In this document: piece after piece, positions 1 to 16,425 of the stretch
Position numbering within the stretch: the stretch's first letter is position 1
Layout of the letters: each line of letters begins with the position of its first letter
Origin: an uncultured Deinococcales bacterium
GTDB taxonomy: Bacteria > Deinococcota > Deinococci > Deinococcales > JAAFIG01
Direction: 5' to 3'
Length of the DNA stretch: 16,425 nucleotides
Assembly (NCBI GenBank): GCA_964247135.1
Contig: CAXTTL010000103.1
Span: 1-16,425, forward strand
The notes under the pieces: generated by a model
Told to the model about the DNA's origin: nothing
The model's database searches: none
What the model saw: only the letters and a program-made list of their open reading frames with translations
Made by a program: the position numbers and the translations under genes

Positions 1-807
1 GTTGGGGATGGCGCGTTCAATGGTTGTGCGGTTCAGGGCATCTGGCACAACTTCGATCAGCTTGCGTGAAATTTGGCGTTTGACCACCTCGAGAATCACT
101 TTATCGACCACGAAATTATCTGGTGTGACCGTTCCACTGACCACGGTTTCACCCAAACCGAAACTCGAATCGATGACTATTTTGCTGCGATCCCCGTTGA
201 TCGGATTGAGCGTCATGGCGACCCCTGCCGTCCGAGCATTCACCATTTTTTGCACGCCGACCGCCATCAAGACTTTTTCGTGCGGGAAGCCATTGTCAAA
301 ACGGTAGGCGATGGCTCGAGCCGTGTAAAGACTCGCCCAGCATTGACGGGTGTGCTCGAGCACGGCGGCAACGCCAACGACATAGAGGTAGGTGTCCTGT
401 TGTCCTGCAAAGCTCGCACCTGGCAAGTCTTCGGCGGTGGCACTCGAGCGCACCGCCACAGGTGGTTCAATCAGGTTCAATCGGGCAGACAAGCTGAGGT
501 ATTCGCTTTCGATGGCTTGGGCGATCAACGCTGGCATTGGCGCGGTTTGGATCAGGTTGCGAATCTCCAAACTCACCCGGTCGAGCATGTCCGTGTCCGC
601 CGTGTTCAAGCCCTCGAGCGCCGCATGAATCTTTGGGTTTAAACCGTTCTGTGCCAGGTGCAAAACGAAAGCTTCGGTGGTGATGGCAAAACCGGGAGGC
701 ACGATGAAACCATTGCGGGTCAATTCGCCAAGGCTCGAGCATTTGCCACCGACCTGTGCCAGCATCGTCTGGTCACAAGCTTCAAAGGGCAGAACAAACG
801 GATTCAT
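1..807 (-). CDS. PEP/pyruvate-binding (PEP synthase/PPDK N-terminal, ATP-grasp) domain protein, CreI/phenylphosphate-synthase-subunit-like; 3' end runs off the window
   Basis: Absent from the ORF track because it has no stop in the window. Translated by hand from ATG 807: MNPFVLPFEACDQTMLAQVGGKCSSLGELTRNGFIVPPGFAITTEAF...VAVRSSATAEDLPGASFAGQQDTYL...CWASLYTARAIAYR...SSFGLGETVVSGTVTPDNF. These are all hallmark PEP-synthase N-domain motifs. The ATG overlaps the P450 stop (ATGA, 804-807). Confidence 0.92.
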   Translation of the reverse strand, partial: MNPFVLPFEACDQTMLAQVGGKCSSLGELTRNGFIVPPGFAITTEAFVLHLAQNGLNPKIHAALEGLNTADTDMLDRVSLEIRNLIQTAPMPALIAQAIESEYLSLSARLNLIEPPVAVRSSATAEDLPGASFAGQQDTYLYVVGVAAVLEHTRQCWASLYTARAIAYRFDNGFPHEKVLMAVGVQKMVNARTAGVAMTLNPINGDRSKIVIDSSFGLGETVVSGTVTPDNFVVDKVILEVVKRQISRKLIEVVPDALNRTTIERAIPN

Positions 808-2057
808 ACGACCTCCCAACTGACTTTGACGCTTGATGGTCCTCGAAACGAGGTGTTTGCCGAGAACTCAAATTCTTGCTCGAGCAACCGCAACCCTGGC
901 AGGCGTGCCGTCAATTCCTCGAGTACAATTTTTGCCTCGAGACGTGCCAACGGCGCACCGAGGCAGTAATGAATGCCCAAACCAAACGAAAGGTGCTCTT
1001 TGGCGTTACTTCGAGTGACATCCAAAGTCTCGCCATCTGCGAAGGTGCGCTCGTCGCGGTTGGTGCTGCCCAAAAGCATCAGGATGTTTGCGCCTTCGGG
1101 CAAATCCACTGTGCCAACCCGAGTTGGTTTTTTGACCTTGCGCCGCCAAGCAAAAACGCTCGGACCAAAACGCAGCAATTCTTCAACCGCGTTTGGAATT
1201 AAACCAGGGTTTGCGCAAAGTTTTTCCCATTGCTGGCGGTGGCGCAGCAATTCCATGATGCCGTTGCCCAACAAATTCGAGGTTGTCTCATGTCCAGCCG
1301 TGAGTTGTGTGTACACCAAGGAGGCAATCTCGTCTCGAGAAATCTCATGCTGACCGTCCTGGGCAAGCCGTGCCAGATCACCAGGCAGATCATCTTGCGG
1401 ATTTGCAAAACGAGCATCAACCAATGCCAGGCAGTAATTCCAGTAACGCACCAAATTGTGGGCGTGCTCGACCTGTGCGTTGATCGGCAAATCGCCAAAG
1501 TTGAGCATCACCCGAGATTGCGCCCAAGTTTTGACGTTCGGTACGTCCTGGTCTGGAATCCCGAGCAGCATGAAAATCACCAGCGCAGGCAAATCGTAAG
1601 CCAGTTGCGCCACCAAATCAGCCTGACCGTCATGCTCGAACGCTGCGATCATCTGCCGCACCAACTCCCGAATGCGCGGCTCGAGCAACGCAATCCGACG
1701 TGGCGTGAACGCCTTATTGATAAACGAACGCAACCGCGTGTGATCCGGCGGCTGCCGTGCCGACAAACCCGAACTCACACTAAAACCACCCTCCTCGAGC
1801 ACCCGCACCACCTCGGGCGGACGCGACTTGTACGGGGTTTGGGTGTTCTCGCTCGAGAAAGTCTGCGGGTCTTTAAAAATATCTTGCGCGTCCTGATACC
1901 GCGTCACAATCCAGTACCCAAGTTCTGGACTGAAAAACACCGGTTCTTCGGCACGGGCTTGTTTGTAAAACCCGAATGGATCGCGGGTGTCAAAGGGTTT
2001 GAATTCTTGGGCGGCATGGAATGGGCAACCAGCAGCCGAGGCGTCTCGAGCGGTCAT
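804..2057 (-). CDS. Cytochrome P450 (417 aa), CreJ/CYP288-like by context
   Basis: I-helix AGHETT, K-helix EELLR, heme motif FGLGIHYCLG. Start reassigned to ATG 2057 (MTARDASAAGCPFH), which has a GGAGG RBS at 2065-2069. The ORF-track extension to 2264 runs through promoter and repeat DNA. Confidence 0.95.
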   Translation of the reverse strand: MTARDASAAGCPFHAAQEFKPFDTRDPFGFYKQARAEEPVFFSPELGYWIVTRYQDAQDIFKDPQTFSSENTQTPYKSRPPEVVRVLEEGGFSVSSGLSARQPPDHTRLRSFINKAFTPRRIALLEPRIRELVRQMIAAFEHDGQADLVAQLAYDLPALVIFMLLGIPDQDVPNVKTWAQSRVMLNFGDLPINAQVEHAHNLVRYWNYCLALVDARFANPQDDLPGDLARLAQDGQHEISRDEIASLVYTQLTAGHETTSNLLGNGIMELLRHRQQWEKLCANPGLIPNAVEELLRFGPSVFAWRRKVKKPTRVGTVDLPEGANILMLLGSTNRDERTFADGETLDVTRSNAKEHLSFGLGIHYCLGAPLARLEAKIVLEELTARLPGLRLLEQEFEFSANTSFRGPSSVKVSWEVV

Positions 2058-2107
2058 GATTCTACCTCCGTGGGCTGAACAAGGGTTTGGGTTGTGAATC
2101 TTTCTCG

Positions 2108-2142
2108 AGTATACGCTTTGGACTTTGGTTTCTCTTTGGTTT
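2108..2142 (-). promoter_or_regulatory. Putative P450-operon promoter: TATACT -10 box plus tandem 9-bp direct repeat (candidate SARP operator)
   Basis: Minus-strand TATACT at 2113-2108. AAACCAAAG occurs twice (2142-2134 and 2131-2123; 11-bp period), covering the -35 position, where no consensus -35 is present. Confidence 0.55.
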
Positions 2143-2218
2143 TTAGGGTTATTCGCAAAGCAACCGCAGATTCGCAAACCAATGAACCAAACGATGTGTT
2201 GGTGTCTTCCCATCGCAA

Positions 2219-2321
2219 GGGTGAACACAAGCGACCATGCCCGCGAGGTGCATCTTATGGTCAAGAAGGTTCACCCCTACACGACAATGTTTTCTCGTAG
2301 GGGCGAAGCTTGTCTTCGCCC
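2219..2321. repeat. Inverted pair of GTAG-type REP hairpins (REPIN-like doublet); the left copy is interrupted by an insertion
   Basis: Left copy: GGGTGAAC (2219-2226)...GTTCACCC-CTAC (2269-2280). Right copy: GTAG-GGGCGAAG-CTTGT-CTTCGCCC (2297-2321). Spacer between them is 16 bp. Confidence 0.75.
2232..2265 (+). mobile_element. 34-bp small hairpin insertion element, copy A
   Basis: CGACCATGCCCGCGAGGTGCATCTTATGGTCAAG, flanked by AAG (2229-2231) and AAG (2266-2268). It is 31/34 identical to 13102-13135. Confidence 0.7.
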
Positions 2322-2374
2322 GCCAGGACACGAGTGTTGTGCTAAAACGCACGAAATTCGGACGCTACTTGATC

Positions 2375-3901
2375 TTATTTGTGACCTGTTATCAGCAACG
2401 ATTCATACAATCCCGTCACCGCACTCGAGGGTTCACCCATGCCAAAACGCTCGAGCGAATGCAGGTACAAACGGTATTGACGTTTCAGTGCATCTGGACG
2501 GTCGGCGGCGTGCAAGGACAGCATCTTTTCCTGGTGCGCGATTTCGCTGCACGGTTCGAGTCGCAAGGCTTTATCGGCGTAGGTCAGTGCCTCGCTCAGT
2601 TGCTGGGTTTGGCGGTACAGGGCGCTCAGGCTCGAGAGCATTTTGAGGTACATTTCTTTAAACCAGTATCGCCGTCCCCAGCACCAGTCAAATTCTTCGT
2701 TGGCGGCGTACTCGAGCGGAATGTCTGCCAGAAAATCTCCGCTGTACAGGCGCTCGGCAGCTTGGTACGAGACAATGCCTTCTTGTAAATCGCCGTCTTG
2801 CACCAGGGCATTGCCCTGATAGCAAAGTTGTTGAAACATCGGGTAATCGAGCCAGGTATGCTCTGGGACTGCCAGGTAGTAGCGTCCCGCCTCGAGCGTC
2901 AGGTAATCCGCGCCCTGAGCGTTGGGTTGCAGCACATGGCGCAGGCTGTTGACGGTGTGATGCAAGCGGTTTAAACCAAGCTTGATCTGCTTTGTGTTCG
3001 ACCACAGCAGGTCAACCAGTTCCTCGCTGGTCGCGCCCTGCTCACCGCGAAACAACAGGTAGGCGAACAAGGTTTTGATTTTACGGGTCGCGCCTTTTGG
3101 AACGCGCCATTCAAAACTCGAGCCGTCGGAACGGTAAACACGCAGCGCACCGAAACACCTGATCTTCCATTGACCTTCCAAACTGCCCGTCAAGATCAAG
3201 GGTTCTGGCGAATCGACATGATGCGTTTGGGTCAAGACCTCGCTCGAATGCGTCACACCCAGCGCCACGGTCTGGGCAAAACTTGGACTGATGCCCTCGA
3301 GCCAATGCCGAAATTGGGCGCGTTCGTCAAGGCGAGCCAGAATGCGCGGCGGTACAAAATGCGGATTGTCATGAAGTCCGTCGCTTGCCATCATGGCGGG
3401 ATGGGCGTAGATGCTCGAGAGCAATTGTGAATCGAGCAGCAAGTGCTGGTTGTACAAGCAGGCAAATGCCACTGGAAGCTCGAGCGTCAATTCGTGAATG
3501 GCTGCCTCGTACTCGCGCAGGTAGACCGCGCCTGAGGGTGTGCGAATCGCCCAAGTCATCTCGACCAGGAACAACACACCCTTAGCGCCCCCATCGAGCG
3601 CGGCGTTTAGCGCGTTGCGAAAGGCTGCCATGATTGGAGCAACCCGCACAGGTGCGTTCTGAAAACCATATTGACTCGAGAGGGCGATTGAAGGGGTACG
3701 TTCAACGGTTTGTTTTTTCCGTGCCAAAGGCTTGAAAGCCGATTGCAATCCCGCCTGAATACTCGCAACTGAGTGTTCATCTTGAATGTACACGCAACGC
3801 CAAGCTTGGGCTTGAAAAGTTTCAATCAAACCAGCACAATGCGCCCACGGGGGCGCGTGTTGATCGTAATAAATGGCGATGTGCCGACTCGTTTGATTCA
3901 T
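2375..3901 (-). CDS. Transcriptional regulator: N-terminal MEDS (DcmR-type) sensor + OmpR-like winged helix + BTAD (SARP family)
   Basis: N-terminal HIAIYYD...EMTWA...REYEAAIH...ACLYN...AHP...NPHFVPP is a MEDS-like pattern. C-terminal [10 protein letters not shown]...KTLFAYLL...EELVDLLW...[12 protein letters not shown] (wHTH) and LYSGDFL...[12 protein letters not shown] (BTAD). ATGA-coupled to the CoA-transferase stop at 3898-3901. Confidence 0.82.
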
Positions 3902-5241
3902 AGGCGTTCAACAAAATTTGCCCTGGTTTTGGCGCGGACTTCCTCGAGTGTCGCGCCTGGCATCAGTTCGGTCAAGGTCAGTTTGGAATCCAAAAATTCA
4001 AACACCGCCAAGTCCGTAATCACCATGTCCACCGAAGCTCGAGCCGTTAACGGCAGCACGCATTCAGGCACGATTTTGCTCGAGCCATCGCTGTTGGTGT
4101 GCGTCATGGTGATAATCAATTTCTTTGCGCCGCTCGCCAAATCCATCGCGCCACCAACACCCAACAAAGGCTTGCCAGGAACCGCCCAGTTTGCCAGGTT
4201 CGCCGCTTCGTCCACCTCGAGTCCACCCATGATGGCGACATCCACGTGCCGTCCTCGGATCATGGCAAACGATTCCGCACTGTCAAAATAGCTCGCGCCA
4301 GGCAAGGCGGTCACTGGAATCTTGCCCGCGTTGACCGGATACTCGAGCGCACCACCATCTTCTGGCGAGGGTCCAACGCCGAGCATTCCGTTTTCGGTGT
4401 GCAAAATAATGCCTTGCTCGGGCGTAATCAAATCTGCAACCAAAGTCGGAATGCCAATACCAAGGTTCACCACATCGCCGCGCCGCAACTCGAGCAGCGC
4501 CCGCCGTGCCATGTGCATTCGGGCATCGTCCACCTTTTTGATGCTCGCCTTGACCGATGCGCTCGAGCCGAGCAATTCCAGCGTGACATTTGCTTGGACC
4601 AAATAATCCACGAAAACACCAGGGGTATGAATGCTCTCAGGCTCGAGTTCACCCACTTCGACAACCTCTTCGACTTCAGCGATCACCAGATCGGCAGCGG
4701 TTGCCATTGCCCGATTGAAATTTTGTTCGGTCATGCGGTACACCAAATTACCCGCCGTGTCCGCCTTCCACGCCCGCACGAGTGCCACATGCCCCCGAAT
4801 CCCAGGCACGAGCACATGCGGCACACCCGCAAAGTCCCGAGTCTCGAGGTTGGCGGCAATCACCGTGCCTGCCGAAGTGGGCGTGAAAAATGCGGCAATT
4901 CCCGCTCCGCCCGCCCGCAATGCCTCAGCGAGCGAACCCTGCGGAATCAATTGCACCTCGAGCGCCCCAGATTGAGCGGCGGCAACCGCCTCTGGGTTGC
5001 TGGTGAAAAACGAACCGATTGCTTTTTTCAGTTGCCCGTTTCTCAGCAAACGCCCGCCACCCAAACCAGCCTCGCCAACGTTGTTGCCCACAAACGTCAA
5101 ATCTCGAGTTTGGGTTTCGGCAAGCGCGTGAACCAAATGGACTGGATGTCCGGTCATGCCAAAACCACCAACGAGAATCGTGTCGCCGTTTTTGACCAGT
5201 GCGGCGGCTTGTTGGGCTGTGATTTGTGGAACTTGTTTCAT
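3898..5241 (-). CDS. 3-oxoacid (probably 3-oxoadipate) CoA-transferase, fused A+B subunits (PcaI-PcaJ-like)
   Basis: A-subunit motifs [19 protein letters not shown] and NFN..MATAA; B-subunit motifs [13 protein letters not shown] (catalytic Glu) and GVGGAMDL. All lie in one 447-aa ORF in a pca context. Confidence 0.9.
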
Positions 5242-5311
5242 GATTCTCCAAAATTTTATGAAAGTAGAAAAGCTTTTGGTGCGTTACAACTCGAGCTAAG
5301 TTGCTCGCTCT

Positions 5312-5349
5312 CCTCTCATCCCCAACCCTTCTCTCCCAGGAGAGAAGGG
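5312..5349 (+). repeat. REP-like palindromic repeat (CCCTTCTC...GAGAAGGG family)
   Basis: CCTCTCATCCCCAA-CCCTTCTCTCC-CA-GGAGAGAAGGG; nearly identical to 8094-8134. Confidence 0.8.
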
Positions 5350-5421
5350 AGCTTTGGTTTTTTCTTGTGTGGCTGAGATGATGCTCGAGAAGAGGATGTT
5401 GGTTAAGCAAGCACAGATATT

Positions 5422-6690
5422 TTAGATTCGTTCGATGATTGCGGCTTCGCCTTGACCAATACCAACGCAAAGGGTTGCAAGTCCGTACCTCGAGCGTTCG
5501 CCAAGCTGGGCACGGCGCTGAAGTTCGTGAATCAAACTGGTAACAATTCGAGCACCAGAGCAACCCAACGGATGTCCGAGAGCAATTGCACCACCGTTGA
5601 CGTTGGTGATTGACTCATCAATCTCGAGTTCGCGCAGCACGGCTAAAGATTGCACCGCGAAGGCTTCGTTTAATTCAACCAAATCCAAATCCTCGAGTTC
5701 CAGGTTGGCTCGAGCCAAGGCTTTTGGTACGGCTTTGACGGGTCCCAAACCCATCACGCGAGGATCAACGCCTGCCGCCGCACCACTGACCCAGCGTGCC
5801 AGAGGTTTGATGCCCAACGCATCAGCGCGGGTTTCACTCATCAGCACCAGGGCGCTCGCACCGTCGTTCAGACCGCTCGAGTTGCCCGCCGTGACCGTGC
5901 CATTTTTGCGAAAGGCGGGTTTGAGTTTGGTAAGTTGCTCGAGGCTGGTGTCGAGTTCCAGACCGAGTTCGGTTTTTTTAAAGCGTGGGTATTCGTCGGT
6001 GTCAAAAATGATCGGGTCACCCTTGCGGGTTGGGATTGGCACACCGACAATCTCGCGTTTGAAATAACCCGCGTTCATGGCAAACACCGCCCGACGTTGA
6101 GACTCGAGTGCGAAGGCATCCTGTTGTTCACGGCTGATCTCGCCGCCCTTGATTTTGCCCTCCAGACTCATTTGGTAAATGTTCTCGGCGGTTTCACCCA
6201 TCGCCTCGAGTGGAAACAAGGCTTCCATCGCAGGGTTGGGAAAACGCCAACCGAGCGTCGTGTCATAGGCGGTGACATTGCCCGACGGACCAAAGGCAAT
6301 CGGGTTTTTGGGCATGGCATACGGCGCTCGGGTCATGCTTTCGACACCGCCAGCCACGAAAATCTCGCCCTCGCCACACCGAATGGCTCGAGCGGCTTGG
6401 TTGATCGCGGCAAGACCACTGGCGCACAAACGGTTGACGGTGATTCCTGCCACTGAATGCGGCAAACCCGCCAGCAATGCGCCCATGCGTGCCACGTTGC
6501 GGTTGTCCTCGCCGGCTTGGTTGGCGCAGCCAAAGACCACCTCTTCGATCTCGAGCGGATCAATTCCAGCGCGGCTCACGGCTTCACGAATCACGATGGC
6601 TGCCAGATCATCTGGACGCACGCTCGAGAGTCCACCGCGAATCGAAGCGATTGCCGTTCGCACGGCACTGACAATCACGACTTCATGCAC
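5422..6690 (-). CDS. pcaF: Beta-ketoadipyl-CoA thiolase (acetyl-CoA C-acyltransferase)
   Basis: Motifs [30 protein letters not shown] and LCVGIGQG. Likely start is GTG 6690 after AAAGGA, overlapping the pcaB stop. Confidence 0.88.
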
Positions 6691-8029
6691 GTTTGATCCT
6701 TTCTGCTGCCTCAAGGACACGATCAACAAACACGTCGCTCGAGCCGAGGGTGTTTGCTTCAGTCAGTGCGTCCCAATCAATTTTGGCACTCACTTGTTCT
6801 TTTGCCACATCAATCAAGTGGCGTTTGCTGGCAATGGCTTCTTGCGCAATTTTGGCGCTCAATTTTTTGGCGCTAGATTTATCCATAAAAGCCGCCAGCG
6901 CAAATGAAAGCGCCTCGGACAGCATCAAGCCCTGAGAAGCTTTGATATTCTCGAGCATTCTTGCTTGGTTGACCACCAAGTTTTCGCTTAAAAAAACAGT
7001 TTTCTCGAGCGCCCCCGAAGTTAAACCGATCATTTGCCCGAGCGTCAACCACTCGAGTTGCATTCCGTGCGTGCCGCGTTCATGCTCGTGAAGCATGGCT
7101 TGATGCACACCACCCAGTAAATTCGTGTTCATGCGGGCGGCAGTCAAAATAAGTTCGCTGATGACTGGGTTGGATTTTTGCGGCATGGTGCTCGAGCCGC
7201 CACGTGATGCGTCTGAAGATTCGCGCAACTCGGCAATTTCGGATTGTGCCAGCAGCAGCACGTCTTGCGCGATTTTGCCCAGACTGCCCGTGAGCATCGA
7301 AAGCCATCCCGCGAGTTCTGCCATGTTGTCGCGTTGCGTGTGCCATGCCATCAAAGGCAGGTTCAAATCAAGTTCGCTTGCCAGGGCGCTCAAAACATCA
7401 AAACCTCGATTTCCGAGCGCCGCCAACGTCCCAACCGCACCACCAAACTGCACGACCATGACCCGAGGCTCGAGTTCTTTCCAACGTGCATGATGACGAA
7501 TCAATGGCGTAAGCCAGGAAGCCACCTTAAAACCAAACGTGATCGGCAATGCCTGCTGCGTGTGCGTTCTGCCCGCTATGAGGCTGTGCTGATGCCGCCG
7601 AGCGAGGCTGGCAAAATTGGCAATCAAACGCTCGAGGTGTTGCACCATCATCTCGAGCGCGACTCGCAATTGCAAGACCCGCGCCGTGTCGAGAATGTCC
7701 TGCGTGGTCGCCCCAAAATGCACGAAATCAGCCGCCTCGTCCTGCGCCAGATGTTCACGCAATTGCCGCACAAGTTCGATCACCGGAAAACCATCGTTCT
7801 CAATCCCAGCTTTTAAGCCTTCAACATCAACCTCGAGCGTCCGTGTTGCCGCATCTATCGCATTTGCTGCCTCGAGTGGAATGACCCCAAGTTTGCCTTG
7901 CGCCCGTGCTAATGCCGCTTCAACCTCGAGCATGGTTTTGACATGAACCGCGTCCGAGAAGATTTTGGTCACTTCAGGGTCAGCAAAACTCGAACCGTAC
8001 AATTGCGAATCGAGCGCCGAGAACGCCAT
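6683..8029 (-). CDS. pcaB: 3-carboxy-cis,cis-muconate cycloisomerase
   Basis: Fumarase/adenylosuccinate-lyase superfamily motifs [22 protein letters not shown] and [12 protein letters not shown], in a pca context. Confidence 0.9.
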
Positions 8030-8093
8030 TTAAGACACCATCCCAACAACTTGATTTTGCATTCCAGACTCAAAAAGCAGCAAGTTCCTGCTT

Positions 8094-8230
8094 CCCCTCT
8101 CATCCCCAACCCTTCTCTCCATCGGAGAGAAGGGTGTTTTGGCAACATCTTGAGATGCCAAAACATTACGTTCTAAACCCTCTCCCGCATATGCGGGAGA
8201 GGGTGGCGAGCTTGCTCGCCGGGTGAGGGC
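8094..8230. repeat. Composite REP/RIME-like cluster between pcaG and pcaB
   Basis: 8094-8134 is a copy of the 5312 repeat. 8135-8165 is a hairpin (TGTTTTGGC...GCCAAAACA). 8177-8204 is a perfect 28-bp palindrome ACCCTCTCCCGCATATGCGGGAGAGGGT, followed by GGCGAGC-TT-GCTCGCC-GGGTGAGGGC. Confidence 0.8.
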
Positions 8231-8249
8231 TTGATTTTGCCCCAATCTC

Positions 8250-8816
8250 TTAAACATCAAAAAACACCGTCTCGAGTTCGCCCTGCATGTGAATGTCAAA
8301 GCGATAGGTCGTGCCGTCTGTGGCATCCTCTCGGCTGGAAATCAAACTTTTTCGTCGTTGAGGATCGAGGGCGTTGAGTACAGGGTCGCTCGAGTTAGTG
8401 GTTTGATCGTTAAAGTAAATTCTGGTCACAAGATGAATCAGCAAACCGCGCATGAACAAGCGAACGTTGATGTGGGGTGTGGTGTCTCGAGCACCTGGTT
8501 TGATGGTGCGAAACCAGTACGCGCCGTTGACATCCGTCCCAGAACGTCCAAAGCCAGCAAAGTTGGGGTCAGCTTGGGCGTGTTGGGGGTCGGATTCGTG
8601 TTTGAAAATTCCTGCAGCGTCTGCCTGCCAAATCTCGAGCATCGCGTCTGGGATTGGTTGACCTTCGCCATCAAAAACCTGTCCGCGCAGCCAAATAAGC
8701 TCACCTCGAGTTTGCTCACTTACCATGATGTTTTCGCCATCCCGAATCAGGGCGTTATGAAAAAACGGTCCGACGGTTTGACTGGCGGTTTGTAAACTCG
8801 AGCCTTCAGTGTTCAT
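8250..8816 (-). CDS. pcaG: Protocatechuate 3,4-dioxygenase alpha subunit
   Basis: Motifs TASQTVGPFF, EIWQADAAG, TIKPG, PHIN...RGLL..L.TRIYF and YRFDIHMQGELETVFFDV. Start at ATG 8816. Confidence 0.94.
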   Translation of the reverse strand: MNTEGSSLQTASQTVGPFFHNALIRDGENIMVSEQTRGELIWLRGQVFDGEGQPIPDAMLEIWQADAAGIFKHESDPQHAQADPNFAGFGRSGTDVNGAYWFRTIKPGARDTTPHINVRLFMRGLLIHLVTRIYFNDQTTNSSDPVLNALDPQRRKSLISSREDATDGTTYRFDIHMQGELETVFFDV

Positions 8817-9531
8817 CGTCGTCTCCGTCTCGCTCGAAGGTGGTGGAAAGGCTTCCTGCGAGCACAATATCAAAGCGGTAGCCGAGCGCCCATTCTGGTG
8901 TTGTTAGCTCGAGGTCAAAATGCGAGATCAGGCGTGCTCGGGCGGCAGCATCAGGAATGCCGTTGTAAATCGGGTCAAATGGCAAGAGCGGATCGCCTGG
9001 GAAGAACATTTGTGTCACCATGCGCTCGAGAAAGTTGCGTCCAAAAACGCTGAAGTGAATGTGGGCGGGTCGCCAAGCGTTGTGGTGGTTGCGCCACGGG
9101 TACGCGCCCGGTTTGATCGTGGTGAAACGGTACGTGCCGTCATCGTCGGTCAGCACGCGCCCAGCCCCGCTAAAGTTTGGGTCGAGCGGCGCGGGATGTT
9201 GGTCGCGCAAGTGAATGTAACGCCCCGCAGCATTCGCCTGCCAAACCTCGAGCAGCGCATTTCGCACGGGTTTGCCGCGTTCATCAAGTACCCGTCCGGT
9301 CACGATAATTCTTTCACCCAAAGGTTCACCATTTTGAATAGCGTTACGTGTCAGGTCGTTGTCAAATTCTTGCAGGCTCGAGTGACCATACACCGGTCCG
9401 GTCAACTCGCTTAACGTATGCGCCAGCGGCACAAGCGCGTGATTTGGCGCTCGTTTGAGGCTCGAGGTGTAAGGCGGATGCAACAGCGCGGGTTGAATCC
9501 GCCAATCGAGGGTTTGAATCGTTTTGCTCAT
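8806..9531 (-). CDS. pcaH: Protocatechuate 3,4-dioxygenase beta subunit
   Basis: LSELTGP, WQANAAGRY.H and KPGAYPWRNHHNAWRPAHIHFS (Fe ligands). Start at ATG 9531 via ATGA overlap with pcaC. Confidence 0.95.
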   Translation of the reverse strand: MSKTIQTLDWRIQPALLHPPYTSSLKRAPNHALVPLAHTLSELTGPVYGHSSLQEFDNDLTRNAIQNGEPLGERIIVTGRVLDERGKPVRNALLEVWQANAAGRYIHLRDQHPAPLDPNFSGAGRVLTDDDGTYRFTTIKPGAYPWRNHHNAWRPAHIHFSVFGRNFLERMVTQMFFPGDPLLPFDPIYNGIPDAAARARLISHFDLELTTPEWALGYRFDIVLAGSLSTTFERDGDDDEH

Positions 9532-9917
9532 GATGCACCATCCTCGAGCCGTCCCTGTTCGGTCAAGATTCGTTTGGCAATCGCAAAGGCGCTGTTCGCG
9601 GCGGGTACACCCGCGTAGGCGGCGACGTGCATCAGCACCTCGCGCAGTTGTTCGGGTGTGACCCCCGTGTTGATGGTGGATCGCACGTGAAGCTCGAGTT
9701 CGTGTTCTCGACCCAAGGCGGCAAGAATGGCGATGGTCACAAGATGGCGAGTTTGACGCTCGAGTCCGTCTCGGGTCCAAACGCTGCCCCAAACGGTTTC
9801 GGTGATGTGTTGCTGGAAATCTTGATCGAAGGCGTTGGCGTTTTTTAAAGAGCGCTCTACGTGTGCGTCACCAAGCACTTCGCGCCGAACTTTCACGCCG
9901 TTTTCAAACTTGCTCAT
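9528..9917 (-). CDS. pcaC: 4-carboxymuconolactone decarboxylase
   Basis: Motifs RREVLGDAHVER, WGSVWTRDGL and YAGVPAANSAF. Start at ATG 9917 via ATGA overlap. Confidence 0.93.
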   Translation of the reverse strand: MSKFENGVKVRREVLGDAHVERSLKNANAFDQDFQQHITETVWGSVWTRDGLERQTRHLVTIAILAALGREHELELHVRSTINTGVTPEQLREVLMHVAAYAGVPAANSAFAIAKRILTEQGRLEDGAS

Positions 9918-10708
9918 GCAACCCCCTCGAGAAATTTTTTGATGATTCGCGCCATCGCTGCGGGTTGTTGAATGCACGGCAAATGCCCAGCATCTTCGAT
10001 CAATTCCAGCCGAGTCTCGAGGGTTTGCGCGAGTTCTTGACTGAGTGCCACAGGTGTACTTTGGTCATCTTGACCGCAAACCACCAAGGTTTTGACTCGA
10101 GCTTCAAAGATCATTTTGGCTGCCTGGTGTAAATCCGAATCGCGCAACGCCGTGCAAGTGGCGACATAACCCAATACCGATGTGCGCTCGAGCATGTTCT
10201 GAAAACCACGAACTCGAGCGGGTTGCTCGGCATGAAATCTCGAATCAAACCAACGCTGCATCACCGATTGCGAAATGGACTCGAGTCCTCCAGCTTGCAC
10301 CGCACCAATACGGGCGTTCCATGATTCTGCCGTGCCAATTTTCATGCCCGTATCGCAAAACACCGCGCCAGCCACACGCTCGGGAAACTGCGAGGCGAAC
10401 TCGAGCGCGATTTGACCTCCAACCGAAATCCCGACCAAGATCACACGCTCGAGTTGCAGATGCTCGAGCAAGCCAAAAAGATCGTTGGCAAAATCGGTGA
10501 TCGAATATGTTCCCGTCGGCGCGTCGGACAGACCATGACCGCGTTTGTCGTAACGCAACACTGGACGCTCGAGCCTGGCGGTCACACCGTCCCAGATTCG
10601 CAAATCGCTGCCAAGTGAATTGACGAACACCAACGGAATTCCTGTCAAATGCGTGTTCTCGAGTTGGTAATGAACGGTCAAACCAGCAACATTGGCAAAA
10701 TTGGTCAT
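9914..10708 (-). CDS. pcaD: 3-oxoadipate enol-lactonase
   Basis: Alpha/beta hydrolase with NSLGSDLRIWD, RYDKRGHGLS, GISVGG nucleophile elbow and AGHLPC. Confidence 0.92.
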   Translation of the reverse strand: MTNFANVAGLTVHYQLENTHLTGIPLVFVNSLGSDLRIWDGVTARLERPVLRYDKRGHGLSDAPTGTYSITDFANDLFGLLEHLQLERVILVGISVGGQIALEFASQFPERVAGAVFCDTGMKIGTAESWNARIGAVQAGGLESISQSVMQRWFDSRFHAEQPARVRGFQNMLERTSVLGYVATCTALRDSDLHQAAKMIFEARVKTLVVCGQDDQSTPVALSQELAQTLETRLELIEDAGHLPCIQQPAAMARIIKKFLEGVA

Positions 10709-11892
10709 GTCATCACCCTATCCGACTCGAGCATCCCAACGTAATTTTCGGCAAGCACTTGGGCTTGAGCGCGGCTTGAGACCACCTGCTCGAGTTGTGC
10801 CAGTTGCAGCTTGTGCTCATAAGGGTCGGAAAGGTCGTGACGGTGTAACATTGAGGTCATCCACCAGGAAAAATACTGCGCTCGCCACACGCGTTTTAAA
10901 CACGTTTGAGAATATTGACTGAGTGCCAAACTCGAGTTTTGCTGGTATTTTTGGGTCAAGGCGTTCGAGAGAATCTTAACGTCATTGATCGCCAGGTTCA
11001 TGCCCTTTGCACCCGTCGGTGGCACGATATGCGCCGCATCGCCCGCCAAGAACAAGCGCCCGTACTGCATCGGTTCGACCACAAAGCTGCGCATTCCGGT
11101 GATGCCTTTTTCAAAAATAGCGCCCGAAGTCAGCGAAAAATGTTGCGCCTCGAGCCGCGTTCCAAGCTCTTGCCAAATTCGTTCATCAGACCAATTGTCA
11201 ATGTTTTCATCGGGCGCAACTTGAATATAATTTCTCGAGACGCTGGCACTTCGCATACTGTGCAGCGCAAAACCGCGTTCGTGATTGGCGTAAATGAGTT
11301 CGTGGCTCGAGGGTGGCGCTTTTGCCAGAATCCCAAGCCAAGCAAACGGATAATGGCGTTCAAAAACCTTCAACACACCACTGGGAATCGCATCTCGGCA
11401 AATGCCATGAAAACCGTCCGTCCCCGCAATGTAATCACACTCGAGGTTACGTTCTTCGCCGTCCTGAAGAAACGTGATTTTGGGTTGGTTGCCCTCGAGT
11501 CCTGAGAGCCTTATTCCCGTGGCTTCAAAGTGCAAAGGCTGTGCGGACTCGAGTCGCGCCTTGATTAGGTCTTTAACGACCTCCTGCTGCCCGTAGACGG
11601 TAATCGAACGTCCACCTGTCAAACTTGGAAAATCAATGCGGTGCGTTTGCCCACCAAAGCGCAGCAACGTCCCCTCATGGCGCAAACCCTCGAGCGTCAG
11701 GCGTTCACCAAGTCCGTTTGATTTCAATAATTCTACCGTGCCATGCTCGAGCACCCCAGCCCGCACCCGTTTTTCGACGTACTCTCGAGATTTAGATTCC
11801 AGCACCACATTCTCAATGCCTGCACGGTGCAAAAGATGCCCGAGCAGTAAACCTGCTGGTCCTGCGCCAATAATGCCCACTTGGGTTCGCAT
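10705..11892 (-). CDS. pobA: 4-hydroxybenzoate 3-monooxygenase
   Basis: Motifs MRTQVGIIGAGPAGL, RAGVLE, DGFHG, GDAAHIVPPTGAKGMNLA and AENYVG. GGAGG RBS at 11897-11901. Confidence 0.96.
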   Translation of the reverse strand: MRTQVGIIGAGPAGLLLGHLLHRAGIENVVLESKSREYVEKRVRAGVLEHGTVELLKSNGLGERLTLEGLRHEGTLLRFGGQTHRIDFPSLTGGRSITVYGQQEVVKDLIKARLESAQPLHFEATGIRLSGLEGNQPKITFLQDGEERNLECDYIAGTDGFHGICRDAIPSGVLKVFERHYPFAWLGILAKAPPSSHELIYANHERGFALHSMRSASVSRNYIQVAPDENIDNWSDERIWQELGTRLEAQHFSLTSGAIFEKGITGMRSFVVEPMQYGRLFLAGDAAHIVPPTGAKGMNLAINDVKILSNALTQKYQQNSSLALSQYSQTCLKRVWRAQYFSWWMTSMLHRHDLSDPYEHKLQLAQLEQVVSSRAQAQVLAENYVGMLESDRVMT

Positions 11893-11952
11893 CGTGCCTC
11901 CAAAAAAATGATGGCAGCAGTCTCGGGCTTCAAGGGCAGATAATCAAGCCCA

Positions 11953-11987
11953 TTGTCCAGAATAAACGGACAGCATAAAATGCAAGC
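11953..11987 (+). promoter_or_regulatory. Promoter for leaderless IclR gene, overlapped by a candidate IclR operator palindrome
   Basis: TTGTCC (11953-11958), 17 bp, TAAAAT (11976-11981), 6 bp, ATG 11988, with no RBS. Inverted repeat TGTCC-N9-GGACA at 11954-11972. Confidence 0.6.
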
Positions 11988-12797
11988 ATGGCAATTCTTG
12001 GAACGGTTTCTCAGGCTGGAGCGGTACTCGATTTGTTCAGCTTCCAACACCCAGAGTGGGGCGTGCGCCAAGTCGCCCGCACCCTGGCGATTCCTAAATC
12101 CAACGCCCATCAGTTGCTATCCTCGCTCGAGAACATTGGATTGTTGCACCGCATGGTCACAGGGCGTTACCGCCTCGGTTTTAAAATCCTCACGCTCGGG
12201 CAGTACCTCCTGACCAACACGCCTTGGCGCGACGTGGCACACCGCGCACTGGTCAAGCTCGAGGCACAATTTTCTGAAACGGTGCAACTGGCGGTCCTTG
12301 ACGGTGGTCGTTTGATTTACGTGGACAAAATCCTCGGCTCTGACCCGCAGGCGGTCAAGTCCAGCCACAGCGACATCGGTCAAGCCATCTCGCCACACGT
12401 CAACGCCCTGGGGCGCGTGCTGCTTGCCAGCAAATCATGGCGGGTGGTCTTGAACACGTTTCAACCATCTGGATTGCACGCCCACACGCCACACACCATC
12501 ACAGACCAGACCGCCTTCAAAACCGAACTCGAGCAGATTGCACGGCGAGGCTTTGCCCTTGATCTCGAGGAATCAAGAACCGGTGTTTGTTGCATCGCAG
12601 CCCCGATTCGCAACCACAACGGCGACATCATCGCGGCAATCAGCCTCAGTTTGCACTCGAGCCGAAATGAGGGCATTCCAGATTTCTTGCGTGATCAGCT
12701 TTTACAAACTGCCGCTTCGATCTCGAGGTCTATCGCCTTTGATCCAGAGTTTGTCAGTGAAAATCGCACGCAGGCGCGGCTGGCTGGTCGCAATTGA
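11988..12797 (+). CDS. IclR-family transcriptional regulator, divergent from pobA (PobR/PcaR/CreR-like role)
   Basis: N-terminal HTH (WGVRQVARTLAIPKSNAHQLLSSL...GLL...YRLG) and C-terminal ALGRVLLA, RGFALDLEE..GVCCIAAPI. Confidence 0.92.
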   Translation: MAILGTVSQAGAVLDLFSFQHPEWGVRQVARTLAIPKSNAHQLLSSLENIGLLHRMVTGRYRLGFKILTLGQYLLTNTPWRDVAHRALVKLEAQFSETVQLAVLDGGRLIYVDKILGSDPQAVKSSHSDIGQAISPHVNALGRVLLASKSWRVVLNTFQPSGLHAHTPHTITDQTAFKTELEQIARRGFALDLEESRTGVCCIAAPIRNHNGDIIAAISLSLHSSRNEGIPDFLRDQLLQTAASISRSIAFDPEFVSENRTQARLAGRN

Positions 12798-13049
12798 TTA
12801 GGTCCGATGTGGTTGACAGGGATTTAAGGATTCGTCCTGAAATAAAATCCACGTGTATGGGCGCAGCAAGCACATTGACTCCGACTTAATCCCAAAACTC
12901 GAGTCTCACACCAAAAAATGCACTTACCTCGCCTGAAGCCCTCATCCGGCTCGTTCCTCGCCACCTTCTCCCGCAGGGCAGGGGAAGAAGAAAAACCTCG
13001 AACCACACGTGTAAAAAATCGAACTCCCTTCTCCTGATATTGGGAGAAG

Positions 13050-13085
13050 CGCGAACAGCCCGCAAGGTGCTGTCTTGTGAGCAAG
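13050..13085 (+). mobile_element. 36-bp small hairpin insertion element, divergent copy C
   Basis: CGCGAACAGCCCGCAAGGTGCTGTCTTGTGAGCAAG, flanked by AAG (13047-13049) and AAG (13086-13088). Shares the GCCCGCNAGGTGC core and CG...CAAG ends with copies A and B. Confidence 0.65.
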
Positions 13086-13101
13086 AAGGGTCGGGAATGA
13101 G

Positions 13102-13135
13102 CGACCATGCCCGCTAGGTGCGTTTTATGGTCAAG
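13102..13135 (+). mobile_element. 34-bp small hairpin insertion element, copy B
   Basis: CGACCATGCCCGCTAGGTGCGTTTTATGGTCAAG, flanked by AG (13100-13101) and AG (13136-13137). Confidence 0.7.
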
Positions 13136-13226
13136 AGAGGGTAGACAAAGCATTTGCAGATTTTATTTCAGGACAATTCCCAAACCCGTTCAAACTCGAG
13201 TATCGTTTTAAAATCGGAGGCACGCG

Positions 13227-14495
13227 TTGACATTGCTTGCACACGCCACAACCAAACCAGGCGAATTGCTCGAGGCTTCTACCATTCGGCAAACCTTGTC
13301 GTCGCTCGAGGGTCGGTTTAAGGGTCAAAAAGTGTTGGTTTTGATTCCAGACCACACGCGCACATTGCCACTGCCGCAACTCTTCAGAATGTTGGTCGAG
13401 GTGTTTGAAGGTGCTGCCAAACTCGATTTCATGATCGCGCTTGGCACACACCCGCCGCTCGAGGAAGCGCACATCCCGAAACTGGTCGGCATCAGTTCTG
13501 AAGAACGCAACACGATTTTTAAACACGTGGGTTTGCTCAACCATGCCTGGCAAGACCCGAATGCCTTGCAAACCGTCGGGGTTGTACCAGAGGCTCGAGT
13601 TCGAGAAATTGCAGGAGAATTCTGGCATCCGACGCTTGGCAGTGACGTGCAGGTGCGGCTGAATCGGGCAGCACTCGAGGCGGATCAAGGCGTGATTCTG
13701 GGACCGACTTTCCCCCATGAGGTCGTGGGATTTTCGGGGGGCGCAAAGTATTTGTTTCCAGGTATTGGCGGCGCAGACACGATTAACGTCATGCACTGGT
13801 TGGGGGCGCTTGCGGGAATTCGCAAAACCATTGGCGTGAAAGACACGCCTGTTCGCGCCTTGATCCACGAGGCGGCAAGTCATGTGCCAACGCCAATCAC
13901 ATTGATTTCTTTGGTGGTGCAAGGCGCGGGTTTAGCGGGCATGTTCGTTGGCGATCACATCACAGCTTGGGGTGCGGCTGCCGACCTCTCGAGCCAGCGC
14001 CAGATCGTTTGGGTGGACAAACCCTTCAAGCGCGTGTTGTCGTGCGCTCCGCCAATGTACGACGAATTGTGGACGGCGGGCAAAGCCATGTACAAGCTCG
14101 ATCCAGCCCTGGCGGACGACGGTGAACTGATTATTTACGCGCCACACCTCAGCGAGGTCAGTGTGGTGCATGGAAAGTATATTTTCGAGATCGGTTATCA
14201 CAGCGTGCTGTATTTTTTAAACCAATGGGATCGGTTTAAACACGCACCGCTGGGGGTGGTGGCACACAGCACCCACGTTCGAGGCGGTGGGGCTTGGGTC
14301 AACAATCAAGAGCAGTGCCGCATCAAGGTCACACTCGCCAGTCGTATCAGTCCCGAAGATTGCGCTCGGTTAAACTTGGGGTACATGAACCCAGACACGA
14401 TCAACATTGAGGATTTTGCGGGACTTGAAGATCAGGGCATTTTGCTGGTTCGCAAAGCCGGTGAGACCCTCTACCGCGTCAAGGAAACCCCATGA
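13227..14495 (+). CDS. LarA (lactate racemase)-superfamily nickel-pincer-dependent 2-hydroxyacid racemase/epimerase
   Basis: Motifs IPDHTR, IALGTH, PHEVVGFSGGAKYLFPG and HWLGA. TTG start with GGAGG at 13216-13220. Confidence 0.85.
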   Translation: MTLLAHATTKPGELLEASTIRQTLSSLEGRFKGQKVLVLIPDHTRTLPLPQLFRMLVEVFEGAAKLDFMIALGTHPPLEEAHIPKLVGISSEERNTIFKHVGLLNHAWQDPNALQTVGVVPEARVREIAGEFWHPTLGSDVQVRLNRAALEADQGVILGPTFPHEVVGFSGGAKYLFPGIGGADTINVMHWLGALAGIRKTIGVKDTPVRALIHEAASHVPTPITLISLVVQGAGLAGMFVGDHITAWGAAADLSSQRQIVWVDKPFKRVLSCAPPMYDELWTAGKAMYKLDPALADDGELIIYAPHLSEVSVVHGKYIFEIGYHSVLYFLNQWDRFKHAPLGVVAHSTHVRGGGAWVNNQEQCRIKVTLASRISPEDCARLNLGYMNPDTINIEDFAGLEDQGILLVRKAGETLYRVKETP

Positions 14496-14902
14496 GCGAC
14501 AAAGTATCCCTCGAGTTTCAGGAGATCAGCCAGCGACTTCATGCGCTGGTCTTGCCAGAATTTGATGTGGTGGTCGGCATCGCTCGAGGTGGATTGCTTC
14601 CCGCCAGTTTGGTCGCGCATCAACTCGAGCTTCCATTGTTTTTGATGCAACTCAATTACCGTGATGACGCCAATAACCCCCATAGGGCTGCGCCCGAATT
14701 GCAAAGACCGCTCGAGTTTGACTTGCAAGGCAGACGGGTGTTGCTGGTGGATGATGTCAGTGTCAGCGGCGCGACCTTCAACGTTGCTCGAGAACTCTTA
14801 AGTGGCGCAAGCATCACGACGCTGGCTTGCAAGGGCAAAGCCGATTTTGTCTTGTTTCCCGAGGTTGCCGCCTGTGTGAACTGGCCTTGGAATCTTTCAT
14901 GA
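14492..14902 (+). CDS. Small type I phosphoribosyltransferase-family protein
   Basis: VVGIARGGLLPA, PRPP-binding loop VLLVDDVSVSGATF and a C-terminal WPW. ATGA-coupled on both sides. Confidence 0.85.
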   Translation: MSDKVSLEFQEISQRLHALVLPEFDVVVGIARGGLLPASLVAHQLELPLFLMQLNYRDDANNPHRAAPELQRPLEFDLQGRRVLLVDDVSVSGATFNVARELLSGASITTLACKGKADFVLFPEVAACVNWPWNLS

Positions 14903-15378
14903 CTCGAGCCATCGTTGTCATGGGCGTTTCGGGTTCGGGCAAAACCACGCTTGGCATGGCTTTAGCCAAAAAATTAAATTGGACTTTTGCCGATGCCGAC
15001 GATTACCACCCACCCGCCAACGTTCAAAAAATGGCGAGCGGTGAGGCATTGACCGATGCTGACCGTGAACCGTGGTTAGAGCAACTTCACGCCCTGATCG
15101 AACAGCATCTTCTCGAGAATCAACCGCTTGTGTTGGCGTGTTCGGCTTTAAAAGCCAGTTACCGCCAGACTTTAACCGAAAATCTCGAGGGGGTGCAGGT
15201 GGTGTTCTTAACTGGCAGCCGCGAACTCATCGCAAGGCGCATGAACAACCGCGAGCATTTTATGCCAGCCAGTTTGCTCGAGTCGCAATTGAGAACGCTC
15301 GAGCCGCCAGAAAATGCGATTGTACTGAACATTGACCAGCCAATTGAGGACATGGTGAGTGAAGTTCTGAGGCAATGA
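14899..15378 (+). CDS. gntK: Gluconokinase (GntK/IdnK type)
   Basis: Motifs VMGVSGSGKTT, DADDYHPPANVQKM..G..LTD.DR.PWL, ACSALKASYR and HFMP.SLL.SQL.TLE.P. Start at ATG 14899 (ATGA overlap). Confidence 0.92.
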   Translation: MTRAIVVMGVSGSGKTTLGMALAKKLNWTFADADDYHPPANVQKMASGEALTDADREPWLEQLHALIEQHLLENQPLVLACSALKASYRQTLTENLEGVQVVFLTGSRELIARRMNNREHFMPASLLESQLRTLEPPENAIVLNIDQPIEDMVSEVLRQ

Positions 15379-15403
15379 TCAGAAAATTAATTTCGCAGGA
15401 AAA

Positions 15404-15568
15404 GACCTGTCATCCTTCGGGGCGAGTGGAAAGCGAACCACCGCAATTGGCTCGAACGGTGACCAAGCCAGTGCCCGGGTGGTTCAGCCCGACGGCAAGT
15501 TGGTGGCGGCAAGATACAGCAACAATGGCGGCACATTCAACTTTGCCCTGGCTCGCTACAACCCCTAG
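15404..15568 (+). pseudogene. C-terminal remnant of a delta-60 repeat (beta-propeller) protein
   Basis: Frame reads DLSSFGASGKRTTAIGSNGDQASARVVQPDGKLVAARYSNNGGTFNFALARYNP*, which is a delta-60 repeat pattern. There is no suitable start codon between the in-frame stop at 15368 and the repeat. Confidence 0.7.
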
Positions 15569-15626
15569 GCTTGGGAAATCTGGACCATATTTGATGGTTA
15601 GGATGAATCAAGCCTGACCATCAAAT

Positions 15627-15752
15627 ATGAACGAAACCCAGAACGATGCCACACCAGCTTAAACTCCAGAACGCAAACCCTGCGAAACTCCGGTGCTCGA
15701 GCCATACAACATGAGCGCCGTCGTTGGCATCGTCATCTCCGGCGGTGGCTAA
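15627..15752 (+). pseudogene. Possible degenerate small peptide / RiPP-precursor-like ORF with an internal stop
   Basis: MNETQNDATPA*TPERKPCETPVLEPYNMSAVVGIVISGGG*. The internal TAA is at 15660-15662. KPxETPVL resembles the YxxPxL leader motif. Confidence 0.35.
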
Positions 15753-16425
15753 GCCAATCGCTCAGGTCACGCTCGAGCATGGGCAGTTTGAGCTGTGCAG
15801 CCGGCTCAAACTCGAGTCCTGCCCAAGCCTTGGATTCAAAAATCTGAGGCTCGAGCGTAAAACAGGTGAAAATCGCCCAGCAAAGTCCCGTAGTCTGTGC
15901 GGGTCAATGCAAGTTGAGGACATCAACAACTTCCTCGAGACGTTGGGGTTGAACTGCGGTTTTCAACTTCAGTCGCTCGGGCAGGCTTGGGGTTGCCACA
16001 ATCGTTATGGGTCACCCTGGATTTATTGGGTTTTTGAAAAAAATCACTTTTTAGCGAATTTAACCCAAAAAATTTTGAATTTGAATCAAGATTTGAAGAT
16101 TAAAAATCAGTCATAAATGATTCAGAAAAAATTCAGCCTTCCATCAGCTAAGCATTTTAGCCTGACCTCAGTTCATTAAAATAAATTTAATTTTAAAATA
16201 ATCAAAAACAATACAAACTGATCAAAATACTGCTTTCAATACCAGTAAATTAAACAAATCTGTTAGACAGATCGCAAACTTTATTAAATCAGACATCCCC
16301 TGGCAGAAGCAACCGACAACCGGTTTTTGAAATACGTCAACAAATCAAAGCCACCACAGACACCACAAAGGTCAACCCCCACGAAGTTTTAACGTTTTCC
16401 AAATCTGAACGCAAACTTCACCACA

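Follow-up and report, generated by a model that had tools for sequence, protein, structure and literature searches.

What is the function of a cytochrome P450 gene that is translationally coupled to an apparent PEP synthase gene and lies next to a protocatechuate gene cluster in an uncultured Deinococcales bacterium? The question is raised by the left end of a 16,425-nt contig (hereafter the window, i.e., the whole stretch of DNA analysed), in which the P450 gene is followed on the minus strand by a PPDK_N (ATP-grasp) gene running off the edge:

804..2057, minus strand: CreJ-like cytochrome P450, 417 aa (Pfam p450; best PDB match CreJ)
1..807, minus strand: CreI-like stand-alone ATP-grasp subunit, 5' part, 269 codons (PF01326 PPDK_N)

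A sequence-only reading of this DNA had proposed a Cre-type pathway, in which an alkylphenol is phosphorylated and then oxidised, in a host that did not look actinobacterial. The contigs closest to the window are indeed those of Deinococcales MAGs. Many of the metagenomic relatives come from outside the actinobacteria, which makes the host less of a surprise than that reading suggested.

The P450 gene begins with an ATG at 2057, preceded by GGAGG, and ends with TGA at 806-804. This stop codon shares ATGA with the start of the kinase gene (ATG at 807-805), in line with the overlap described earlier between the P450 stop and the ATG of a PEP-synthase-type ATP-binding gene. The haem loop (FGLGIHYCLG) and I-helix (AGHETT) motifs of the P450 are intact. 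The top PDB matches in a phmmer search were 5xjn/5gwe (E 1.8e-124, 419 bits), the next family being CYP116B with 291 bits, and the structural model (pLDDT 82) had as its top Foldseek match 'cytochrome P450 CREJ' (47% identity over 401 aligned columns, TM 0.82). The placement used here is this ranking in PDB by sequence and by fold, and both put CreJ first, so the anticipated grouping with CreJ stands. Members of one CYP family share at least 40% amino-acid identity. At 47% identity the P450 would belong to the family of CreJ, which we take to be CYP288.

Upstream of the P450, the minus strand carries the complete set pobA-pcaDCHGBF-pcaIJ, separated from the P450 by a regulator gene (2375-3901) and a gap of 317 nt. 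The genes of this region, together with a divergent regulator gene, are as follows:

3898..5241, minus strand: pcaIJ, fused 3-oxoadipate CoA-transferase, one 447-aa ORF (TIGR02429 and TIGR02428)
5422..6690, minus strand: pcaF-like thiolase (TIGR02430, 498 bits, below the cut-off of 597; TIGR01930, 443 bits, above the cut-off of 240)
6683..8029, minus strand: pcaB, 3-carboxy-cis,cis-muconate cycloisomerase (TIGR02426, 387.6 vs. cut-off 355.75)
8250..8816, minus strand: pcaG, protocatechuate 3,4-dioxygenase alpha subunit (TIGR02423, 212.8 vs. cut-off 126.25)
8806..9531, minus strand: pcaH, protocatechuate 3,4-dioxygenase beta subunit (TIGR02422, 357.1 vs. cut-off 296.4)
9528..9917, minus strand: pcaC, 4-carboxymuconolactone decarboxylase (PF02627 CMD, E 3.5e-24)
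9914..10708, minus strand: pcaD, 3-oxoadipate enol-lactonase (TIGR02427, 264.2 vs. cut-off 255.85)
10705..11892, minus strand: pobA, 4-hydroxybenzoate 3-monooxygenase (TIGR02360, 548.4 vs. cut-off 538.7)
11988..12797, plus strand: divergent PcaR/PobR-like regulator of the IclR family (PF01614 and PF09339)

The TIGR and Pfam family matches bear out a complete pobA-pca cluster in the orientation of the P450, and pobA, pcaHG, pcaB, pcaC, pcaD, pcaIJ and pcaF make up the protocatechuate branch of the beta-ketoadipate pathway. In the pcaIJ fusion, residues 8-217 correspond to TIGR02429 and residues 240-444 to TIGR02428, both over the cut-off. The pcaF-like thiolase passes the general thiolase cut-off only, and the IclR-family regulator scored 130 bits with TIGR02431, under the cut-off of 284.75. 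The pcaC gene was hidden beneath a longer overlapping ORF. A 98-aa ORF (8030-8326) was dropped as a pcaC candidate; it has no family match, yields a low-complexity translation and lies over intergenic hairpins. Another ORF of 263 aa (13131-13922, minus strand), antisense to a LarA-like gene and without a family match, is probably spurious. The window contains 126 copies of the hexanucleotide CTCGAG, against an expectation of about three.

What lies beyond the left edge can be read from related loci. Two of them, the Deinococcales contigs L006 (pcaIJ-regulator-P450) and L001 (P450-kinase), are colinear with the window at 90-95% nucleotide identity. In L001 and L002 the kinase gene is followed by genes for a PEP-utilizers protein, an HD-domain protein, an aldehyde dehydrogenase, a second HD-domain protein and a short-chain dehydrogenase (SDR); the evidence for these downstream partners comes from the related MAGs, at nucleotide identities of about 92% and 81%, and not from this genome. 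The same order, regulator-P450-I-H-HD-ALDH-HD-SDR, is found in Runella (Bacteroidota) locus L005, where a 2Fe-2S ferredoxin and a ferredoxin reductase follow. The ORFs of the other Runella locus, L004, match in size and order, and the domain scan there covered the regulator, the ferredoxin, the reductase and an MFS protein. The kinase adjoins the P450 in all four loci in which the P450 is at least 57% identical and downstream DNA is available, and in none of the three loci with P450s 35-41% identical. In addition, 27 of the 120 P450 relatives listed are P450-PPDK_N fusions and one of the same 120 is a P450-HD fusion. The two HD paralogues are 39% identical to each other; no sequence relative of HD1 was found in PDB. 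The 1.8-kb spacer between regulator and P450 in L002 contains ORFs with no Pfam match.

The sequence-only reading had predicted a set of partners for the left edge, and this prediction held in part. The CreH-like His-swivel subunit, the aldehyde dehydrogenase and the SDR are present in L001/L002, but a ferredoxin and its reductase are absent from the scanned ORFs of the window and of the 10 kb downstream in L002, which we count against the explanation preferred here. Both genes are linked in Runella L004 and L005, and the Deinococcales P450 would have to draw on unlinked redox partners. The phosphatase had been expected to be of the HAD type; the L001/L002 genes encode HD-domain proteins instead.

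We regard it as likely that a Cre-type alkylphenol operon begins at the left end of the window, the substrate most likely being p-cresol. The phosphorylate-then-oxidise reading is supported by the CreJ-like P450, the split kinase and the partner genes in related Deinococcales loci. In the proposed pathway, a two-component dikinase, composed of the CreI-like ATP-grasp subunit and a CreH-like substrate/His-swivel subunit encoded just past the window edge, would use ATP to phosphorylate the phenolic hydroxyl, via a phospho-histidine. The CreJ-like P450 would then hydroxylate the resulting aryl phosphate at its methyl group, and the SDR and aldehyde dehydrogenase would oxidise the product to 4-phosphobenzoate. 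Removal of the phosphate by one or both HD-domain phosphohydrolases would give 4-hydroxybenzoate, which PobA and PcaHG-B-C-D-IJ-F could convert to succinyl-CoA and acetyl-CoA.

The same chemistry could serve another substrate, such as another 4-alkylphenol, 4-hydroxybenzyl alcohol or a lignin-derived methoxylated cresol. One CreJ structure (5xjn) was solved, according to its title, with 4-ethylphenyl phosphate, the CreHI-CreJ-CreD system has been applied to several alkylphenols (PMC9549646), and the presence of two HD paralogues could mean that there is more than a single phosphorylated intermediate or substrate. Nevertheless, an SDR with an aldehyde dehydrogenase suits the conversion of a methyl substituent to a carboxylate, and a pathway ending in 4-hydroxybenzoate agrees with the direct linkage to pobA. 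Substrates with a methoxy group, or with an alkyl chain of two or more carbons, would need other downstream enzymes, none of which is seen in the window, L002 or L005. A substrate other than p-cresol is rather unlikely.

In C. glutamicum, the cre operon comprises creC (aldehyde dehydrogenase), creD (phosphohydrolase), creEF (P450 redox subunits), creG (alcohol dehydrogenase), creHI (kinase subunits) and creJ (P450), according to a table in PMC7764795. The operon proposed here resembles it in the CreJ-like P450, in a split dikinase composed of a 361-aa ATP-grasp subunit and a His-swivel subunit of about 600 aa, and in clustering these genes with others that encode a phosphohydrolase and dehydrogenases of the alcohol and aldehyde types (L002). 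The direct sequence comparison covers CreJ, the only Cre protein in PDB; CreH and CreI, as well as CreD, CreG and CreC (set against the two HD proteins, one SDR and one ALDH of L002 and L005), were compared by gene list only. The two also differ. The host here belongs to the Deinococcota, relatives of the locus being found in Bacteroidota, Chloroflexota and Actinomycetota other than Corynebacterium as well, the gene order is regulator-J-I-H-HD-ALDH-HD-SDR and not C-D-E-F-G-H-I-J (cg0637-cg0645), and two HD paralogues stand against one phosphohydrolase in the C. glutamicum list. Moreover, the Deinococcales loci have no linked ferredoxin or reductase, the operon is joined directly to pobA-pca, and the present locus has a MEDS-SARP regulator accompanied by a tandem repeat as its candidate site.

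The kinase fragment matches positions 3-256 of the 328-position PF01326 PPDK_N profile (E 5.8e-86). The window cuts this gene at codon 269, so its split nature is not demonstrable from the window alone and was settled through related loci. The closest of the 120 kinase relatives listed are 96% (P0126, 361 aa), 88% and 85% identical, have 361-362 aa and contain PF01326 only; all 120 range from 324 to 395 aa. The kinase genes of L001 and L002 likewise stop after about 361 codons, and orthologues that end there identify a split subunit and not the three-domain PpsA that would have contradicted the Cre-type proposal. The second subunit, encoded in L001/L002 beyond the position of the window edge, has 605-635 aa with the PEP-utilizers His domain PF00391 at its C-terminus and scores 1021 bits with NF006150 (cut-off 650). 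In PDB its swivel domain alone finds matches, the N-terminal part of about 490 aa having no sequence match. As for the ATP-grasp fragment, the archaeal PEP synthase 9dae (238.8 bits) outscored the 387-aa split chain 9goj (159.3 bits, E 1.1e-45), presumably HpeI, which indicates that the subfamily cannot be told from this subunit by itself.

Homologues that are likewise split into two components act in other phenol-phosphorylating pathways, i.e., the Hpe (hydroxyphenylethanone) route and the anaerobic phenol route via phenylphosphate synthase and a carboxylase, and the locus could in principle encode one of these. HpeHI of Rhodococcus rhodochrous GD02 and PpsAB of Thauera aromatica both consist of an ATP-grasp subunit of about 40 kDa and a substrate/His-swivel subunit of about 70 kDa, and they use the phospho-histidine dikinase mechanism also proposed here, according to PMC12167813; one relative (P0179) is named 'phenylphosphate synthase subunit beta' by its source. 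However, those pathways continue with carboxylases, whereas here a P450 follows, and the scanned ORFs of L002 and L005 include neither a biotin-dependent (HpeCBA) nor a UbiD-type (Ppc) carboxylase. The kinase is translationally coupled to the CreJ-like P450 and fused with P450s in other lineages. The swivel site of the CreH-like subunit is Ser-His (motif MMSHAAIV in L001/L002), as in CreH and PpsA, and not Cys-His as in HpeH, where a Cys precedes the catalytic His (PMC12167813). Such a pathway is therefore very improbable.

An ordinary PEP synthase, or a split rifampicin-phosphotransferase (RPH)-like resistance enzyme, beside an unrelated P450 is scarcely credible, and the orthologous loci refute it for their own part. 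The ATP-grasp part does find its best-named NCBIfam and PDB matches in PEP synthase and RPH, with homologous ATP-grasp and swivel domains, but PpsA and RPH are single chains of about 800-880 aa, the orthologues stop at 361 aa with no PEP/pyruvate-binding domain and no single three-domain chain, every NCBIfam score is far under its cut-off (NF005057, a PEP synthase model, gives 301.6 vs. 598 for the fragment and 366 for the full-length L002 orthologue), and the conserved synteny and the fusions with P450 and HD genes disfavour chance adjacency. The forecast that automated annotation would mislabel the kinase proved accurate, as the relatives carry the source names 'pyruvate, water dikinase' or 'phosphoenolpyruvate synthase'.

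Three elements upstream of the P450 bear on the regulation of the proposed operon:

2375..3901, minus strand: MEDS-SARP regulator (PF14417, MEDS; PF03704, BTAD)
2123..2142, minus strand: tandem 11-nt direct repeat AAACCAAAG-AG-AAACCAAAG, candidate SARP operator, 66-85 nt upstream of the P450 ATG
2108..2113, minus strand: TATACT, possible -10 element, 9 nt downstream of the repeat, read from the sequence

The start of the regulator gene overlaps the pcaIJ stop (ATGA). Its product has an N-terminal MEDS sensor domain followed by a winged-helix and BTAD/TPR part, and the model (pLDDT 86.5) matched AfsR (8hvr_I, E 5e-10, TM(target) 0.79) and also EmbR (2ff4) in Foldseek; together with PF03704, this gives the winged-helix and BTAD fold of SARP activators. 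The C-terminal residues (about 265) of the model superpose on both proteins, the AfsR structure coming from a transcription activation complex. In contrast to SARPs such as AfsR and EmbR, the N-terminal domain is a MEDS sensor and not a receiver, FHA or NB-ARC domain, and the host is not an actinomycete. The same regulator gene is found directly upstream of the P450 in L002, L006, L004 and L005, and the regulator belongs to the P450-kinase module.

The AAACCAAAG tandem repeat occurs once in the window (0.01 expected) and once in each of the five loci, among them Runella, whose sequence covers the region upstream of the P450; the other four loci lack it, and about 90 nt around it are conserved among the Deinococcales copies. 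SARP sites are usually tandem repeats of 11-nt period beside a -10 hexamer, and the candidate site shares this layout, with the possible -10 element TATACT adjoining it. A consensus scan of 1950-2450 found no full sigma-70 -35/-10 pair and no terminator; the missing pair would be expected for an activator-dependent promoter. The MEDS-SARP regulator probably activates the P450 promoter from the AAACCAAAG repeat. A half-site, AACCAAAG, upstream of pcaIJ (5352-5359) was rejected as a further site, being single with no tandem partner.

A more far-reaching reading may be offered, tentatively and as one that is more probably wrong than right. The MEDS-SARP sensor-activator, the AAACCAAAG tandem operator and the P450-kinase-phosphatase operon would form a self-contained cassette transferred between phyla, in which the P450 is physically associated with the dikinase and HD phosphatase so that aryl-phosphate intermediates pass from enzyme to enzyme without being released. 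Such an association is hinted at by the natural fusions of P450 with kinase and with HD domains. The predicted complex of the P450 with the CreI-like subunit scored 0.00 in both runs, which had no controls, and bears neither way. If the cassette reading is true, the MEDS domain here would be the first to which an aromatic or aryl-phosphate ligand could be assigned; a literature search for the MEDS domain together with cresol returned nothing relevant.

The phosphorylate-then-oxidise route itself is already known from Corynebacterium and, to our knowledge, has been characterised for cresol only in C. glutamicum; a literature search for such a pathway in Deinococcus returned nothing relevant. 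The regulator and its candidate operator, both conserved, offer a testable alkylphenol sensor, and the natural P450-kinase fusions are candidates for biocatalysis, where CreHI-CreJ-CreD already serves. Judged from gene content, this locus and its relatives suggest that the same gene set is present in Deinococcota, Bacteroidota, Chloroflexota and non-corynebacterial Actinomycetota. As the kinase is often annotated as PEP synthase, surveys of aromatic degradation probably underestimate how often the pathway occurs. In the Deinococcales bacterium, the join to pobA-pca would bring together on one strand a complete gene set leading from cresol to the TCA cycle.

The P450 gene and its downstream neighbour are arranged as follows, every gene from 11892 down to 1 being carried by the minus strand:

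ATG at 2057 with GGAGG ahead, TGA at 806-804, minus strand: P450 gene (Pfam p450)
ATG at 807-805, open at the left edge, minus strand: next gene after the P450, the kinase (PF01326)

The P450 stop and the kinase start share an ATGA, as the sequence-only reading had claimed. In the P450, the haem loop has its cysteine motif and the I-helix carries AGHETT; the top PDB matches in a phmmer search are 5xjn, 5gwe and 7ccf (E 1.8e-124, 419 bits; next group 291 bits). Ranking by fold, with an AlphaFold model of the P450 (pLDDT 82) based on 27 relatives, agrees with the sequence ranking; the top entries (47% identity, TM 0.82) are titled 'cytochrome P450 CREJ' and 'CREJ in complex with (4-ethylphenyl) dihydrogen phosphate', and CYP116B haem domains rank next (36%–37% identity).

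PF01326 (PPDK_N) represents the ATP-grasp domain found in dikinases of the PEP synthase type, and the 269 visible codons of the kinase gene match it with an E value of 5.8e-86. A single search of the GTDB species genomes, with the P450 as query, gave nine loci: four from three Deinococcales MAGs (L001, L002, L003 and L006; 89%–96% amino-acid identity to the P450), two from Runella (L004 and L005; 57%–58%) and three distant ones (35%–41%). The window is colinear with L006 over pcaIJ, the regulator and the P450 5' end (90%–95% nucleotide identity) and with L001 over the P450 3' end and the kinase (92%). In L001 and L002, which belong to sister MAGs and not to the window's own genome, the kinase ORF stops after about 361 codons with PF01326 as its sole Pfam domain; it is followed by a 605-635-aa CreH-like protein, whose sole Pfam domain is a C-terminal PEP-utilizers (His swivel) domain, after that come two HD proteins on either side of an aldehyde dehydrogenase, and lastly an SDR. 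Of the cre-like partners anticipated past the edge, the His-swivel subunit and the dehydrogenases are present in these loci, and the phosphohydrolases are of the HD type, not HAD as anticipated. No ferredoxin or reductase is linked to the cluster in the Deinococcales loci.

The 120 listed matches of the kinase fragment are all 324-395 aa long and carry PF01326 only, the best being a 361-aa protein with 96% identity. Their source names are 'pyruvate, water dikinase', 'phosphoenolpyruvate synthase' and once 'phenylphosphate synthase subunit beta'; the first two confirm the suspicion that annotation mislabels the kinase as PEP synthase. The top NCBIfam matches are PEP synthase models with scores far under their cut-offs, and the ATP-grasp subunit alone is equally close to true PEP synthases and to the 387-aa split PDB chain 9goj. 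On NF006150, whose family name is just 'hypothetical protein', the CreH-like subunit reaches 1021 bits. Its swivel site is Ser-His; according to a passage of PMC12167813, Ser occupies this site in CreH and PpsA, whereas HpeH has Cys.

The arrangement extends across phyla. In Runella defluvii (L005), the order is regulator, P450, PPDK_N protein (357 aa), PEP-utilizers protein (604 aa), HD, ALDH, HD and SDR, with a 2Fe-2S ferredoxin, a ferredoxin reductase and an MFS transporter past the SDR. The ORF sizes and order of L004 match those of L005, the domain scan there covering the regulator, ferredoxin, reductase and MFS transporter. Cre-type neighbours are absent at all three distant-P450 loci. 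Among the 120 P450 relatives listed, 27 are single chains of P450 and kinase (PF01326 + PF00067, 491-730 aa; e.g., P0025, P0027, P0042, P0082; Solirubrobacter soli, 685 aa). Three scanned fusions have an N-terminal P450 and PPDK_N from about residue 455-470, and the PPDK_N match in such chains begins no earlier than profile position ~77-82. The sole P450-HD phosphohydrolase fusion in the same set, P0022, has an HD part of the type of HD1, one of the two HD paralogues of the cluster (60% identity vs. 40% to HD2; HD1 and HD2 are 39% identical). Together, gene fusion, translational coupling and synteny between phyla make it far more likely that the P450-kinase cluster is a functional unit than that its genes are adjacent by chance.

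The complete pobA-pca cluster that had been read upstream of the P450, in the same orientation, is indeed there: pobA, pcaD, pcaC, pcaH, pcaG, pcaB, a pcaF-like thiolase gene and a fused pcaIJ were all identified, pcaC being masked by a longer, spurious pcaH extension that overlaps it. The protocatechuate lower pathway in the window is complete. With refined starts, ATGA overlaps join pobA-pcaD-pcaC-pcaH and also the regulator gene to pcaIJ. PcaI and PcaJ form a single 447-aa ORF (3898-5241; TIGR02429 at residues 8-217, TIGR02428 at residues 240-444).

Short GC-rich hairpins (e.g., CCCTTCTCTCC..GGAGAGAAGGG) occur in the pcaG-pcaB (8030-8249) and pcaF-pcaIJ (5298-5372) gaps, which also have a 39-nt repeat in common (5298-5336 and 8082-8120, 87%); they resemble dispersed intergenic repeats of small size, and a 98-aa ORF across the pcaG-pcaB gap looks spurious as a gene. 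A 37-nt repeat is present at 2230-2266 and 13100-13136 (92% between the two copies) and at 3858-3894 of L001, inside the CreH-HD intergenic gap. On the pobA side, 13227-15378 encodes a LarA-like putative hexonate epimerase, a phosphoribosyltransferase-like protein and a gluconokinase. Homologues of this sugar-acid block (71% nucleotide identity), together with 6-phosphogluconate dehydrogenase, lie at the far (SDR) cluster end of L002 (11395-14845), and the aromatic supercluster is therefore positioned differently relative to the block in the two genomes.

The published Cre scheme is taken here via citing papers, namely a table of the C. glutamicum cre genes and their functions (PMC7764795), a figure legend listing the enzymes (PMC8796525), and passages on CreH, CreI, CreJ and CreD employed with surrogate redox partners (PMC9549646) and on the dikinase mechanism (PMC12167813). 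By analogy, the phenol would be O-phosphorylated, its methyl group would be hydroxylated by the P450, and two dehydrogenations followed by dephosphorylation would yield 4-hydroxybenzoate, which would enter PobA and the protocatechuate branch. The pobA linkage and the aldehyde dehydrogenase suggest a methyl substituent, which points to p-cresol as the probable substrate.

The putative control elements are:

2375-3901, minus strand: regulator, 508 aa, N-terminal MEDS, C-terminal BTAD/TPR
2123-2142, minus strand: tandem repeat AAACCAAAG-AG-AAACCAAAG, two units, 11-nt period
L002 3514-3532, L003 809-827, L006 2942-2960, L004 4732-4750, L005 9903-9921: the same tandem repeat elsewhere

The regulator model (pLDDT 86.5) superposes over ~265 residues on AfsR (transcription activation complex) and EmbR; the regulator therefore has the complete SARP module for DNA binding and activation. 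In L002, L006, L004 and L005 the immediate upstream neighbour of the P450 is this regulator. A further 105 relatives (E <= 1e-10), mostly MEDS+BTAD, come from Chloroflexota, Deinococcus and others. In at least 10 cases a regulator match and a kinase/P450 match have longest contigs of equal length (e.g., 11130, 131146, 5499, 9989, 213202), which suggests, but does not prove, that they share contigs. One protein of Deinococcus planocerae (P0254, 660 aa, source name 'SDR family oxidoreductase') joins SDR domains to a MEDS-BTAD regulator.

SARPs are associated with 11-nt-spaced direct repeats beside a -10 element. About 90 nt ahead of the P450, with the tandem repeat among them, are kept in the Deinococcales copies, and TATACT lies 9 nt past the tandem repeat. 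The repeat has a single copy in the window (0.01 expected) and occurs exactly once, just upstream of the P450, in 5/5 loci covering the region, Runella included; it is absent from the remaining four. Its core is identical in Deinococcales and Runella, with the conserved MEDS-SARP regulator alongside. A scan of the P450 upstream region gave no complete -35/-10 pair of the sigma-70 type. We infer that the regulator probably activates the P450 promoter from this candidate operator. The regulator-P450 spacer is ~1.8 kb in L002 (1736-3598) vs. 317 nt in the window and contains no ORF with a Pfam match; in L002, the final 57 nt that match the window (2400-2456) have a second copy at 2482-2538, also present at L003 103-159.

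The commonest hexamer of the window is CTCGAG, with 126 copies in 16.4 kb (7.7 per kb) vs. 3.2 ± 1.7 expected. Its density is 6.3-7.9 per kb in L001, L002, L003 and L006 and 0-0.05 per kb in Runella. The copies are spread over all three codon phases and intergenic DNA; CTCGAG encodes 75/88 Leu-Glu dipeptides, where codon usage predicts 11.5, while CTC elsewhere serves just 69/459 Leu codons. Sites common to the window and L002 number 10/15, 10/13 and 6/12 in segments of 81%, 77% and 72% identity, well above the expectation for six neutral positions. CTCGAG looks like a highly iterated palindrome, resembling HIP1 of cyanobacteria. Literature searches found no published report of this excess, which deserves study in its own right.

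The Cre-type phosphorylate-then-oxidise pathway, correctly recognised from the sequence, is itself already known. Literature searches (CreJ, CreHI; Deinococcus with p-cresol and P450) returned no description of the cluster outside Corynebacterium, most subscription journals lying outside the searched literature. The cluster is new in its host phylum, its join to pobA-pca, its gene order, its second HD paralogue and its MEDS-SARP regulator with a cross-phylum candidate operator. Also new is the evidence, drawn from metagenomic proteins, that clusters of this type are widespread, fused forms among them.

Follow-up and report, generated by a model that had tools for sequence, protein, structure and literature searches.

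A lineage-specific family of non-coding hairpin insertion units in an uncultured family of Deinococcales

The closest analogues of the insertion unit described here are the small dispersed repeats (SDRs) of cyanobacteria and the REPs; a publication describing the Deinococcales unit itself was not found in our searches, and at about 37 bases it ranks among the smallest mobile elements seen. SDR1-8 of the Nostocaceae, reported by Elhai and colleagues in Genome Res in 2008, are said to measure 21-27 nt, the same authors reportedly suggested an RNA-mediated route for them, and we know of no enzyme that moves them. Like our unit, SDRs are very small, dispersed and non-coding, form a hairpin with compensatory changes, lie inside other repeats (some being nested in their own copies) and are confined to one lineage, the part of PMC5861425 that deals with them placing no SDR-like repeats outside the Nostocaceae. 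A sequence-only reading of the present DNA had been reminded of these Nostocales repeats, and nesting, hairpin and compensatory changes make this an apt analogy; the likeness drawn here is one of description, and our unit has a longer hairpin (33-37 nt, net insert 36-40 nt), belongs to the phylum Deinococcota, and finds no support for the RNA route proposed for SDRs. SDR hosts also carry an iterated palindrome (HIP1), and CTCGAG is a hyper-iterated palindrome in the source genome of the unit.

REPs and REPINs, elements with RAYT (TnpA-REP) transposases (PMC3116915), share with the unit an imperfect palindrome of 20-40 nt, high copy number, a mostly extragenic location and a conserved stem bulge. 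RAYTs, in the sections of PMC8266576 devoted to them, cut C|T 5' or 3' of the REP hairpin and require the stem bulge; the junctions of our unit read C|T on one strand, matching the cutting site of RAYTs examined to date, and GTAG REPs and RAYT genes share genomes with it. Unlike a REP, the unit has no GTAG or CGTC head, forms no inverted doublets (copies are single, nested or in direct tandem) and flanks no RAYT gene, and it inserts into REP loops and into itself, a behavior absent from the relevant portions of two REP papers (PMC8266576, PMC3733652). Elements of the IS200/IS605 type (IS608, ISDra2) resemble the unit in inserting 3' of a short sequence with no target duplication, in having a hairpin with an unpaired T, which in those elements serves for recognition, and in an element end that resembles the target. 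They are biased to the lagging-strand template, whereas no replication-strand bias was seen for the unit (GC skew, on short contigs); they are around 1 kb or longer, encode tnpA themselves and have hairpins at both ends, whereas the unit is one 34-nt hairpin; and their targets are single-stranded, which for the unit is proposed by analogy. The passages on IS608 state that its TnpA holds the unpaired T17 of the hairpin (PMC8266576) and that insertion occurs 3' to TTAC via a circular ssDNA intermediate (PMC5027513). CGTC REPs, in the parts of their description that bear on the comparison (Di Nocera et al., 2013; PMC3733652), also consist of a single hairpin whose unpaired head begins with CG and whose tail is short and unpaired, and reportedly have no transposase dedicated to them; some REP families are reported within other palindromes. 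The same parts give the head of CGTC REPs as CGTC and their tail as CCA (CG[A/G/C] and AAG(AAG) in the unit), place them in five other phyla, mostly as head-to-head dimers, and make no mention of the nesting and tandem arrays that the unit shows.

The window, the whole stretch of 16,425 nucleotides that was analyzed, carries three units, all intergenic, which start with CG, end with CAAG and contain GCCCGC[G/A/T]AGGTGC, as the sequence-only reading had recognised; this core pattern is expected 0.12 times in the window and was found three times in none of 200 shuffles. Unit A (2232..2268, plus strand; CGACCAT subfamily) comprises a 34-nt hairpin (2232-2265) and an AAG tail, together a net insert of 37 nt, and splits the 5-nt loop of a GTAG-type repeat, REP1 (GTAGGGGTGAAC..GTTCACC; 2220..2280, minus strand), into the halves 2220-2231 and 2269-2280. 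A second GTAG REP (GTAGGGGCGAAGCTTGTCTTCGCCC; 2297..2321, plus strand) forms with REP1 a composite repeat of about 200 bp, from about 2160 to 2363. The other two units interrupt a repeat of another family, Fam4, on the plus strand: its left part (13026..13049), the hairpin CCCTTCTCC-loop-GGAGAAG, ends at insertion site 1 (GAGAAG^GG), where unit C follows (13050..13088, plus strand; hairpin 13050-13085 of 36 nt plus an AAG tail, net insert 39 nt), a member of the CGCGAACA subfamily whose lower stem contains tandem G.A mismatches. The middle part of Fam4 (GGTCGGGAATGAG; 13089..13101) ends at insertion site 2, occupied by unit B (13102..13137, plus strand; CGACCAT subfamily), a 34-nt hairpin (13102-13135) with its tail. 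With GATGAGAGGG as the empty site, the tail of unit B would be AG and the net insert 36 nt; with GATGAGGG, the tail would be AGAG, ending at 13139, and the net insert 38 nt. Sister copies on contigs C8, C44 and C191 agree with 38 nt, and GG[GA]ATGAGGGT was found 49 times versus three for GG[GA]ATGAGAGGGT.

Comparison with empty sites showed that the units were inserted as complete blocks. Removal of unit A with its 3 nt yields GGTGAACACAAGGTTCACCCCTAC, the sequence of 15-16 uninterrupted REP1 copies among 23 members, and the 37-nt block is exactly what separates two paralogues of the composite repeat (C215:7695-7885 and C45:22445-22640) from the window copy. Removal of units B and C yields the hairpin-plus-tail repeat Fam4, which is present uninterrupted on the minus strand within the window itself, at 5310..5349 and 8095..8134; the earlier claim that excision restores empty host repeats was thus borne out by paralogues and by in-window copies. 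Across the genome, in-silico excision raised the number of intact copies from 16 to 23 for REP1, 105 to 115 for REP2, 142 to 162 for REP3 and 69 to 97 for Fam4, and an exact 18-mer empty site was found elsewhere in the genome for 117 of 153 testable units, with net inserts of 36-40 nt. Empty sites were recovered for 86 of 151 units at the true boundaries versus 13-30 of 151 at shifted ones, and random 37-nt deletions created no new units in five trials.

Each unit reads CG, an arm, GCCCG-N(1-2)-AGGTGC, a T-rich bulge, the complementary arm, CAAG and a 3-nt tail which is mostly AAG (ACG, AGG, ACAG and ATAG also occur); the start is CGA, CGG or CGC, and the layout of the inserted block is CG-hairpin-CAAG-A-N-G, with the middle base of the tail and the loop Ns hypervariable. 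In an alignment of 41 distinct units from many genomes, 91.3% of the cells of the stem were paired versus 78.6% after shuffling (matched by 0 of 500 shuffles) and only 27-41% in slid controls, and the covariation score of 0.253 versus 0.076 in shuffles, likewise reached by none of 500, upheld the co-varying fold proposed from the three window copies. At least 12 different arm pairs document compensatory changes, while neither the core nor the bulged T varies in any of the 41 units. The structure is under selection: bulged T, core, G-N(N)-A loop and T-rich bulge are conserved, and the arms are free to vary and need only pair. Individual copies fold with modest thermodynamic stability (z-scores of the DNA fold, -0.7 to -2.4). 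Neither GTAG nor CGTC was found at an end on either strand of the 41-unit alignment, and the window gave no Rfam match at the gathering threshold, the best sub-threshold hit scoring 13.5 bits versus 42.7 required.

Further copies were abundant, with 187 units in the 5.09 Mb source genome, counted as 157, 26 and 4 in successive rounds of in-silico peeling, which uncovered 30 units previously split by nested copies. The main insertion sites lie in hairpin repeats of other kinds (loop or 3' arm) and in other units, where either the G-N(N)-A loop or the position directly behind the AAG tail is used. Nesting reaches a depth of three and involves 32 units inside the loops of others, at base-exact junctions of the form GCCCG-NN-AG^unit-AAG-GTGC; another 31 units stand in tandem arrays in direct orientation. 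Fam4 carries 35 units at site 1 and five at site 2, and of the 23 REP1 copies 16 are empty and seven filled. The reading of two unrelated REP families as targets was right in that the hosts are unrelated and too low in number, as at least four unrelated repeat families serve, in addition to the unit's own loop and own tail. All 19 genomes of one uncultured Deinococcales family contain units, and in 22 genomes of four sister families they are at chance level. These data show the units to be a lineage-specific family of non-coding hairpin insertion units, mobile and, with a net insert of 36-40 nt, far smaller than a MITE, as had been supposed.

Empty orthologous sites, for which the sequence-only reading had suggested a search, were found around metK, where species of the genus differ in which sites hold a unit. 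Upstream of metK, the Fam4 copy has no unit in genomes G002 and G005; different units occupy its GAGAAG^GG site in the source genome (G000) and in G004, and in G003 its loop is filled. A REP1 close by holds a unit in G002 and G005 and none in G004. One unit with an intact loop in G005 has, in G000, a 39-nt unit nested within it, precisely at GCCCGTCAG^GTGC. Movement of the units has thus been recent, given that orthologous sites in species of one genus do not all carry the same insertions.

Insertion occurs right after G, usually after AAG or AG, and without a fixed target duplication. G is the last base of the left flank in 150 of 152 units, and 119 units have AG there (background frequency of AG, 4.8%); the flank reads AAG in 79 of 153, and about 22% of targets are not AG, a rule looser than TTAC or TTGAT. 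Edge repeats are literally present in the window (AAG..AAG at units A and C, AG..AG at unit B) and had been taken for target-site duplications. This reading did not hold for the wider set of copies: the 3 nt behind CAAG are AAG in 107 of 153 units, including 20 of the 34 that are not preceded by AG, the flank base preceding the last G does not match the middle base of the tail, and the net insert is hairpin plus 3 nt regardless of target, with only one G ambiguous between flank and insert. The AAG tail, being independent of the left flank, therefore belongs to the inserted block, and the apparent duplication is a likeness of this tail to the preferred targets ..AAG and ..AG. Read on the other strand, most copies have C|T at both junctions.

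No mobilising enzyme is encoded in the window, as previously noted, and none linked to the unit was found in searches of the source genome, the family and the sister families. In the suggested look for co-occurring enzymes, Y1_Tnp genes were present in 16 of 19 family genomes versus three of 22 sister-family genomes, IS110 DEDD genes in only 9/19 versus 3/22, and RVT_1 genes in only 5/19 versus 4/22. A Y1 match was absent from G008 (100 units, 91% complete) and G006 (195 units, 74% complete), no unit core lies within 1.5 kb of the four Y1 genes of G000, the RAYT genes of G000 are flanked by GTAGGG/CCCTAC, and one RAYT has orthologues in just 10 of the 19 family genomes. A covariance-model scan of 18 IS200-like or RAYT-like loci in 10 genomes found no unit-like hairpin beside resident IS200-like tnpA genes; one true unit lay 1.1 kb from a gene, and all other scores were 12 bits or less. 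Only five inverted unit pairs 300-4000 bp apart were seen, all around ordinary genes, and inverted pairs and tandem arrays flank only housekeeping genes.

Our preferred model, to which we would give somewhat less than an even chance, is that the units move as ssDNA through an HUH-type enzyme, the enzyme being proposed by analogy. The unit would travel as single-stranded DNA whose folded hairpin serves for recognition; an HUH-type endonuclease or transposase supplied in trans (of the Y1, RAYT or Rep-like kind) would make its cuts behind ..(A)AG, at the unit tail as well as at the target, and the cut ends would then be joined, as in the peel-and-paste pathway of IS200/IS605. Such a model would account for the likeness of tail and target, for the lack of a duplication, for the use of the unit's own tail and loop as targets, and for the preference for exposed hairpin loops. 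Several findings count against this model: the variable tail and hypervariable loop Ns, which precise cut-and-join does not predict; a single hairpin without a GTAG head, unlike both model systems; the lack of a unit-flanked Y1 gene; the two unit-bearing genomes without a Y1 match and the patchy RAYT orthologues; the share of targets that are not AG; and, weakly, on short contigs, the lack of association between unit orientation and contig GC skew (Fisher p 0.26-0.77). A broader proposition, which we regard as unlikely, is that an unrecognised host-encoded system writes the hairpin of about 37 nt into exposed hairpin loops of ssDNA without duplication, and that this lineage-specific DNA transaction is linked to hyper-iterated CTCGAG, the pairings of HIP1 with SDRs and of CTCGAG with the unit being products of one general mechanism; the combination of an iterated palindrome with tiny self-nesting hairpins in Nostocaceae and Deinococcales would then not be a coincidence.

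Integration by a site-specific recombinase is unlikely. On this reading a small circle or multimer of the unit would be inserted at short microhomologies (G, AG, AAG, GCG), for instance by an IS110-type DEDD enzyme or by a tyrosine recombinase which, as with the attC sites of integrons, works on folded hairpins. Such a route would suit the junctions, which in most copies can be rotated by 1-5 nt (microhomology between the unit's tail-head junction and the target), the period of the tandem arrays (36-40, i.e., unit length), and copy C383, compatible only with a permuted block G+unit+AA; IS110-family elements target REPs, and IS110 genes are present in the source genome. Yet the distribution of IS110 DEDD genes is patchy, the targets share only ..G or AG, far below bridge-RNA or attC specification, inspection revealed no GTTRRRY/RYYYAAC boxes in the unit, and no recombinase gene lies beside the tandem arrays.

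Rather improbable is an RNA route, in which the unit would be transcribed, fold with a GNNA-type loop and be copied back to DNA by a reverse transcriptase. Retention of G.U (G.T) wobbles in the inner helix (UG at the closing pair in 10 of 41 units), the G-N-N-A loop, the tandem G.A pairs of one subfamily, the A-rich tail AAGAAG and the analogy with the cyanobacterial repeats speak for it, but G.T and G.A pairs and GNA or GNNA loops are also stable in DNA hairpins. Against it are also the rarity of RVT_1, missing from G001 (325 units) and G003 (319 units), the even orientation of units relative to flanking genes (sense 38, antisense 37) and the lack of an Rfam match.

That the units are not independently mobile, being passengers of host repeats or products of gene conversion or replication slippage, is very unlikely. 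Two kinds of host repeat do hold 76 of the 187 units, many of the other sites are further repeat families, and chimeric units with unmatched arms show recombination between copies; but unrelated hosts as well as unique sequence carry members of the same subfamily, REP1 carries units in both orientations, nesting is base-exact, and orthologous hosts vary across species, some being empty and others differing in the unit they hold or in its position. The filled and empty sites near metK contradict the view that every copy is a fixed piece of some larger repeat. Least probable is a miniature transposon of the classical kind, mobilised by a DDE-type transposase whose staggered cuts duplicate 2-3 bp of target, for which the edge repeats of the three window copies and the arms as inverted repeats could be cited, and which is largely refuted by a tail that is independent of the flank, by a net insert that does not depend on the target, and by arms that vary with their pairing kept, the opposite of transposase-bound terminal repeats.

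The three hairpin units of the window, A (2232-2265), C (13050-13085) and B (13102-13135), were found on rereading at the places and with the sequences that the sequence-only reading had assigned to them. They share a core, GCCCGCNAGGTGC, which is present three times in the window against 0.12 expected, a count reached in 0 of 200 shuffles. Every copy is intergenic: the spacer that holds A is bordered by genes for a cytochrome P450 and a MEDS/BTAD regulator, and the one that holds C and B by an IclR regulator gene and a LarA-like gene, within a protocatechuate/beta-ketoadipate gene cluster. No family matching the units was returned by an Rfam search of the window. In the genome assembly (5.09 Mb, 386 contigs, 52.6% G+C), of which the window is contig C103, the strict core GCCCGC.AGGTGC occurs 38 times, the pattern GCCCG..AGGTGC 132 times and a full-unit pattern with a 12-13-nt core 158 times; iterative peeling, in which units are removed and the sequence rescanned, brought the count to 187, so that the search for further copies which had been proposed from the window yielded a sizeable family. 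Each unit opens with CG and an arm of 5-6 nt; GCCCG and AGGTGC follow, separated by one or two free bases, and after a T-rich stretch come the complementary arm, whose last base is C, and AAG. Behind this stand three more bases, namely A, a variable base and G, in most cases AAG. The loop (window positions 2244-2245, 13063-13064 and 13114-13115, for example) switches in length between G-N-A and G-N-N-A, giving cores of 12 or 13 nt in otherwise identical copies. Measured within one subfamily, the free loop positions, one or two per unit, and the tail's middle base are hypervariable and near-saturated (1.3-1.6 bits), against 0-0.5 bits at the other free positions. Certain tails, ACG for example, are found repeatedly at like targets behind units of different subfamilies.

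The evidence that the units are insertions comes from the repeats which they interrupt. The GTAG-type REP split by unit A (REP1, GGTGAACACAAGGTTCACCCCTAC) has 23 copies in the genome, of which 16 are uninterrupted, five carry one unit in the loop in the orientation seen in the window, one carries a unit that itself holds a nested unit, and one carries a unit in the opposite orientation. When a unit and a few bases were deleted in silico, the resulting 18-mer was found elsewhere in the genome for 117 of the 153 testable units, with best deletion lengths of 36 to 40 nt. With the deletion fixed at the unit plus 3 nt, 86 of 151 units still passed, and shifting it by 5-15 nt left just 13-30 of 151, the residual passes being due to periodic tandem arrays. 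In-silico excision raised the number of intact copies from 16 to 23 for REP1, from 105 to 115 for REP2 (GGTGCGC-N3-GCGCACCCTAC), from 142 to 162 for REP3 (GGGCGC-N8-GCGCCC) and from 69 to 97 for Fam4, the hairpin-plus-tail repeat at sites B and C. Site A lies within a composite repeat of about 200 bp. Two paralogues of this repeat, one on contig C215 and one on C45, align with it over their full length except that exactly the 37-nt block is absent from them. The paralogous empty sites claimed from the window alone are thus borne out by the host repeats regained on excision and by these two paralogues. Copy B added a net 36 or 38 nt, according to the host-repeat variant that was hit; the variant GATGAGGGT is the commoner in the genome, 49 against 3.

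The short direct repeats on either side of the units (AAG..AAG and AG..AG), which had been taken for target-site duplications, are present in the sequence and are not duplications. The three bases behind CAAG are AAG in 107 of 153 units, including 45 of the 74 whose left flank does not end in AAG and 20 of the 34 whose left flank does not end in AG (AGG, CTG, TTG, TGG and GCG are examples of such endings); the tail is therefore part of the insert. The G or AG in front of the units is a target preference: the preceding base is G in 150 of 152 units, and in 119 the flank ends in AG, a dinucleotide with a frequency of 4.8% in the genome. Since the insert too ends in G, one base is ambiguous at the junction, and the block may be read either as CG..CAAGAAG put after G or as GCG..CAAGAA put before G. 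The copy on contig C383, which lies in reverse orientation in REP1, is compatible only with the latter reading, and its type of junction was found again in two relatives within the genus (G002 and G005). On the opposite strand most copies show C|T at both junctions. The units thus insert as blocks after G and without duplication.

Peeling also uncovered a hierarchy of insertions. Removal of 157 intact units revealed 26 split ones, and removal of these revealed four more; random 37-nt deletions produced no new unit in five trials. The nested junction reads GCCCG-NN-AG^[unit+AAG]GTGC, which places the insertion at the 3' edge of the outer unit's G-N-N-A loop. The commonest loop, GCCCGAAGGTGC (34 of 183 units), corresponds to the sequence that removal of a nested unit one register leftward would leave behind, and may therefore be a candidate excision scar. 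Head-to-tail arrays have periods of 36-40 nt and run to four consecutive units in relatives. By context, 36 of the 187 units lie in GTAG-type REPs, 40 in Fam4, 32 within another unit and 31 in tandem, and many of the sites of the remaining 48 belong to further repeat families. The preferred targets are hairpin loops and 3' arms, the unit's own loop and its own tail. An uninterrupted copy of one further family occupies 8180-8232 of the window (CCCTCTCCCGC..GCGGGAGAGGGTGGCGAGC..GCTCGCCGGGTGAGGGC), and related copies, GAGAGGGTGACGAGCC..GCGAG^TCGGGTGAG, carry a unit at ^ on contigs C27, C30, C189 and C256. No tRNA gene split by a unit was found in this genome, ARAGORN listing 66 tRNAs both before and after in-silico excision. 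Chimeric units, with unpaired arms from two subfamilies, occur genome-wide (for example at L049:1493-1533 and at position 27697 of contig C8); they look as if adjoining or nested units had recombined, or suffered a deletion, between their cores.

Folding energies of single copies are unremarkable (z-scores of -0.7 to -2.4), so the case for a hairpin rests on covariation. At least 12 arm pairs stay complementary through changes on both sides, among them GACCAT/ATGGTC, GGTTTC/GAAACC, GATCCC/GGGATC, GATGCC/GGCATC, GACCCT/AGGGTC, GACTAT/ATAGTC and GGTCTC/GAGACC. In a set of 41 distinct units drawn from many genomes, 91.3% of cells were paired against 78.6% on shuffling, and the covariation score was 0.253 against 0.076, neither observed value being reached in 500 shuffles; controls with the register slid gave 27-41% pairing. 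The inner helix GCCC/GG-T-GC with its bulged T was invariant in this set, and its closing pair occurs as A-T, T-A, T.G and C-G, in agreement with the co-varying closing pair proposed from the three window copies. A tandem G.A/A.G mismatch is retained in the lower stem of one subfamily, that to which copy C belongs. Selection acts on the fold and not on the sequence of the arms.

Comparison of orthologous sites gave no answer at the window's own sites, where the spacers are not conserved in the nearest genome, and a clear one around metK. In G003, the closest genome, the genes flanking site A have 95% identity and the spacer is wholly different (167 nt against 239 nt), hence neither a filled nor an empty site, and the two genes flanking sites B and C lie on separate contigs. 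The replacement of the entire REP-bearing spacer by unrelated sequence (window 2153-2392 against G003:C428:517-684) is seen in a metagenome contig as well; such spacers turn over very fast in this lineage. Downstream of metK, a REP3 whose loop contains a CGACCAT unit is common to this genome (G000) and G005. The loop of that unit is intact in G005, GCCCGTCAGGTGC, and in G000 is interrupted, precisely at GCCCGTCAG^GTGC, by a unit of 39 nt from another subfamily. On the upstream side of metK the five species of the genus have one Fam4 copy in common. No unit interrupts it in G002 or G005. In G000 a unit stands at GAGAAG^GG, and in G004 this point is taken by a different unit with two nested tandem units inside; in G003 the unit is of a third kind and lies in the hairpin loop. 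Farther upstream is a REP1, filled in G002 and G005 and empty in G004. Units have thus moved after the species of one genus split. Among the public sequencing runs listed, none had more than 0.12 of the sampled words and none was an RNA run; contigs of four runs, in which relatives of about 90% likeness were seen and depth was high in the bins over the repeats, gave no usable presence/absence polymorphism at the three window sites.

The unit pattern was found in all 19 genomes of the family (five genera) at 1-325 copies per genome, and at 0-2 copies in 22 genomes of four sister families; a reversed control pattern likewise gave 0-2 copies. When all prokaryotes were scanned, with each species represented by one genome, at least 114 loci matched. 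Among the matches listed, 53 of 80 came from metagenome-assembled genomes labelled 'Deinococcales bacterium' or 'Deinococcota bacterium', and the other 27 records had a single match each, with neither the CG start nor paired arms. A covariance model run on 150 other Deinococcota genomes gave at most 29 bits, against 44-62 bits in this genome. Four of the five outside matches inspected lie antisense within the coding region of an IS3-type orfA in Deinococcus-like genomes, and matches outside the family are read as chance or distant resemblance. In these four loci (L187-L190, about 1501-1541 in each; genomes G097, G040, G042 and G088) a unit-like stretch of 41 nt, CG-arm-GCCCC-ATAC-GGGTGC-..-arm-CAAGACG, scores 27-28 bits inside orfA (HTH_Tnp_1) and is multi-copy because the IS is. 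The resemblance may be fortuitous, or it may point to where the unit came from. A lone unit-like hairpin with arms GACCA/TGGTC and a CAAGAAG tail (L186:1501-1541, 29 bits) was seen in genome G101, from a sister family otherwise devoid of units.

None of the window's genes encodes a mobilising enzyme, as had been said, and a gene-family search of the 19 family and 22 sister genomes did not find the enzyme that moves the units. Y1 HUH genes (PF01797) are present in 16 of 19 family and 3 of 22 sister genomes, IS110-type (DEDD) genes in 9 and 3, and orthologues of one RAYT of this genome in 10 and 3; IS91-type (Y2_Tnp) genes scored 0 of 41, with control genomes silent too and the result hence uninformative. 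Two unit-rich genomes have no Y1 gene. The Y1 genes of this genome are one IS200-like tnpA, two intact RAYTs and one truncated RAYT, and the repeats flanking its RAYT genes are GTAG REPs and not units. Beside 18 Y1 genes in ten genomes the covariance model detected no unit-like hairpin except for one unit 1.1 kb off. An enzyme gene framed by units was sought as a further candidate and rejected: the genes flanked by inverted unit pairs or tandem arrays were all housekeeping ones (SAM synthetase, oxidoreductases, a solute-binding protein, a protease and others), in a survey that left out two loci, L181 and L183, among the ten of one batch. On these short contigs unit orientation showed no relation to GC skew, and no replication bias was seen; nor was any transcription bias (38 sense against 37 antisense to neighbouring genes, by crude longest-ORF calls); the same crude calls place 41 of 183 cores inside ORFs, an unreliable figure.

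Block insertion, hairpin and self targets, a selected fold and recent movement together point to a substrate that would be single-stranded DNA, recognised as a hairpin by an enzyme acting in trans. Such an enzyme would cut after a short sequence occurring at the 3' end of the unit and at the target alike, and the logic of HUH enzymes such as those of IS608 and RAYTs offers a possible model. IS608 inserts 3' of TTAC via a circular single strand (PMC5027513) and an unpaired T of its hairpin is held, and RAYTs cut C|T beside the REP hairpin and need a bulge in the stem (PMC8266576). We hold the whole reading, from block insertion to a hairpin moved by an HUH-type enzyme, tentatively and with most of the weight on the part observed directly; the HUH enzyme itself, suggested by analogy, is more doubtful. 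Three points count against it: no gene link and no strand bias were found, and the tail varies. A recombinase that would use microhomologies to integrate a small circular form is unlikely. An RNA/reverse-transcriptase route, with RVT_1 genes in 5 of 19 family and 4 of 22 sister genomes, is slightly less likely again. Passive spread is improbable beside exact nesting and movement within one genus, and a classical transposase making target duplications, beside tails that are AAG whatever the left flank, is the most improbable of all.

The units are tiny non-autonomous hairpin repeats, a kind already known. REPs come near them in shape, and the units differ in having neither the GTAG/CGTC head, nor the doublet form, nor a flanked RAYT gene; IS200/IS605 elements come near in insertion logic, and the units have neither their two-hairpin structure nor a matching resident element. 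By behaviour the closest analogue is the small dispersed repeats (SDRs) of Nostocaceae, no SDR-like repeat having been found outside that family according to PMC5861425. A search of open-access papers found no published description of the unit, and in the RepRanger paper Deinococcota genomes appear only in a table (PMC12306157). At 36-40 bases per insertion the units stand at the lower size limit among things shown to insert into DNA, and the natural evidence is unusually clean: filled and empty sites number in the hundreds, nesting is exact, and orthologous sites differ within one genus. For the cyanobacterial repeats, long a puzzle, they provide a second case, independent and richer, so that phylogenetic profiling and simple biochemistry on oligonucleotides can be used to ask what moves such tiny hairpins. 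An activity that puts a defined short hairpin after G in hairpin loops, with neither duplication nor scars, would be of interest as a tool, and the units reshape intergenic regions and REPs. The genome is also rich in the palindrome CTCGAG (33,925 copies in 5.09 Mb, 27x expectation, about one per 150 bp; in the window for example at 2105-2110, 5290-5295, 5386-5391 and 13196-13201), with other 6-bp palindromes nearly absent (GAGCTC 0, GGATCC 7, CGATCG 47, CTGCAG 49). The pairing of CTCGAG with tiny nested hairpins parallels that of HIP1 with SDRs in Nostocaceae.
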